Below, one piece after another: positions 1 to 60,216 of a stretch of DNA of 60,216 nt. The stretch is from Candidatus Latescibacterota bacterium. Lineage in GTDB: Bacteria > Latescibacterota > 4484-107. Position 1 is the first letter of the stretch. The number at the start of each line of letters is the position of its first letter. The DNA lies in NCBI GenBank assembly GCA_043804415.1, contig JAZDJA010000031.1, positions 1 to 60,216 of the forward strand. Reading direction: 5' to 3'. Position numbers and translations under genes: made by a program. The notes beneath the pieces are model-generated. The model searched no databases. It was not told the origin of the DNA and worked only from the letters and a program-made list of their open reading frames with translations.

Positions 1-141
1 ACAAGTGAAATCACGTTACAGAAGGCCATACACGGATATATCAGGGATTGGAACAAACATCCTGTGCCCTTCAGATGGGTCAAAACATCCGAAGAGGTCC
101 TACGTCATTATGATATAGCCAATTCAGGGACTGACCACTAG
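1..141 (+). mobile_element. 3' end of an IS630-family transposase and right end of the element (truncated by window start)
   Basis: Frame 1 reads TSEITLQKAIHGYIRDWNKHPVPFRWVKTSEEVLRHYDIANSGTDH* (TAG 139-141), matching the typical IS630 C-terminus (AI..YI..WN..P.PF.W.K). It ends in CACTAG, containing the TA/CTAG target typical of IS630. Confidence 0.8.
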
Positions 142-2809
142 AAGGCTATCTAAACCAGCAGGGACTCAGTCCGGCTATTCGATAACGGGGTACGTGAAGT
201 ATAAGGACAAGGACAACGACAACAATCTTGTCCCACTGAAAGTCGTGTCTGTAAGACTTTGTAATTTTGTGGGCCAATCTGTAAATGGGGCCACAACCGA
301 CCAAAATGGATACTACAGTATGAGTGGTTCCCAGTCACTGGGCGAATATAACCTGTTCTATGTAGTGGTTTTGGCGGAGAACGAGGCTGCCAAGATGATA
401 GATGCTGATGTAATATTCAGCGACGTCAAATATCTCCAATACCGATTGTTTGCTGGCTATGAGTTGAATGGGGGCGAAGCGATCAACTTCTACAACCCTC
501 ATCCAGAGAGGTCCCGCATTCTTGAGACGATCCAGCATGCCAGGAACTGGTGCTTGGGGAAATTGAACTGGACTCGAAGCAAGGTCGATGCACGATATTA
601 CTCCAGTTCTGGAACGAGTGGTTTCATGTCGTTCCCAGAATATATCAAAATCTACGACGATGACGTTTGGGGGGAGGCAGATGGAAGAGAGACACAGGCT
701 CATGAATATGGACACGCCGTGCACTACCAGGTATCCGGAAACTCTTTGCCGTCTGGATCGGGACCTGACCCTCACGAATATCGGTCTGTGTCTAGTGGGG
801 GCTTTGCTCTAAGAGAGGGATGGGCTGAGTTTTTCGCTGCCGCCATTCTTCTCGATAGATTTGGCATCGTGATTGGATTCGGCCGTGCCTATGATCTTGA
901 GGATAACCCAAATCAGGAGCACCCTTGGCCTTATTGGCAGGGCGGGGGGACCAACACCAACGGTGAGATCGTAGAGGGGGCGGTAGCCAGCGTTCTGTGG
1001 GACATTTACGATTCTCCTTCCACTCCGGATGGCCTCTCGGGAGACGATGATCCGGTAAGTGGGCGACTTACCGATATGTGGGAGGTCTTAAAGGACGGGA
1101 AACTCGCAAGTTCGGCTCAGAGTTGGCACGTAAACGACATTAGGGAATTCAAGTACATCTGGGATGATGAAGACCCTCCCGGTAGTGTTTACATATTTCA
1201 ACATGCACCTGGTTCCCCCTCTATTGACGCAACATACGATTATGACCTGTTCGGTAAAATTCACGTGCCCGAGCTTTATTCAACGATTCAAGCGGGTATA
1301 GATGCGGCACACTCTGGGGATATGGTTCTTGTGGCCTCAGGCACTTACACTGAACAAACCTCGATGAAAACCGATGTGGATGTTTTCGGTCCCGCAAGTG
1401 GCACCGCGACGATTCAGTATTCCGGGGGAACCGCAGTTACCTTCAACAATGCCAATGCCCGATTAAGCGGGTTCACTTTGAAGGGGTTCAACGCGGTTAA
1501 TATCCAAACCGGCTCTTCTTCTGCGGAGATAGACCACAACACCGTCACGGACAGCTATGTGGGCATCAACGTGAGTGGTTGCAATCCTACCTTCCACCAC
1601 AACACGATATCCGAAAACGGAACGGAGTTTGGTGGAGGAGGCGTCTATGCGGGGTATTCGGCGGATCCGGTGATGTACAATGGGTACAACAACATTGAGG
1701 ACAATGGAGGATATGGCATCGGCTGTTACAGCTCCTCAGAACCCCAGTTAGGATCAGGGGGCAATCAGGGGTTAAACAACTTCACCGGGAATTTCACTTA
1801 CAACCTGACGGCTAATGCCAACTGCGATATGATCTATGCGGAGAACAACTGGTGGGGCACCTCTGTGGAGAGTTCGATCCGGGCCAAGCTCAATCATGGT
1901 CAGGGGTTGAACTACATAGACTACGACCCGTGGAGAACCGGTGCAGCCAAGATGGTCCCGCTTGCCGGAGATCCTCGAGCAGGGGCGGCTCGGGCGGAGA
2001 ACCGTCTGGGACGGGAGCTACTGATGGAGGGGAAGCCGGAAGAGGCCATCAGGTACTTCAAGGGAGTGATTGCGGAGTATGGAGACACGGAAGTGGCTCC
2101 GTTTGCTCTGGATCATCTGGTAGGAGCTTATGAGACGATGGAGGACAAGACCGATCTGCTTCCCTACCTCGAAGCCGTGGCGCAGGGACCTGCTCGCTCC
2201 GAGCTAAGAGGGTTGGCCTCCGAGTTTATCGTGCGGGTTTTGGTGTCGGAAGGAGCGTATGCTCAAGGCATAGCTCAGGCTCAGGAGGTCGTGAAGGTCT
2301 ATCCCGACCGGGAGCGGAATGAGTGGGTGTGGTTTCAGATCGGGTTGATCTACGAGTTGCTGGGCGAGACGGAAAAGGAGGCGGAGGCGTTTCGGACGTT
2401 CCTGTCCCGCTATCCTGTGAATCTCCAAAGCCGACCGAACGATCTTTTGCCGAGTTTGGCGAGAATTCAGTTGGGGTTGGATCCTTGGGGGATGGAGGAG
2501 AAAGAGGAGAAAATACGTTTGTCGAAGACCGCCGCCCTCTTCCAGAGTTACCCCAATCCCTTCAATGCGGAGACGGTCCTTGGGTTCACGTTGCCCCAAG
2601 CCACCTCCGTGAGCTTGATAGTCTACGATGTGCTGGGACAGCGCGTCAGGACGTTGGCCGATGGGGAGATGACTTCGGGGGTGCATCGGGTCCGTTGGGA
2701 CGGCAAAGATGAGCAACGCCGTGAAGTCTCCAGCGGAGTTTACCTTTCTCAACTGAAGGCAGAGGGCGGGAAGTTGGATCTAGTGAGGAAGATGATTTTG
2801 CTTCGCTGA
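140..2809 (+). pseudogene. Secreted modular protein (HEXXH zinc-peptidase-like domain, right-handed beta-helix, TPR repeats, C-terminal FlgD-Ig/T9SS type-A sorting-like domain), 5' end probably cut off by IS630
   Basis: ORF 194..2809 has QAHEYGHAVH...EGWAEF, YSTIQAGIDAA..GD.VLV..GTY, AENNWWG, TPR helices and a FQSYPNPFN...YDVLGQRVRTL...WDGKD...SSGVY...RKMILLR tail. The frame stays open upstream of the GTG to the IS junction (RRLSKPAGTQSGYSITGYVK). There is no RBS or signal peptide at 194. Confidence 0.7.
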
Positions 2810-2835
2810 TGCGCAGCCGTGCGGAGTAATCCAAG

Positions 2836-2876
2836 AAGAGCCGCTCTCGGTTTAGGCTGAGGGCGGCTTTTTATTT
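2836..2876 (+). terminator. Rho-independent terminator
   Basis: Stem GAGCCGCTCTC / GAGGGCGGCTT followed by a T tract, just after the stop at 2809. Confidence 0.75.
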
Positions 2877-2959
2877 CTTTTGGAAGTGGGATAGAACTCC
2901 GATTCGCCCATTTCTTGGAAGAAGAAGCACCATGCTATCCCTGTGAAACATCGACTTGC

Positions 2960-3118
2960 ATGTTTTGATGGAACAGATCATCGAGCGTGGCTGGGGCACG
3001 CCGATCCCGCACTGTTGGCGGGGCGGAGCGCGGCATCCGCATTCTACGTGAGAGAAACCATCGGAAATGAACGAGGCGTGATCACCGCACTGTGCGGCGG
3101 GCCGTTTTTCATCGTGCT
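2960..3118 (+). pseudogene. Degenerate remnant of a FlgD/T9SS-type C-terminal domain
   Basis: Reads FDGTD...GRSAASAFYVRETIGNERGVIT, aligns without gaps to the remnant at 3407-3493, and is followed by the same TTTCATCGTGC motif. Confidence 0.35.
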
Positions 3119-3406
3119 GATGCGGAACCGATTGAAGGGGTCTCAATAGGCGATGTGAGCCTCCCGCAGGTTTCCCCGCGAATCCCCGGCGTAAGATTCA
3201 GGCGAAGACACGGCCAAGCGATTGCCAACCTGCGGGAGGTTTTTGTAGTGAGCAATGAGAAAGAAACGCGCGTGCGAAAAACCCCATGCCAGCCGGTGCG
3301 CCCAAACCCCATCGCCGCAACATCCCGCCTTCGGATGGGAGTCGGTTCGAGAACAAGCATCCCGCGTTTTTCGGCGCGCGGCATCGAACCTGAAAACGAA
3401 GCGTGT

Positions 3407-3493
3407 TGGAACGTTTCTAGCGGCTTGTATCTGATTCGTCTGAGCGGGGATCACGTGGGCGTGTGCACGAGGAAGACCATGCTGCTCCGGTGA
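3407..3493 (+). pseudogene. Orphan 3' remnant of a FlgD/T9SS-type C-terminal domain
   Basis: WNVSSGLYLIRLSGDHVGVCTRKTMLLR* parallels REVSSGVYLSQLKAEGGKLDLVRKMILLR* of the upstream gene. The upstream part of ORF 3092..3493 does not look protein-like. Confidence 0.6.
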
Positions 3494-3586
3494 CCTTTCA
3501 TCGTGCGGAGAGTTTTGGGAAAAAGCCGCATCTGGATAAGCTGAGGCAATGGACGTAAATATTCGGTAGGTCTGAAGACAAAGTAC

Positions 3587-3615
3587 TTGACAAATCCACC
3601 GGAATGTGTTATGCT
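3587..3615 (+). promoter_or_regulatory. Sigma70-type promoter
   Basis: TTGACA (3587-3592), 17 bp spacer, TATGCT (3610-3615). Confidence 0.7.
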
Positions 3616-3727
3616 GAAGCAGCTTTTCTGCAGAGCACGATATTTCCAGAGTGAAACCACTTTCTCTTCGACGAGTGACCGCGCGTTTTGTCGCTGGTCC
3701 TAAGGATAAAAAGGAGGGGAAACAGCA

Positions 3728-4297
3728 ATGGATATTCGTTTCAGGTGCTTTCTCATTATTGGAGTACTTTTTGTGTTCCTGAGTTGTGATGGGGAAAAAT
3801 CTCTGGAATCAAGGGGAAAGAATGCAGACGCAAATGATAATTTTGCGATCTACATTGCAGGTGATAGCAGGCTTGATGTGGACACTCACGATGAGGATGG
3901 GACCCTGGTGGATGAACTCAACCTTTCACAGCCCGCATTCTTATCTACTTCAGATATAACGAGTTATAGCTGGAGTAACCAGTGTATAGCCTATCCTGAC
4001 TCCGTTTGGGAGCGGCTAAAAACATGGGGCCATTTGATAGATAAGTTATTTGTCGTGACTGTGGGAGATGAACGCATCTATTGGGGGATGTTTAAGGACG
4101 CTCTTTCTTCAAGTAGCTGCCAAAACCCGGTTATCCATTTATGGCCTCGGCACCCTGATGGAAGAAATACCACCCCGCCCACGCTCTGGATCGCACGTAC
4201 CTTCCCAGGCTATGCGGGAGACCCGGATGATCCGGATCTCAGAATGGATCCTCGGATCTATGACGCTTTGGAGAAGGTGGGCGTCCTTATTCCATGA
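3728..4297 (+). CDS. Hypothetical lipoprotein
   Basis: AAGGAGG RBS, hydrophobic signal ending in lipobox FLSC, 189 aa. Confidence 0.75.
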   Translation: MDIRFRCFLIIGVLFVFLSCDGEKSLESRGKNADANDNFAIYIAGDSRLDVDTHDEDGTLVDELNLSQPAFLSTSDITSYSWSNQCIAYPDSVWERLKTWGHLIDKLFVVTVGDERIYWGMFKDALSSSSCQNPVIHLWPRHPDGRNTTPPTLWIARTFPGYAGDPDDPDLRMDPRIYDALEKVGVLIP

Positions 4298-4339
4298 TGG
4301 GTTGCAGGTCAATTGATCATGGAGTGATTTCGAGCAGAA

Positions 4340-4429
4340 GGCCAAGCTCGTGGGGAAAGCTCAAATCATCGCATCGGTAGGTGATGCGGTTTTCTCAACC
4401 GTCTCTGGATCAAGAAAGGAAGGTGTGCC
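4340..4429 (+). repeat. Upstream/leader repeat U, copy 1 (copy 2 at ~5869-5957)
   Basis: Near-identical ~90 bp (CAA.CTCGTGGGG.AAG.TCAA.TCATCGCATC.GTAGGTGAT...TTTTCTCAACCGTCTCTGG.TCAAGAAA) in front of both paralogues. Confidence 0.8.
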
Positions 4430-5347
4430 ATGAGAGGAATCATCTTGGCGATAGGTGTGTTCTCATTGTGTGTATTGGCCGGGGGCGTGTATGCCCAGGG
4501 CACTGGGCCGGATCTCTACATCCCTTACGTCGACCCAACGCGTATTGCGATCGACGGGCTGGGAACGGATTGGGAGGACCCTGCGGTGTACCCTCAGGAC
4601 TACAGGCTCTCATTCGCGGATACTCCCGAATACTTCGGGATCGTGACGGGTTCCGAGCTTTCCGGGCCGGAGGACTTTTCCGCCATCCTCTACCTCGGAT
4701 GGAGTACCGATAATAGGCTCTACGGGTACTGCCGGGTGACCGACGACGTCCTGCAGGTCGGTGTTTCCACCAACGGAGCTTGCTGGGGGGAGGACACCTT
4801 GGAGATTATGACGGATGCCGACAACAGTGGTGGGGACTTCAGGGGAGACGACTTACAGGCTAAGTACGCCCAGCAGTTCGGCGTACGCCAGAAGCTGGGT
4901 GTTCCCATGGGACCCGGTGGGAATGAGGACGATACCGTGTGCCACATCTGGGCTGAGGACGGGGCTAAGTGGATAACGGCCCCGGAGTTTTTTTACGCCG
5001 TGGTTGACTATCCCGCCGGCACGTCGGCTGTGTCCTATGCTTACGAGTTCAAACTGGCTCTCTGGGACGAGGTCGGGCTTTCCGTCGGGGAGTCCAGGAT
5101 GCACGACGCTATGCCAACCTACGAGGCCGGAGTGCCTATAGGTTTGGCCATCTGGTGGGACGATTGCGATGCGGAGTTGAACAGCAGGGATAGCCAGATC
5201 GGAACTGTGGGTCCCGAATACCTCACAGAAGTCTGGTATAAAGCCGATTACTTGAACGATGCCTACCTTGTGGACAACCCGCTTTATGATGTAATTGTGG
5301 CGGTGGCGCCCACATCCTGGGGTGCGGTGAAGGAGAGTCTCAGATAA
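4430..5347 (+). CDS. Secreted CBM9/DOMON-like sugar-binding protein, paralogue A, with C-terminal WGAVK tail
   Basis: Signal peptide (VYA/Q), motifs IDG..TDW, DFSA.LYLGW..DN.LY....VTDD, WG.D.LEI..DADN, YEFKL, IGLAI...D.D; ends AVAPTSWGAVKESLR. Confidence 0.7.
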   Translation: MRGIILAIGVFSLCVLAGGVYAQGTGPDLYIPYVDPTRIAIDGLGTDWEDPAVYPQDYRLSFADTPEYFGIVTGSELSGPEDFSAILYLGWSTDNRLYGYCRVTDDVLQVGVSTNGACWGEDTLEIMTDADNSGGDFRGDDLQAKYAQQFGVRQKLGVPMGPGGNEDDTVCHIWAEDGAKWITAPEFFYAVVDYPAGTSAVSYAYEFKLALWDEVGLSVGESRMHDAMPTYEAGVPIGLAIWWDDCDAELNSRDSQIGTVGPEYLTEVWYKADYLNDAYLVDNPLYDVIVAVAPTSWGAVKESLR

Positions 5348-5457
5348 GGCGATGTTTGGGCGGGAATCTGAAAGAGCAAAACCATCCGAGCCCTCTCAAC
5401 CCGATCACTACCATTCGATGTGCTTTTCTTCCTTCTTCTCGTTCCCACGCTCCGCGT
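5348..5457 (+). repeat. Downstream repeat D, copy 1 (copy 2 at 6870-6979), ending in a REP left arm
   Basis: 106/110 identical by eye to 6870-6979; ends CTTCTCGTTCCCACGCTCCGCGT. Confidence 0.9.
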
Positions 5458-5472
5458 CGTCAGGGATTTCAA

Positions 5473-5724
5473 GCGCCAAGAAGTCGCTGCAGAATTCGTG
5501 AAGATCATCGGTCCCATTTCTTGACGCGCTCAAACGTCAACTGGCTGCCCATTTTTCGCGCGCCCACCCGTCGCCCAAATCATGCTCGACTCCCGGCTAT
5601 TCTTGCCTGTAACCATCGGTTTGGGATTTGTGGGTACGTGAATGATCCGACGCATTGGCCGTATTCGAGCCCGAGGGACTCTCTGGGACAATCGGGGCTA
5701 TTGGAGGTGAGTTTGGCTTGGTGA
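5473..5724 (+). pseudogene. Internally deleted, frameshifted REP-associated tyrosine transposase (RAYT/TnpA-REP) remnant
   Basis: N-terminal PRSRCRI....SHFLT...VNWLPIF, then in a shifted frame VAQIMLDSRLFL, fused directly to the C-terminal GYVNDPTHWPYSS.RD..GQSGLLEV...W*. The HUH motif and catalytic Tyr segment are absent. Flanked by inverted REP arms. Confidence 0.75.
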
Positions 5725-5775
5725 CGCGGAGCGTCGAGAGGTGCGTTCCCACGCAGAGCGTGGGAACGAGAAGGA
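5721..5775 (+). repeat. REP right arm (GACGCGGAGCGTC + GTTCCCACGCAGAGCGTGGGAACGAG palindromes)
   Basis: Inverted counterpart of the arm at ~5428-5457. Confidence 0.85.
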
Positions 5776-5867
5776 ACGATGCCTACCTTGTGGACAACCC
5801 GCTTTATGATGTAATTGTGGCGGTGGCGCCCACGTCCTGGGGTGCGGTGAAGGAGAGTCTCAAGTAA
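5774..5867 (+). repeat. Orphan direct copy of the last 94 bp of paralogue A (5254-5347)
   Basis: 91/94 identical; encodes NDAYLVDNPLYDVIVAVAPTSWGAVKESLK*. Confidence 0.95.
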
Positions 5868-5957
5868 GGGCAAACTCGTGGGGCAAGATCAAGTCATCGC
5901 ATCAGTAGGTGATATGATTTTCTCAACCGTCTCTGGGTCAAGAAACGGAGGTGTACC

Positions 5958-6869
5958 ATGAGAGGAATTATCTTGGCAGTAGGTGTGTTGGTGTCGTGTG
6001 TATTGGCCGAAGTCGTGTATGCCCAGGGCACTTGGCCGGATATTCTCATCCCTTACGTCGACCCAACGTTCATCACCATTGATGGGTTGGGTACGGATTG
6101 GGAGGACCCTGCGGTGTACCCTCAGAAGTATAGGCTCTCATCCGCGGATGATCCCGATTACTTCTCGTTTAGGGCAGGTGACTTGCCTTCCGGACCAGAG
6201 GATTTTTCCGCTGTCCTGTACCTCGGATGGAGCACCGATAATATGCTCTATGTATACAGCCAGGTGACCGACGATGTCCTAAAGGGAACTGGCATTCGTA
6301 ATGGATCTAGCTGGGGACAGGAAACCATCCAAATTATGACGGATGCCGACAACATCGGCGGGCCATATAGGGAGGGTGGCCTGGAAGCTGAGCACGCCCA
6401 GCAGTTCGGCGTACGGCTTAGGCAGGGCGTTCCCATGGGACCCGGTGGGAATGAGGACGATACCGTGTGCCACATCTTGGCTGAGGACGGGGCTAAGTGG
6501 ATAACGGGTCCGGACTTTTTCTACGCCGTGGTTGACTATCCAGCCAACACGACGGCTGTAACCTACGCCTATGAGTTCAAGCTGGCTCTTTGGGACGAAG
6601 TCGGGCTTTCTGTTGATGAGTCCCAGCGACACGACGCTTTTGCATCTTTTCTCGCCGATACGCCCATAGGTTTGGCCATCGTGTGGAACGATTGTGATAT
6701 GGTGCCGGGCAACATGGATTCCAAAATCGGGACTATGAGTCCGGATGGATACGACTTCTGGAACAATGCCGATGCCTTCAACGATGCTTACCTCGTGGGG
6801 AGCCCGTATGCTCTTATTGATGCGGTGGCGCCATCTTCCTGGGGTGCGGTGAAGGCGAGTCTCAGGTAA
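5958..6869 (+). CDS. Secreted CBM9/DOMON-like sugar-binding protein, paralogue B, with C-terminal WGAVK tail
   Basis: Colinear close paralogue of 4430..5347; GGAGG RBS; ends AVAPSSWGAVKASLR. Confidence 0.7.
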   Translation: MRGIILAVGVLVSCVLAEVVYAQGTWPDILIPYVDPTFITIDGLGTDWEDPAVYPQKYRLSSADDPDYFSFRAGDLPSGPEDFSAVLYLGWSTDNMLYVYSQVTDDVLKGTGIRNGSSWGQETIQIMTDADNIGGPYREGGLEAEHAQQFGVRLRQGVPMGPGGNEDDTVCHILAEDGAKWITGPDFFYAVVDYPANTTAVTYAYEFKLALWDEVGLSVDESQRHDAFASFLADTPIGLAIVWNDCDMVPGNMDSKIGTMSPDGYDFWNNADAFNDAYLVGSPYALIDAVAPSSWGAVKASLR

Positions 6870-7006
6870 GGCGATGTTTGGGCGGGAATCTGAAAGAGCA
6901 AAACCGTCCGAGCCCTTTCAACCCGATCACTACCATTCGATGTCCCTTTCTTCCTTCTTCTCGTTCCCACGCTCCGCGTGGGAACGCCTCCTCAACGCGC
7001 TACGTC
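6870..7006 (+). repeat. Repeat D copy 2 plus complete REP palindrome
   Basis: CGTTCCCACGCTCCGCGTGGGAACG at 6962-6986. Confidence 0.85.
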
Positions 7007-7145
7007 ATCGAGCCTCGACCCATTGAAACCCTGTGTGGTGAATACCGACCTCCTGAGACGGACGGCGTCCGGATTGGCGCGGAGTCACAGAATCCCGAGC
7101 CAAATCCCCAACAAGAGGGAAATTCCTATAGGATGAACCCATGAA

Positions 7146-7181
7146 GAAAGCCGCCTGTGCTTGTGCAGAGACGGCTTTTTT
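7146..7181. terminator. Probable bidirectional terminator between convergent units
   Basis: AAAGCCG...CGGCTTTTTT hairpin with A/T tracts. Confidence 0.6.
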
Positions 7182-7276
7182 ATCCCAAAAATACCCTTCA
7201 TCCTTCTTGTCGAAGGTGCTCAAAACACCGAGGAGACCATACGTCCCTCCTCGTGAGCCAAAACCTCGCCCCCTCC

Positions 7277-7726
7277 TCACAGCCGCAGTCGACCCTCCAC
7301 GTGTTCCACATACAGCCGTTCCACCTTCGCCTGATCCCACACCTCGATCCGGGAGATCAGCGCAATGCCCCGGCTCAATTCCTCCGCCATCGCCCGGATG
7401 TACGCGGGATAGCTCTTCGCGTCGTAGGTGATCAGCCCTTCCGCAAGCCGGGCGTATTCCTCCTCGAGCACCACCAGCACCCCGAGCGCGGGAGAGATGG
7501 ATTGCAGCGTCATGATGCAATCCACCATCTCCTTCTTGGTCTCAAAGGACAGAATCTCAAAGGCCGCCACGGGCACCATCTCTTGGGCATACCGCTTACT
7601 CCGCCCATCCAGCCACACCGCATCGCCCATGGCATGTTTTTTGAAGCTGCGCCGGGATCGGTATCCCAGGGCCTCTCCGATGGCCAGCAGTTTCCGTTGA
7701 ATCTCCCGGTGCACCGCGCTTGTCAT
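7277..7726 (-). CDS. Hypothetical protein, possible PD-(D/E)xK nuclease fold
   Basis: HREIQ..L..IG..LGY ... DAVW ... PVAAFEI pattern; RBS GGGAG; last gene of the minus-strand cluster. Confidence 0.55.
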   Translation of the reverse strand: MTSAVHREIQRKLLAIGEALGYRSRRSFKKHAMGDAVWLDGRSKRYAQEMVPVAAFEILSFETKKEMVDCIMTLQSISPALGVLVVLEEEYARLAEGLITYDAKSYPAYIRAMAEELSRGIALISRIEVWDQAKVERLYVEHVEGRLRL

Positions 7727-7774
7727 GACCGGTCTCCCTTCCCATTTCCGCTTCGCAGAGAAACCATCCCGCCC

Positions 7775-8287
7775 TCACCGATGTATCACGCGTCCTTCCC
7801 TGGTCTCCACCTCAATATCAGGCGCCACCCTCCCATCAAAATCCCGGATCACCGCCATCGCATCCTCCGGGGTCTCCGCCTCCATTAGGCGTACCTTGAG
7901 CGCTTTGTTCTTCAGCAGCCGGGCGATTTTGGCAACAGCCTGCAGGTATCCCCCCTGGGCGTCGGTCGGCGAAACGATCATAAAAAGCAGGTGAACGGGC
8001 TTCTTGTCCAATGCGTCAAAGGCGATCCCCTCTTTGGATCTTCCAAAGGCAATGGCGAGTTTTTTGACCGTTTCGGAGCGTCCGTGGGGAATGGCAACCC
8101 CTTCGCCTATGGCCGTACTCTCGATTTGCTCCCGCTGGCGAATGGCATACAGACATTCCTCCGCATCCCCGACCAGGCCGGCTTGCGCAAAGAGCCTGAC
8201 GAATGCTTTGAGTACATCCACCTTTTTCTCACAAGGCTCAATAGACGAAATCACCAGCTTTTCTGTGATGAGCTCGGAGAGTTTCAT
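7775..8287 (-). CDS. PTS EIIA (fructose/mannitol/Ntr-type) domain protein
   Basis: REQIESTAIGEGVAIPHGR with the conserved phospho-His; F.ALDKKPVHLLF. Confidence 0.9.
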   Translation of the reverse strand: MKLSELITEKLVISSIEPCEKKVDVLKAFVRLFAQAGLVGDAEECLYAIRQREQIESTAIGEGVAIPHGRSETVKKLAIAFGRSKEGIAFDALDKKPVHLLFMIVSPTDAQGGYLQAVAKIARLLKNKALKVRLMEAETPEDAMAVIRDFDGRVAPDIEVETREGRVIHR

Positions 8288-8328
8288 CGCTTCCTCCTTC
8301 TATACAGCAAGTTGAGTTTCTGGTTGTT

Positions 8329-8658
8329 CTATCTGTCGTACCCGATCGCGCGGGCTGTGGGCAAGGCGACCAGCATGCCGGTACTCTCCTCCTCAAAGTC
8401 GATCCCCTCTTCCTTGAGAATCGCGATCAACTCATCCAGGATGTGCTCCTCCTCCACCAGCGCGAGGATCATTTTCGTAAAGGGATGCCGCCACATTTCG
8501 TGCCGGAGCCCTGCAAAGATGGGAACGTTATCGGCCAAGGTGTTGTTCATACTGGTGCTCTCCACAATACTGGCTTTGGTCACACCCACTTCAACCAGGG
8601 CGGACAGCACGTCTTCGAGACATTCCTGTTTCTCAAGCACGATGATCAAACAGAGCAT
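8329..8658 (-). CDS. PII-like (GlnB-fold) protein
   Basis: 109 aa; LEDVLSALVEVGVTKASIVES..M, N/K-K.I.A.V, TG....LP pattern of PII-like proteins. No canonical uridylylation T-loop Tyr. Confidence 0.6.
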   Translation of the reverse strand: MLCLIIVLEKQECLEDVLSALVEVGVTKASIVESTSMNNTLADNVPIFAGLRHEMWRHPFTKMILALVEEEHILDELIAILKEEGIDFEEESTGMLVALPTARAIGYDR

Positions 8659-8852
8659 GGGGACCCTCCGGTTTTCATTGAAACAGATCCACTCAAAAAG
8701 AAGCGGTGCAGGGGGAAACCCCTTTTGCCGCTCACCAGAAACTCACGCAAGAACAAGCTCCCTCATTTCTGCATCCCCTTTCTCGCTTTGAAGCCAGCTC
8801 GGGAAGGCGGGTGGAAAAAGTGCTGCCTTTCAGGTCTCCCTTTGCGAGATCC

Positions 8853-10079
8853 TCACCTGGGGGGCGTGCTGGATTGGGGACGTGCCGCTCCAATTTCTCC
8901 GGCTCGGCCAATGGCCCACCGGGTCATAAGCGGTCCTACGATCTCTGTGATCAGGGTGGTAAAGAGCAGGATGTTGATGACCAGAGCAGCCAGAAAATGC
9001 CCCTCCGATCCATAGCGGTCGAAGTCCTTCCCCACGGTGATGGCCAGGGCCAGGGCCACGCCGATCTGAGGCCAGAGCGAGAAACCGATGTATTTCCGAA
9101 CGGATTCGGGCGCTTTGGACAGATACGCTCCGGCGGAGGCGCCCAACAATTTCCCGGCCATGCGGGTCACGGCATAGACCAGGCCAATCCATCCAATCTT
9201 CGGAAGCAGACCAATGTCCAGGCGCGCGCCTGCCAGGCAGAAGAATCCGGCGATGATGGGGAATCCCATCAGTTGCACCACGTCGAGCACCTGCTTGCTG
9301 CGACGGGGAGGCCCCAAGTTGACAAACGTCATCGCAAGCGCCATATTGGTCAACAGTTCGGACAGGTGATAGTGAACCGCGATGCCGCTTGAAATCAGGA
9401 CCGCGCCCGCAGCCAAGGTGAGCAATTGCGCCTGATCCCTCATGCCACGGCTCAAGACGCTTACCAGGCCTCCCATCAGCAGCCCCACCCCAATCGCGCC
9501 AAATATCTCGATGATGGGCGTGAGCACCATCCCGGAGAGTGCCACGTGCTCACCTTCTCCGATGAAGGCTTTGGCTATGGAGGATGCGAACGCGTAGATG
9601 ATCAGCGCAATGGCGTCGTCTATGCCCACCACCGCCAGAATGGTCGTGGACAAGGGGCCTCTGGCCCGATATTGCTGAAGCACCGCCACCGTGGCCGCCG
9701 GCGCCGTGGCCGCAGACACCGCCCCGAGGATCAGGGCGATGTGGATCTTGTGCGTGAGGAAATACATGGCCGTGGCGACCAGCGCAAACGCGCCGAGGGT
9801 TTCCAAAAGGACGATGGAGAAGATGCTTTTCCCCAACTGCTTGAATACATCGCGCCTCAGCTCGCCGCCAATGCTAAAGGCGATGACGCCCAGGGCCAGA
9901 TCCGCGACGATGCCCACCTGATCGAGCATGCGCACATCAAACAGCCCGATCATGGAGGAACCCAGAATAACGCCCATGATCACATATCCGGTCACCATGG
10001 GAAACTTCAATCTGTGAATGAGCCATCCGGCGGTAAAGCTGAGCGAAATCGCCAATCCAACAATCAATAACGTGTTCAT
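8853..10079 (-). CDS. Cation:proton antiporter (CPA2-like, Na+/H+ or K+/H+)
   Basis: About 12 TM helices; PMVTGY..G, IAFSIGGE, ATAPAAT..V, GIDD, PQIGVA motifs. Confidence 0.9.
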   Translation of the reverse strand: MNTLLIVGLAISLSFTAGWLIHRLKFPMVTGYVIMGVILGSSMIGLFDVRMLDQVGIVADLALGVIAFSIGGELRRDVFKQLGKSIFSIVLLETLGAFALVATAMYFLTHKIHIALILGAVSAATAPAATVAVLQQYRARGPLSTTILAVVGIDDAIALIIYAFASSIAKAFIGEGEHVALSGMVLTPIIEIFGAIGVGLLMGGLVSVLSRGMRDQAQLLTLAAGAVLISSGIAVHYHLSELLTNMALAMTFVNLGPPRRSKQVLDVVQLMGFPIIAGFFCLAGARLDIGLLPKIGWIGLVYAVTRMAGKLLGASAGAYLSKAPESVRKYIGFSLWPQIGVALALAITVGKDFDRYGSEGHFLAALVINILLFTTLITEIVGPLMTRWAIGRAGEIGAARPQSSTPPR

Positions 10080-10234
10080 GTGCCCTCGAAGTGAGAAGCT
10101 GTTTTCTTCCGGAACGAGGAGACTGTGAAGGGGGATGGAACGGGTAAGTGGTGAAGCACAAATCAGCCATGTGAATCAGGAAGGGCCCGCAGCCGACCCC
10201 AGACGCCTCCGGCGACACCCGATTTCTGCCCCGA

Positions 10235-10885
10235 TCAAAAAGCCTGAATGCGCTTGAGATCGTCGTTTCCTCCCATCACGACCAGGATGTCCCCGGATCG
10301 GACGACGAAATCGGCTGCGGGGAAAAGGGTCTCCTGGGGGTCGCTTCGTCTGACCACGATCACCTCGACCCCGTAGCGGCCTCTCAGATGCAGATCAGCC
10401 AGAGTTTTATCGAAGAAGGATTCGGGAGGGGCAAAATCGATGATGCTGTATCCCGGAGCCAGCTCGATGCGGTCCAGCACGCTAAACTCGCTGAGGCTAT
10501 ACGCGATGTTATGCGCGGTGTCTTTCTCCGGGAAAATGATGTGGGTCGCCCCCACCATCTTGAGAATCTTGGCATGATCCTCCGATGCGGCTTTGACCAC
10601 AATCTGCTTGGCCCCGAGCTCCCTCAGATGCATGGTGGTCAGCACGCTGGCGTCGATCCGGTCGCCCAGACAGACGATCACCACGTCCATCTCGCCGAAA
10701 CGAAGGCTCAAAAGCGTGTCCCGGTCGGAGGCATCGGCGATGACCGCTTTTTGGACCAAGGATTTGACGCGATTGATCCGATCCTCGTCGGTATCCACCA
10801 CCACCACGTATTGCCCCAGGCGAACCAGCTCCTCGGTGAGGAAATAGCCAAAATTGCTCAAACCCACAATGGCGAAATTGCGCAT
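10235..10885 (-). CDS. ktrA: Trk/Ktr K+ uptake RCK regulatory subunit
   Basis: FAIVGLSNFG Rossmann start, HAKIL..VGA..II.PEKD, RCK_C domain. Start moved to ATG 10885 after a GAGGGAG RBS. Confidence 0.9.
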   Translation of the reverse strand: MRNFAIVGLSNFGYFLTEELVRLGQYVVVVDTDEDRINRVKSLVQKAVIADASDRDTLLSLRFGEMDVVIVCLGDRIDASVLTTMHLRELGAKQIVVKAASEDHAKILKMVGATHIIFPEKDTAHNIAYSLSEFSVLDRIELAPGYSIIDFAPPESFFDKTLADLHLRGRYGVEVIVVRRSDPQETLFPAADFVVRSGDILVVMGGNDDLKRIQAF

Positions 10886-10996
10886 CACACTCTCCCTCAA
10901 AGTATTCTCTTCGCGAAGATGCAAAGACCCTAGCTCGGCAGACTGCGAAAAAACCCAAAGCGATGGGACACGGATGCAACCCCATTGAACACGGGA

Positions 10997-11065
10997 GAAC
11001 ACTGAAAGACATCGAAAGGCTCCACCCCCCAAGAGACCTGTTCTTTTCGGTGTCTTTCGGTGTTC
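10997..11065. repeat. Imperfect inverted repeat of 9-10-mer tandem units
   Basis: GAACACTGAAAGACATCGAAA ... TTTCGGTGTCTTTCGGTGTTC between ktrB and ktrA. Confidence 0.7.
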
Positions 11066-11174
11066 CATGGGCTGGTTATTTGGATTGGGATTGAAAGGCC
11101 AATCCCTTGTTTTCAGAATGAGGTAAGACCCCCAGCGATTTGGGGTGCAAAGAACGCAGAGGGCACGATCCCTT

Positions 11175-12587
11175 TCACCCGACCATGACGGCCTCCTCCG
11201 CATACTGAAATCTCGGAGATGTGCTGCGGGTGCCGACCATCAGGGCAATGGTGAGTGGACCGATGCGCCCGGTGAACATCAGAAGCGCCATGAGGAGCTT
11301 CCCCATGGCGGTCAGATGAGGGGTCAGGCCGGTGGAGAGCCCGACGGTGCCGAAGGCCGAGGTGGCCTCAAAGAGCACGCTGAGAAAGAGTCCCCGGTCT
11401 CCCGGATTCGAAAGACTGCCGCTTTCGGTGATCAGAAGCGCCATGGTGAAAAGCAGAATCACGGATATCGAGAGCATCACCACCGCAATGGCCCGGGTCA
11501 CTGTACGGGATGGAATCCGGCGCTGAAAGAGGGTGGCGTCGTTCCTGTTACGCAGTTGCGCGTACCCGGTGGCGATCAGTACGGCAAACGTGCTGACCTT
11601 GATCCCGCCGCCGCAGGAGCCGGAACTGGCTCCGATGAACATCCATACGATCAGAAAGAAAGCCGCAGCGTGGGTCAGGTGGAGGATGGACACGGTATAA
11701 AACCCCGCAGTCCGGGGGGTGACGGATTGAAACAGGGCGGACAGAAACTGGGTTCCCCTGGGAAGCCTCTCCAGCGTGTTGTGCGCTTCCAGGAGGAAAA
11801 AAAAGGCCGCGCCCAGCGCGATCAGTATTCCAGTGAACAGCAGTACGATCTTCGTGTGCAGCGAAAGACTCCGGATGCGGCGCGTTTTCATGGTCCGCCG
11901 GAGGTCGAGGAGTACCGGAAAGCCAATCCCGCCAGAAACGATGAGCACCATCAGCGTGCCGCTAACCCAAAAATCGCCCTGATAGGAACGAAAGCTTTCG
12001 CTGTAAAGCGCAAAACCCGCGTTGCAGAAAGCCGAGATCGCGTGGAACACCGCGTGGTAGAGGGCTTTGGGGAACGGATAAATCGAGACGAAGCGCAGGA
12101 GGAGAAAGAGCGCGCCGAGGCCCTCTGCCGCCAGGGTAAATCCGAGCACGTTCTTCAAGAGTCGCCGCGTATCGCCTGCGGGCGCGTGTCCCAAGGTGTC
12201 GGAAAGCGCGTCATGATATTTCATGGAGATGCTTCTTCCGAATAGAAAAAGGAAGAAGGTGGAAAAGGTCATAATGCCCAGTCCGCCCATCTGGATGAGC
12301 ACGAGAATCACGATCTGGCCAAAAAGGGTAAAATGGGCCCCCGTGTCCACCACGGTAAGTCCCGTCACGCATGTGGCGCTGGTGGCGGTAAAGAGGGCCT
12401 CCACAAACGACAACGACCTGCCGACCGAAGCCGGAGGCAGCATCAAAAGCAACGTACCCAGGAGGATCGCGCCCGCAAAGCTGACCATCAGGATCTCAGC
12501 AGCGGTCAATCCCCATCGTCTCGGGACGGTCGGAGGATGGGTTGCAGGTGCGTGGTGAGTGGTCAGAGGTGCGCGGATATTCGACAT
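11175..12587 (-). CDS. ktrB: Trk/Ktr K+ uptake membrane subunit
   Basis: Four pore motifs: TSATCVTGL, SAFCNAGF, PRTAGF, SAFGTVGLS. Confidence 0.92.
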   Translation of the reverse strand: MSNIRAPLTTHHAPATHPPTVPRRWGLTAAEILMVSFAGAILLGTLLLMLPPASVGRSLSFVEALFTATSATCVTGLTVVDTGAHFTLFGQIVILVLIQMGGLGIMTFSTFFLFLFGRSISMKYHDALSDTLGHAPAGDTRRLLKNVLGFTLAAEGLGALFLLLRFVSIYPFPKALYHAVFHAISAFCNAGFALYSESFRSYQGDFWVSGTLMVLIVSGGIGFPVLLDLRRTMKTRRIRSLSLHTKIVLLFTGILIALGAAFFFLLEAHNTLERLPRGTQFLSALFQSVTPRTAGFYTVSILHLTHAAAFFLIVWMFIGASSGSCGGGIKVSTFAVLIATGYAQLRNRNDATLFQRRIPSRTVTRAIAVVMLSISVILLFTMALLITESGSLSNPGDRGLFLSVLFEATSAFGTVGLSTGLTPHLTAMGKLLMALLMFTGRIGPLTIALMVGTRSTSPRFQYAEEAVMVG

Positions 12588-12642
12588 ACGATTTCCGGTC
12601 TCCGTTTCGCGTTTCACGCGTTGTGTTCCAGCTTCCCCTTCG

Positions 12643-13098
12643 TCAGGCTTCGTATCGCTCGATGATGGCCGCCACTTCGCTCTCGCGCTCGCAGGCCAGG
12701 AGCGCCTCGCGCACCTCCTCCTTCCGCATCAGCCGGGAGATCCGGGCCATCACCTTCAGATAGGTCTCGGCTTCTTTCTCGGGAGCCAGCACCAGAAAGA
12801 TCAGCCGCGCCGGCTGGCCATCCATCGCCTCAAAATCAATGCCTTTTGGGGCAATGCCCACGGCCACCACGATCTCTTTGGCAGAGCTTATCCGGGCATG
12901 GGGAACCGCTACGCCAAAGCCGATGCCCGTGCCTCCGAGTTCCTCCCGCTTGAGGACCTTCTCGAGGGCATCCTCCGGGTCGATGGTTTCATTTGCGCCG
13001 TGGAGTTGTTGCAGGACTTTGTGGATGATTGTTCTCCGGTCCTTCCCCTCCAAATTCAGAACCACATTTGATGCGTCTATCATCTCGTAAAGGTTCAC
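12643..13098 (-). CDS. PTS EIIA (Ntr-type) domain protein
   Basis: REELGGTGIGFGVAVPHAR; GIDFEAMDGQPARLIFL; GGAGGA RBS before GTG 13098. Confidence 0.9.
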   Translation of the reverse strand: MNLYEMIDASNVVLNLEGKDRRTIIHKVLQQLHGANETIDPEDALEKVLKREELGGTGIGFGVAVPHARISSAKEIVVAVGIAPKGIDFEAMDGQPARLIFLVLAPEKEAETYLKVMARISRLMRKEEVREALLACERESEVAAIIERYEA

Positions 13099-13181
13099 GT
13101 TCCATCCTCCGGGAAAGAAAGACAAAAGATGAAAGATAAAGTCCTCTCTCTCCTTTATCTCTCATCTTTTGTCTTGATTCA

Positions 13182-13625
13182 TCATGTAACCGTCAGGACC
13201 GGGCAGGGCGCGTGTTCGATGATGCGCTCCACGTTCGCCGTGGTGAAGTGTCTTACGCCGCTGCGCGCTTTGGGCATCCCGAGCACAATGAGATCTGCGT
13301 GGAACGCCTCCGCCTTTTTCACAATCACGTGTTCGGGGAGCCCCTCCTCCTGCACGAGGGACATGCCGACTTGTTGCTCCAATGCCCTTTCCTCCACGTG
13401 GTAGAGGTAGTTCCATCCGTTCTCCTCCACCTCGATCTCGATCTCCGAGCGCTTCTTATCGCCGAAGCGCTGGATGCGTTCTATGACCGTCCGATCCACG
13501 ACATGGAGGCCGATGAGTCGCGCATGGTGGGCTCCTGCCAGCGCAATAGCCAGCTTTGCCGCCTTCATCGCCTCCTGGGTCGTCTCCACCATAAGGAGAA
13601 TGATCTTAAAGAGCGGATCGCTCAT
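13182..13625 (-). CDS. Universal stress protein (USP)
   Basis: FKIILL, LHVVD, G.P...IV..A....ADLIVLG, IIEHAPCPVLTV. Confidence 0.9.
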   Translation of the reverse strand: MSDPLFKIILLMVETTQEAMKAAKLAIALAGAHHARLIGLHVVDRTVIERIQRFGDKKRSEIEIEVEENGWNYLYHVEERALEQQVGMSLVQEEGLPEHVIVKKAEAFHADLIVLGMPKARSGVRHFTTANVERIIEHAPCPVLTVT

Positions 13626-13710
13626 GTCAGGGCTCCTTGCGCGTCATAGATGATGAGCGCCCGCTGATTCCAGGTGCGGGACCCCTCTCACCACCTACCC
13701 AGTGGGTCGT

Positions 13711-14322
13711 TCATGACTTCTTGAGTCGCTTGCGTCTGAAAAACTCCTCGCGCTCGCTCTCCTCCAACACGTCCTCAATCTTTTTGATGGTCGCGTCGTA
13801 TCTGGGAATGAAGAGGTGCTCCAGAGCTTTGACCCTTCTCTGGGTCTTCCGGATCTCGTGCGCCAATCGCCCCACGGAGATGGTGGTCTCGGCATATTCC
13901 GAAAGGATCGAGAGCACTTCTCCAAGCTCCGCCGCACAGCGATCAACGGCTTCGGTGGTTTCCATCAGGCTTGGATTGGGCGGCTCCGGACGCATCTGGT
14001 CCCGGATCGTGGGCAGGAGGACGCCCATCACGCTCCGCTCGGTTACCTCGACTTCGTATTCGGTTTGACTGAAGGTGAGCACGCGCTCGATGGCCTCCGT
14101 GCCCATCTGAAGATGCACCTCCTCGAACGTTTCATACACGCCGTGCAGGCGCGTGTTCAGGCGTTCCTGGAGATCTTTGAGGGAGTAGACCACGCGCATC
14201 AGCTCCATGATGAGCACTTCCCGCTTCTGATCGAGCAGCTCATATCCTTCCTGTGCGAAGGCGCGCTTGGATCTGTAATCTATGAGATTGCCCTTGGTCG
14301 GGGCGATTTTATCCGGTTCCAT
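13711..14322 (-). CDS. atpD: V/A-type ATP synthase subunit D
   Basis: PTKGNL, GYELLDQKREVL, KTQRRVKALE....P, LEE.EREEF.R.K. Confidence 0.93.
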   Translation of the reverse strand: MEPDKIAPTKGNLIDYRSKRAFAQEGYELLDQKREVLIMELMRVVYSLKDLQERLNTRLHGVYETFEEVHLQMGTEAIERVLTFSQTEYEVEVTERSVMGVLLPTIRDQMRPEPPNPSLMETTEAVDRCAAELGEVLSILSEYAETTISVGRLAHEIRKTQRRVKALEHLFIPRYDATIKKIEDVLEESEREEFFRRKRLKKS

Positions 14323-14333
14323 GGGTTTTTTTG

Positions 14334-14359
14334 GTGAGCGGTGAGTAGTGATTGGTGAG
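14334..14359. repeat. 26-bp heptamer-based repeat, perfect inverted copy at 18039-18064
   Basis: GTGAGCGGTGAGTAGTGATTGGTGAG is the exact reverse complement of CTCACCAATCACTACTCACCGCTCAC. Confidence 0.95.
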
Positions 14360-14376
14360 TGGTCCCCACTCCCTGG

Positions 14377-15777
14377 TCATCCCTGATAGTACTGATCCAA
14401 TTGGGCCTTCGTGAATCGGCGGAGGACCGACCTGGGCAGGACGGAAAGCGTCTTCCATCCGGCATCCAACGTCTCTTCCATCGTGCGATTCTCCTCGGAG
14501 CCCTGATTGAGAAATCGGGTCTCGAACGCCTCACCAAATTGGAGGGTGCGCCGATCCAGATCTGTGAGTTCTTCTTCGCCCATGATGGAGGCCAGGGAGC
14601 GAACCGTTCCCACCCGGCTGTAGGACGCATACAACTGGCTGGCCAGGTTGGGATGATCAGCCCTCGTTTGGCCCTCGCCGATGGCGTCCTTCATGATCCT
14701 CGAAAGGGAAGGCAGCACACTGATGGGGGGATAGATGCCCTTCTGGCTCAGCTCGCGGCTCAACACGATCTGCCCCTCGGTGATATACGCCGTCAAATCC
14801 GGGATGGGGTGCGTGATGTCGTCGTTGGGCATCGTCAGAATCGGGATCTGGGTGATGGAACCTTCCCGGCCCTTGATGCGTCCGCATCGCTCGTATATGG
14901 AGGCCAGATCGCTGTAAAGATATCCGGGGTATCCCTTTCTGCTGGGCACCTCCTCGCGGGCACTCGCAATCTCACGAAGGGCTTCGCAGTAGTTGGTCAT
15001 GTCCGTGAGAACGACCAGGACGTGCATTCCCTTTTCAAACGCGAGGTATTCGGCCAGGGTCAGGGCAACTCGCGGGGTCACAATCCTTTCCTCCGGAGGA
15101 TCGTCGGCCAGATTCAAAAACATCGTCACATTTCCGAGCACACCCGCCTTCTCCAGATCATCCCGAAAAAACTGTGCGTCGTCGTGCTTGATCCCCATCG
15201 CCGCGAAGATCACCGCAAAGGGCTCGGCTTTGCCCACGATCCGGGCCTGCCTGAGAATCTGGGCGGCCAGCATATTGTGCGGGAGCCCGCTGCCGGAGAG
15301 AATGGGCAGCTTCTGCCCGCGAATCAGTGTGTTGAGCCCGTCTATGGCGGAGATGCCTGTCTGTATGAAATCGTATGGATACGCCCTTGAGACCGGGTTG
15401 ATGGCCGTGCCGTAGATGCTTTTCTTCGTGCCCTCAAACGGAGCCGGTCCGCCGTCTGCGGGTTCTCCAATGCCGTTGAAGATGCGGCCCAACATCTCGT
15501 CTGAGACGCGGAACTCCAGGGGAGTTCCCAGAAACCGGACCTTGGTACGGGCGGTGGAAAGGCCGCTGGTGCCCTTGAATACCTGAATCACCGCGCGCTC
15601 TTCGCTGATGTCCAGCACGGTCCCGCGGCGGATCTCCCCGTCCGGGCAGCGCACCTCCACCACCTCGGCAACCCCGACGCCTTCCACGTGCGCCACCGTC
15701 AGGATGGGCCCCGAGACCTGGGCCAACGCGCTGTATTCTTTTCCGCCGAGAGAGGTCAATAGGTTCTCCTGAAACAT
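14377..15777 (-). CDS. atpB: V/A-type ATP synthase subunit B
   Basis: [75 protein letters not shown]. An alternative TTG start lies at 15759. Confidence 0.95.
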
Positions 15778-15904
15778 CGGTGCTGCAGCGCGGGAAAACT
15801 GCAGGCAAAGGACCAAGGCAATGGGACGCGGATGAGACGGACAGCACGGATCAAAACAGGAAACTGCAGGTGAAAGTGTGTTGAGGGGAAAGTGAGAAAG
15901 TCAT

Positions 15905-15946
15905 CTCGTTCCCACGCTCCGCGGCCCCGAAGGAAATGCAACGCTC
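15905..15946. repeat. Degenerate REP copy
   Basis: CTCGTTCCCACGCTCCGCG...GGAAATGC, same family as 5440 and 6960. Confidence 0.7.
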
Positions 15947-15996
15947 TGAATCTCCCGCAGAGTGCCGGCAACCTGGGGGAGGTGGGCTCTCGGGTA

Positions 15997-17958
15997 TTAC
16001 CCACTGGCCTTCCCCGAAGGGGCCACTCTCCCCGCGGCCCGCACCAGCGCGTATCCCAGCATCGCAAAGAGAGCCAGGGAAAACAGGTCTCCGAACGAAC
16101 CCAGCCAGTCCGAGCCGATGCCCTCCGGCTTTCCTCTGAAAAACGCATACAGCGCCACGCCCACGCCCATCAATCCCTCGCCTGCAATCAGTCCCGATCC
16201 GAAAAGGATGCCCTGCTCCTTTCGATCCCGCAGTTGCTCCGCATCCCTCCGATAGCGCCGCTCGATTCCCTGCCGGATGCATCCGCCCACAAAGATCGGC
16301 GTCATGGTCGAAAGGGGCAGATACAGCCCCACGGCAAAGGGCAGCGATGGAATGGCGCATAACTCCGCCACCGCGCCAAATGCCACCCCGGTCAGTACCA
16401 GTCCCCACGGGATGTCTCCCGAAAGCACGCCCTCGATCACCGTCTTCATCAGCGTAGCCTGCGGAGCCGGAAGATCGGGGGAGCCGAAGGTGTAGACGCT
16501 ATTGAGCACAAGCACGGCACCGCATACGGCCAGCACCGAGGCGATCGCTCCGATCATCTCTCCCACCTGCTGTTTGTACGGCGTGGCGCCCACCAGAAAT
16601 CCCGTCTTGAGATCCTGCGAAGTATCCCCGGCGATGGAGGCCGATACGCAGACGATCGTCCCCACGGTCAGCGCGGCCACCTTGCCCATCTCGTCCGTCC
16701 ATCCCAAAAACACAAACACCAGACTCGTGCCCAGAAGTGTCACAATCGTCATGCCGGAGGTGGGATTGGAGGACACCCCGACCAGTCCCACGATCCGCGA
16801 AGAAACCGTGACAAAGAAGAAGCTGAATACGGCAATGCAGAGCGCGCAGACCAGCCGGACCCCGAAGGACTCCACATTTCCGATAATATGTGGCACCAGG
16901 GCAATCACCAAAACGATCAGCGCAGCACCTCCCAGGACATAGAACAGGGGCAGGTCCCGCTCTGTCCGTATCCGCTGAACAAACTGCTTGCTCAGCCGGG
17001 CGCGCACCTCCTCGGTGCCGAGGCGGAACGACTCCACCATGGTGGGCACCGAACGTACCACCGTAACGATCCCGCCAAAGATCACCGCGCCTGCTCCGAT
17101 GTAGCGGATATACCGCGTCCAGATCTCCGAAGGGGACATCTGTCCGATGGTTTTGACCATCTCCGGAAAGATCGGCGTGGTAAAGCCCTCCCCGAAATGG
17201 GCAATCAACGGAATCAGCACCACCCAGGAGACCAGGCTTCCAGCCACCATCACCGCCGCGATCCGGTACCCCAGAATGTATCCCACGCCCAACAGGGCAG
17301 GGGTGGTTTCGACCCCAATGACGGCCTTTTTCAATCTGGGAATGGCCAGATACACCCGCTCATTCCAAAGGTGCAGAAATCCGGAAAGGAATTTGTACCC
17401 CGCGCCGATCCCGAGTCCCACGAACACGTTTCTGGCACGCGATCCCCCGGCCTCGCTGGCGATCAGCACCTCCGCGCATGCCGTGCCCTCCGGATAGGGG
17501 AGATTTTTGTGCTCCTTTGCGATCAGATACCGCCTCAGAGGGATCATAAACAGGATGCCCAGCAATCCTCCCAAAAGCGCCAGCGTCGCCATCTGCAGAA
17601 GGGTCGGATCCAATCCCCACAAAAAGAGCACAGGAATCGTAAAAATAACCCCCGAAGCCAGCGAGGAACTGGCCGAACCCACCGTCTGGGATAGATTGGC
17701 CTCCAGAATCGAGGCGGGTCCCAATCTGCCCCTGAGCAGACGGAACACGGCCACAGTCATCACAGCCACCGGGATGGAGGTGCTCACGGTCATCCCGGCC
17801 TTGAGCCCGAGATAGGCATTGGCCGCACCGAACATCATCCCGAACAGACATCCCAAAACCACGGCCTTTACCGTAAACTCCGGGAGCATCTCCGTTGGCG
17901 GAATGTAGGGACGAACCGAATCTTCGGTCTCCGGCTGCCCGTCGTCTCTTTCGTTCAC
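15997..17958 (-). CDS. OPT-family oligopeptide transporter
   Basis: NAYLGLKAGMTVSTSIP, LPYPEGTACAEVL, SSNP.SG, QDLKTG.LVGATP..QQ, APQATLM. Confidence 0.93.
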   Translation of the reverse strand: MNERDDGQPETEDSVRPYIPPTEMLPEFTVKAVVLGCLFGMMFGAANAYLGLKAGMTVSTSIPVAVMTVAVFRLLRGRLGPASILEANLSQTVGSASSSLASGVIFTIPVLFLWGLDPTLLQMATLALLGGLLGILFMIPLRRYLIAKEHKNLPYPEGTACAEVLIASEAGGSRARNVFVGLGIGAGYKFLSGFLHLWNERVYLAIPRLKKAVIGVETTPALLGVGYILGYRIAAVMVAGSLVSWVVLIPLIAHFGEGFTTPIFPEMVKTIGQMSPSEIWTRYIRYIGAGAVIFGGIVTVVRSVPTMVESFRLGTEEVRARLSKQFVQRIRTERDLPLFYVLGGAALIVLVIALVPHIIGNVESFGVRLVCALCIAVFSFFFVTVSSRIVGLVGVSSNPTSGMTIVTLLGTSLVFVFLGWTDEMGKVAALTVGTIVCVSASIAGDTSQDLKTGFLVGATPYKQQVGEMIGAIASVLAVCGAVLVLNSVYTFGSPDLPAPQATLMKTVIEGVLSGDIPWGLVLTGVAFGAVAELCAIPSLPFAVGLYLPLSTMTPIFVGGCIRQGIERRYRRDAEQLRDRKEQGILFGSGLIAGEGLMGVGVALYAFFRGKPEGIGSDWLGSFGDLFSLALFAMLGYALVRAAGRVAPSGKASG

Positions 17959-18079
17959 GAGTCCTCCACTGCTGAAGGGATAAGCGTTCCCGATCGTCGC
18001 GTGAAACGTGAAGACGTATCCACAGCAAACTCACGGCCCTCACCAATCACTACTCACCGCTCACTACTCACCAGAGCCG

Positions 18080-19777
18080 TTACATTTCCTCCGGCGCCTG
18101 GATGCCCAACAGATACAGTCCCTTTGCCAACACGGTCTTGACCGCCGAAACGATCAGAATCCGGCCCTGCGACACCGCGGCATCCTCTCCGAGCACGCGG
18201 CAGGCGTGGTAGAAACGATTGGCCTCGGCGCTCAGATCGATCAGATACCGGGCGATCAGGGAAGGCTCATAGGATTCGGCTGCGGCCCGGATGGTTCCAG
18301 GAAAGGCCTCCAAGAGACGCACCACTGCCAATTCCTGATCGCTCGTCAGTAGCGAAAAATCTACGTCTGCGTCCACGGACTTCCCGAACTTTCGAACCAT
18401 ACTGCAGAACCGGGCATGGGTGTATTGCACATACGGCCCGGTCTCACCGTCAAAATTGAGGACCTCGTCCCAATCGAAGGTTATGTCTTTGATGCGCCGG
18501 GTGCTCAGATCCGCAAACTGCACCGCGCCAACCCCTACGGCGTGGGCCACTTCCTCCTTGTTTTCCAGATCTGGATTCTTCTGTTCGATAATCTCCTGCG
18601 TCAACGCCACAGCGCGCTCGAACACCTCCTCGAGAAAGACGATCTTGCCCTCCCGCGTGGACATCCGGCCTTCCTTGAACCGCATCGTGCCGAAGTTCAC
18701 GTGAACGCATTTCCCGACCCACTCGCATCCCATCAGTTCCAGGACCTTGAACAACTGCTGGAAGTGCAGGTTCTGCTGGGCGCCGACTACGTAGATCATC
18801 TTCTCAAATCCGAACTGTTCGTGGCGATAGAGCGCGGCCGCGATATCACGGGTTTGATACAGCGAGGCCCCATCACTCTTGCGGATCAGATACGCGGGCA
18901 GATCGTGCTCGGACAGATCCACGATCTGGGCTCCTTCGCTTTTTCTAAGCAGCCCCTTTTCCGCCATGGAGGCGATGGTATCGTCAAGCATCTCGTTGTA
19001 AAAGCTCTCGCCCCAGTAATGATCGAAACGGATTCCGATCTGCTCATAGATGCCCTTGAGTTCTGTCAGACTGAGATCGCGAAAGAGCTGCCACAGCCGC
19101 GTGGCTTCCTCGTCGCCATCCTCCAGTTTCACAAACCATCCGCGCGCCTCATCCGCCAGAGACGGATTGGATTCGGCCTCCTGATGGAACTTCACATACA
19201 GATCGAGCAGATAGTGGATGGGTGCTTCCTTGAGCAGTTCCTCTTTTCCCCATCGTTTATACGCAACGATCACCGTGCCGAACTGCGTGCCCCAGTCGCC
19301 CAGATGATTGATCCCCACGCACGTGTACCCGAGCGCCTGATAGATCCGATAGAGCGCGTGCCCGATGGCTGTGGTCCGAAGATGATGGATGCCGATGGGC
19401 TTGGCAATATTCGGAGAAGAGTAGTCGATCACCACCGTCTTGCCAGCGCCTTCATCCGAGGTGCCGTATTGGGCGCCCTGATCGAAAACCTCCGCCAGCA
19501 CGAACGCGGCCAGCTGGTCCCGCTTGATCTTGAAATTGAGATAGGGCCCCGCATCTGAAACCGACTCGATCAGCTCACCCGGCTCGAGCTTCGCGGCCAG
19601 TTCCTGGGCGATGGCAGCCGGTGATTTGCGCATCGTCTTTGCGAGCGTAAAACACCCAAATGCATACTCCCCCATCTCAGGGCTCGGCGGAGGCGCGATC
19701 TGTCCTGCAATCTCTTCCGCGGAAAGGTCCGCATGCGCAGCGATGTTTGCAGCGATTTCCTGGATAAATGGATTCAT
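18080..19777 (-). CDS. argS: Arginyl-tRNA synthetase
   Basis: IDYSSPNIAKP...HHLR, HLGDWGTQFG, MSTREG, FDGETGPYVQYTHAR, C-terminal PEEM. Confidence 0.97.
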   Translation of the reverse strand: MNPFIQEIAANIAAHADLSAEEIAGQIAPPPSPEMGEYAFGCFTLAKTMRKSPAAIAQELAAKLEPGELIESVSDAGPYLNFKIKRDQLAAFVLAEVFDQGAQYGTSDEGAGKTVVIDYSSPNIAKPIGIHHLRTTAIGHALYRIYQALGYTCVGINHLGDWGTQFGTVIVAYKRWGKEELLKEAPIHYLLDLYVKFHQEAESNPSLADEARGWFVKLEDGDEEATRLWQLFRDLSLTELKGIYEQIGIRFDHYWGESFYNEMLDDTIASMAEKGLLRKSEGAQIVDLSEHDLPAYLIRKSDGASLYQTRDIAAALYRHEQFGFEKMIYVVGAQQNLHFQQLFKVLELMGCEWVGKCVHVNFGTMRFKEGRMSTREGKIVFLEEVFERAVALTQEIIEQKNPDLENKEEVAHAVGVGAVQFADLSTRRIKDITFDWDEVLNFDGETGPYVQYTHARFCSMVRKFGKSVDADVDFSLLTSDQELAVVRLLEAFPGTIRAAAESYEPSLIARYLIDLSAEANRFYHACRVLGEDAAVSQGRILIVSAVKTVLAKGLYLLGIQAPEEM

Positions 19778-19800
19778 ATTGTCTGTTGCCTGTTCAAGGG

Positions 19801-19863
19801 TTCAGGATTCAGGGGTCAGGCTTTACGTTTCACGTTTTACGCTTTACGCTTCACGCTTCACGC
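19801..19863. repeat. Heptamer microsatellites (TCAGGRK)n and (TTTCACG/TTTACGC)n
   Basis: TTCAGGATTCAGGGGTCAGG then ACGTTTCACGTTTTACGCTTTACGCTTCACGCTTCACGC, overlapping the stop of the creatininase gene. Confidence 0.85.
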
Positions 19864-20543
19864 GCCTCTTCTTCCCCTTCTTCATGCAGGAGTGCCGTAA
19901 CCCGCTCGGACATGCGGGCTACAATTGCGTCCACAATCTCCCGCCCTACCTCGGGGGAAGCGTGCTCCGTCGGATCGTCTCCGAATACGCCCTCCAGCTC
20001 CTCCTTCGGATCAGCCCTCAATCGTGTCATATCCACCAGATCCGGCCTCAGATACATCAGGATGGAGGTCTCCCATTTGGCCGCATGATCTCCGGTGTAA
20101 CCCATGTCGGTCACCACTTCGTATTCCGCAAGCGCCCAAACCCGCATCGCCTTTCCCGCCGAAAACTTCTCGGCCACCTCCTTAAGCGTGGCCACATGTC
20201 TGGAGCTGTAGTGCCCGGCCAGGATCACCGCGACCGTAAAGCCCTGCGATTCCAGTCCGCCCAGAAGATCATACGCCATCGCCCGGATCGTGGCCTCCTT
20301 GTTCTCCAGAGAGTGCCGAAATCCTGTCCGCATCATCGTGTGATGGCCGAAATACACCGGGGGAAGCACCGCACCTCCGGTCTTCGCAGCAACCCGATCG
20401 CAGATCGCCGCCGCTTTGATCCCGTCGTTTCCGATGGCAAGATGCGGTCCGTGCCATTCCAATGCCCCCCAAGGCACAAAAACCACCGGGGTCTGCTCCA
20501 GTATTCCCTCGATCTGTTGCGGCAGCAGCTCCTCGTATTTCAT
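19851..20543 (-). CDS. Creatininase-family amidohydrolase
   Basis: P.GALEWHGPHL..GND, GH, DHAA.WETS.....RPDLV. Confidence 0.88.
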   Translation of the reverse strand: MKYEELLPQQIEGILEQTPVVFVPWGALEWHGPHLAIGNDGIKAAAICDRVAAKTGGAVLPPVYFGHHTMMRTGFRHSLENKEATIRAMAYDLLGGLESQGFTVAVILAGHYSSRHVATLKEVAEKFSAGKAMRVWALAEYEVVTDMGYTGDHAAKWETSILMYLRPDLVDMTRLRADPKEELEGVFGDDPTEHASPEVGREIVDAIVARMSERVTALLHEEGEEEAREA

Positions 20544-20709
20544 CCTCTATGCCCCCCCATTACGATGGCTATCGATCTCGGCCACTTTTCTCCCCATCGC
20601 CAACAACCACTCTCCGCCCGCCCGGAAAGGAAGACAACGAAAACACCCATGGGGAGACGCCTGCCTGCTCGCCCTTTTCCCACCTTCTCTCTTTCTCCGT
20701 GTCTCCCCC

Positions 20710-21549
20710 CTAACGCTCCAGAATATAGTCCATGGATCGCGAGGTATTGCAGATCAGCGCTTCGGGATGATGGGTATAGGGCGGGATCATCTCCGCGGTG
20801 GCGTAGGAATCATATCCGACCTTCCGAAGTGCAGCCACCACCTCCGGCCAGTTGACATCTCCCTCCAACAGATCCACAAAACCGTCCAGGGTGCCCACGT
20901 TCCTCCTGAAATCCTTGAAATGTACCCGTTTGATCCGCCTGCCGAGGATTTGGATCCAGTGTTCCGGATAGCCCGTGGCGATCACGTTGCCCACGTCAAA
21001 ATAAGCGCCCACGTATTCGCTGCCCACCGCATCCACAAAATCCCGCATCTCCAGGGGACTGAGCAAGAACTTGTTCCACACGTTCTCCACACCCACCGAC
21101 ACCTGCAATTTCTCCGCCAACGGGGCCAGTTCTTTGATGGCCGCCAGTGCCCGCCCATACGCTACGTCGTACGGAACGACCTCGCTTCCGGGCACAAAAT
21201 CCACCCCGACCGCGCCGGGCACCACAAGAATTGCGCCCACGCCCAGCCAACTGGCGATTTCCAACTGTTTTTTGGCGACATCCAGCGCCTTTCTCCGCAT
21301 ATCCGCGTCATCGCTCGTCATCGAGTAGGACCAGAACAACCCCGTGGCCAGACTGGCCAATTCGATTCCGATCCGGTCCGCGGTTTCCCGAAGGGCGCGA
21401 ATTTTCTGCTCCGTGGAGGAAAGTGCCACATCTCCGTCTTCCGCGAGCGCCAACTCGATGGCGTCGAATCCCGCATCCTTGGCCAATTTCATGCATGCGG
21501 TCGCCGTATCCTTGGCGAACGCCCACTGGCTGATGCTTTTCTTGATCAT
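20710..21549 (-). CDS. Sugar phosphate isomerase/epimerase (xylose-isomerase-like TIM barrel)
   Basis: ENVWNKFLLSPLE, YFDVGN, VHFKDF, LLEGDVNW. Confidence 0.88.
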   Translation of the reverse strand: MIKKSISQWAFAKDTATACMKLAKDAGFDAIELALAEDGDVALSSTEQKIRALRETADRIGIELASLATGLFWSYSMTSDDADMRRKALDVAKKQLEIASWLGVGAILVVPGAVGVDFVPGSEVVPYDVAYGRALAAIKELAPLAEKLQVSVGVENVWNKFLLSPLEMRDFVDAVGSEYVGAYFDVGNVIATGYPEHWIQILGRRIKRVHFKDFRRNVGTLDGFVDLLEGDVNWPEVVAALRKVGYDSYATAEMIPPYTHHPEALICNTSRSMDYILER

Positions 21550-21675
21550 ATGCCGCTCCTTTGAAATCTGCGGGGGAATGCTCCCCACAGAGAGGATGGA
21601 CGCAAAACAGACGCCCCCATCGGGTGCTTGAGGTGCGCTGCGTATGCTGCCGTAGTGCTCTTTTGGTATTCACAA

Positions 21676-21704
21676 AAGGTATAGTATTTCAAGCCCCTTG
21701 TCAA
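21676..21704 (-). promoter_or_regulatory. Sigma70-type promoter for the long minus-strand unit
   Basis: TTGACA (21704-21699), 17 bp spacer, TACCTT. Confidence 0.5.
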
Positions 21705-22118
21705 GCGAAAACTATGCAAATCGGCCATCTCCGGGAGGGCGTATTGGTTTCACACCAGCCTTCCTTTCTGGGAACGCAAACTCAACGCCTTGGGTCAGGA
21801 AATGGAGACGCAAGTTGTGAGTCGGAAGAGAACACCACCAGAACAACAAACTGCCAACACTGGCTGTAGAAAATGTCCGGCGCATGGATCTCGTTGCTCA
21901 CTAATCGAAGGACAGAACGATTGTGGAAGAGGCCGTCCCGCATTTGAAGAATCGGGCACGTATCGGACGCTGATTGCGCGACTTGAAGGTTTGAAAGCCG
22001 AGGTTTCCTCGTCCGAGAAGAGAAGGCCACACAGAAGATATCAGATGACGAGGGGCAGCGGTATATTCTGATGCCAAGACGCAGGAGACGCCTGTCTTCT
22101 ATCTGCCGGCATTTTTTC

Positions 22119-22147
22119 TTGACAATACCTTTCCAATGTATTATACT
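22119..22147 (+). promoter_or_regulatory. Sigma70-type promoter
   Basis: TTGACA, 17 bp spacer, TATACT. Confidence 0.75.
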
Positions 22148-22422
22148 CCTGCAAGCGTTCAGATGTGTTCCTTGCTCTTAGGGCAGAGACAGCAACGATC
22201 AAAGAACCCCAGAAAAACAAGCTCCATATAGGGGGCGATGAGAAGACAACCTGTAAGAATGAACATTACACCGAGTACCGCGTAATTGCGCAGAGAGGAG
22301 GAACAAGTTCCGGTATCGGTGCGGACGGAGAAGTTGGCTCATGAACGGAAGTCCAGATTAGTTCGTCTCCGGTTATTGGTGGCTGCCGGATAGGGAGTTC
22401 CCCAAAACACAAGGAGAGAAAG

Positions 22423-23595
22423 ATGAAAACAATTCTTGCCAAGTCAGTCGCGGGAACCTTGATCATCGGTGCGGTCTTCTCAGTTGGGTGTGCTGCGCAG
22501 AAAGAGGCGGTTGTTCGTTCAACAACAGCCGCTGAGCAGTATGGCAGTCCAATGCTCTCCGAAAGGAACGATCTGGATTCCAGATTGGCTGAGTTAACCC
22601 GGCAGATCGTGAATAGCCTCACAAAAACAGGAAAAACCAAAATCGCCGTCATTGAATTCTCCGATTTGGATGGGAATATCACCGAATTTGGCAAGTATCT
22701 ATCTGAGGAGTTGATTACACGCCTTTTTACTACTGGGAAGTTCGAAGTTGTGGAAAGGCAATTGCTCAACAAGGTTTTGGAGGAACATAAGCTGACGTTG
22801 ACAGGATTAATTGATGAGACCTCGGCGAAAGAATTGGGAAAGATTTTAGGGGTTGATGCTATTGCTTCGGGCTCGGTTACGGATTTGGGTGCCAGCGTCA
22901 AGGTCAATGCCCGGCTTATCGCTACTGAAACCGGGTCGGTATTTGCTGTCGCGGCGGTGAAAATTGTTAAAGATGCCACAGTCGAAAAATTGATGCAAAA
23001 AGTAAGTTCTGTTGCTATCGCTGCTACTGCGAAACCTTCTACGCCCCAGTCAACAACTACCCCAACTAAAGATAAAACAGGTAAAATTTTCTATTTTGAA
23101 GACTTTTCTGGTACTGGGGCAGGTGAATTGCCTGACGGATGGATAGGTGGTAAAGCACTGGTAAAGAAGGAGGGACAGAAGAGTTTTATAACTAACTTTC
23201 AGAAAGGAGAACAAGCTATAACTACTAGTGAAATTGAATTTCCAGAAGATTGGGAATTAGAGATAAAGCTGAAGTTAGGTGCTAGAGGTAGTAGTGATGG
23301 AGTTAGCTTTCGAATTGATGTATCAAATCTATACGTGTACAGACACTATTACGATAGCTCCTTGTTTAACTTAGACGGAACCGAATGCTCTGGCGGATCT
23401 AACATTTATGGGGAAAACTTTTTTCTATCAATTCGTAAGAGAGGAAATGTCTTCAAACTTTTTTTGAATAGGGTCGAAATCGGTGTTATACGAAAGCCTA
23501 ATTTTAAAACCCCTAGATCTATCACGTTTTCCTTCGGGGTTAATTACACCACTGAGGCCTATCGTATTCATGAAATTGTTGGAAGAAGACTATAA
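22423..23595 (+). CDS. FlgO/CsgG-family lipoprotein with an AT-rich-encoded C-terminal beta domain
   Basis: Lipobox SVGC; KIAVIEF, FEVVER..L..VL.E, A.ELGKILGVDAI..GS, VNARLI.TETG; P/T linker, then FYFEDFS....GELP.GW domain. Confidence 0.8.
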   Translation: MKTILAKSVAGTLIIGAVFSVGCAAQKEAVVRSTTAAEQYGSPMLSERNDLDSRLAELTRQIVNSLTKTGKTKIAVIEFSDLDGNITEFGKYLSEELITRLFTTGKFEVVERQLLNKVLEEHKLTLTGLIDETSAKELGKILGVDAIASGSVTDLGASVKVNARLIATETGSVFAVAAVKIVKDATVEKLMQKVSSVAIAATAKPSTPQSTTTPTKDKTGKIFYFEDFSGTGAGELPDGWIGGKALVKKEGQKSFITNFQKGEQAITTSEIEFPEDWELEIKLKLGARGSSDGVSFRIDVSNLYVYRHYYDSSLFNLDGTECSGGSNIYGENFFLSIRKRGNVFKLFLNRVEIGVIRKPNFKTPRSITFSFGVNYTTEAYRIHEIVGRRL

Positions 23596-23623
23596 GGACG
23601 TAAAAAGGCAAATCTTTTCTTTT

Positions 23624-23650
23624 GGCCCCGCCCGGTCGGGGCTTTTTGTT
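23624..23650 (+). terminator. Rho-independent terminator
   Basis: GCCCCG / CGGGGC stem followed by TTTTTGTTTT. Confidence 0.75.
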
Positions 23651-23669
23651 TTCGTCTGGGTTTCTTGGC

Positions 23670-23698
23670 TTGACAAGGGCCGCTCTTTTCCGTAATTT
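23670..23698 (+). promoter_or_regulatory. Possible sigma70 promoter
   Basis: TTGACA, 17 bp spacer, TAATTT. Confidence 0.5.
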
Positions 23699-23729
23699 CC
23701 AAAAAGTATAGCCTGTTGTGCATGATACA

Positions 23730-23762
23730 AGACTTCCGAAGTCTGTCAGACTTCGGAAGTCT
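23730..23762. repeat. Perfect palindrome (REP-like)
   Basis: AGACTTCCGAAGTCT-GTC-AGACTTCGGAAGTCT, 15-bp arms. Confidence 0.85.
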
Positions 23763-23781
23763 AACTTTTCAGGACACCCCC

Positions 23782-24693
23782 GTGATCCTATCCTATCACA
23801 AAATAGATGCCCGATTCGAGTGGGGCATAACCTGGGTTACCCCGGCGCAGTTTGAGCGCCAGATGGCGCTTCTGAACGAGCGGGGATACGAGGCGGTTTC
23901 CGTGAGGGATTGGGCACTGCGGACCGCGGAATGCGGAATGAGAAATGAGAAATCCGAATCACTGATGACGGGGATCCTCACGGATACCACGGACCCCCTT
24001 CCCACACCCACCGCCGGGGAAGAGAAGGACGGATCAGTGAGATCAGTGCTACCATCGGTGGGTTCAGCGGTACCGCAATCCGAAATCGGGCGGACAATCG
24101 CCCTGAGTTTCGAGGATGGGTATGCGAGCGTATATGAGCAGGCGTGGCCGATCATGGAGCAATACGGGTTCCGGGGCACGCTTTTCGTGGTGGCCGGATA
24201 CGTGGGGAAGGAGAATGGGTGGGGCGCCAATTTCGGCGGACGGCGGTTTCGACATTTGGACTGGCCTCAGCTGAAGGCTCTGGCCGCGGCTGGATGGGAG
24301 ATTGGGAGCCATTCCTGGTCGCACCGCGATCTGACCGCCCTGACGACAGAGGAGTTGACGCGGGAGCTTCGGGAATCCAAACGGTCCCTGGAGGATGCAC
24401 TGGGCGTTTCCGTGGACACGCTGTCCTACCCTTTTGGACGCTATGACGAGCGGGTGCGGGATGCTGCTTTTGCGGCCGGGTATCGGGGCGGATGCGTGTA
24501 TTTCCCGCTCCGGGACGATTCGTTCAGCTTGGCGCAGACGGCGGTATACCGGATGGATACCATGCTGGATTTTACGGCCAAGGTGACGGGGAATGTGCTC
24601 TCCGGGTTGGAGCGCTTCCGGGGACGCTTGATCAACAGTCTCGCCGTGGGAACGCCGATTATGCAGCGGTTGGGAATTGTTAGAGTCAGGTAA
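23782..24693 (+). CDS. Polysaccharide deacetylase (CE4/NodB) carrying an in-frame palindromic insertion
   Basis: ILSYHKI, F..QM..L...GY, SFEDGY, EIGSHSWSH, SYPFG.Y. Confidence 0.85.
   Translation: MILSYHKIDARFEWGITWVTPAQFERQMALLNERGYEAVSVRDWALRTAECGMRNEKSESLMTGILTDTTDPLPTPTAGEEKDGSVRSVLPSVGSAVPQSEIGRTIALSFEDGYASVYEQAWPIMEQYGFRGTLFVVAGYVGKENGWGANFGGRRFRHLDWPQLKALAAAGWEIGSHSWSHRDLTALTTEELTRELRESKRSLEDALGVSVDTLSYPFGRYDERVRDAAFAAGYRGGCVYFPLRDDSFSLAQTAVYRMDTMLDFTAKVTGNVLSGLERFRGRLINSLAVGTPIMQRLGIVRVR
23919..24095. repeat. ~170-bp nested imperfect palindrome inside the deacetylase CDS
   Basis: Arms CGGAATGCGG/CCGCAATCCG, GAATCACTGATG/CATCGGTGGGTTC, CACGGATACCACGGA/TCAGTGAGATCAGTG, CTTCCC/GGGAAG; GCGGAC direct repeats 171 bp apart. 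Confidence 0.75.
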
Positions 24694-24741
24694 AGGTAGA
24701 GGCAAAGAAAAACAGGGTCTCTCTCTACCTTTACCTCTACC
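24688..24741. repeat. Hexamer-based hairpin overlapping the deacetylase stop codon
   Basis: AGGTAAAGGTAGAG (24688-24701) / CTCTACCTTTACCT (24723-24736), a perfect 14-bp inverted repeat. Confidence 0.8.
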
Positions 24742-24774
24742 TGCTTTTCCAGAAGTTCAAAGGAGGACAACTGA

Positions 24775-26412
24775 GTGACGTCACAGTGGGACATGTTTTC
24801 GTTTTTCGGCCTGTTGGGAGGGTTGAGCCTGTTTCTCTTCGGGATGCGGTTCGGGAGCCGGGGGCTTCAGAAGGCGGCGGGATGGCGGCTTCGAGCCATA
24901 TTGAGCTCGCTGACGAAGAATCGGTTCGTTGGGGTCTTGGTCGGAATTTTAATTACGTTTATCACGCAGAGCAGCAGCGCGACGACGGTGATGCTGGTGG
25001 GGTTCACGGATGCGGGATTGCTGGTGCTGCGGCAGACGCTGGGGATCATCCTGGGAGCGGATGTCGGGACAACAATCACGGTGCAGTTGATTTCGTTTAA
25101 GATTTTTGACTTTGCGCTGCTGATCATTGCGGTGGGGTTTCTGATTATGACCGTGTGCAAAACCCGGCCGCGTCAAAGCATCGGACAGATTGTGATGGGA
25201 TTCGGGATGATCTTTCTGGGGATGAAGATCATGGCGGAGTCCGTGGAGCCGTTGAGGGAATCGCCGATTTTGCGGATGATCCTTCAGGAAGGTGGGAAAA
25301 ATCCGTTGCTCGGCGTATTTCTGGCAACCGCCTTTACCGCGCTGATTCAGAGCAGCGGGGCCACGTTGGGACTGGTGCTGTCGCTGTCGTTTCAGGGGCT
25401 GCTGAATTTGGAATCCGCGCTTCCGCTGATTTTTGGAGCCAACATCGGAACGTGCGCCACCGCCCTGCTCGCGAGTTCCGGGACGAACGTACACGCCCGG
25501 CGCGTGGCCTGGGCGCATACGATTTTCAAAATCATGGGCGTCCTGCTCTTTTTGCCATTTATAAATGGGTTTGCCCACATAGTTGCATGGACCGCCGATG
25601 ACCTTTCCCGCCAGATCGCGAACGCGCACTCGCTGTTCAACATGGCGATGACGCTGATTTGCTTGCCCCTCGTTCCCTTGTTTGCACGGCTGGTGGAACG
25701 GCTCGTGAAGGATGAAAAGGGCGAGGAGGCGTTTCAACCCAAGCATCTGGACGAGCGCGTACTGCATATCCCCTCGCTGGGATTGGCGCAGGCGATGCGG
25801 GAGGTGATGCGGATGGCGGACCGAGCGTATGATATGTTGGAGCGAGTGATGCCGGTGCTCAAAGGGAACGACGATGTGCTGCGGCAACAGATTATCGCGA
25901 TGGACGATCAGGTCGATCTGTTGGATGAGTCCATCACAGCTTATCTGACACGGATTTCCCGGCAAGAGCTTTCGGAGGAGGAGTCGTCTTATGAGACTGC
26001 GCTGTTGTTCGTGGTGCGGGAGATCGAGCGGATCGGCGACATTGTGAGCAAGGATCTGATGACGTACGCAGGGAAGAAGATCGAGCAAAATTTCTATTTT
26101 TCGCACGAAGGATTCCACGAGATCCGGGATTTTCATGCGCGGGTGCTGAACAATGTGCGGGTGGCGATCGATGCGTTTGCCACGTCCGATGAGAGTCTGG
26201 CCCGGGGGCTGATCGACGAGGATCGTCAGATCGCCCTGCTTGAGAAGGAACTCGAGCGTTCCCATCTCGACAGGCTGAGTCAAGGCCAGGCCGAGAGCTT
26301 TCAGACGAGCACGGTGCATCTGGATCTGATCAGCGATTTGCGCCGCGTTCATTCGCACGCCTGCGGGATCGCCATGGCAATCCTCGGGAGATTTAAAGAG
26401 CGGGAAGCGTGA
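24775..26412 (+). CDS. Na+/Pi cotransporter family protein with PhoU domains
   Basis: [43 protein letters not shown], two C-terminal PhoU repeats. Confidence 0.92.
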
Positions 26413-26488
26413 GCAGATTGGCGGACTCAGGCACCGCATATACCTTAAGCCACGAAACGACCCACGGACACGAATGGAGTGTATCACG

Positions 26489-27781
26489 ATGGAACGGATC
26501 TATATTGCCGAGATCGGGAAGCACGAAGGGCACGAGGTAACCATCAAGGGATGGTTGTATAACAAGCGCTCCAGCGGGAAGCTGCACTTTCTGCAGGTGC
26601 GGGACGGCACCGAGATCGTTCAGTGTGTGATGTTTAAGGGAGACGTGTCGGACGAGATGTTTGCGCGCTCAGGTGCGGCGACGCAGGAGTCCTCTGTGGT
26701 GGTCCGCGGCGTGGTGCGGGCGGATAATCGGTCAGCCATCGGATATGAGATCGGGGTGACGGATCTTGAGATCGTGCAGGCCGCCCAGGAGTATCCGATC
26801 ACCAAAAAGGACCATGGGGTGGCCTTTCTCATGGATCACCGGCATCTCTGGCTGCGTTCGTCCAGACAGCACGCGATCCTGCGCGTCCGAAGCGAGATCA
26901 TAAAGGCTTGCCGGGATTATTTTGACGAACGGAGCTTCACTTTGGTGGATGCCCCGATCTTTACGCCTGCGGCGTGCGAAGGAACCACGACCTTATTTGA
27001 GACGGACTATTTTGAGGAAAAGGCGTATCTGACGCAGAGCGGGCAGTTGTATATGGAGGCAGCCGCGGCCGCGTTTGGGAAGGCCTATTGTTTCGGGCCG
27101 GTCTTTCGGGCGGAAAAATCCAAGACGCGCAGGCATCTTACCGAGTTCTGGATGATTGAGCCGGAGGTGGCTTACTGCGATCTGGAAGAGGATATGGATC
27201 TGGCGGAGGATTTTGTATCTTACGTGGTGGAGCGCGTGCTGGCCCACTGCAGGCCGGAGCTCTTGGCTCTGGAGCGGGACGTGTCCCAGCTTGAGCAAAT
27301 ACGGAAGCCCTTTCCCCGGATCTCCTACGACCAGGCGCTTGCCCTTCTCGCGAAGCTGGGTGTGGACGTGCCCTGGGGGGAGGATTTTGGCGGGGATGAG
27401 GAGACCGTGCTCGCGAATCACTTCGAGAAGCCGGTGCTGGTTCATCGGTATCCAGCGCAGTGCAAGGCGTTCTATATGAAGACGGATCCGAAGGACGCGA
27501 AAAAGGCGTTGTGTGTGGATATGCTTGCTCCGGAGGGCTACGGGGAGATCATCGGCGGCGGTCAGCGGGAGGACGATCTAGCCACCTTGCAGCGGAAGAT
27601 CGGGGAGCACGGCCTTCCGAAGGAGGCGTTCGACTGGTATCTCGATCTCAGGCGGTATGGATCGGTGCCGCACGCGGGATTCGGGATGGGGATAGAGCGC
27701 GCCGTGGCGTGGATCTGCGGGCTCAAGCACGTGCGGGAGACGATCCCATTTCCGAGGATGTTGGACCGATTGCGGCCATAG
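26489..27781 (+). CDS. asnS: Asparaginyl-tRNA synthetase
   Basis: [68 protein letters not shown]. Confidence 0.95.
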
Positions 27782-27810
27782 ATCTCGGGGCTTGCATGAA
27801 ACTGCGATGG

Positions 27811-27840
27811 GGGGGTGTCCGAACGGGATGCCCCCTTTTT
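27811..27840 (+). terminator. Rho-independent terminator after asnS
   Basis: GGGGGTGTCC / GGATGCCCCC stem followed by TTTTT. Confidence 0.7.
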
Positions 27841-27956
27841 GTTCGAAGGCGGGATCCAATCCCGTCTCCCGATAGTCTGATCGGCATCCGACCTTCTCGT
27901 GCCCACTCCTCCTGTAAATGGCCGAGTTCAGACGTGAGAAACCGAATCGCGCGAAC

Positions 27957-29561
27957 TTACTCCACATCTCTGATCTTCAGATGCGCGGTCCGGGCGCGCC
28001 ACGCGGGAACGGATTCCTCCTCTCCGGAGATATCTGCCCACAGCATGGTCATCCACAGAAACCGGGTGGTGCCCGTGGTAAGCGTGGTCACGTGATCCCC
28101 TCTCAGCACCACCGTTTGCTCGGCGGTCTTCCCTTCGTATTCGATGCGCACCGTGTATTTCCCTCCGGTCAGCCGGTGGAAGAGCAAGCCGTCATAGGGG
28201 CTTCCTCCGTTCAATTTCTCCGTTTCTTCCCCTGGGGACAATCGCACCTCGTCCAAAAAGATCACCACGCGCGCCAGATCCAGTCCCACTGCATGCCCGC
28301 CAGTAAGCACTGCGAGTGCGGCGTTCGGCTCCCCTTGGTACGACCGTTCCGGCCTGGATTCTCTAAAAGCCGTGTTCCCGAGGCCGCCGGCCTGCGACAA
28401 GGCAAAAACGACCAGGTTGGTGGAAAGCTCAGTCATCGGTTTATAGAGCACCGACACCGATGAATCCGGATTCACGCCCAAAACGGGGATCTCCATGGGC
28501 GCGAAGGCGACCAGCCGGCCTTCCGATCCGATGCCCTTAAACACGGATGGAAGCGAACGATCTGGAGATTGTTTTCGCAGATTTTCCATTCGAAAAAGCG
28601 CGTATAGCTCCTGGGAGGAGAGGTCAAAAAAGCTTTCAAAGACCTCGTGATCGTCCGGAAGGTCAAAGAAGGTGAAGCGATTCGGGTGCGCCTCCAGAAG
28701 ATAACGCGCGAGCTGACCATACAACTCGATGTTCGGAAGAACCAGAAATCCGCCCTTGAGCAGATAATCTCCAAGAAATTCGATATCCTGTTTTTCGACG
28801 CCTGCAACGATTTTGAGCGTATCCACGCCCACACCAAACGGTTCGCGTTTCGTTCCCGTATCGTCATAGCGTATGGGCTCCGGGCTGCCCATAAAGAGCA
28901 TGGGTGTCTTAAGGAGTTCGGGAGAACGCAGATCGACGAGGTGATCCTCGGCGCCAACCCGAAGTCTGGTGCGGCTGCTCAGGTTTTCAGCGAGCCGGGT
29001 CAGATCCATCCCCTCCGTGCCTGAGGTCCGGGCGATGTGGAAGAATCCCTCGATGTTCCGCCGATCTGCCGGATCCAGGACGACGAAGGACTTGAATCCG
29101 GCGCGCTCCAGATCATCCCACCGCAACAGGTCGCGCTTCGGATCGAGGCGGGGCGACTTGGGCACGCCAAATTCGTCCGTGGGGATCCGTTCGGGGGATG
29201 GAACCACGTATGTTGATGGCTTGGCCCCCACGAGGGAGGATATCCGCTCCTCGGAAAAGGAGGGCTCCGGAAGCCTCATTTCTCCCCAGAGTGGAAGGGA
29301 ACCGGGCATGGCGCGCATTTCGGGATCGGCATGCCGAAGCAATCGCTCCATGCGTATTTCATGGCCGCTTCTTCCCATTGCGATCGTCCTGAATCGCTTG
29401 GCCTCAGGAGACCTTGCCGGACGAAACAACACGCGATAGATCCGGTCTTGCCCCCGGAACGACTGCATCCCGAAACGCCAGAACACCGCACCATGAAGCA
29501 GCATGGAAAGCACCATACACGCTGTCAAGATCCAACGTCTGACTGATGCATGATCGGACAT
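27957..29561 (-). CDS. Membrane-anchored DUF4159-like domain protein
   Basis: N-terminal TM (SMLLHG); L.SPELLK.P.LF, LGDYLL.GGFL, HEVF.SFFD, GI...GRLVA, NLVVFAL. Confidence 0.6.
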   Translation of the reverse strand: MSDHASVRRWILTACMVLSMLLHGAVFWRFGMQSFRGQDRIYRVLFRPARSPEAKRFRTIAMGRSGHEIRMERLLRHADPEMRAMPGSLPLWGEMRLPEPSFSEERISSLVGAKPSTYVVPSPERIPTDEFGVPKSPRLDPKRDLLRWDDLERAGFKSFVVLDPADRRNIEGFFHIARTSGTEGMDLTRLAENLSSRTRLRVGAEDHLVDLRSPELLKTPMLFMGSPEPIRYDDTGTKREPFGVGVDTLKIVAGVEKQDIEFLGDYLLKGGFLVLPNIELYGQLARYLLEAHPNRFTFFDLPDDHEVFESFFDLSSQELYALFRMENLRKQSPDRSLPSVFKGIGSEGRLVAFAPMEIPVLGVNPDSSVSVLYKPMTELSTNLVVFALSQAGGLGNTAFRESRPERSYQGEPNAALAVLTGGHAVGLDLARVVIFLDEVRLSPGEETEKLNGGSPYDGLLFHRLTGGKYTVRIEYEGKTAEQTVVLRGDHVTTLTTGTTRFLWMTMLWADISGEEESVPAWRARTAHLKIRDVE

Positions 29562-29639
29562 AGGTGTTTCCCCCTGACAGTTCCCGCGCAACTCAGTGTT
29601 CCAATGGCACATGCCGAAAAGCTGTGGACGAACAAGAGA

Positions 29640-29668
29640 AATATAGGTTCCGGGAAGCACCTTGTCAA
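29640..29668 (-). promoter_or_regulatory. Sigma70-type promoter
   Basis: TTGACA (29668-29663), 17 bp spacer, TATATT. Confidence 0.65.
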
Positions 29669-29854
29669 GCTCTTTATGCCTCCCCTCCGGATCGTCGCCT
29701 CTCGCATTGATCCGTAGAACAAGGGCTCGCCCATCTCAAGAGATCCCTGCGTTCTTCTCGATGAACTGCCCGAAGAGGACCTCGTTCTTCGCGCTCAAAA
29801 AAAAGGCCGCTGCGAGACGCTGCAGCGGCGGGGACATACCACGCAAACCAAAGG

Positions 29855-30790
29855 CTATCCGGCGCGCTCCACAAAATCCAGGGTCTCTTCCATCGAACGC
29901 ACGCCGGTGGTACATCCGATCGCCCCGATGCAGAAGGCGGCCGAGGCGCTCCCAAAACGGGCGCACCGCTCCATATCCCAGCCCTCGAGAATGCCCCGCA
30001 GGAATCCGGCCACAAAGGAATCCCCCGCCCCGGAGGTGTCCACTACCTGGGTCGAAAAAGGCAGAATCTGCTTTTCCATCTCGTGGGTCTTCAGATAGAA
30101 TCCCTCAGCGCCCAACTTGATCCCCACCACACCGGGACAGCGTTGTGCAAGCTTTGCCGCGATGGCCTTGGGATCGGACTCTCCCGTGATCTTCTCGGCC
30201 TCTTCGAAGCTCGGAAGGAAATAGTCGAGATGTGGAAGACACAGATCGGCGATCTTTGTCCAGTCCTCCGTCAGATTGTTGAAGGCCGTGTCCATCGAGG
30301 TGATCACCCCGCGCTTCTGCGCCTCCTTCAAAAGTTCTGCGGTCTGTTCCCCATCGAAGGTGGGCATCAGATAGGTACCGGCCACGTGCAGTATCCGAGC
30401 GTCATCCAGCACCGCAAGATTGATATCATCCAGGCCAAACGCCGCACTGGCACCCATGCAGTGCAGGAACCGCCGTTTCCCGGCCGACGAGATCATCACG
30501 AAGGTGAAGGCAGTGCTCACCGAGGGATCCCGAACCACGCCATCGGCATCCGCGCCATTCTCCTGGATGGTCTTTATGATAAAATCCCCAAACCCGTCCG
30601 CGCCCACTTTTCCAACCACCTTCACCTTCGCGCCCAACTTGCTCAGCACGATCCCGGTATTTGCCGCACACCCTCCGATGTGCAACTCCATCCGGTCAAA
30701 CAGGGCCAGACGGTCCTCCTCCGGGATCTGGTCAATCGGCTTCCCCATCGCATCTGCCACCACGATACCTAATGAGACTACGTCCGTCAT
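29855..30790 (-). CDS. PfkB-family carbohydrate kinase
   Basis: GGCAANT...L.KLG, G.VG.DGFG, DTSGAGDSFVAGF. Confidence 0.93.
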   Translation of the reverse strand: MTDVVSLGIVVADAMGKPIDQIPEEDRLALFDRMELHIGGCAANTGIVLSKLGAKVKVVGKVGADGFGDFIIKTIQENGADADGVVRDPSVSTAFTFVMISSAGKRRFLHCMGASAAFGLDDINLAVLDDARILHVAGTYLMPTFDGEQTAELLKEAQKRGVITSMDTAFNNLTEDWTKIADLCLPHLDYFLPSFEEAEKITGESDPKAIAAKLAQRCPGVVGIKLGAEGFYLKTHEMEKQILPFSTQVVDTSGAGDSFVAGFLRGILEGWDMERCARFGSASAAFCIGAIGCTTGVRSMEETLDFVERAG

Positions 30791-30896
30791 TGGATTACTC
30801 CCCAGAACAAAAGGTAGAATGAAAAAAGAAACGCGCAACATGCACCGCAGTCTGGCATTGACCTCTTGACTTTTGCACTTTGGCTCCCGACTCCAG

Positions 30897-31688
30897 TTAC
30901 TCCAGACCGAATATCCGCCGTGCGTTCTCCCCCAGAATTTTACGTTTGTCCGCATCGCTGATCCGCGCGTAGAGGACCTTTCCGATCTGCTGGGCCTCCG
31001 AGAGAAAAGGCATGTCGGAACCGAAGAGGATCTTTTCCGCGCCCACTTCCTCCACAAACCGCTCGATCCAGCCATATCCCACCTGAGAGGTGGCCTGATC
31101 GAGATAGATGTTGGGATGGCCTGCAGCCAATTTCACATAGGTGTTGAAATCGACCACCCCTGCATGCGCGAGGATAAATGAGATGTTGGGATACGCCTCC
31201 GCCAGCGAGTCGAACACCTCCGCATCTTTCCCCCATGTGTGCGCCAGGATCGGGAAACCCCGCTGGTTCGCCAGCTCATAGCCGGGGCGATAGCGCTCCC
31301 CGTCATAGGGATATCCATTGCAGCTGTGCAATTTGATCTGCCGCATGCCGAGAGACACACATCGCTCCAGTTCCTCCAAAACGCCGTCCTGGTGTCTCGG
31401 ATTGAGAAATGCATATCCCAGTACCCGCCCTGGATACCGCCGCATGGCATCGGCGACCATATCGTTTCCCATCTGGAAATCCGGTCCGATAGCCACATGA
31501 GGCGAAGCGATGATGGTATCGATCCCAACCCGATCCATCACCCGGATCATGCCCTCCACGGTATTCTCCGGAATATAAAAGGCAAAATAGGGCCCCATAT
31601 GGCAGTGCCCGTCAACGACCCTCACGCCCTCCAGCGTTTCTCCGGCCTCGGCGTGTTTCAAAAAGACACTCTCTCTGTACTCGCTCAT
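30897..31688 (-). CDS. Amidohydrolase (amidohydro_2-type TIM barrel)
   Basis: DGHCH, KLH, LAH, ILAHAG, LFGSDMP, KILGENARR. Confidence 0.85.
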   Translation of the reverse strand: MSEYRESVFLKHAEAGETLEGVRVVDGHCHMGPYFAFYIPENTVEGMIRVMDRVGIDTIIASPHVAIGPDFQMGNDMVADAMRRYPGRVLGYAFLNPRHQDGVLEELERCVSLGMRQIKLHSCNGYPYDGERYRPGYELANQRGFPILAHTWGKDAEVFDSLAEAYPNISFILAHAGVVDFNTYVKLAAGHPNIYLDQATSQVGYGWIERFVEEVGAEKILFGSDMPFLSEAQQIGKVLYARISDADKRKILGENARRIFGLE

Positions 31689-32437
31689 CGGATTACATCC
31701 CCAAGCAGTCGCTCCAAGGTCTCCCCCGCAATCTGGCGCTTCTCCTCGGAGGAAATCTGCGCGTATCGCACCGCAGTCAGCGCTGTTCCGGGTGTGAATA
31801 AGGGTACTCGCGTCCCGAACAACAACCGTTCTGCACCAAACCGGCGGCAGATGGCCTCGATCCCGAGGTGCACCCCATACCACGATATCTCAACGTATAG
31901 ATTATCAAAGGCCTCAAACAGCGGATAGAGGCTGCGATCCTCCCGATAGCCCACGCCGGTCAGGATCAACGGCAGATCGCGGTGGGTGCTGCAGAGCTCC
32001 CACACTTCTCTCCACTCGATCTGATCCTTGTCGATGAGCACCGGAATCCGTCTGGCCTCCAATGCCTTCCAGAGCGACCCGCAGCACCACTCGGACAAAG
32101 AGAAAGCATGCAGCTTCGGGAACATGCGGACAGAGTGGACCCCCGCCCGGATCATGGTCTGGACAAACGCCTCGGGCTCCTGCATCTCCTGGGTATGGGC
32201 GGGCAATACCACCCAACATCCGTGAAGCGACTCATGCTCCTTGATCTCCTCCAGCAGACGCTCGTTTCCCACCACCGGACTGTATTCCTTCGCCAGCGTA
32301 TGGAACACCAAGGTTTTGACGATCCCGAAATAGGCCCGGTCCTCCAGCAACTGATCCACCCGCCAGATTTCCCCGGGGTTCGCCTCGGTGCGCCGACCGA
32401 TCATGCAGTTGCTGTCGAAGAACGAAAGCGATGTCAC
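31685..32437 (-). CDS. Amidohydrolase-fold protein lacking metal ligands
   Basis: DSNC in place of DxHxH and FGTR in place of FGSD; ATGA overlap with the downstream paralogue. Confidence 0.75.
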   Translation of the reverse strand: MTSLSFFDSNCMIGRRTEANPGEIWRVDQLLEDRAYFGIVKTLVFHTLAKEYSPVVGNERLLEEIKEHESLHGCWVVLPAHTQEMQEPEAFVQTMIRAGVHSVRMFPKLHAFSLSEWCCGSLWKALEARRIPVLIDKDQIEWREVWELCSTHRDLPLILTGVGYREDRSLYPLFEAFDNLYVEISWYGVHLGIEAICRRFGAERLLFGTRVPLFTPGTALTAVRYAQISSEEKRQIAGETLERLLGDVIR

Positions 32438-32650
32438 CTTGCTGACCTCCCTTTCTTCCGAATGGGCGCAACCCCATCGCCGCTGAGAATGAAAGGATTC
32501 AGAAAAACACCCAAAACAAAGGCCAAAGTGGACTCCATCAGCTCCTTGCTCATGTGATCCGTGCAAATCTGTGGGTTCCGTGTCCTATCGTCTATACATT
32601 TTCTTCGCCGTTATTGCGATTTTTCACGCAGCCACGCCAATTCAACCTCT

Positions 32651-33256
32651 CTAGTTCCCCTCCAAAACCCGCTCGAGCTCCCGAATTTCATCCCGAATCA
32701 CTGCTGCCTGTTCGTAGTCCTCTTGCTCCACAGCCTGCTTCAGCCGCAGGTTGAGAACGCCGATCTTCTGGCCAAGCTCCGAAGTCTTTGGGATCGCCGG
32801 AGCATCCTCGGCCTGTTCGATCTGCTCTGGGGTAATCTTCTGCCCTTCACCGGTTCCCTTCACCCGGATCCCCACCTGATCCAACACATTCTCCGCTACG
32901 TAGATGGGAGCTTCCACCCTCAGCGCCAAGGCGATGGCATCGCTCGGACGGGAGTCAATCGCCAGCACAGCTTCGCTGGTCTCCAGCGTAATCTGAGCAT
33001 AGAAAGTATTCTGCACCAGTCTGTTCACGGAGACCTTGGAGACCTTTGCACCCAGCGCATCCAGGACCGATTTGAGAAGATCGTGCGTCATCGGTCTGGG
33101 CGGTTCCTGATGCTCCAGCTTCATGGAGATCTGCGTGGCCTCGAAATACCCGATTCCGATGAGCAGGGCCACCTCCTCGTCCGCATCCTTCAGGAGAACA
33201 AACGGCCCGTGGTTCGTCGATTGGATCCCCACGGCTGCGACCTTCATCAGTACCAT
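32651..33256 (-). CDS. Bifunctional nuclease (DUF151) with UVR domain
   Basis: I.IG.FEA..I, PRPMTHDL, IDSRPSDAIALALR, L.QAVE.EDYE.AA.IRDEI. Confidence 0.9.
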   Translation of the reverse strand: MVLMKVAAVGIQSTNHGPFVLLKDADEEVALLIGIGYFEATQISMKLEHQEPPRPMTHDLLKSVLDALGAKVSKVSVNRLVQNTFYAQITLETSEAVLAIDSRPSDAIALALRVEAPIYVAENVLDQVGIRVKGTGEGQKITPEQIEQAEDAPAIPKTSELGQKIGVLNLRLKQAVEQEDYEQAAVIRDEIRELERVLEGN

Positions 33257-33371
33257 GGCATCCTCCAAATCCGGTGTGCTGCCGGGAAGTTACAGGGGTG
33301 GGTATCGACTGCAGATGGGTTCTCTATCCGTTCGGCAAAAGATTATCGTGCCGGCAGCAGGATACGCTGCC

Positions 33372-34532
<1,161 letters not shown>

Positions 34533-34750
34533 TCAACAACAACCCGTAAGCAGCAGAACATGGGCAATACGCCTGCCCCCTTCGTTTGGACACGGATTAC
34601 ACGGATCGTCGGACAATTTTCATGGGCTGTAGAGGGATAGTCCTTTGTTACACAGCAGCGTAATCCCGTTTCTGCCATTTCGCTTTTGAACCCGCCCAAT
34701 CCGCGGCTGCATCCCCGGGTCGCCGCTTGGCCACATGGTATTCGCCCTCT

Positions 34751-35920
34751 CTACCGAGCCAACTCAGAGGCCCACACAAACTGAAATCCCTGTCTCTCCA
34801 ACTTTGGAAGCTCCTCTTTGAGCACGTTTAGCGTATGGAGACGCGGGTGCCCGATACCCAGGGCGCTCCCGTTTTGCACCGCAAGATTGGCCAGTTTAGC
34901 AAGCGCCGTCCGGATCGCCTGTGGATCATCCTCGTGATCCAGGAAGACGTCCCGCTTGGCGCACGGCACCGGCATCCCTTTCGCCACCGCAAGCGCCACC
35001 GATTTTCCGGAAGTGTAGCTGTCTATGAAGAATAGCTTGTTTCGTTTCACCTCACCGAGTACCGCTTGCATCACCTGTTCGTCTTCGGTGGCTCTGGATC
35101 CCATGTGGTTGTTCAGTCCCACCGCATGGGGCACGGTTCCGATCGCGGTTTTCGTGCGTCCTCTTACCTCCTCCGCGGATTGCCGCACATAGATGGCATC
35201 CTCCCCCGGATCGGTATCCGGATACTCGTGCGGTTCCATCGGAAGATGAATCATCACCTGATGGCCGCTTTGATGAACCGCTTCGGCGATTTCCCCGGAC
35301 CGCTGTCCGTTGGGGAAAACAGAGAGCGTCAGACGCTGAGGGATGCGGCAGAATGCCTCGATCCGCTTCGCCTTCTGGGTTCCGAAATCGTCCAGTAAGA
35401 TGGCGATGCTTCCCACCCGTCGGGTGATCTGCTCATCGGGGACCAAGGTAACCACGTCGGTGGGCACCTCACCCATGCCAACCTTCATCACCACGGCTGC
35501 ATTCTTGAGATCCTCCTGCGCCGAGATCATGGTTCCATTGAGCCGGTGCACCAAACGGGTGATTTCCAGATTGCAGACCAAAAGGGACAGGTCTCGGGGT
35601 ACCCGCACCCGAATTCGGTGGCAAAGCTCCTGACCGCTTGGGCGCTGCTCCCGGATCAGTTCCCTCCAGATTCCGATTTCTTCCAGGGCGGGTGCCAGAG
35701 ACACCCGGAAACTATCGGAAAAAGCCGCATGGCGTTTCTCCCACTCAGGCGCCTTCGCGACCGGTCCAACCGGCTGCGACTTCTGGAAAAGATAGAGAAC
35801 CCCGACCCCGAGGAGGAAACCCACCAAAACCGCCCCAAGGATGGGAAAAATCTTTTTTCTTCCGGCTCTGTTTTTCCCTTTTCCTCTATTTTTAGGTCTG
35901 GGCGTCCGTTTTGTTTTCAT
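34751..35920 (-). CDS. Divergent polysaccharide deacetylase family protein
   Basis: IAILLDDFG, HLPMEP, GLNNHMGS, FFIDSYT, RDVFLD, IGHP; N-terminal TM; start overlaps the wzc stop. Confidence 0.88.
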   Translation of the reverse strand: MKTKRTPRPKNRGKGKNRAGRKKIFPILGAVLVGFLLGVGVLYLFQKSQPVGPVAKAPEWEKRHAAFSDSFRVSLAPALEEIGIWRELIREQRPSGQELCHRIRVRVPRDLSLLVCNLEITRLVHRLNGTMISAQEDLKNAAVVMKVGMGEVPTDVVTLVPDEQITRRVGSIAILLDDFGTQKAKRIEAFCRIPQRLTLSVFPNGQRSGEIAEAVHQSGHQVMIHLPMEPHEYPDTDPGEDAIYVRQSAEEVRGRTKTAIGTVPHAVGLNNHMGSRATEDEQVMQAVLGEVKRNKLFFIDSYTSGKSVALAVAKGMPVPCAKRDVFLDHEDDPQAIRTALAKLANLAVQNGSALGIGHPRLHTLNVLKEELPKLERQGFQFVWASELAR

Positions 35921-38084
35921 CCGAGTGATCATATTGGTAGTAGTTGTAGTAATGATAGTAGCGGGAGTAATAACGATAGTACCCGGGTCTTCGGACGACT
36001 TCCACATCGTTTAGGATGGCCCCGATGATGGGCGCTCCCACCTTCTGCAAAATCTCCACGGCGTGATGGGCCGCTTCCTTGTGGGTGCCGCCATGCTTTA
36101 CGACAAGGAGAACCCCGTCCATCTTGGAGGCCAACAGGGCGCCGTCGGTGACGGGGATCAGCGGCGGGGTATCGTAAATCACCATGTCATACTCCGCCGT
36201 CAATTTCCGGATCAGATCGCTCATCCTGTTGGAGCCCAGCAACTCCGCCGTGTTGGGAGAACCTTTCCCAGCAGGGATCAAACTCAGATTGACCACCTCG
36301 GTGGGCACGATGACCTCCTCCAGCGCCGCAGTGCCTACGAGATAGTCGGTCAGTCCCGGTGTCTTTCCGACTCCGAACAGTTTATGCTGGCGGGGTTTCC
36401 TCAGATCCGCGTCCACAACAAGGGTCCGCTTGTCCATCTCCGCAAACGAAATGGCCAAATTGGCCACCGTGAGCGTCTTCCCCTCTGAGGGACCCGGGCT
36501 GCTGATCAGAAGGGACTTCAGAGCCTTATCTACGTTGGAAAACTGAAGATTGGTGCGCAGGGACCGATAGCTCTCCACCACCGTATCTTTGGTGTCCTGC
36601 TGGGAGATCAGTACCGGATCGACGCGTTCTCCTGCCGGCGTTCTCCTTTTCTTGTCGGAGCCCTTCAGTCGCATCATCGAAATCTGCTGCATATCGGGGA
36701 TCGTTCCCATCACAGACAGGTTCAGCGTCTGTAAGATGTCCTCCGGAGTGCGAACGGTATTGTCCATATATTCCAGGGCAAAAGCGATGCCCAGACCCAA
36801 TCCCAGTCCCACCAGCGTTCCCAGTACCAGATTCCGCTTGGAGTGGGCGGGTACCGGTTCTTCGGGTTTTCTGGGCCGCTCGATGATCTTAATGCCCCCG
36901 GTTCCCGTGGCCGCATTGATCTTGGCTTCTTCCCCCTTCTCCAGCAGGATACCATACATGCTTTCGAACACCATACGCCCCCGGGTCAGTCGGGCCAACT
37001 CGATGGCATCCTCCAGCATGTTGGGATGCTGCGCCTTGAATTGCTCGATCAGATTCTCGTAGTAACGCTCCTGGCTTTCCAGCACGTAGATATTGAGCTC
37101 TTCTGCGGTTCTGCGTTCCTGAAGCTTGATGATCTCCACCTGCATCCCCGAACTTCGCACGTCCGTATTTCCGACGATCAGTTCGACCAGCTGCTTTTTC
37201 TTTGTAGACAACTCCTTGTCCAGGGAGGGTATCTCGGGATGTTGCCCCCCGGATTGCCGAACCAGGTTGGCGCGTATGCTCTCCAGGGTGGCGATCTCAC
37301 GGCTGAGCCCCTCGGTCTCGCGGCTTCCCACTCCTTTGCCGGGCAACACCTGGGTGATCTGAAGATCATAGGCCTCCAGGTTGGCCTGAGCCAGTTCCTT
37401 CTGGGCCTGGACGCGGGCCGACTCCGTCTCGAGCTCGATCAGTTTTCCAAGTGCCCCGCCTTCCTCTCCGTTCCCCACGATGCCCACACGCTCCCGGAAG
37501 GCCTGAAGTTTTTTCTCCTCCGCCTCCAATTTCTCCTGCGCCTCGATCTTTTGGGCTTCAATGAAGTCCAATACCCCCTGCGCCTCCTCCTTGTCCAATC
37601 CCCGGCTCCGATTCTTCAGCTCGTCCGTGCCCGCCAAAGCCAGCAGATAACAGAACAACGGGCTGTCGCCCGTGGCCTTGACCTCGAGAAAATCTGAGGT
37701 TTTCGATGTACTGAGAGAGAGATTGAATTCGACCATCTCACGGACTTCGTCGAACGGAAGCAGAATGCCGTGCGGGTTTCGAAGCTGCTCGACGACCTTC
37801 AGCGCCACCTGATCGCGATAGCTTGGGCTTTTCATAATCCGCTCGAAAAACTCCACCGGTTTGGCCAGCGAGCCGAACAGAGATCCTCTCGGATCCATCA
37901 GGTTCATCCCTTCCTCGGCTTCCACCATCAATATGCTTCCGGCCTCGTAAGAGGGAGGACGAGTAAATGTGAAATACGCGGTGGACGCCAAAACCGACAC
38001 GAAGGAGAGAAGGATGAGCCATTTCCGCCTCCATACGATTTCTAGGTAATCCTCCAAGCTGATCTGTTTTTCCTCCTCCATCAT
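35892..38084 (-). CDS. wzc: Polysaccharide co-polymerase / BY-kinase (Wzc-like)
   Basis: Two TMs, ESYRSLRTNL, SPGPSEGKT, DADLRKP, DTPP, C-terminal Tyr cluster. Confidence 0.92.
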   Translation of the reverse strand: MMEEEKQISLEDYLEIVWRRKWLILLSFVSVLASTAYFTFTRPPSYEAGSILMVEAEEGMNLMDPRGSLFGSLAKPVEFFERIMKSPSYRDQVALKVVEQLRNPHGILLPFDEVREMVEFNLSLSTSKTSDFLEVKATGDSPLFCYLLALAGTDELKNRSRGLDKEEAQGVLDFIEAQKIEAQEKLEAEEKKLQAFRERVGIVGNGEEGGALGKLIELETESARVQAQKELAQANLEAYDLQITQVLPGKGVGSRETEGLSREIATLESIRANLVRQSGGQHPEIPSLDKELSTKKKQLVELIVGNTDVRSSGMQVEIIKLQERRTAEELNIYVLESQERYYENLIEQFKAQHPNMLEDAIELARLTRGRMVFESMYGILLEKGEEAKINAATGTGGIKIIERPRKPEEPVPAHSKRNLVLGTLVGLGLGLGIAFALEYMDNTVRTPEDILQTLNLSVMGTIPDMQQISMMRLKGSDKKRRTPAGERVDPVLISQQDTKDTVVESYRSLRTNLQFSNVDKALKSLLISSPGPSEGKTLTVANLAISFAEMDKRTLVVDADLRKPRQHKLFGVGKTPGLTDYLVGTAALEEVIVPTEVVNLSLIPAGKGSPNTAELLGSNRMSDLIRKLTAEYDMVIYDTPPLIPVTDGALLASKMDGVLLVVKHGGTHKEAAHHAVEILQKVGAPIIGAILNDVEVVRRPGYYRYYSRYYHYYNYYQYDHSDENKTDAQT

Positions 38085-38217
38085 ACCCCCTTTCTTCTTC
38101 GCAGCCTGTCAAATGGCACCATTCAAACACCCCGGACATTTTGGGAACAAGAGGGACGCGATGTCTGGCATCTGAGCTTTGGAGTTTGACATCTTTGTCC
38201 GTTGGACCTTCCTTCTA

Positions 38218-39123
38218 CTACTTCGAAAGCGTAAAAAAATAATACAAGGTTACAAGGACGGAGAGATCCCGCGCGATCCCAATCAGACTTTTCCAGGTGA
38301 CCAGTCTTTCCGGCACGAAAATAATATCTCCCGGATAGACAAGCGGAAGGTCCACATTACTTTCGGAATGCAATATGTCCTTCATATTGATCGTGATGTC
38401 CCGAGCCTTCCCACCCGGTGAAATCACCCGGATTTGGCTGACTGAGGCACTCTCCGAGGGGCCTCCTGCCGCAAAAATCATGTCGAAAACGTTGGCCCTC
38501 GGAAAGGTCTCGTAGCTGCCCGGATCGCGGACTCCTCCCAAGACCTTGACCGTAGTGGCACCCAACGTTCCCGGCACAATCACTACATCCTTATCCCGCA
38601 CGGGGAAATCCACTTTCCCCTCCTCCAGGAAGTTTTGCAGGTCAACCAGATGCTCTTCCCTGGCGTCGTCCTTTTCCCGAACCACCTTCACCTTCATCAA
38701 TTCGGCACGGGGGAGCGCCCCGCCGGCCAAGGCCAAGGCACCTTGAACAGTAGAACCGACCGGGACTTCATAGACGCCCGGCATCTTGACAAATCCCAGC
38801 ACAGACACATGGAACGTATACGCCTCGGCAAGATGGACCATCACCAGGGGTCTCCCCCCGGTATATCGGGACAATCGCGCTGAGATCACCTCTTTGAGCT
38901 GGTCCAGCGTGATCCCGGCCACGGGAATGTCCTCGACAAAAGGGAAATCGATGGTCCCATCCCGGAGCACGGTAACCTGTTTGGTGAGTTCTTCATGTTC
39001 ATATACCATGACGTTGATGACATCCCCCACTTCGATTTTTTCCTGCTGTCCCCAACTGAGGCTCCAGAGTCCACCGGACAGTCCGATCGTTATCATCCAG
39101 AAAAAAAGCATTCTTCTAGGCAT
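38218..39123 (-). CDS. Polysaccharide export protein with SLBB domains (Wza-like)
   Basis: GD.I.V.V, DGTI.FP, V.G.V..PG.Y, AGG, GD.I.VP repeats. Confidence 0.88.
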   Translation of the reverse strand: MPRRMLFFWMITIGLSGGLWSLSWGQQEKIEVGDVINVMVYEHEELTKQVTVLRDGTIDFPFVEDIPVAGITLDQLKEVISARLSRYTGGRPLVMVHLAEAYTFHVSVLGFVKMPGVYEVPVGSTVQGALALAGGALPRAELMKVKVVREKDDAREEHLVDLQNFLEEGKVDFPVRDKDVVIVPGTLGATTVKVLGGVRDPGSYETFPRANVFDMIFAAGGPSESASVSQIRVISPGGKARDITINMKDILHSESNVDLPLVYPGDIIFVPERLVTWKSLIGIARDLSVLVTLYYFFTLSK

Positions 39124-39252
39124 GGAACACTCCTTTCAGCGCTACGAATTTTCTATTGGATACCGGTAAACACGGACGCACACGGGCCTAACCCTTTGGG
39201 TATCTATATGGCCACTTTGGCAAAGCCTGCCGGCATGTCTGCCTCTTCAGGA

Positions 39253-40260
39253 TTAACCTGACCTGGTTTGGCCCGATGGATTGGAGATGCGTATCCCTTC
39301 CTTCCATGCCAGGATGCCTCCGAGCAGGCTGACCGGAAGGATGCTGATTGCGTGCGCGACAATCGCATAACTGAGCGCGGGACTTTCAGGCACTCCGAAC
39401 AATCCCAGTGCCACCATGCACAGCCAATGGTAGGTTCCGACATACCCCGGAGAGGACGGCACTACCACACTGATGGTGGTGATTACGAGCACGACGAGAC
39501 TGGCACTCCAAGGAAGGTGATAGTCTTCTACAAAACCAAAAGCATGAAAACACACGAAAAAAATGCCGGCATAGCATGCCCAGAGGAGGACGGACAACAG
39601 ACTGACCGTCGCATAGTGACTGGGTTTGCTCAATGGAACCAATCCATCCCGAAAAGAACTCAAAAGCGCCACAAGCTTGGTGGAGATCTTCAGGGGAAAG
39701 GGACTTGAGACCGCCGAAACGAACGAAGCAACCTGCTTCGGGCGCCTTTTCAAAAGGAGAATGACGATCACCAAACCGGCCGCAAAGGCGAAGGTCACAT
39801 ATCCGCTGTTCCGGATCTCTCTTGGAAAGGGGTATACGACACACGCGATCCCCATCAGGACAAGCAGAGAGAAGACGTCCACGATGCGCTCTACAGCAAT
39901 GGTTGCGAACACTGAAGCTTTTGGAACGCTTTCCCTCTGACCGATCAGAGCCGCTCGAACAAGCTCCCCCAGATGGGCGGGCAAAAGCGTATTCGTCATG
40001 TACCCGATCATGAGTGCGGAGAAAAGCGAACCCGTCGAAATCGGCTTGATCGGTTCCAGGAGATAGCGGTGCCTCCGTGCTCTCATCCAATGGCTGGCAA
40101 AGAGCAGGAGAAGGGCGATCAGAAGATAGGAATAACGGACGGTCCTGAAAGCCTGGGCCATCTTGTGAAGATCAATCTGACGGAAGGCCAGATACAGAAA
40201 GAAGATGCTAACCGCCAGTCCAACAACGAGCTTCAGCAGGGTGCGCACATTTTTCGACAT
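39253..40260 (-). CDS. Lysylphosphatidylglycerol-synthase TM / flippase-like (YbhN-type) membrane protein
   Basis: IGYM.N.LLPA.LGEL.R, ATI.VERI.D, PSSPGYVG. Confidence 0.85.
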   Translation of the reverse strand: MSKNVRTLLKLVVGLAVSIFFLYLAFRQIDLHKMAQAFRTVRYSYLLIALLLLFASHWMRARRHRYLLEPIKPISTGSLFSALMIGYMTNTLLPAHLGELVRAALIGQRESVPKASVFATIAVERIVDVFSLLVLMGIACVVYPFPREIRNSGYVTFAFAAGLVIVILLLKRRPKQVASFVSAVSSPFPLKISTKLVALLSSFRDGLVPLSKPSHYATVSLLSVLLWACYAGIFFVCFHAFGFVEDYHLPWSASLVVLVITTISVVVPSSPGYVGTYHWLCMVALGLFGVPESPALSYAIVAHAISILPVSLLGGILAWKEGIRISNPSGQTRSG

Positions 40261-40568
40261 GAAGCTATTGTTCCGATCCGGGAAGAAAAAAAACCTGCAC
40301 GGCCGAGACACCGGGAGGCGCCGAGGGGAGCGGAGCGGACAGGGGAGCAATTATCGTCAAGACTGAAAAAGGCCGGAACCGCATGGCATCAACTGGCCGT
40401 TCTCTTTTGGCCGGATACTTTTCGCATCAGGTGACTGGAGAGGTTATTTGCTGTTTGATTCCAAAGATAGTGAAAAGCGTCGCCTGGAACAAATGAAATC
40501 TTGAGTGGCCCTGATTCGCCCAAGCGCTATTTGGGATTTTCCCGATTCGGGAACAAATCCGGAAAGGA

Positions 40569-41123
40569 TCATATCCTGGGCAGCACAATGCCATGCTGAC
40601 TCTGATACTTCCCTTTCCGGTCGGCATAGCTCACCATGCAGGGCTCATCGGCCTCAAAGAAGAGGATCTGAGCGATGCCCTCGAAGGCATATATTCTGGC
40701 GGGCAAGGGGGTGACATTGGAGATCTCGATGGTCAGAATCCCTTCCCATCCGGCCTCCAACGGCGTAATGCCCGGTATGATCCCGCAGCGTGCATACGTG
40801 CTTTTTCCCATCACAATGCCCGTCACATTCGCAGGCATCCTAAAATATTCCAACGATCGGGCAAGGACAAACGAGTTGGGCGGGATCACACAGACCGCTC
40901 CTCTAAACTCGGTGAAAGCCTCCTCCTGAAAATCTTTCGGATCCACCACCTTTCGACCTCCCTGGTCGGGAGAGAAGATCCTGAATTCGTCGGCCAGTCG
41001 AATATCGTATCCATAGGACGACAGTCCATACGAGATGCCGTCCCGGTTCTGCCCATCCTCAAAAGGCGCGATCATCTCGTGCTCGAGACACATCCGGCGA
41101 ATCCATTGATCCGATTTGATCAT
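40569..41123 (-). CDS. dcd: dCTP deaminase
   Basis: [41 protein letters not shown]. Confidence 0.95.
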
Positions 41124-41677
41124 ACCTGCGCTCCCGCTTTTTCCTGTTTGCTGAACCTGCACCCGCAATAATCCTGTCTGCGCAAACCGGCCTCCTGGCT
41201 CATCCGGCAACTGATCTTAAACCCATCCTTTTTCTTGAAGTCGGCTTCGTAAAACATCCCGCCATATTCTTCCGCCAGCTCCCGACCGATGGGATGGATC
41301 ATCGAGGCCCTCTTGTGAGGGCTGACGGTCAGTGTAGTAGCAAAATGGAGAACCCCACGCTCCCGCGCATATCGGGCCGTCTCTTCCATCCTGAGATGGA
41401 TGCAAATCGCGCACCGGCTTCCGCCTTCCGGCTCCTGCTCCATCCCTCCTATCGCCTCGTACCATCGTTCCGGATCGTAGTCCGCGACAATCATCCGCAG
41501 TCCGATTTGTTCGGCATACCGCGTCATCTCCCCAAGTCGGAGCGCGTATTCCTCCTCGGGGTGTATGTTCGAATTACAGAAGTAACCCACGAGATCAAAA
41601 TGTTCCCGCAAGGTCTTTACCACATAGGTCGCACAGGGCGCACAGCACAGGTGGAGAAGTAACGTTGGTTTTTCCAT
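41120..41677 (-). CDS. queH: Epoxyqueuosine reductase QueH
   Basis: [42 protein letters not shown]. Confidence 0.93.
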
Positions 41678-41827
41678 GGTGCTTCCCACAGAGTGTGCCC
41701 AAAAGGCAGAAAGAAAGGGAACGGCAAAGAGACTCCCGCGTTCGCCCTTCGCGCGACCTTCATCCAGCAATGGGGGCTTCAGCTTGTCCCAGAGGCTTGG
41801 GAACGCCCCCTATAGGTCCGCTCCCCA

Positions 41828-42427
41828 TCATATTTCAAGCGTACCCTTCGTGGAGAGGACGCCCTGGATGCGACAATCGGGCCCACTTGCCTGATCCAAT
41901 GCTCTCCCGAAAGCTTTGAAGACCGCCTCCAGGCAATGATGTGCGTCTGCGCCGCGAAGAAGGTCTATGTGCAGATTCATCTTCGCATGATCGGATAGTG
42001 CGCGAAAAAAGCTGATTGCCAGTCCCGGCTCAAAATCCCCGATTTTCGACGGAGGCAGCGCCGCTTCGTAGCTCAGATAAGGTCGCCCGGAAAGATCCAG
42101 CGCCACGCGCGCCAAGGCCTCATCCATCGGCACGAGAGCGACTCCATACCGGACGATCCCGCTCCTGTCTCCCAGCGCCTGGTGGATCGCCTGACCCAGA
42201 CAGATCCCCACGTCCTCCACCGTGTGGTGGGCATCCACCGCCAAATCGCCCTGAGCAGAGAGTGTTAGATCAAAAAAACCATGCCGGGCAAAGAGTCCCA
42301 GCATGTGATCGAAAAACCCGATCCCCGTCCCTATTTCATAGGCTCCGGTGCCGTCCAGTCGGAAATCCAGCACAATGCTCGTCTCGGCCGTCTTCCGCTC
42401 GATCTGGCCCTGTCTTTTGGCACTCAT
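41828..42427 (-). CDS. hisB: Imidazoleglycerol-phosphate dehydratase
   Basis: TGIGFFDHML, DAHHTVEDVGI, PMDEAL, HH..EA.FKA, STKG.L. Confidence 0.96.
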   Translation of the reverse strand: MSAKRQGQIERKTAETSIVLDFRLDGTGAYEIGTGIGFFDHMLGLFARHGFFDLTLSAQGDLAVDAHHTVEDVGICLGQAIHQALGDRSGIVRYGVALVPMDEALARVALDLSGRPYLSYEAALPPSKIGDFEPGLAISFFRALSDHAKMNLHIDLLRGADAHHCLEAVFKAFGRALDQASGPDCRIQGVLSTKGTLEI

Positions 42428-42485
42428 GTCCTCATCCCTTTGCTTGGGTTTTGATGGATCGATGAGAAATACCCCTTTTCACGGT

Positions 42486-43583
42486 TCATGCTCGGTCGAC
42501 ATCCGTGCTCAATTCCTGCAAAATACGCTCCATCCCCTCTATAAATCGCCGATTTTCTTCAGCGGAACCGATGCTCACCCGAAGGGCTTTGGGCAACATC
42601 GGATATTTGCTGACATCGCGAATCAGGATCCCACGATCCACGAGCCTGTCAAAGATCTGCCCGGGTTCAAAGGGCGTTTCAAAAAGGAGGAAATTTGCCT
42701 GCGAAGGATAGACGGTAACCCCGTCCATCTTCTTCAGACGCTCATAAACAACCTCCCGCTGAGCATTGAGTATATCCACATGCGCCTGCACGACGGCCCA
42801 ATGGTCCAGGATCTTGATGGCCGCTTCTTCGGAGAAGAAATTCAGATTGTAGGGCAACTTGGCCTTGGCGATCTCTGCGGCCACCTCCGGATGTGCCATC
42901 AGATAGCCGATCCGCAATCCCGCAAGGGAGCAGGCTTTCGAGAAGGTGCGCAGTACGATGAGATTCTCATACTGCTTCAAAAGTGGAAAGCAGGTGCTGT
43001 CGCTAAACTGCTGATAGGCCTCATCCACGACGACCAGCGCATCCGTGCCGCGCAAGATCCGCTCCACGTCCTCCGGAGCCATCACCCCCCCGGTCGGGTT
43101 GTTGGGGGAACAGATGATCACCATATCGGCGCTGGTCCGCAAGATCGTCCGTTCGATGGCCGGCACGTCGAAGGCATAGTCGCTTTCCCTCAGCGGAACC
43201 TCGATCACCTCGGCTCCCAGGATGTGACTGAGCAGTTGGTAGAGCGTAAACGTGGGCGTGGGAATCACCACTCGCCCCCCGGGGCCCAAGGTGACCATCA
43301 GCAGAGCCTGGATCAGTTCGTTGGAACCGTTCCCCATGAGAATGCCCTCACTCGGCCATCCCACGTGGTGCGCCAGCTTTTGAGCGAAACGCGTCTGCAC
43401 GAAGTCGGGATAGCGTCTCCATGGCCGTTTCCGGGCAGCCGTCATCACCTCCTCTTTGAGGTTGTCAGGAATCTCAAAGGGATTCTCGTTCTGGTTGATC
43501 TTGACCTCGTATTTGGTTTCCTTCAGCGTATAGGCGGACAGTGCCCGCACCTGGGGCTTTATCTTATTCAGCGCTTTGTTCAC
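42486..43583 (-). CDS. hisC: Histidinol-phosphate aminotransferase
   Basis: NQNENP, RYPD, GNGSNE, CSPNNPTG, DEAY, RTFSKA.SLAGLRIGY. Confidence 0.95.
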   Translation of the reverse strand: MNKALNKIKPQVRALSAYTLKETKYEVKINQNENPFEIPDNLKEEVMTAARKRPWRRYPDFVQTRFAQKLAHHVGWPSEGILMGNGSNELIQALLMVTLGPGGRVVIPTPTFTLYQLLSHILGAEVIEVPLRESDYAFDVPAIERTILRTSADMVIICSPNNPTGGVMAPEDVERILRGTDALVVVDEAYQQFSDSTCFPLLKQYENLIVLRTFSKACSLAGLRIGYLMAHPEVAAEIAKAKLPYNLNFFSEEAAIKILDHWAVVQAHVDILNAQREVVYERLKKMDGVTVYPSQANFLLFETPFEPGQIFDRLVDRGILIRDVSKYPMLPKALRVSIGSAEENRRFIEGMERILQELSTDVDRA

Positions 43584-43754
43584 CAATCGGGTTCCCTTCT
43601 TCATTTCGCCTTGGGATCGTGAGCCGGCCGCTTTCTGGAAAATCCCGAGAGCAGAGCCGCTGACGTTCCATCCCTTCTGCCAAAGAAAACAGTGCTCCAA
43701 TCGGAACGCCCTGAGTGCACGGGACACGTCAAAAAAATACGGAGGGTTCCCATC

Positions 43755-43898
43755 TTGATGGATTCGCAACAAGGCTCAAAACCGGCCATCGGCGAGAGGG
43801 GCGCAAAGAGTCGTCCATTCATCACTTGATGGAATCGCTTCTTTTCCTTGTGTCTCTGTGCCTTCGAGAAGATTCTGAGCTTTCTGCGAAGGAATCAA
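43755..43898. mobile_element. Putative MITE with imperfect terminal inverted repeats
   Basis: TTGATGGATTCGCAACAAGGCTCA ... TGAGCTTTCTGCGAAGGAATCAA, ~144 bp, non-coding. Confidence 0.5.
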
Positions 43899-44217
43899 TC
43901 ATATCCTCACATCGCTCCAGCGCTGTGATGGGATGTCCCTTCGTAGGACTTTCCTGTCGAATCTATGATTTCCTCAAGCAGGGCAAGGCCGACTCCCCTT
44001 CCCGATCCCAGCCCGCGTCGTTCTTACAGCCACGCTGCAGAACCTGCCGGCCGCTGGATCGGTCACCACGGGCACGGCATCCCGCACGGGCCGGGAGAAA
44101 AAAGCACACCATGCTGTCAGGGCTTGTGTCCTCATAATCCGCTCAATCCGCGGTTGCCCTTGGGAGTCGCGATTCCACCGCGTCGCCTCGGTATTTCCCG
44201 TCCTCCGCAGGCACCAT

Positions 44218-46623
44218 CTATTCCTCTTTAGGCTCTTTGGGCCATCCGCTCTCCCAAAAAACCGCGAGGCCCAGCACCTCGTCCATCCGATCCACGAACT
44301 TGAAATGCAGCTCCTTACGGATGTCTTCGGCCAGCTCATCCAGATCCTGCTCGTTCCATTTCGGAAGAATCACCGTATCGATCCCTGCCCGTCGCGCCGC
44401 CAACACCTTCTCCTTGATCCCTCCGACCGGAAGCACCTTCCCCCGCAAGGTCACTTCACCCGTCATGGCAAGCCCCGGACGTACCGGCCGATCGGTCAAC
44501 AGCGACACCAGCGCTGTTGTGATGGCTATGCCCGCCGAAGGACCATCCTTGGGGATACCTCCGGAGGGTACGTGGATGTGAATATCGTTCTTCTGGAAGA
44601 AATCCTCCCTCAGCCCCAGGCGGTTTGCCCTGGATCGCACGAAACTCAGGGCTGCCTGGGCCGATTCTTTCATCACCTCTCCCAACTGTCCGGTGAGTAT
44701 CAGGTTCTTGCTGCCCCGCATTTTCGTGGCTTCGATGAAGATAATGTCCCCACCGGCCTGGGTCCACGCCAATCCAGTAGCCACCCCGGGCTCGTTCGAC
44801 CGCTCCGCCACTTCGTTGAAGAACCGCTGGGGACCCAGGAAATCGGGGATCCGATCTGCCGTGATCCTCCCAGGAACCGCCTCCTCCTCCGCCAGGGTCT
44901 TGGCCACCTTGCGACATACCTGGGCGATCTCCCGCTCCAGATTCCGCAATCCCGCCTCCCGGGTGTATTCCCGGATGATCCTCAAAAGTGCCTCATCCGC
45001 CAGCTCCATGGATGACCCGGTCAAACCGTGCGCCTCCAGCTGCCGGGGGATCAGATACTGCTGAGCAATCCTGCGCTTCTGCTCCTGGGTATATCCCGTA
45101 AGCGTGATCACCTCCATCCGATCCAACAGTGCGGGAGGCACAGGAGCCAATGTGTTGGCTGTGGTGACAAACATCACATTGGATAGATCGAAGGGCACTT
45201 CCAGATAGTGATCGGAAAAAGTGCTGTTTTGCTCCGGATCCAGCACCTCCAGCAGCGCCGCAGAGGGGTCGCCCCGGAAGTCCGCTCCGATCTTATCCAC
45301 CTCGTCCATCATGAACACCGGATTGTTTGAGCCCGCCTTCTTCATTCCCTGGATGATACGCCCCGGCAGGGCTCCCACGTAGGTGCGCCGATGCCCTCGG
45401 ATCTCCGCCTCATCCCGGACCCCTCCCAGGGAGATGCGAACGAATTTTCTTCCCAGCGCCTGGGCAATGGATCGTCCCAACGAGGTCTTCCCCGTGCCGG
45501 GAGGACCCACCAGGCACAGGATGGGTCCTTTCATATCCGACTTCAACTTGCGGACCGCCAGGTATTCGAGGATCCGCTCTTTGATCTTTTCCAGATCGTA
45601 GTGATCCTCGTCCAGCACCTTCCGAGCCTGAACAATGTCCAGGCGATCTTCTGTGGCGGTGTTCCAGGGCAAATCCAACAGCCAGTCCAGATAGGTCCGG
45701 GCAACCGTATACTCTGCGGCCTGAGCGGGCATCTTCGCCAGGCGATTCAGCTCCCGCTCGGCTTCCTGTTTCGCCTCCTCCGGCAACCCAGCCTGCTCGA
45801 TCCGCTCCCGCAGCTCTTGGGTTTCGGTCTCCCGCTCGTTCTCCTCTCCCAACTCCTTCCGGATCTCCTCAAGCTGCTTTCTCAGCCAGAACTCCCGCTG
45901 CAGCTTCCCCATCTCCGTCTGCACCTGCGTCTGAATCTTGGTACCCACCTCCAATACTTCGACCTCCCGGCCCAAAAGAACCATCAGATGCTCCAGCCGG
46001 GTCTTAACGTCCAGCATTTCGAGAATATCCTGCCGCTCCCTGGAGGACAAATTGGGCAGGCTGAAGGCCACCAAATCGGCCATGCGCCCCGGATGATCCA
46101 TACTCGAAATTGCCACCTGAAGCTCGTCGGGAAGATGAGGCGTGAGAGAGACCACCTGCCGAAACTGATTGGAGATGTTACGGGTCATGCCCTCCAACTC
46201 CAGCGTTTTCTCCATCACCTCTTCCAAAACCGTCACATTGGCCTTCAGATAGGGATCCGTCTGAGCAAAATCTCGAATCCGAATCCGAGCCAGTCCCTGC
46301 ACCAATATGCGCACCGAGCCGTCCGGGATCTTCAGCATTTTGTGGATCAGGCCAGCGGAGCCAATCTCATAGAGGTCTTTGGGACCGGGATCCTCGATCC
46401 GCGTCTCTCTCTGGGTTACCACGCCCACAATGCGCGATCCGGCTGCGGCATCGTCAATCAGCTTCGCGGATCCAGGTCGCTGGATGACCAGCGGAGCTAC
46501 CGTATAGGGATAGAGCACCACATCCCGCACGGGCAGGATTGGAATCTGCGAAGGAATCTTCGGTTCCTCGGGATCGGTTTCCTCACCATGCGTTGTTCTG
46601 ATCTGATCTTCTAGTAACCCCAT
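44218..46623 (-). CDS. lon: ATP-dependent Lon protease
   Basis: [48 protein letters not shown]. Confidence 0.97.
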
Positions 46624-46741
46624 GGCCTATACTCCTGGACAGAGGGATAGGATCTGACATTTCCCATTTGTAGCTCCTGTTCTTTGCCCTTCCCGTAAGT
46701 TGCCAGTTTCCGAGCGTTCTCCACATCTGAGCGGGGCTTGC

Positions 46742-47179
46742 CTAAGTTTCTATCGGAATTTCCATCATGCTCGGCCGCGTCTTAGGAACGACGATCTCCA
46801 AGAATCCTTCTTTATAGGATGCCCGAATGCTGCTTGCCTCCGACGATTGAGGAAGACGCACCACGGCCTCAAAGAGACCGGAATGGATCTCCATCTGAGA
46901 AAAACTGCCCTTTCGATCCCGGTAGGGGCACTCCCGTCGGCCGCGTATGGCCAACACATTCCCCTCCAGATGCAGCCGAAAATGCTCCTGTCGCATTCCG
47001 GCGATCTCCATCCTGATCAGGATGTGGCGCTCGGTTTCATACACGTCGGTTGGCGGTCTCCAGATACCTCCACAGAACCCACCCGAAAGATTTTTGGTGG
47101 CAGCAAGATCTTTGAAGAGTCGCTCCATATCCTCTTCCATACCACGCAGGTGGATGGTTTGAGCATGAACGAAAGCCAT
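46742..47179 (-). CDS. Hsp20/alpha-crystallin small heat-shock protein
   Basis: WRPPTDVYET, EI.G, L.I.G.R, ASYKEGFLEI.VPK. Confidence 0.9.
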   Translation of the reverse strand: MAFVHAQTIHLRGMEEDMERLFKDLAATKNLSGGFCGGIWRPPTDVYETERHILIRMEIAGMRQEHFRLHLEGNVLAIRGRRECPYRDRKGSFSQMEIHSGLFEAVVRLPQSSEASSIRASYKEGFLEIVVPKTRPSMMEIPIET

Positions 47180-47268
47180 ATTCGACCTCCCGAAAATCTC
47201 ATGGGCATTTTCCCCCGGAGAAAATCCGGGTCACGGATACCCCATTGGGCTATCCCAGAGGGTCTAGC

Positions 47269-47622
47269 TTACTTCCCCAAGAGCGCTTCTATGTGTTTCT
47301 TCAGAGGATCCAGGTTGGAGGACTTGACCACAAAGGCATCCGCGGCCCAACTGGAGAAATCATCCATGAACTGGTTGTAGGCCGTGTTCAGGATGACCTT
47401 GATATTTCGCTTCTCCGACAGGATCTCGCGAAGGGTCTCCAAGCCCCCCTTCCCCTCCATTTCAATATCCAGAATGACGAGATCTATCTGGTGGGACCGG
47501 ACCTTTTCCAGCGCTTCGTCGCCGTTTTTCGCCAGGAGGACCGGGTAGCCTTCCGCCAACAATTCCTGTTGGTAGAGGGACAGAATGTCCTGATCGTTAT
47601 CCGTCACCAAGATGGTTGCCAT
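47269..47622 (-). CDS. Single-domain response regulator (REC)
   Basis: ILV.DND, DLVILDIEM..GG, VILNTAY, ADAFVVKS. Confidence 0.9.
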   Translation of the reverse strand: MATILVTDNDQDILSLYQQELLAEGYPVLLAKNGDEALEKVRSHQIDLVILDIEMEGKGGLETLREILSEKRNIKVILNTAYNQFMDDFSSWAADAFVVKSSNLDPLKKHIEALLGK

Positions 47623-47697
47623 TGAGCACCCCCTCTTTCAAAGAGCAGAGAAGAATAAGCAACCACTCCCCCGAAAAGAGGGGAAGGGGTATGCACG

Positions 47698-48153
47698 TTA
47701 TTCACGGCTCAAGAGTTTACTCAACTCCTCGACGAATTCCTTCTTGTCCTTGAACGCCCGATAGACCGATGCAAATCGCACGTAGGCCACCTCATCCAAT
47801 TCGCGCAGTTTCTCCATCACACACTCGCCGATCTGCTGGGTGCTTACTTCCCGCTCCTGCAGACTGGCGACTTCGGATTCGATTTCATCTCCCATCGCTT
47901 CGATCCGAGCGATGGGCACGGGCCGTTTGGTGCACGCAAGGCGTATGCCGTTGAGCAATTTCTGGCGATTGAACGCCTCTCTTCTTCCGTCCGATTTGAT
48001 CACCGTAAAGGACGCATCCTCCACGCACTCGTACGTGGTGAAACGTTTCCCGCAGCCCACGCATTCCCGTCTGCGCCGAATTTCACGGCCTTCCCGGCTT
48101 GAGCGGGAATCCGTCACTCGGTCTTCCAACGATCCGCAATAGGGACAGCGCAT
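47698..48153 (-). CDS. nrdR: Transcriptional repressor NrdR
   Basis: MRCPYC, DSR, IRRRREC..C..RFTTYE, ATP cone, DEVAYVRFASVYR.F. Confidence 0.97.
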   Translation of the reverse strand: MRCPYCGSLEDRVTDSRSSREGREIRRRRECVGCGKRFTTYECVEDASFTVIKSDGRREAFNRQKLLNGIRLACTKRPVPIARIEAMGDEIESEVASLQEREVSTQQIGECVMEKLRELDEVAYVRFASVYRAFKDKKEFVEELSKLLSRE

Positions 48154-48332
48154 AGGATTTCTCACAGGAGCGCATACTCTCAGGGCCGCACATGGTACAC
48201 GAGAGAAAGGTTGAGGGACTCCGCGCGGGGGGGGCTTTTCGGAGAAAGGCAAAGGAACGGGTGGTGCCTTTCTCTCGGCAATCGGCATCCCTGGGACGGG
48301 TTCCTTTCACCTGAAGTACGCTTGGAAGCGCA

Positions 48333-49568
48333 TCAGTCGGGCACGGAAAACTGATCACACAATTCCTTAACCTGGATCCGAACCGACTCCAGGACGGCGT
48401 TCTGTTCTATGTGGCCCAAAACCCTCTGGATCATCCCTGCGATAACGCGCATCTCCCCTTCCTTCATGCCGCGCGTCGTCAGAGCCGGTGTGCCCAGACG
48501 AACGCCGCTGGTCAGGGCAGGATTCCTTCGGTCGAAGGGGATGGTGTTCTTGTTGGTGGTGATCCCCGCCCGATCCAGTGCCTTTGCCGCCCTCTTTCCC
48601 GTAATGCCCGTCTCCGTAAGATCCATGATCAAGAGGTGGGTATCCGTTCCGCCCGATACCAGACGGAATCCTGCGCTCAGGAGCGCATCGGACAGGGCTT
48701 GTGCGTTGGACACGATCTGGGCCGAGTAGGCCTTGAAGGCTGGCTCCAAGTCCTCCTTGAAGGCCACCGCCTTGCCCGCCATGATCTGCACCAAAGGTCC
48801 GCCTTGCGTACCCGGAAATACGCCTCGATCAATGTCCGCGGCAAAACGTTTTCTGCAGAGGCACAACCCTCCGCGCGGGCCTCTCAGTGTCTTGTGCGTG
48901 CTGCTGGTCACCACATCCGCGTAGGGAATCGGGGTGGGATGCACTCCCGCCGCAATCAAACCCGCGATATGGGCCATATCCACCATCAGGAGGGCACCCA
49001 CCTCATCGGCGATCTCCCGGAACCGGGCAAAATCCAGAATCCGCGGATACGCGGTTGCACCGGCTACAATGAGCTTCGGCCTGGTTTCCAGAGCCAGTTT
49101 GCGGAGCGCCTCGTAGTCAATCCGTTCGGTTTTCCGATCCACCCCATAGGAGAACGGCCGAAACCAGCGCGCCGAGAAATTCACCTCGTGCCCGTGCGTC
49201 AGATGCCCCCCGTGGGACAAGGTCATACCGAGGATCGTATCCCCCGGATCCAAGAGCCCGAGATAGGCGGCCATGTTCGCCTGAGAACCGGCGTGCGGCT
49301 GCACGTTGGCGTGATCCGCCCCAAACAGTTGCTTGGCGCGCGCCTGAGCCAGAGATTCGATCTGATCGGCATACTCACATCCTTCGTAATAGCGCTTTCC
49401 CGGATAGCCCTCCGCATACTTATTGGTGATGGTCGAAGCCACCGCCTCCCGAACAGCCCGGCTTACGTAGTTCTCCGAAGGAATCATCTGCAACTTGTCT
49501 CGCTGGCGTTTCTCCTCTCCCTGCAGGATCTCATAGACCTCCGCGTCCGTTTGTTTCAACCGTTCCAA
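48333..49568 (-). CDS. glyA: Serine hydroxymethyltransferase
   Basis: [42 protein letters not shown]; TTG start after GGAGG. Confidence 0.97.
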
Positions 49569-49863
49569 TCGTACCTCCTGGGTCTGGTAACTGATCATTG
49601 ATGCGCTTACAGAAAGCCTAACGTGAACCACGGAGGCACAAACACTCGGAACCATGTACCCATTTGGGGGGTTGGCGGGAATCGTTTACGCGACCTGCTC
49701 GTCAAGCTGCAAACCTGCAACATCCTGATTTGATGGAAAGATTTTGGTGAAACGAGGAAGGTGGGAATGGCTCGGATTTCCGGACAACCTGCCTTTTTCT
49801 GCAGCTTTTCCGCGCCACGCGGTGATCGGATTTGGCCTCTGCTGTAAAAGTATCCGGGCGCAT

Positions 49864-50316
49864 TCAGATTACAGAATGCTTCTCTTCATAGTCTGTTATT
49901 TTCCCCACTCTGCGCGCGTGCCGATCGCCCTCAAAGGCCGTTTCCAGAAAGGTGTGTACGATCGTGCGTGCGGTCTCGAGGGAGAGCAATCGCTCGCCTA
50001 AGGTCAGAATATTGACATCGTTGTGACACCGGGCCATCGCCGCCATCTCGGGCGTGAGGCACAGGGCCGCCCGAATGCCCGAAACCTTATTGGCCGCGAT
50101 GGACATCCCGATGCCTGTCCCGCAAACCAGAATCCCAAACTCGAACTCTCCCCGGGCCACGGCTTGGGCCAGGGGAAATGCGAAGTCCGGGTAGTCGACC
50201 GCATCCCCCGAATCCGGGCCAAAATCCTCCCACAGGGTCCCCCGCGCATCGAGAAGGATCTTGACCTGTTCCTTCAGCTCGAATCCTGCGTGATCGCTTG
50301 CGATGGCAATTCTCAT
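49864..50316 (-). CDS. rpiB: Ribose-5-phosphate isomerase B
   Basis: SDHAG..LK, VDYPD, CGTGIGMSIAANKV.GIRAA, HND.N, F.GDRH.RR. Confidence 0.95.
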   Translation of the reverse strand: MRIAIASDHAGFELKEQVKILLDARGTLWEDFGPDSGDAVDYPDFAFPLAQAVARGEFEFGILVCGTGIGMSIAANKVSGIRAALCLTPEMAAMARCHNDVNILTLGERLLSLETARTIVHTFLETAFEGDRHARRVGKITDYEEKHSVI

Positions 50317-50333
50317 CCCGGCACTTTCTCCAT

Positions 50334-50846
50334 TTACAACCCAGAAAGGGATACACGGCCCCTGCAGATCTCGATCCCCTCCAGATTCAGCAATGCCTGC
50401 TTCCACGGCACGCCCGCTCCAAATCCCATCAGCTTGCCGTTTGATCCCACCACGCGGTGGCAGGGCACCACAAGCGCAAAGGGATTCCGGCTGAGCGCTC
50501 CTCCTACGGCCCTGGCCGCTCCCCACTTCCCGATCTCTTGGGCGATCCCTCCGTATGTCCGCACCTGGCCGTAGGGAATCCGGCGCACCGCAGCCCAAAC
50601 GAGCCGATCAAAAAGGGAATGCCCTTCCAGGTGGAGGGGCACATCCAATGAGACCGGTGCTCCACGAAAGTAATCGTTCAACAGTCGGAACAGTGGATGG
50701 GGCTCCTGGGAAAGCACGCCATCGATCTGAGCCCCACCCAAAGGAGCATAGGGCCCCAAGTGGAGGGATTTCAGCCCTCCGCCCTCCCATTGGATCGTGA
50801 CCACGCCGTACGGAGATCGAAAGGTGTCGGCATTTGCCATGGCCAT
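50334..50846 (-). CDS. ogt: Methylated-DNA-protein-cysteine methyltransferase
   Basis: IPYGQ..TYG.IA, ARAVG.A...NP, VPCHRV. Confidence 0.9.
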   Translation of the reverse strand: MAMANADTFRSPYGVVTIQWEGGGLKSLHLGPYAPLGGAQIDGVLSQEPHPLFRLLNDYFRGAPVSLDVPLHLEGHSLFDRLVWAAVRRIPYGQVRTYGGIAQEIGKWGAARAVGGALSRNPFALVVPCHRVVGSNGKLMGFGAGVPWKQALLNLEGIEICRGRVSLSGL

Positions 50847-51065
50847 CGCGGAGCTCCCGTGTCCCCGGTATCTTGGACGCCGATTCTTCGACATGGGGCG
50901 GACTGGACGAGGAGATTCTCGTTGAGAGATTTCCAGACGGGATCCCCGAGACCCATCTTCCGGGACATCCCCTCCCAAAAAAGAAGTGGCGAGGACGGAT
51001 GTCTTTCGCCTTCCGTCACCTCCCACTTTTCCGATACAGGCAATCCATGCCTGCACCTTTTTCCT

Positions 51066-51500
51066 TTATCGAAACAGCTCCTTGATCTTGGTCCACGTAC
51101 TTTCATCTATGTAGGTGACGGATTGCTGCCCCAGAAACTTCATCCGCGCCGTCAGTTCGGAAAGGTCTCCACCCGAACTCTCATACCGAATTTTGCCGTC
51201 ACCATCCACCAGGAGCACCCAGGGAAGATGGCCCACCTTCACGCGATCGGTTCCACAGGAAAGAACGGCAGGCAGTTCGTCCAAGCGTATTTCCTCCATC
51301 ACGCCCCCGGATTCCCGGACGATCTCCTCCAGGCGCGCCGCATCCTCCAAAGCCTGTTCTTCAGATCCGACCAGGCGAACCAGCTTCACACGTCCGTATT
51401 CGGGCTTCAACTCCTCGTAAGCCCCCGTCGAGCGTCCTCCCTGACCGGAAAGCAGGAGGAACAAAAACAACACCATTAGAAAAACACCCGCCCGTTTCAC
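51066..51500 (-). CDS. Secreted hypothetical protein (thioredoxin-like strand motif, no CxxC) with C-terminal STWTKIKELFR tail
   Basis: Signal-like N-terminus; LP.VLLVD.DGKIRY; AAGGGAGG RBS before GTG. Confidence 0.6.
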   Translation of the reverse strand: MKRAGVFLMVLFLFLLLSGQGGRSTGAYEELKPEYGRVKLVRLVGSEEQALEDAARLEEIVRESGGVMEEIRLDELPAVLSCGTDRVKVGHLPWVLLVDGDGKIRYESSGGDLSELTARMKFLGQQSVTYIDESTWTKIKELFR

Positions 51501-51625
51501 AGGTCAGATCACCTCCCTTGTTTTTCCCCGCCCTCGCCCCGTCCCGAATACAAAGGCAAAGAGAAAGGCCATGATCAAATGAGTTCGTTTCTCTCTGCCT
51601 ACTCCTCCCCTTTGCCGGTCTTTCC

Positions 51626-52642
51626 TCATTCCGAGCGCACCGAAAAATGGGCCTCCACCTGGCCATCCACAATCCGAGCTTTGGACAGATGCGCCCCTTT
51701 GATCTCAATAATCTGGATCGCACCCACTTTTTGTCCGTCCGTATAGCCCAAGACCTCCCCTGTGGAGGGATCCTCCAACGCCTTTCCCTTTCCGTAAACG
51801 TTGAGCTTATCCCCTATCGTCACGCCGTCCTCCGCGCCCGCATTTATATAAACCGTATTGTCCTGCACTTCCAGGACGAGGACCGGCCGCGTGGATGCTT
51901 TCAGGGCGGAAGGTGGCGTGACCACTTCCTCAACCTTGGCTTTGATCTCTTGGAGGGCTTCGGCCATCGCCCGACCGAGGATAGTTTTTCGAAACACTTC
52001 CGAACCGAATTCGACGTCGGTCAGCCCGTAGAACTGGCTATCATTCTCGGTGGGGCGTCCCAAAAGCGTCAGTCCAATATCGCGATCCATGACTTCGCCC
52101 TCTCCGCCCAACACGCCCAATTCCCGGCCATCCATGACCCGCCACAGCGTGGCCTCCAAACGCACGTTCGAAGAAAAAGACCGGTATCCCCCGAGCATCT
52201 GCGCGCCTGCCATGAAGCGGGAAATATTGAATACTTCGATCTTCCCGGAGATCAAGACATCCGCATTCAACTCCGCGCCGATGGCGGAGATGGCACTCGG
52301 GGACATCTTTCCCTCGCCGATCGAAGCCGAAAAATCCGGTCTGCGCTCCAAAACTGCCCGGACGCTGTCCTTCGGAATAATCGTATAAAAGGCGTTTTCC
52401 CGCAGCACCTCCCCCAAAAAACCCGCTGTGCCGCCCTTTATGTCCCAGGCCCCATCATAGTGGCTTTTGTCTTCAAAGGGCAGGACTGCGATCGTTTGGG
52501 CGGTCCACGAGCCCTCTATGGCCGTCCACTCCGGACGCTCAAGGGGCAGTTCCTGCGAGATCGGTTCGGAAGAGGCCTGAAACGTCGCGCAACCACCGAT
52601 CGACAGCATGAGCAAAAAACCCTTCAGAATCAATCGCGTCAC
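51626..52642 (-). CDS. CsgG/TolB-N-like lipoprotein with FlgT-C-like C-terminal domain
   Basis: Lipobox IGGC; IAVLPFED, IG.ELNADVLI.G.I..F; VYINAG...GV..GD.L.VY...L.DP.TGEVLG. Confidence 0.7.
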   Translation of the reverse strand: MTRLILKGFLLMLSIGGCATFQASSEPISQELPLERPEWTAIEGSWTAQTIAVLPFEDKSHYDGAWDIKGGTAGFLGEVLRENAFYTIIPKDSVRAVLERRPDFSASIGEGKMSPSAISAIGAELNADVLISGKIEVFNISRFMAGAQMLGGYRSFSSNVRLEATLWRVMDGRELGVLGGEGEVMDRDIGLTLLGRPTENDSQFYGLTDVEFGSEVFRKTILGRAMAEALQEIKAKVEEVVTPPSALKASTRPVLVLEVQDNTVYINAGAEDGVTIGDKLNVYGKGKALEDPSTGEVLGYTDGQKVGAIQIIEIKGAHLSKARIVDGQVEAHFSVRSE

Positions 52643-52656
52643 TTCGGGTCTCCCTC

Positions 52657-52824
52657 CTATTTCGGCTTGATACCATCCCAATAATCGTTGCTATTCTTCA
52701 CGCCCTTTACATTTCGCAAGTTCCTTTGGCTGTCCAGATCACGGGAGGGCCCGCTCCCCTTCCAGATCAGGACAAAGGCCCCGGCGAAAAGGGCAGCACC
52801 CGCCAGAAGCATCAACTCTCTCAC
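52657..52824 (-). CDS. Small single-TM hypothetical protein (55 aa)
   Basis: AGGGGG RBS before GTG 52824; one hydrophobic helix; fills the gap between co-oriented genes. Confidence 0.4.
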   Translation of the reverse strand: MRELMLLAGAALFAGAFVLIWKGSGPSRDLDSQRNLRNVKGVKNSNDYWDGIKPK

Positions 52825-52900
52825 GATTTGCTGCACCCCCTTTGAGAAAAGCGTGTCGAGGCGGAAGCACATTTTCTGGTCCGAACCCCTCCGCCGAAAA

Positions 52901-53986
52901 TCAGCGGATCAGAATATCCGGTCGAGACAGGGTCTGACCTGCCACCTCCACGGCGACCATGGGCCAGTCGGGGGTCTTCGTCAAGACTTCGAAGCCCTCT
53001 GTTCCAACAAGGATCGTATCCTCCGACTTGGTTCCCGTGATCGAGGGATTCCATGCGTATGCCTGATGCGCCTGGACGATCTCCGAACAATCCGCCGTGC
53101 CCAGAAACTCTCTCGCCTCGTATCCCGTTCCGCCGCCCTGATGGTGCCGTTTCCATTCGTCCTCGAATCCCTCCGTCCGATACGCAGTTACAGCTTTTTC
53201 GAAAACCGCCCGCACTTTATTTCCCGGACGGGTGTGCGCGAGAACCGCCGCATCGATCCGCGTCACGCTGGCATGCTTCCGGCGCAGCTCCGGCGACAGG
53301 TTCCCAAAATGCACCAGCCGTGTCGCCGACACGATCAATCCACCTCGTCGGCCGCACAATACCGCCATGGCGTACCGGTCCACCTGCTTGGACGTGGGAA
53401 TCGGGTGCCGGAATCTGGAGACCCGATCGTCCGCAGCCACCAACAGCACAATGGGCGTGATCTCCTTGGAAAAAAGAGATTCCGCCAGCTGTCCGGCAAT
53501 CTGAAATTCCGAGTCCCCCGGCAGAAACGCTCGACAGACGGCTGCCAACGAGGCGCCCGCGTCGTTCCCCAACGCCCGATATCGCTCGATTTCCGATTCG
53601 GTCAGCACATATCGAAGCCGCCTGAACGCATCCCCCAACGCCACGTCCGTGGCGATGCGTTTCCCGCGGCCGAACTTCTCCACGATCTTCGCCCCCTCCT
53701 CGGGACGATGCCACGGAAACGAGAGCGTCTCCACATCCAATCCACCGATCTCCTCGGCTTCCAATCTCGGCGCCTCTATGCTGTTCGTGATCAGCACATC
53801 CCGATCCCGCATGGCCAGCACACTCCCAACCGCCTCCACCGACGCCAGCCCCACGAAGCCATTTCCCCCGCCCGTGTACCAGGAGAAACTGCTCTGCTGC
53901 GTCATCAGGACCCCATCCAGCCCATGCTCGATCAAGAAGCGCCTCACGCGCTCCCGTTTGATGCCGATTTCATGCGCCCGTGTCAT
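52901..53986 (-). CDS. M24-family (Xaa-Pro-like) aminopeptidase
   Basis: N-terminal creatinase-like domain; RHP.PT, HHQGG.TGY..RE, AWNPSITGTKSEDT. Confidence 0.85.
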   Translation of the reverse strand: MTRAHEIGIKRERVRRFLIEHGLDGVLMTQQSSFSWYTGGGNGFVGLASVEAVGSVLAMRDRDVLITNSIEAPRLEAEEIGGLDVETLSFPWHRPEEGAKIVEKFGRGKRIATDVALGDAFRRLRYVLTESEIERYRALGNDAGASLAAVCRAFLPGDSEFQIAGQLAESLFSKEITPIVLLVAADDRVSRFRHPIPTSKQVDRYAMAVLCGRRGGLIVSATRLVHFGNLSPELRRKHASVTRIDAAVLAHTRPGNKVRAVFEKAVTAYRTEGFEDEWKRHHQGGGTGYEAREFLGTADCSEIVQAHQAYAWNPSITGTKSEDTILVGTEGFEVLTKTPDWPMVAVEVAGQTLSRPDILIR

Positions 53987-54084
53987 ACCCGCTCTCTGTA
54001 TTACACTATGCCGTGAGGAATGGGCCGCAAGGTCTCGCCCCACCCCCATTCGAGAGGGGGCGGACACTGCCAGGTGCGGTCTGC

Positions 54085-54822
54085 TTATCTCTTTTTTTTT
54101 ACCAGTTCCACCAGATCCCCGCACGAAAGATCCGCCGCATTGGCATCGTCGGTATCAATGTGCAGCTCGAGCTTCAGCCCCGACGACACCCGAATGCGCA
54201 CGTTCCCGAATGTCACCGGTTTGTCCCCGGGCACCACCGCGTCCACCAATTCCCCATCTTCGAAACCAAGACGCTCGGCATCCTCCGGGGAGATATGCAC
54301 GTGCCGGTCCGCCCGGATCGCGCCTGCCCGCAAAGTGAGCGAACCGTAAGGCCCCACCAGGGTTACCCCCGGCGTGCCGGCGATGTCCCCCGAATACTTT
54401 ACCGGCAGGTCCAGGCCAAGCGTGAAACCGTCCGTTCGGGAGAGTTCCACCTGGGTATGATCCCGCAAGGGTCCCAAAATCCGCACGCGCTCGATGGTTC
54501 GCATCCGGGGCCCCACGAGCGCCACAGTCTCCTCGGCCGCAAATTGTCCCGGCTGATAGAGATCGCGTATCTTCTTCAACTCGTGTCCGGGACCATACAA
54601 CGTATCGAGTGCCTCGCGGGATAGATGGATGTGGCGCACCGAAACACCCACCCTGGTTCTTCCGTCTCCGGTCTCCGCAAGGCCCGCGCGCTCCCGAACC
54701 CGCTGGATGACCTCCCGGGCAATCCGCTCTACCATGGCCTCCGTGTTCGTCGTATCCTGCAAATCGAAGCACCGTCCGCAATCCTGACAAGCCGGACTTC
54801 TTCTCATCAATGTGGATTCCAT
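54085..54822 (-). CDS. pduL: Phosphate propanoyltransferase PduL with N-terminal CxxCxxC and encapsulation-peptide-like helix
   Basis: GVS.RHIHL, L.QPGQFAA.ETV, RILGP.R..TQVE.S.TD, RHVH.SP.DA, ELHIDTD.ANA. Confidence 0.92.
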   Translation of the reverse strand: MESTLMRRSPACQDCGRCFDLQDTTNTEAMVERIAREVIQRVRERAGLAETGDGRTRVGVSVRHIHLSREALDTLYGPGHELKKIRDLYQPGQFAAEETVALVGPRMRTIERVRILGPLRDHTQVELSRTDGFTLGLDLPVKYSGDIAGTPGVTLVGPYGSLTLRAGAIRADRHVHISPEDAERLGFEDGELVDAVVPGDKPVTFGNVRIRVSSGLKLELHIDTDDANAADLSCGDLVELVKKKR

Positions 54823-54875
54823 ATCGATTTCCTGATTGGTTGTTAGGGATCTTCTCAAGATTATCAGACCGCCAC

Positions 54876-54904
54876 AAAATAAGTCTTTTTCGGCATAAAG
54901 TCAA
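54876..54904 (-). promoter_or_regulatory. Probable promoter of pduL
   Basis: TTGACT (54904-54899), 17 bp spacer, TATTTT. Confidence 0.5.
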
Positions 54905-54936
54905 GTCAAAAACCAAAAGCCTTTCGAGAATAGTTT

Positions 54937-54970
54937 TATACTTGACAAGGGAAGTCAAGTATAGTATATT
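54937..54970 (+). promoter_or_regulatory. IscR type-1-like operator overlapping the -35 box of the iscR promoter
   Basis: TATACTTGAC-AAGGGAA-GTCAAGTATA perfect 10-bp inverted repeat resembling ATASYYGAC-N7-GTCRRSTAT; TTGACA (54942-54947), 17 bp spacer, TATATT. Confidence 0.8.
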
Positions 54971-55003
54971 TGGAATTCACTGGATTATGGAAAGGGATTG
55001 GAT

Positions 55004-55417
55004 ATGGTCGGTCTCTCCACCAAGGGGAAGTATGGCATCAAAGCCATGTTCGAGCTGGCTTGCCATTACGGAGAAGGTCCGGTGGCGATCCGGCAGATCG
55101 CGACCCGGCACGCCATCCCCATGCCCTATCTGGAGCAGCTTCTCGTCCGGCTGAAAAAGGCGGAATTGGTGCGGAGCATTCGAGGCCCAAAAGGCGGATA
55201 CCTCCTGAAACAACCCGCAGATGACATCCGAATCGGCGATATTGTGCGCGCGCTGGAAGGCCCCATCGGGCTGTGTGATTGCGATGCCACCGACGAGGCC
55301 TGCGCCATCGCGGAGGACTGCGTCACCCGGTTCTTCTGGAAGCGCATCAGCCGGAAGATCGAAGAACTCTTTGACCAGACCACCCTCCAGGAGCTGGTCT
55401 CGGAAAGGGCGATTTGA
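55004..55417 (+). CDS. iscR: Rrf2-family regulator (IscR-like, retains Cys cluster)
   Basis: LSTKGKYG..AM.ELA, YLEQL...LKKA.LVRS.RGPKGGY.L, C..C......C.....C..R.FW. Confidence 0.85.
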   Translation: MVGLSTKGKYGIKAMFELACHYGEGPVAIRQIATRHAIPMPYLEQLLVRLKKAELVRSIRGPKGGYLLKQPADDIRIGDIVRALEGPIGLCDCDATDEACAIAEDCVTRFFWKRISRKIEELFDQTTLQELVSERAI

Positions 55418-55735
55418 GCGGGGAGAAAGAGCGGCGATCCTCCTGATCACCCTTTCCGGAGCAAAACCAAAATAAGCCCTCTCGTAAAGCGGATGTCCTT
55501 TCCCCCGGAGGGAAGAACACGCACGGAGACCCAACCCGTCCGCAGAAGGATCGGTGGAACGCATTTCCAAATGCCCTTTTCTTGTGAGATCGGATTTGGG
55601 CTGCGTCGCCCCAGTCAGCCAATGTTGGTCTGCACCCAATGGGGCGATGACAGAACGCTTGTGCGTCCCTTGACGCTCAGGACGAGCCGTTCGTTCGGCC
55701 TCACACGCACAAGATCACCTTTCGGAGAACACCTG

Positions 55736-56890
55736 ATGAAGAAGATCTATCTGGATCACAACGCCACCACCCCGGTGGATCCCCGCGTGCTGGAAGCGAT
55801 GCACCCCTATTTCAGCGAGTGCTTCGGCAATCCCTCCAGCATCCACGCATTTGGCCGCGAGGCAAAGGACGCCCTGGACCGGTCACGGGCGCAGATTGCA
55901 CGCATGCTGGGCGCAAAGGACCGCGAAATCTTTTTCACCGGAAGCGGAACCGAGGCCGACAACCTGGCGATCAAGGGCGTGGCGCGCAGCCACAGGAGCA
56001 AAGGCGATCATCTCATCACTTCCCAGATCGAGCATCCTGCGGTGTTGGCCTCGTGCGGCTATCTCGAGAAAGAGGGCTTCCGCGTAACCTATCTTCCGGT
56101 GGATGGAACCGGACAGGTGGATCCCGATGAAGTTCGCAGGGCCATCACCGACCACACGATCCTCATCACGATCATGCACGCGAACAACGAGGTGGGCACC
56201 ATCCAGCCCATTGCCCGGATCGGCCGCATCGCGCGGGAGCACGGGGTCCTTTTCCACACCGACGCGGTCCAGAGTGCCGGAAAACTCCAGATAGATGTGG
56301 ACGAGTTGGGCGTGGATCTGTTGACCCTCTCCGGCCACAAGATCTATGCCCCCAAGGGAGTCGGCGCCCTCTACGTCCGGAAGGGCACGAGGATCACGCC
56401 GCTGATCCACGGGGGGCACCACGAAAACGGCCGGAGGGCCGGCACGGAAAACCTCACGAGTATCGTGGGTTTCGGGAAGGCCGCCGAGATCGCCGAAGCC
56501 GAACGGACCGGGGAGTCCGAACGCCTGACCCAGCTGCGAGACGCGCTCCACCGGAAAATAACCGACCGCATCGAACGGGTATCTCTAAACGGCCATCCCA
56601 CCCAGCGCATTGCGGGAACGCTGAACCTTTCCTTTGCGGCTGTCGAAGGCGAATCCATCATCCTCAGTCTGGACATGGAGGGCATCGCCGTGGCCAGCGG
56701 GTCGGCCTGCACCTCCGGATCGCTGGAATCGTCGCATGTGCTCAAAGCCATGGGCATCATTCCGGAGCTGGCTCAAAGCTCGCTGCGCTTCAGTCTGGGA
56801 CGCACCAATACGCCGGAGGATATTGAAACCGTGGCCGAAGTGCTGCCTGCCATCATCGAACGTCTTCGGGCCATGTCCCCGCTGACCTGA
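55736..56890 (+). CDS. iscS: Cysteine desulfurase (IscS/NifS)
   Basis: IYLDHNATTP, GNPSS.H, ANNEVGTIQP, SGHKIY.PKGVG, RAGTEN, SGSACTS. Confidence 0.96.
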   Translation: MKKIYLDHNATTPVDPRVLEAMHPYFSECFGNPSSIHAFGREAKDALDRSRAQIARMLGAKDREIFFTGSGTEADNLAIKGVARSHRSKGDHLITSQIEHPAVLASCGYLEKEGFRVTYLPVDGTGQVDPDEVRRAITDHTILITIMHANNEVGTIQPIARIGRIAREHGVLFHTDAVQSAGKLQIDVDELGVDLLTLSGHKIYAPKGVGALYVRKGTRITPLIHGGHHENGRRAGTENLTSIVGFGKAAEIAEAERTGESERLTQLRDALHRKITDRIERVSLNGHPTQRIAGTLNLSFAAVEGESIILSLDMEGIAVASGSACTSGSLESSHVLKAMGIIPELAQSSLRFSLGRTNTPEDIETVAEVLPAIIERLRAMSPLT

Positions 56891-56966
56891 GTGGCGACGA
56901 GTCGTACCCTCGCTTCCGCTCCCAGGTGCCGCCCCTTCCATTCGATCGGACCTTGCTGTGATACTT

Positions 56967-57002
56967 CCTCTTGTTCCCACGCGCCAGCGTGGGAACAAGA
57001 GG
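56967..57002. repeat. REP palindrome
   Basis: CCTCTTGTTCCCACGC-GCCA-GCGTGGGAACAAGAGG, perfect 16-bp stem, same family as the RAYT-flanking REPs. Confidence 0.85.
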
Positions 57003-57418
57003 GGACTCGACAGGCTTACCCGGAGACACAGAGACCCGGAGACCGCCGATATACATGGATGGGATCCCCGACTCTCCCTCGATGATGGGAGCGATTCGAT
57101 CGCATTCCCACACCCACACCGACCTGTTCTCGTCTCCCCCCCCATCGAACTATCGCCCCATCTCCTGCTTTTCCTCAGACCCCAAAACCCCCCAGCTCTT
57201 CGATGCCCCACCAAAGATACCGGAAATTGCTCCAGGATCGTCTGCCCCCATCCCCTCTCATGGCCCGCCCCCACCGCGCGCCCCGCCAGGAAGGCCGCCA
57301 CCCGGACGGTCCGCCCAATCTGAGGATCGATCCCTTCCCGGCCGAAACGGACCTCCCCCAGCTTCCCTCTCGAAAGTCGAAATCGGAGCTGCTCTGTGCA
57401 GACATTCGAAGAAACTAC

Positions 57419-57447
57419 TTGACGCAATCCGAAAAAAGGAATAACTT
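57419..57447 (+). promoter_or_regulatory. Possible sigma70 promoter
   Basis: TTGACG, 17 bp spacer, TAACTT. Confidence 0.5.
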
Positions 57448-57519
57448 TCCGCATATTGTGTTGGTCGGACCATTCTCACCTCTCACCACTCACCACTCAC
57501 CATCTGCCCTGGAGACGCT

Positions 57520-60159
57520 ATGATACCATTGAACTACTTCCGGCTGAACTACTTCCGGCGGGCACTTGCCATAATGACAGTGGCTTGGTTGACCTTCCAG
57601 ACGGGGATAATTGCCGCGGACGCAGACCTGCCCGCGCTGGACGAACCGATTGTGGTGGCGGACTGGCTGACGGTAGGCCCTTTCTCCGTCGGAACCCGGG
57701 AGGGATACATCGATTTCCTGACGGCCCAGGGAGGAGAGCGCGAAATTCGACCGGAAGCGGGCATGGAACATCTTACCCTCCTTGCAGAAGGAGGGCGCGT
57801 GCGGTGGCGGTCGGCAGAGCTCGAAGAGGACAAGGTGAATTTAACCTATGAGGGGGTGAACTGGGAATTGCTTGGGCAAAGCGATGGACAGGCGGGTCAG
57901 CGGTGCGTGGGATACGGGTATGCCGAATTTGCGAGCGACCGAGACCAGCGCGCGCTGGTGATGGCGGAGCGGATCGGAACGTTCTGGCTCAATGGAGATC
58001 CCTACTACGGAGATGGATACGGCCACGAATTTGTAAAAGTCCCGGTGGTGCTGAAAGAGGGGATCAACCGCGTGCTCGTAAAGGTGGGGCGATCCCGGCC
58101 GTGGTTCTCCTTTCGGGTGCTGCCTGTGAAGGGGGACCTGACCATCAACGATCGGGATCTGACCACACCGGATATCCGGGTCGGGGAACGGCTGGACGGA
58201 TGGATTGGCGTGCCCGTGCTTAATACGACCACGGAACAGGCAAAGGATGTGATGGTCATGGTAACCGGAGAACTGTTTGAGCCCACGGAGACCGTGCTTC
58301 CCAATCTGGAACCGCTGACCATGGAGAAGGTTCCCGTTCCGATCCGCATCCGGGAGCACGTGGAACCCGCCGAGATTTCCGCAGATACGGTCTATGCCAC
58401 GGTTTCTATCGTGTGCGATGGCGTGCAGGATGAACAACAGATTCCGATTGGGATAAGGCGAAAGGACGAGCCGTATCGGGTGACCTTTCTCTCAGGGATG
58501 GACGAGTCGGCCCAGCATTTCTCCGTGCGTCCCCCCACTGATTTTGACCCGGAGCAAACGTACGCGCTCATTCTTTCGCTGCACGGCGCCAGCGTGCCTT
58601 CGGATGGTCAGGTGACCTCCTACGCCCCCAAGGACTGGGCGTTCGTGGTCGCTCCCACCAATCGGCGACGGTTCGGATTTGACTGGCAGGACTGGGGACG
58701 GCGGGATGTGCTGGAGGTGCTCGAACAGATGCAGGCGCGATACCGGATCGACCCGAACCGGATCTACCTTACCGGACATTCGATGGGCGGGCATGGGGTC
58801 TGGCACGTGGGGCTGCACCATGCGGACCGATTCGCGGCAATGGCCCCAAGTGCGGGGTGGAACAGCTTTCCGCTCTATGCACCCCTTTACCTCCGCAAGG
58901 ACTATATGTACGCCCCCCCCTCCCTTCGATCCATCTGGGAGCGCGCCATCCGGGAGGACCGGACGGAGGCCTTTATGGAGAATGCGCGCAACGTGCCGGC
59001 CTTTGTGCTCCACGGATCCGACGACGATGACGTGCCGGTCACCCACGCGCGGCGAGCGGTGGAGATGCTGACGGGGTTGGACTATGAGGTCTTCTATCAC
59101 GAAAAACCGGGCAAGGGGCACTGGTGGGATGAAGGGGATCTTCCGGGCACGGCGTGTGTGGATTATCCGGAGATGATGGCCTTTTTCAAGGAGCGCGCGC
59201 GAAATCCCTATCCCAAACACGTCGTGTTCGTGACCACCGACCTGGGTGTAAATGACCGGCTCTACTGGGTGCAGGTGGATCAACTGAAGCTGCTCTATGA
59301 GGACGCAAGAATCGAGGCGGAAGTCGGAAACGACGATGTCGTTCGGGTGACCGCGAAGAACATCTCAGGATTCACACTTCATCTGACCGACGCGCTTGTG
59401 GCCGCAGAACGGGTCACCGTCCAGGTCAATGGATCCCGGATGGGCGATTTTCGACTGGTGACCACCGACGGGCCGGGCGGCAACCCGCAAACCAGGATCC
59501 GCGATCCAAAATCGTATGAGCCGCTGTCGTTTCACCTCCATAAGGACGGAACCTTTCGGGCCGGGCCACTCAGGAGCCAGCGATTTGAGAAGACGCCGGC
59601 GCAATACGGCCCCATCAAGGCGGCGTATTTCTCCCCCTTCCTATTCGTTTACGGAACAGCCGGGGATGCCCAAGAGACCGCGCTCAACCTGCATCTGGCG
59701 CGGATTGGGGCCCAGCAATGGTGGTGGCGCGCCAACGGACACGTGCGGGTCGTGCCGGATTCGGAGGTGGATGCGCGGATGATCGAACACTACAACCTGA
59801 TCCTGTTTGGAGGGCCGGGGAGCAATACGCTCATGGCACAAATCGCCGGGAAGCTGCCCATCTCGGTGCGGGCGGGCAGCATTACAGTGGAGGATCGGAA
59901 GATGGAGGGGCCGGGATGGGCTGTGCGCATGATCTATCCCAATCCGCTGAACCGGAAGCGGTTTGTCTTAGTGAACGCGGGAACCGACGTCGAGGGGATG
60001 CGGTTGACCGAGGTCCTGGGCACCATGCACTCGGCGGCTGGATTGCCGGATTACATCATTTACAATCGGGAGATTAAGACAAAGGGATGGGGGGGCGTGA
60101 CAGCGGCGGGCTTCTTCGATCAAACCTGGCGGTTGGATCGGAGCCTCGGTGAGTGGTGA
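57520..60159 (+). CDS. Secreted alpha/beta hydrolase (prolyl-oligopeptidase/esterase-like, S9)
   Basis: Signal peptide; SLHGA, IYLTGHSMGG.G (nucleophile), LHG..DD.VP (Asp), GHWW (His). Confidence 0.85.
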   Translation: MIPLNYFRLNYFRRALAIMTVAWLTFQTGIIAADADLPALDEPIVVADWLTVGPFSVGTREGYIDFLTAQGGEREIRPEAGMEHLTLLAEGGRVRWRSAELEEDKVNLTYEGVNWELLGQSDGQAGQRCVGYGYAEFASDRDQRALVMAERIGTFWLNGDPYYGDGYGHEFVKVPVVLKEGINRVLVKVGRSRPWFSFRVLPVKGDLTINDRDLTTPDIRVGERLDGWIGVPVLNTTTEQAKDVMVMVTGELFEPTETVLPNLEPLTMEKVPVPIRIREHVEPAEISADTVYATVSIVCDGVQDEQQIPIGIRRKDEPYRVTFLSGMDESAQHFSVRPPTDFDPEQTYALILSLHGASVPSDGQVTSYAPKDWAFVVAPTNRRRFGFDWQDWGRRDVLEVLEQMQARYRIDPNRIYLTGHSMGGHGVWHVGLHHADRFAAMAPSAGWNSFPLYAPLYLRKDYMYAPPSLRSIWERAIREDRTEAFMENARNVPAFVLHGSDDDDVPVTHARRAVEMLTGLDYEVFYHEKPGKGHWWDEGDLPGTACVDYPEMMAFFKERARNPYPKHVVFVTTDLGVNDRLYWVQVDQLKLLYEDARIEAEVGNDDVVRVTAKNISGFTLHLTDALVAAERVTVQVNGSRMGDFRLVTTDGPGGNPQTRIRDPKSYEPLSFHLHKDGTFRAGPLRSQRFEKTPAQYGPIKAAYFSPFLFVYGTAGDAQETALNLHLARIGAQQWWWRANGHVRVVPDSEVDARMIEHYNLILFGGPGSNTLMAQIAGKLPISVRAGSITVEDRKMEGPGWAVRMIYPNPLNRKRFVLVNAGTDVEGMRLTEVLGTMHSAAGLPDYIIYNREIKTKGWGGVTAAGFFDQTWRLDRSLGEW

Positions 60160-60216
60160 GTGGGGCTGATCCCTGACCCCTGACAATGGCCATCATCCGT
60201 TACCAGAATCGGGCCG

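Follow-up and report, generated by a model that had tools for sequence, protein, structure and literature searches.

Short C-terminal signals show where exported proteins end up, and to our knowledge every known short C-terminal sorting or docking signal has led to dedicated machinery (sortases, exosortases, type IX secretion or cohesins). The tripartite signals (LPXTG/sortase, PEP-CTERM/exosortase, GlyGly-CTERM/rhombosortase and MYXO-CTERM/myxosortase) are short and strictly C-terminal and are carried by many unrelated exported proteins, one to dozens per genome depending on the lineage. The type A C-terminal domain (CTD) of the type IX secretion system (T9SS; TIGR04183/PF18962, with a FlgD_ig-like PF13860 form in the phyla discussed here) is a modular beta-sandwich of 70 to 100 residues at the extreme C terminus of signal peptide-bearing proteins of many families. 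In the dockerin-cohesin system, the dockerin (PF00404) is a folded calcium-binding module of ~70 residues that is added optionally, via a linker, to the C terminus of complete enzymes. The C-terminal amphipathic helices of PBP5/DacA, MinD and FtsA are short and combine aromatic and basic residues, and they are conserved in character and not in sequence.

The C-terminal tail described here, which we call the tag, resembles each of these systems in part. It shares with the tripartite signals its length, its strictly C-terminal position, its many unrelated exported carriers and its lineage-dependent number per genome. Unlike them, it has no transmembrane helix or basic cluster after the motif (21 of 21 tails end 5 to 9 residues past the Trp), and no sortase-like gene came up alongside it in the comparisons run here. 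Like the T9SS CTD, it is modular and lies at the extreme C terminus of signal peptide-bearing proteins of many families; the two share genomes, and within this phylum the tag is confined to clades that have a canonical PorU. However, it is a stretch of 16 residues that no profile matches, its carriers are half as large, and it is missing from most sampled Bacteroidota. As with dockerin, it is an optional C-terminal addition joined by a linker to complete enzymes, and a dockerin-like module takes the same place in the lyase-like family, but the tag is a peptide without a known cohesin-like receptor. It is as short as the membrane-binding helices and likewise has aromatic and basic residues, but its W-G-x-[IV]-K core is invariant across phyla.

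The tag looks undescribed. It is recognized by no Pfam or NCBIfam model: no tag protein had a Pfam dockerin match, and no carrier matched an NCBIfam sorting-domain model. Literature searches with spellings of the motif found no paper, and those joining Latescibacter* with type IX secretion found none. A literature search on sorting signals in the tag-bearing phyla brought up only unrelated genomics papers and myxosortase preprints. These phyla are important in the degradation of polymers in sediment and groundwater, and recognition of the tag would improve secretome prediction in them.

Three exported proteins in the window share a C-terminal ending

The window, a stretch of 60,216 nucleotides from a 4.5-Mb Latescibacterota-type genome, contains three genes (A, B and C) whose products end in the common form [ST]-W-[GT]-x-[IV]-K-x-x-[LF]-R (Table 1). 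In all three, Trp is the ninth residue from the end and the N terminus is signal peptide-like, as the preliminary description had stated.

Table 1. Coordinates of the tag-bearing genes and associated features in the window
Feature	Position	Strand	Basis
Neighboring cargo, 871-aa protein with FlgD-Ig/T9SS type A C-terminal domain, ending KMILLR	194..2809	+	PF13860, 1.6e-9; TIGR04183, 29.4 bits vs cutoff of 23
Orphan tail remnant SWGKLKSSHR* in leader of A	4351..4380	+	Pattern match and sequence
Gene A, signal peptide, CBM9-like body and C-terminal tag	4430..5347	+	ORF, 305 aa, ending AVAPTSWGAVKESLR
Tag of A, VAVAPTSWGAVKESLR plus stop	5297..5347	+	Sequence
3' remnant of third A-type gene, ending ...SWGAVKESLK	5645..5867	+	97% identity between 5774-5869 and 5254-5349
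Orphan tail remnant SWGKIKSSHQ* in leader of B	5879..5908	+	Pattern match and repeat
Gene B, paralogue of A sharing its tag	5958..6869	+	ORF, 303 aa, ending AVAPSSWGAVKASLR
Tag of B, DAVAPSSWGAVKASLR plus stop	6819..6869	+	Sequence
Gene C, 144-aa signal-peptide protein, ending YIDESTWTKIKELFR (...ESTWTKIKELFR)	51066..51500	-	ORF; no family match
Tag of C, TYIDESTWTKIKELFR plus stop, with Thr in place of the usual Gly after Trp	51066..51116	-	Sequence
351-aa lipoprotein, conserved upstream neighbor of gene C	51626..52681	-	Orthologues near C orthologues

The A and B proteins are paralogues, identical at 209 of 305 positions, and both score just under the cutoff for the Pfam CBM9_1 model (PF06452; 23.2 and 22.9 bits, respectively, against 23.4). 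A precomputed PF06452 match exists for 9 of the 22 listed homologues of A, those with names coming from Latescibacterota metagenome-assembled genomes (MAGs). The claim that the tail is kept between A and B while the ~60 residues before it diverge was borne out: the last 15 residues are identical at 13 positions, against 29 of 60 in the preceding stretch, and at the DNA level the last 48 nucleotides match at 43. The tail is retained in 17 of 17 aligned homologues of A, in which W297, G298 and K301 are invariant. No longer, fused forms of A were found, which is weak evidence.

C has no similarity to A or B outside the tail, and BLAST of the tail-less cores found no match, in line with the earlier description of C as an unrelated protein; its product matched nothing in Pfam or NCBIfam. 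In four other families of the phylum, positional orthologues of C share only 20 to 32% identity in the body but keep an invariant WGKIKELFR end (9 of 9 residues); their tail codons vary synonymously, and each of the three stop codons occurs. These sequence comparisons show that the peptide of the C tail is under purifying selection.

An orthologue of the lipoprotein gene next to C adjoins the C orthologue, or lies within ~5 kb of it, at loci of six genomes from four other families (f4, f5, f7 and f8). The lipoprotein family is present in families f1 to f9 and f14 and absent from f10 to f13, a distribution that tracks the tag within the phylum. A profile built from six orthologues, however, found none in four tag-bearing genomes of other phyla (Rosettibacter, Eisenbacteria, Krumholzibacteria and Calditrichia) and gave only weak partial matches in a fifth. 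We rejected the lipoprotein as a universal reader of the tag because it is missing from those four genomes.

The ending is enriched at a single C-terminal position

The preliminary description had proposed a check for enrichment at C termini, and we carried it out genome-wide on 38,733 six-frame stop-to-stop open reading frames (ORFs) with a minimum length of 60 aa. There are 62 occurrences of the pattern [ST]W..[IVL]K, and 12 of them have their Trp at exactly the ninth position from the end, when 0.46 would be expected at any given position (26-fold). At the DNA level, the pattern W-G-x-[ILVM..]-K-x-x-[FLY..]-[KR..]-stop has 15 matches in the genome and its reversed control has 0. The shared ending is real and far beyond chance. 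Its consensus runs over ~16 residues, hydrophobic-x-hydrophobic-[E/A]-x-[ST]-[ST]-W-G-x-[IV]-K-x-x-[FL]-[KR]. Within orthologous families whole tails are invariant, including the "x" positions, and W, G and K do not vary between phyla.

The tag is a modular addition to unrelated exported proteins

In this genome, the tag is present on ~21 ORFs from at least 14 unrelated families, which include CBM9-like, VWA, rhodanese, polysaccharide-lyase-like, LTXXQ-like repeat and lipocalin-like proteins and eight without a family. The expected enrichment among signal-peptide proteins was pronounced: 17 of 22 tag ORFs have a signal peptide, compared with 865 of 3,403 gene calls (odds ratio of 10; Fisher P = 5e-7), the signal-peptide calls coming from our own heuristic and the gene calls being crude (one PorU-like gene was miscalled). 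The five exceptions are a chance match, a truncation, a remnant, a heuristic miss and an ORF without a start codon in its first part. Among tag ORFs in public records, 69 of 81 have a signal peptide-like N terminus by the same heuristic.

The lyase-like cargo illustrates the modularity. Among the best 120 of its 424 homologues, 97 end directly after the catalytic core and 23 have an acidic linker followed by [ST]WGx[IV]K, and in 3 a dockerin-like module occupies the tag's place. Because the residues after the Lys differ in sequence and length in this family, a reading of the free C terminus at a fixed distance is not obligatory. A Trp at the ninth position from the end and a terminal Arg, presented in the preliminary description as features of the tail, are the modal state but not a requirement.

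Some carriers look periplasmic (rhodanese and LTXXQ-like) and others extracellular (the lyase-like protein and, in other phyla, beta-helix proteins); with both kinds present, a single destination is not obvious. Tag genes in this genome have no recurrent neighbor. The conserved neighbors of S1, a small tagged protein with a single FN3-like domain, are housekeeping-type genes (those for Maf, a membrane protein and a MATE pump).

The tail lies outside the fold in models of two carriers

In the AlphaFold2 model of A, the last confident strand spans residues 276 to 281, and residues 289 to 305 have a pLDDT below 50 and lie outside the fold. The possibility raised earlier that the tail is a strand of the CBM9-like domain is at odds with this model, in which it does not fold back. 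The model of S1 has a confident sandwich at residues 20 to 112, followed by a tail with a pLDDT of 62 to 69 and a short helix over WGSIKAL. The models thus show the tail, for the two carriers modeled, as a flexible appendage detached from the carrier's predicted fold.

The S1 fold is a generic FN3, and a search of PDB sequences with S1 found no match with an E value under 0.028. In a representative search, the domain proved to be a widespread repeat, present in 92,684 proteins, and it is too common to be informative about the tag. C and the S1 family had no phmmer match to each other, with or without the tail.

Distribution of the tag across phyla

We found the tag in Zixibacteria, Eisenbacteria, Krumholzibacteria, Latescibacterota, Ignavibacteria (Melioribacter and Rosettibacter), Calditrichia, Fermentibacteria and Coatesbacteria. 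The number of tagged proteins per genome ranges from one in Ignavibacteria and Calditrichia, where S1 is the only one, to 26 pattern matches in one Krumholzibacteria genome. Most of these related phyla are uncultured, but cultured Rosettibacter primus has one tagged protein, so a reader could be sought with ordinary pull-downs or genetics; the tag is also present in MAG records of Melioribacter roseus. Among 151 evenly drawn Bacteroidota genomes, 135 gave no match to the tag pattern.

In a survey of 168 genomes from the phylum, every family with credible tags had a canonical PorU. Families f11 to f13 (56 genomes) have no PorU over the cutoff, and the 12 pattern matches that were inspected in five of these genomes all proved not to be bona fide tags. 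All five tag-bearing genomes of other phyla that we examined also have a canonical PorU. The presence of PorU does not imply the tag, as many PorU-positive genomes have no or few tags; PorU-positive families f6 and f10, for example, have none to two per genome. The phylogenetic profiling suggested earlier places the tag within clades with a canonical PorU, but the association is confounded with phylogeny.

In the genome under study, a CTD profile seeded with the 871-aa protein of the window detected 70 proteins with a FlgD/T9SS-type C-terminal domain. The two kinds of ending are nearly exclusive, as had been anticipated: both occur in only 1 of 22 tag ORFs, and the FlgD-like domain is internal there. 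A long PorU-like paralogue (C63) was considered as a dedicated sortase and rejected, as it also occurs in tagless f12 and f13. A predicted complex of a PorV-like barrel (L007, residues 34 to 354) with the last 44 residues of A scored 0.00, which is uninformative either way.

Proposed function and alternatives

On balance, and judging from the sequences, the tag is probably a docking or sorting label that is bound as a peptide by a conserved envelope protein and operates beside the T9SS CTD, not as a part of the carrier's fold. The carrier would be exported by the Sec system with the ~16-residue linear tag attached by a flexible linker; the putative envelope reader would bind the tag peptide and thereby keep the carrier at, or bring it to, a particular site in the envelope, the outcome being retention, surface display or transfer. 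Each of the proposed checks that we ran favored the earlier reading of the tail as a C-terminal signal of ~15 residues, and that reading is partly supported; a role in export, anchoring or docking is a proposal, and no reader or processing enzyme was found. Tentatively, as a scenario that is possible rather than probable, the tag may serve as the address for an envelope docking system yet to be discovered, with a conserved receptor for W-G-x-[IV]-K, that is ancestral to the T9SS-bearing Fibrobacterota-Chlorobiota-Bacteroidota (FCB) phyla. S1 would be its founding client, and the label would have been taken up later, for display or retention at the envelope, by dozens of secreted enzymes of Latescibacterota, Eisenbacteria and Krumholzibacteria.

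The tag might instead be a minimal type IX secretion signal, by which PorV, SprA, PorU or a paralogue recognizes the protein and carries it across the outer membrane. The genome does have a canonical PorU (722 bits), SprA and PorV-like barrels, and the restriction of credible tags to PorU-positive families and the PorU of all five genomes from other phyla point the same way. Furthermore, one protein (C259) has an FN3-like domain followed by a tag-like end where three paralogues have a T9SS domain, and tag and T9SS tails both finish hydrophobic-hydrophobic-[KR]. We nevertheless consider this rather unlikely. The tail is unable to adopt the Ig-like sandwich by which T9SS domains are defined, and the tails of A, B and C matched no T9SS profile in Pfam or NCBIfam at E values up to 0.1; tagged proteins, some with periplasm-type domains, are much smaller than T9SS cargo (median of 280 versus 631 aa; P = 7e-7); and a T9SS domain stands in place of the tag in none of the best 120 lyase-like homologues. 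The scarcity of tags in f6 and f10 and in most Bacteroidota sampled argues in the same direction, the co-occurrence with PorU represents very few independent evolutionary events, and the secretins encoded in the genome offer another outer membrane route. Binding to the membrane itself, as an in-plane amphipathic anchor like the helices of PBP5 or MinD and with no protein reader, is quite unlikely but would account for W, I/V, L and F on one face flanked by Lys/Arg, for the several small, periplasm-type carriers and for a helical hydrophobic moment above that of shuffled tails (0.40 versus 0.33 in this genome and 0.54 versus 0.39 in external tags). The strand-type moment is at least equal (0.50 and 0.59, respectively), such that helix and strand are not separated, and the short helix that AlphaFold2 places over W-G-x-I-K-x-L in both A and S1 has a pLDDT of only 30 to 69. 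Nine residues would make a very short anchor, and lipid anchors conserve hydrophobicity and not identity, whereas W, G and K here stay the same from one phylum to another; the constancy of these residues and, within a family, even of the "x" positions is easier to reconcile with a reader that takes the peptide into a groove than with lipid binding.

Two further explanations leave location aside. Proteases of the Prc/CtpA family read free C termini, and a strictly C-terminal, exposed, flexible tail could be recognized in the periplasm by a protease that binds C termini (e.g., a PDZ-bearing tail-specific one) or by a factor for quality control, and so govern maturation or turnover. This is very improbable, as the last residue is Lys or Arg, whereas PDZ-type readers usually prefer a hydrophobic one, a tag for degradation is hardly expected to stay unchanged from phylum to phylum on a conserved protein present in single copy, and examination of gene neighborhoods found no link between tag genes and protease genes. 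That the shared ending has no function and reflects chance, the shared ancestry of paralogues or an element that acts on the nucleotide level at the ends of genes is scarcely credible: A-type paralogues or remnants do make up 6 of the 21 tag ORFs, and segmental duplication has copied tails within the window, but the same ending recurs in many phyla and, in this genome, in at least 14 unrelated families with a 26-fold excess at one position, and the peptide stays fixed while synonymous codons and all three stop codons vary.

Remnants of tagged genes in the window

The multiplication of tails in the window by segmental duplication is visible around A and B. The remnant of the third A-type gene has neither a start codon nor a signal peptide, and both orphan tails sit in the duplicated leader that precedes A and B (4338-4637, repeated at 5866-6165). 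On contig C184, a full-length 246-aa ORF that ends in ...ATWGQIKSSHR lies beside the A-type paralogue.

A short C-terminal tag on unrelated exported proteins

Three predicted proteins encoded in the window, designated A, B, and C, end in a common peptide of ~16 residues (the tag), and our reading of the ORFs bore out what the preliminary description had said of them: they lie where it placed them, the Trp of the tag is the ninth residue from the end in all three, and each has a signal-peptide-like N terminus. A and B are paralogues (identity 209/305 overall) with a CBM9-like body that scores weakly in Pfam (23.2 and 22.9 bits versus a gathering score of 23.4). The claim that their tails are conserved while the part upstream has diverged also held, 13 of the last 15 residues being identical versus only 29 of the preceding 60. 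Searches of Pfam and NCBIfam gave no family for C, and BLAST of tail-less cores confirmed that the tail is the sole part that it shares with A and B.

Features of the window connected with the C-terminal tag
Feature	Position	Strand	Description
ORF with FlgD/T9SS-like end	3092-3493	plus	final residues ...SSGLYLIRLSGDHVGVCTRKTMLLR
Segmental duplication	4338-6979
Orphan tail remnant	4351-4380		SWGKLKSSHR and stop, in duplicated leader
Protein A	4430-5347	plus	ORF, 305 aa, ends AVAPTSWGAVKESLR
Third A-type copy	5645-5867		3' remnant, within segmental duplication
Orphan tail remnant	5879-5908		SWGKIKSSHQ and stop, in duplicated leader
Protein B	5958-6869	plus	ORF, 303 aa, ends AVAPSSWGAVKASLR
Protein C	51066-51500	minus	ORF, 144 aa, ends YIDESTWTKIKELFR
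Lipoprotein near C	51626-52681	minus	351 aa, C-terminal part weakly FlgT_C-like

The A/B array carries a dispersed palindromic element with arms GTTCCCACGC and GCGTGGGAAC (58 and 49 genome copies, respectively), found in the window at 5441, 5745-5767, 6963-6985, 15908, and 56973-56996; copies lie directly downstream of A and of B, inside a 92%-identical repeat (5285-5457 and 6807-6979). Upstream of the array, an ORF whose final residues resemble the end of a FlgD-type C-terminal domain of type IX secretion (T9SS domain) looks noncoding over the rest of its length and is probably the remnant of a decayed T9SS cargo gene.

The window is part of contig C31, and we asked how often such an ending arises by chance in its genome (4.51 Mb, 414 contigs, 57% G+C). 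Six-frame translation gave 38,733 ORFs of 60 aa or more, with 62 occurrences of [ST]W..[IVL]K; 12 of these matches had Trp exactly ninth from the end, versus 0.46 expected per position; a DNA pattern comprising the tail and a stop codon matched the genome 15 times, versus 0 for a reversed control. When carriers were defined by W-[GSAT]-x-[IVL]-K followed by 2 to 6 terminal residues, 22 ORFs qualified. A signal-peptide-like start was scored in 17 of the 22, versus 865 of the 3403 genes in our own crude gene call, which used codon log-odds and greedy removal of overlaps (odds ratio, 10; p = 5e-7); the signal-peptide calls came from our own heuristic, which missed one tag protein with an obvious signal peptide. 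That protein is one of the five scored negative, the others being the C terminus of SprA, a gene truncated at the edge of its contig, a window remnant, and a start-less ORF. The SprA fragment (contig C373, 12771-15794, minus strand), which ends ...VGVWGEIKLN and fits the loose motif, was treated as a chance match and removed.

BLAST of tail-less cores separated the other 21 ORFs into no fewer than 14 unrelated families. CBM9-like, VWA, rhodanese, and LTXXQ/DUF3106-like repeat proteins are represented, as are, weakly, polysaccharide-lyase-like and lipocalin-like proteins; one carrier is a lipoprotein, and eight had no Pfam or NCBIfam match. Aligned on Trp, the 21 give the consensus hydrophobic-x-V-[E/A]-x-[ST]-[ST]-W-G-x-[IV]-K-x-x-[FL]-[KR], with W and K, both fixed by the search, in 21/21 and G in 18/21.

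Selection on the tail peptide

We found 22 homologues of A, the named ones being Latescibacterota MAGs; the tail is kept in all 17 that were aligned, with W297, G298, and K301 invariant. Positional orthologues of gene C occur in four more families of the phylum (f4, f5, f7, and f8), every one adjoining or near an orthologue of the 351-aa lipoprotein. Their bodies are barely alignable with C (20 to 32% identity), and the final nine residues, WGKIKELFR, are identical in 7/7, the window copy having Thr instead of Gly. Such an invariant tail on an otherwise divergent protein is, so far as our searches show, a new observation. The tail codons differ at synonymous sites and all three stop codons are in use, which places the constraint on the peptide and not on the DNA. 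The lipoprotein itself belongs to no NCBIfam family; most families of the phylum that have PorU keep the protein, and an f14 genome can have as many as five matches.

The tag as an optional C-terminal module

The polysaccharide-lyase-like carrier has 424 homologues, of which we inspected the best 120. The core end (...IWIDDLRIxT) is the protein end in 97 of these, while 23 add an acidic linker and [ST]WGx[IV]K, with residues past the Lys that differ in sequence and length. In three of the 120, one with a precomputed PF00404 match, a dockerin-like module takes the tag's place; a T9SS domain was found in none of the 120. These alternatives thus make the tag an optional C-terminal add-on, and in this family it sits where a known docking module sits. 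A lyase family with tag, dockerin-like module, or nothing at the same place is likewise new so far as our searches show.

The first gene in the window encodes a FlgD-type C-terminal domain, and a profile seeded with it found 70 proteins in the same genome; in 64 of these, no more than 10 residues separate the end of the domain, typically K-M-V-L-[IL]-R, from the C terminus. Tag and T9SS domain proved mutually exclusive save in one protein, where the FlgD-like domain is internal (residues 125 to 208). Proteins with the tag are also much smaller than those with a T9SS domain (median lengths, 280 aa for 18 proteins and 631 aa for 55, respectively; p = 7e-7 by the Mann-Whitney test). A protein on contig C259 has an FN3-like domain (residues 241 to 351) 48 to 62% identical to domains of three T9SS-domain proteins; it is followed by the tag-like ending ...DWGTVKHSME here and by the T9SS domain in the three relatives, an apparent tag/T9SS-domain swap and the single natural one in this genome. 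Four proteins, on contigs C231 (16069-17325), C91, C324, and C411, have a FlgD/T9SS-like domain near the N terminus (about residues 108 to 255), after a CarboxypepD_reg-like domain, and not at the C terminus; one of the four also ends in the tag.

Distribution of the tag

The pattern matched in 109 of 168 genomes of the phylum, with 6 to 18 matches per genome in families f1 to f4, f7, f8, and part of f14 and none to two in the PorU-positive families f6 and f10. Families f11 to f13 (56 genomes) have no PorU above the NCBIfam cutoff. Twelve matches examined in five of their genomes were rejected, 11 lying in ORFs of at most 71 aa or not at the C terminus and the twelfth forming the end of a PBP-like protein, where the motif differs. 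Within the phylum, the tag appears restricted to clades with canonical PorU, a finding that is new so far as our searches show. In one genome that lacks PorU (G084 C1:4761051-4761485), ...WGGIK[IM]I.. recurs in three ~204-nt units, which we set aside as a tandem repeat.

A stricter pattern matched at least 120 stretches in public species genomes. At the 80 loci among those listed, we read 81 ORFs, 69 of them signal-peptide-like. The taxa among these matches were Zixibacteria, Eisenbacteria, Krumholzibacteria, Latescibacterota, Calditrichia, Fermentibacteria, Coatesbacteria, a Chlorobi-like MAG, and, from the Ignavibacteria, Melioribacter, Kapaibacterium, and Rosettibacter primus strain 4148-Me; single matches in Serratia, a Pelagibacteraceae MAG, and a Bacillota MAG lay in ORFs of 14 to 18 aa and were discarded as chance. 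Canonical PorU was present in all five genomes in which matches were counted (Rosettibacter, 2; MAG chromosome bin522, 1; Calditrichia, 1; Eisenbacteria, 11; Krumholzibacteria, 26).

Two small families account for many of the ORFs among the matches listed: S1 (33/81) and, in Zixibacteria, S2 (11/81). S1 proteins, matched by no Pfam or NCBIfam model, have 130 to 150 aa and consist of a signal peptide, one FN3-like domain, and the ending ...VSSVKRTWGSIKALFR. In an even sample of 151 genomes of the phylum to which Rosettibacter belongs, 135 had no match, and in the other 16 every match was an S1 ending (TWGSIKALFR, TWGMIKELFR, or SWGMIKELFR). Rosettibacter is described as a cultured genus (PMC13064019), and S1, a new family so far as our searches show, gives a handle on the tag in a cultured organism. 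The S1 loci (L060:309-698, minus strand, and 32 others) are unannotated and conserved in Ignavibacteria, Calditrichia, and relatives, and at 22 of the 33, the gene immediately downstream of S1 is Maf-like.

Possible roles of the tag

By the usual comparative yardsticks, the tag looks like a C-terminal sorting or docking signal, because its terminal position is strict, its unrelated exported carriers are many, it is modular and flexibly attached, the peptide is under strong purifying selection, and its range is lineage specific with variable copy number. It lies outside all known signal families: a T9SS domain would be longer, sortase-type signals include a transmembrane segment that is missing here, and the tag is not a dockerin. 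It is matched by no model in Pfam or NCBIfam, and a full-text literature search found no account of it.

We lean toward a reading in which a conserved envelope protein, the reader, would bind the tag as a peptide label; none of the reader candidates tested held up. A main rival, which we consider unlikely, is that the tag is a minimal T9SS export signal. The genome of the window does encode T9SS parts, namely, PorU (722 bits), a long PorU-like paralogue, SprA on two contigs, and several PorV-like barrels; secretins are present too, so a second outer-membrane route exists. The other main rival, to which we give somewhat less credence still, is an amphipathic membrane anchor that needs no reader. 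The tag's hydrophobic moment exceeded that of shuffled controls for helical and strand periodicity alike. In a model of S1 (30 sequences, pLDDT 86), a confident FN3-like sandwich (residues 20 to 112) is followed by a tail at pLDDT 62 to 69 with a short helix over W-G-S-I-K-A-L. An AlphaFold2 model of A (17 sequences, mean pLDDT 74) bears on the concern that the tail might simply be an integral strand of the CBM9-like domain: it is not one there, because the last confident strand is 276 to 281 and residues 289 to 305 fall below pLDDT 50.

Two further sets of PorU-related genes were observed. On contig C126 (3-3587, plus strand), a PorU-like C-terminal part with a T9SS domain is followed by a PorV/PorQ-like barrel ending ...ASLRF and a 258-aa lipoprotein that matches the S1 FN3-like domain profile (E = 1.3e-6). 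The long PorU-like paralogue (contig C63, 14595-16799, plus strand) and its relatives have open frames of 1300 to 1900 aa that match PorU positions 5 to 740 only, and paralogues of this type occur phylum-wide, including in f12 and f13, which are without canonical PorU.
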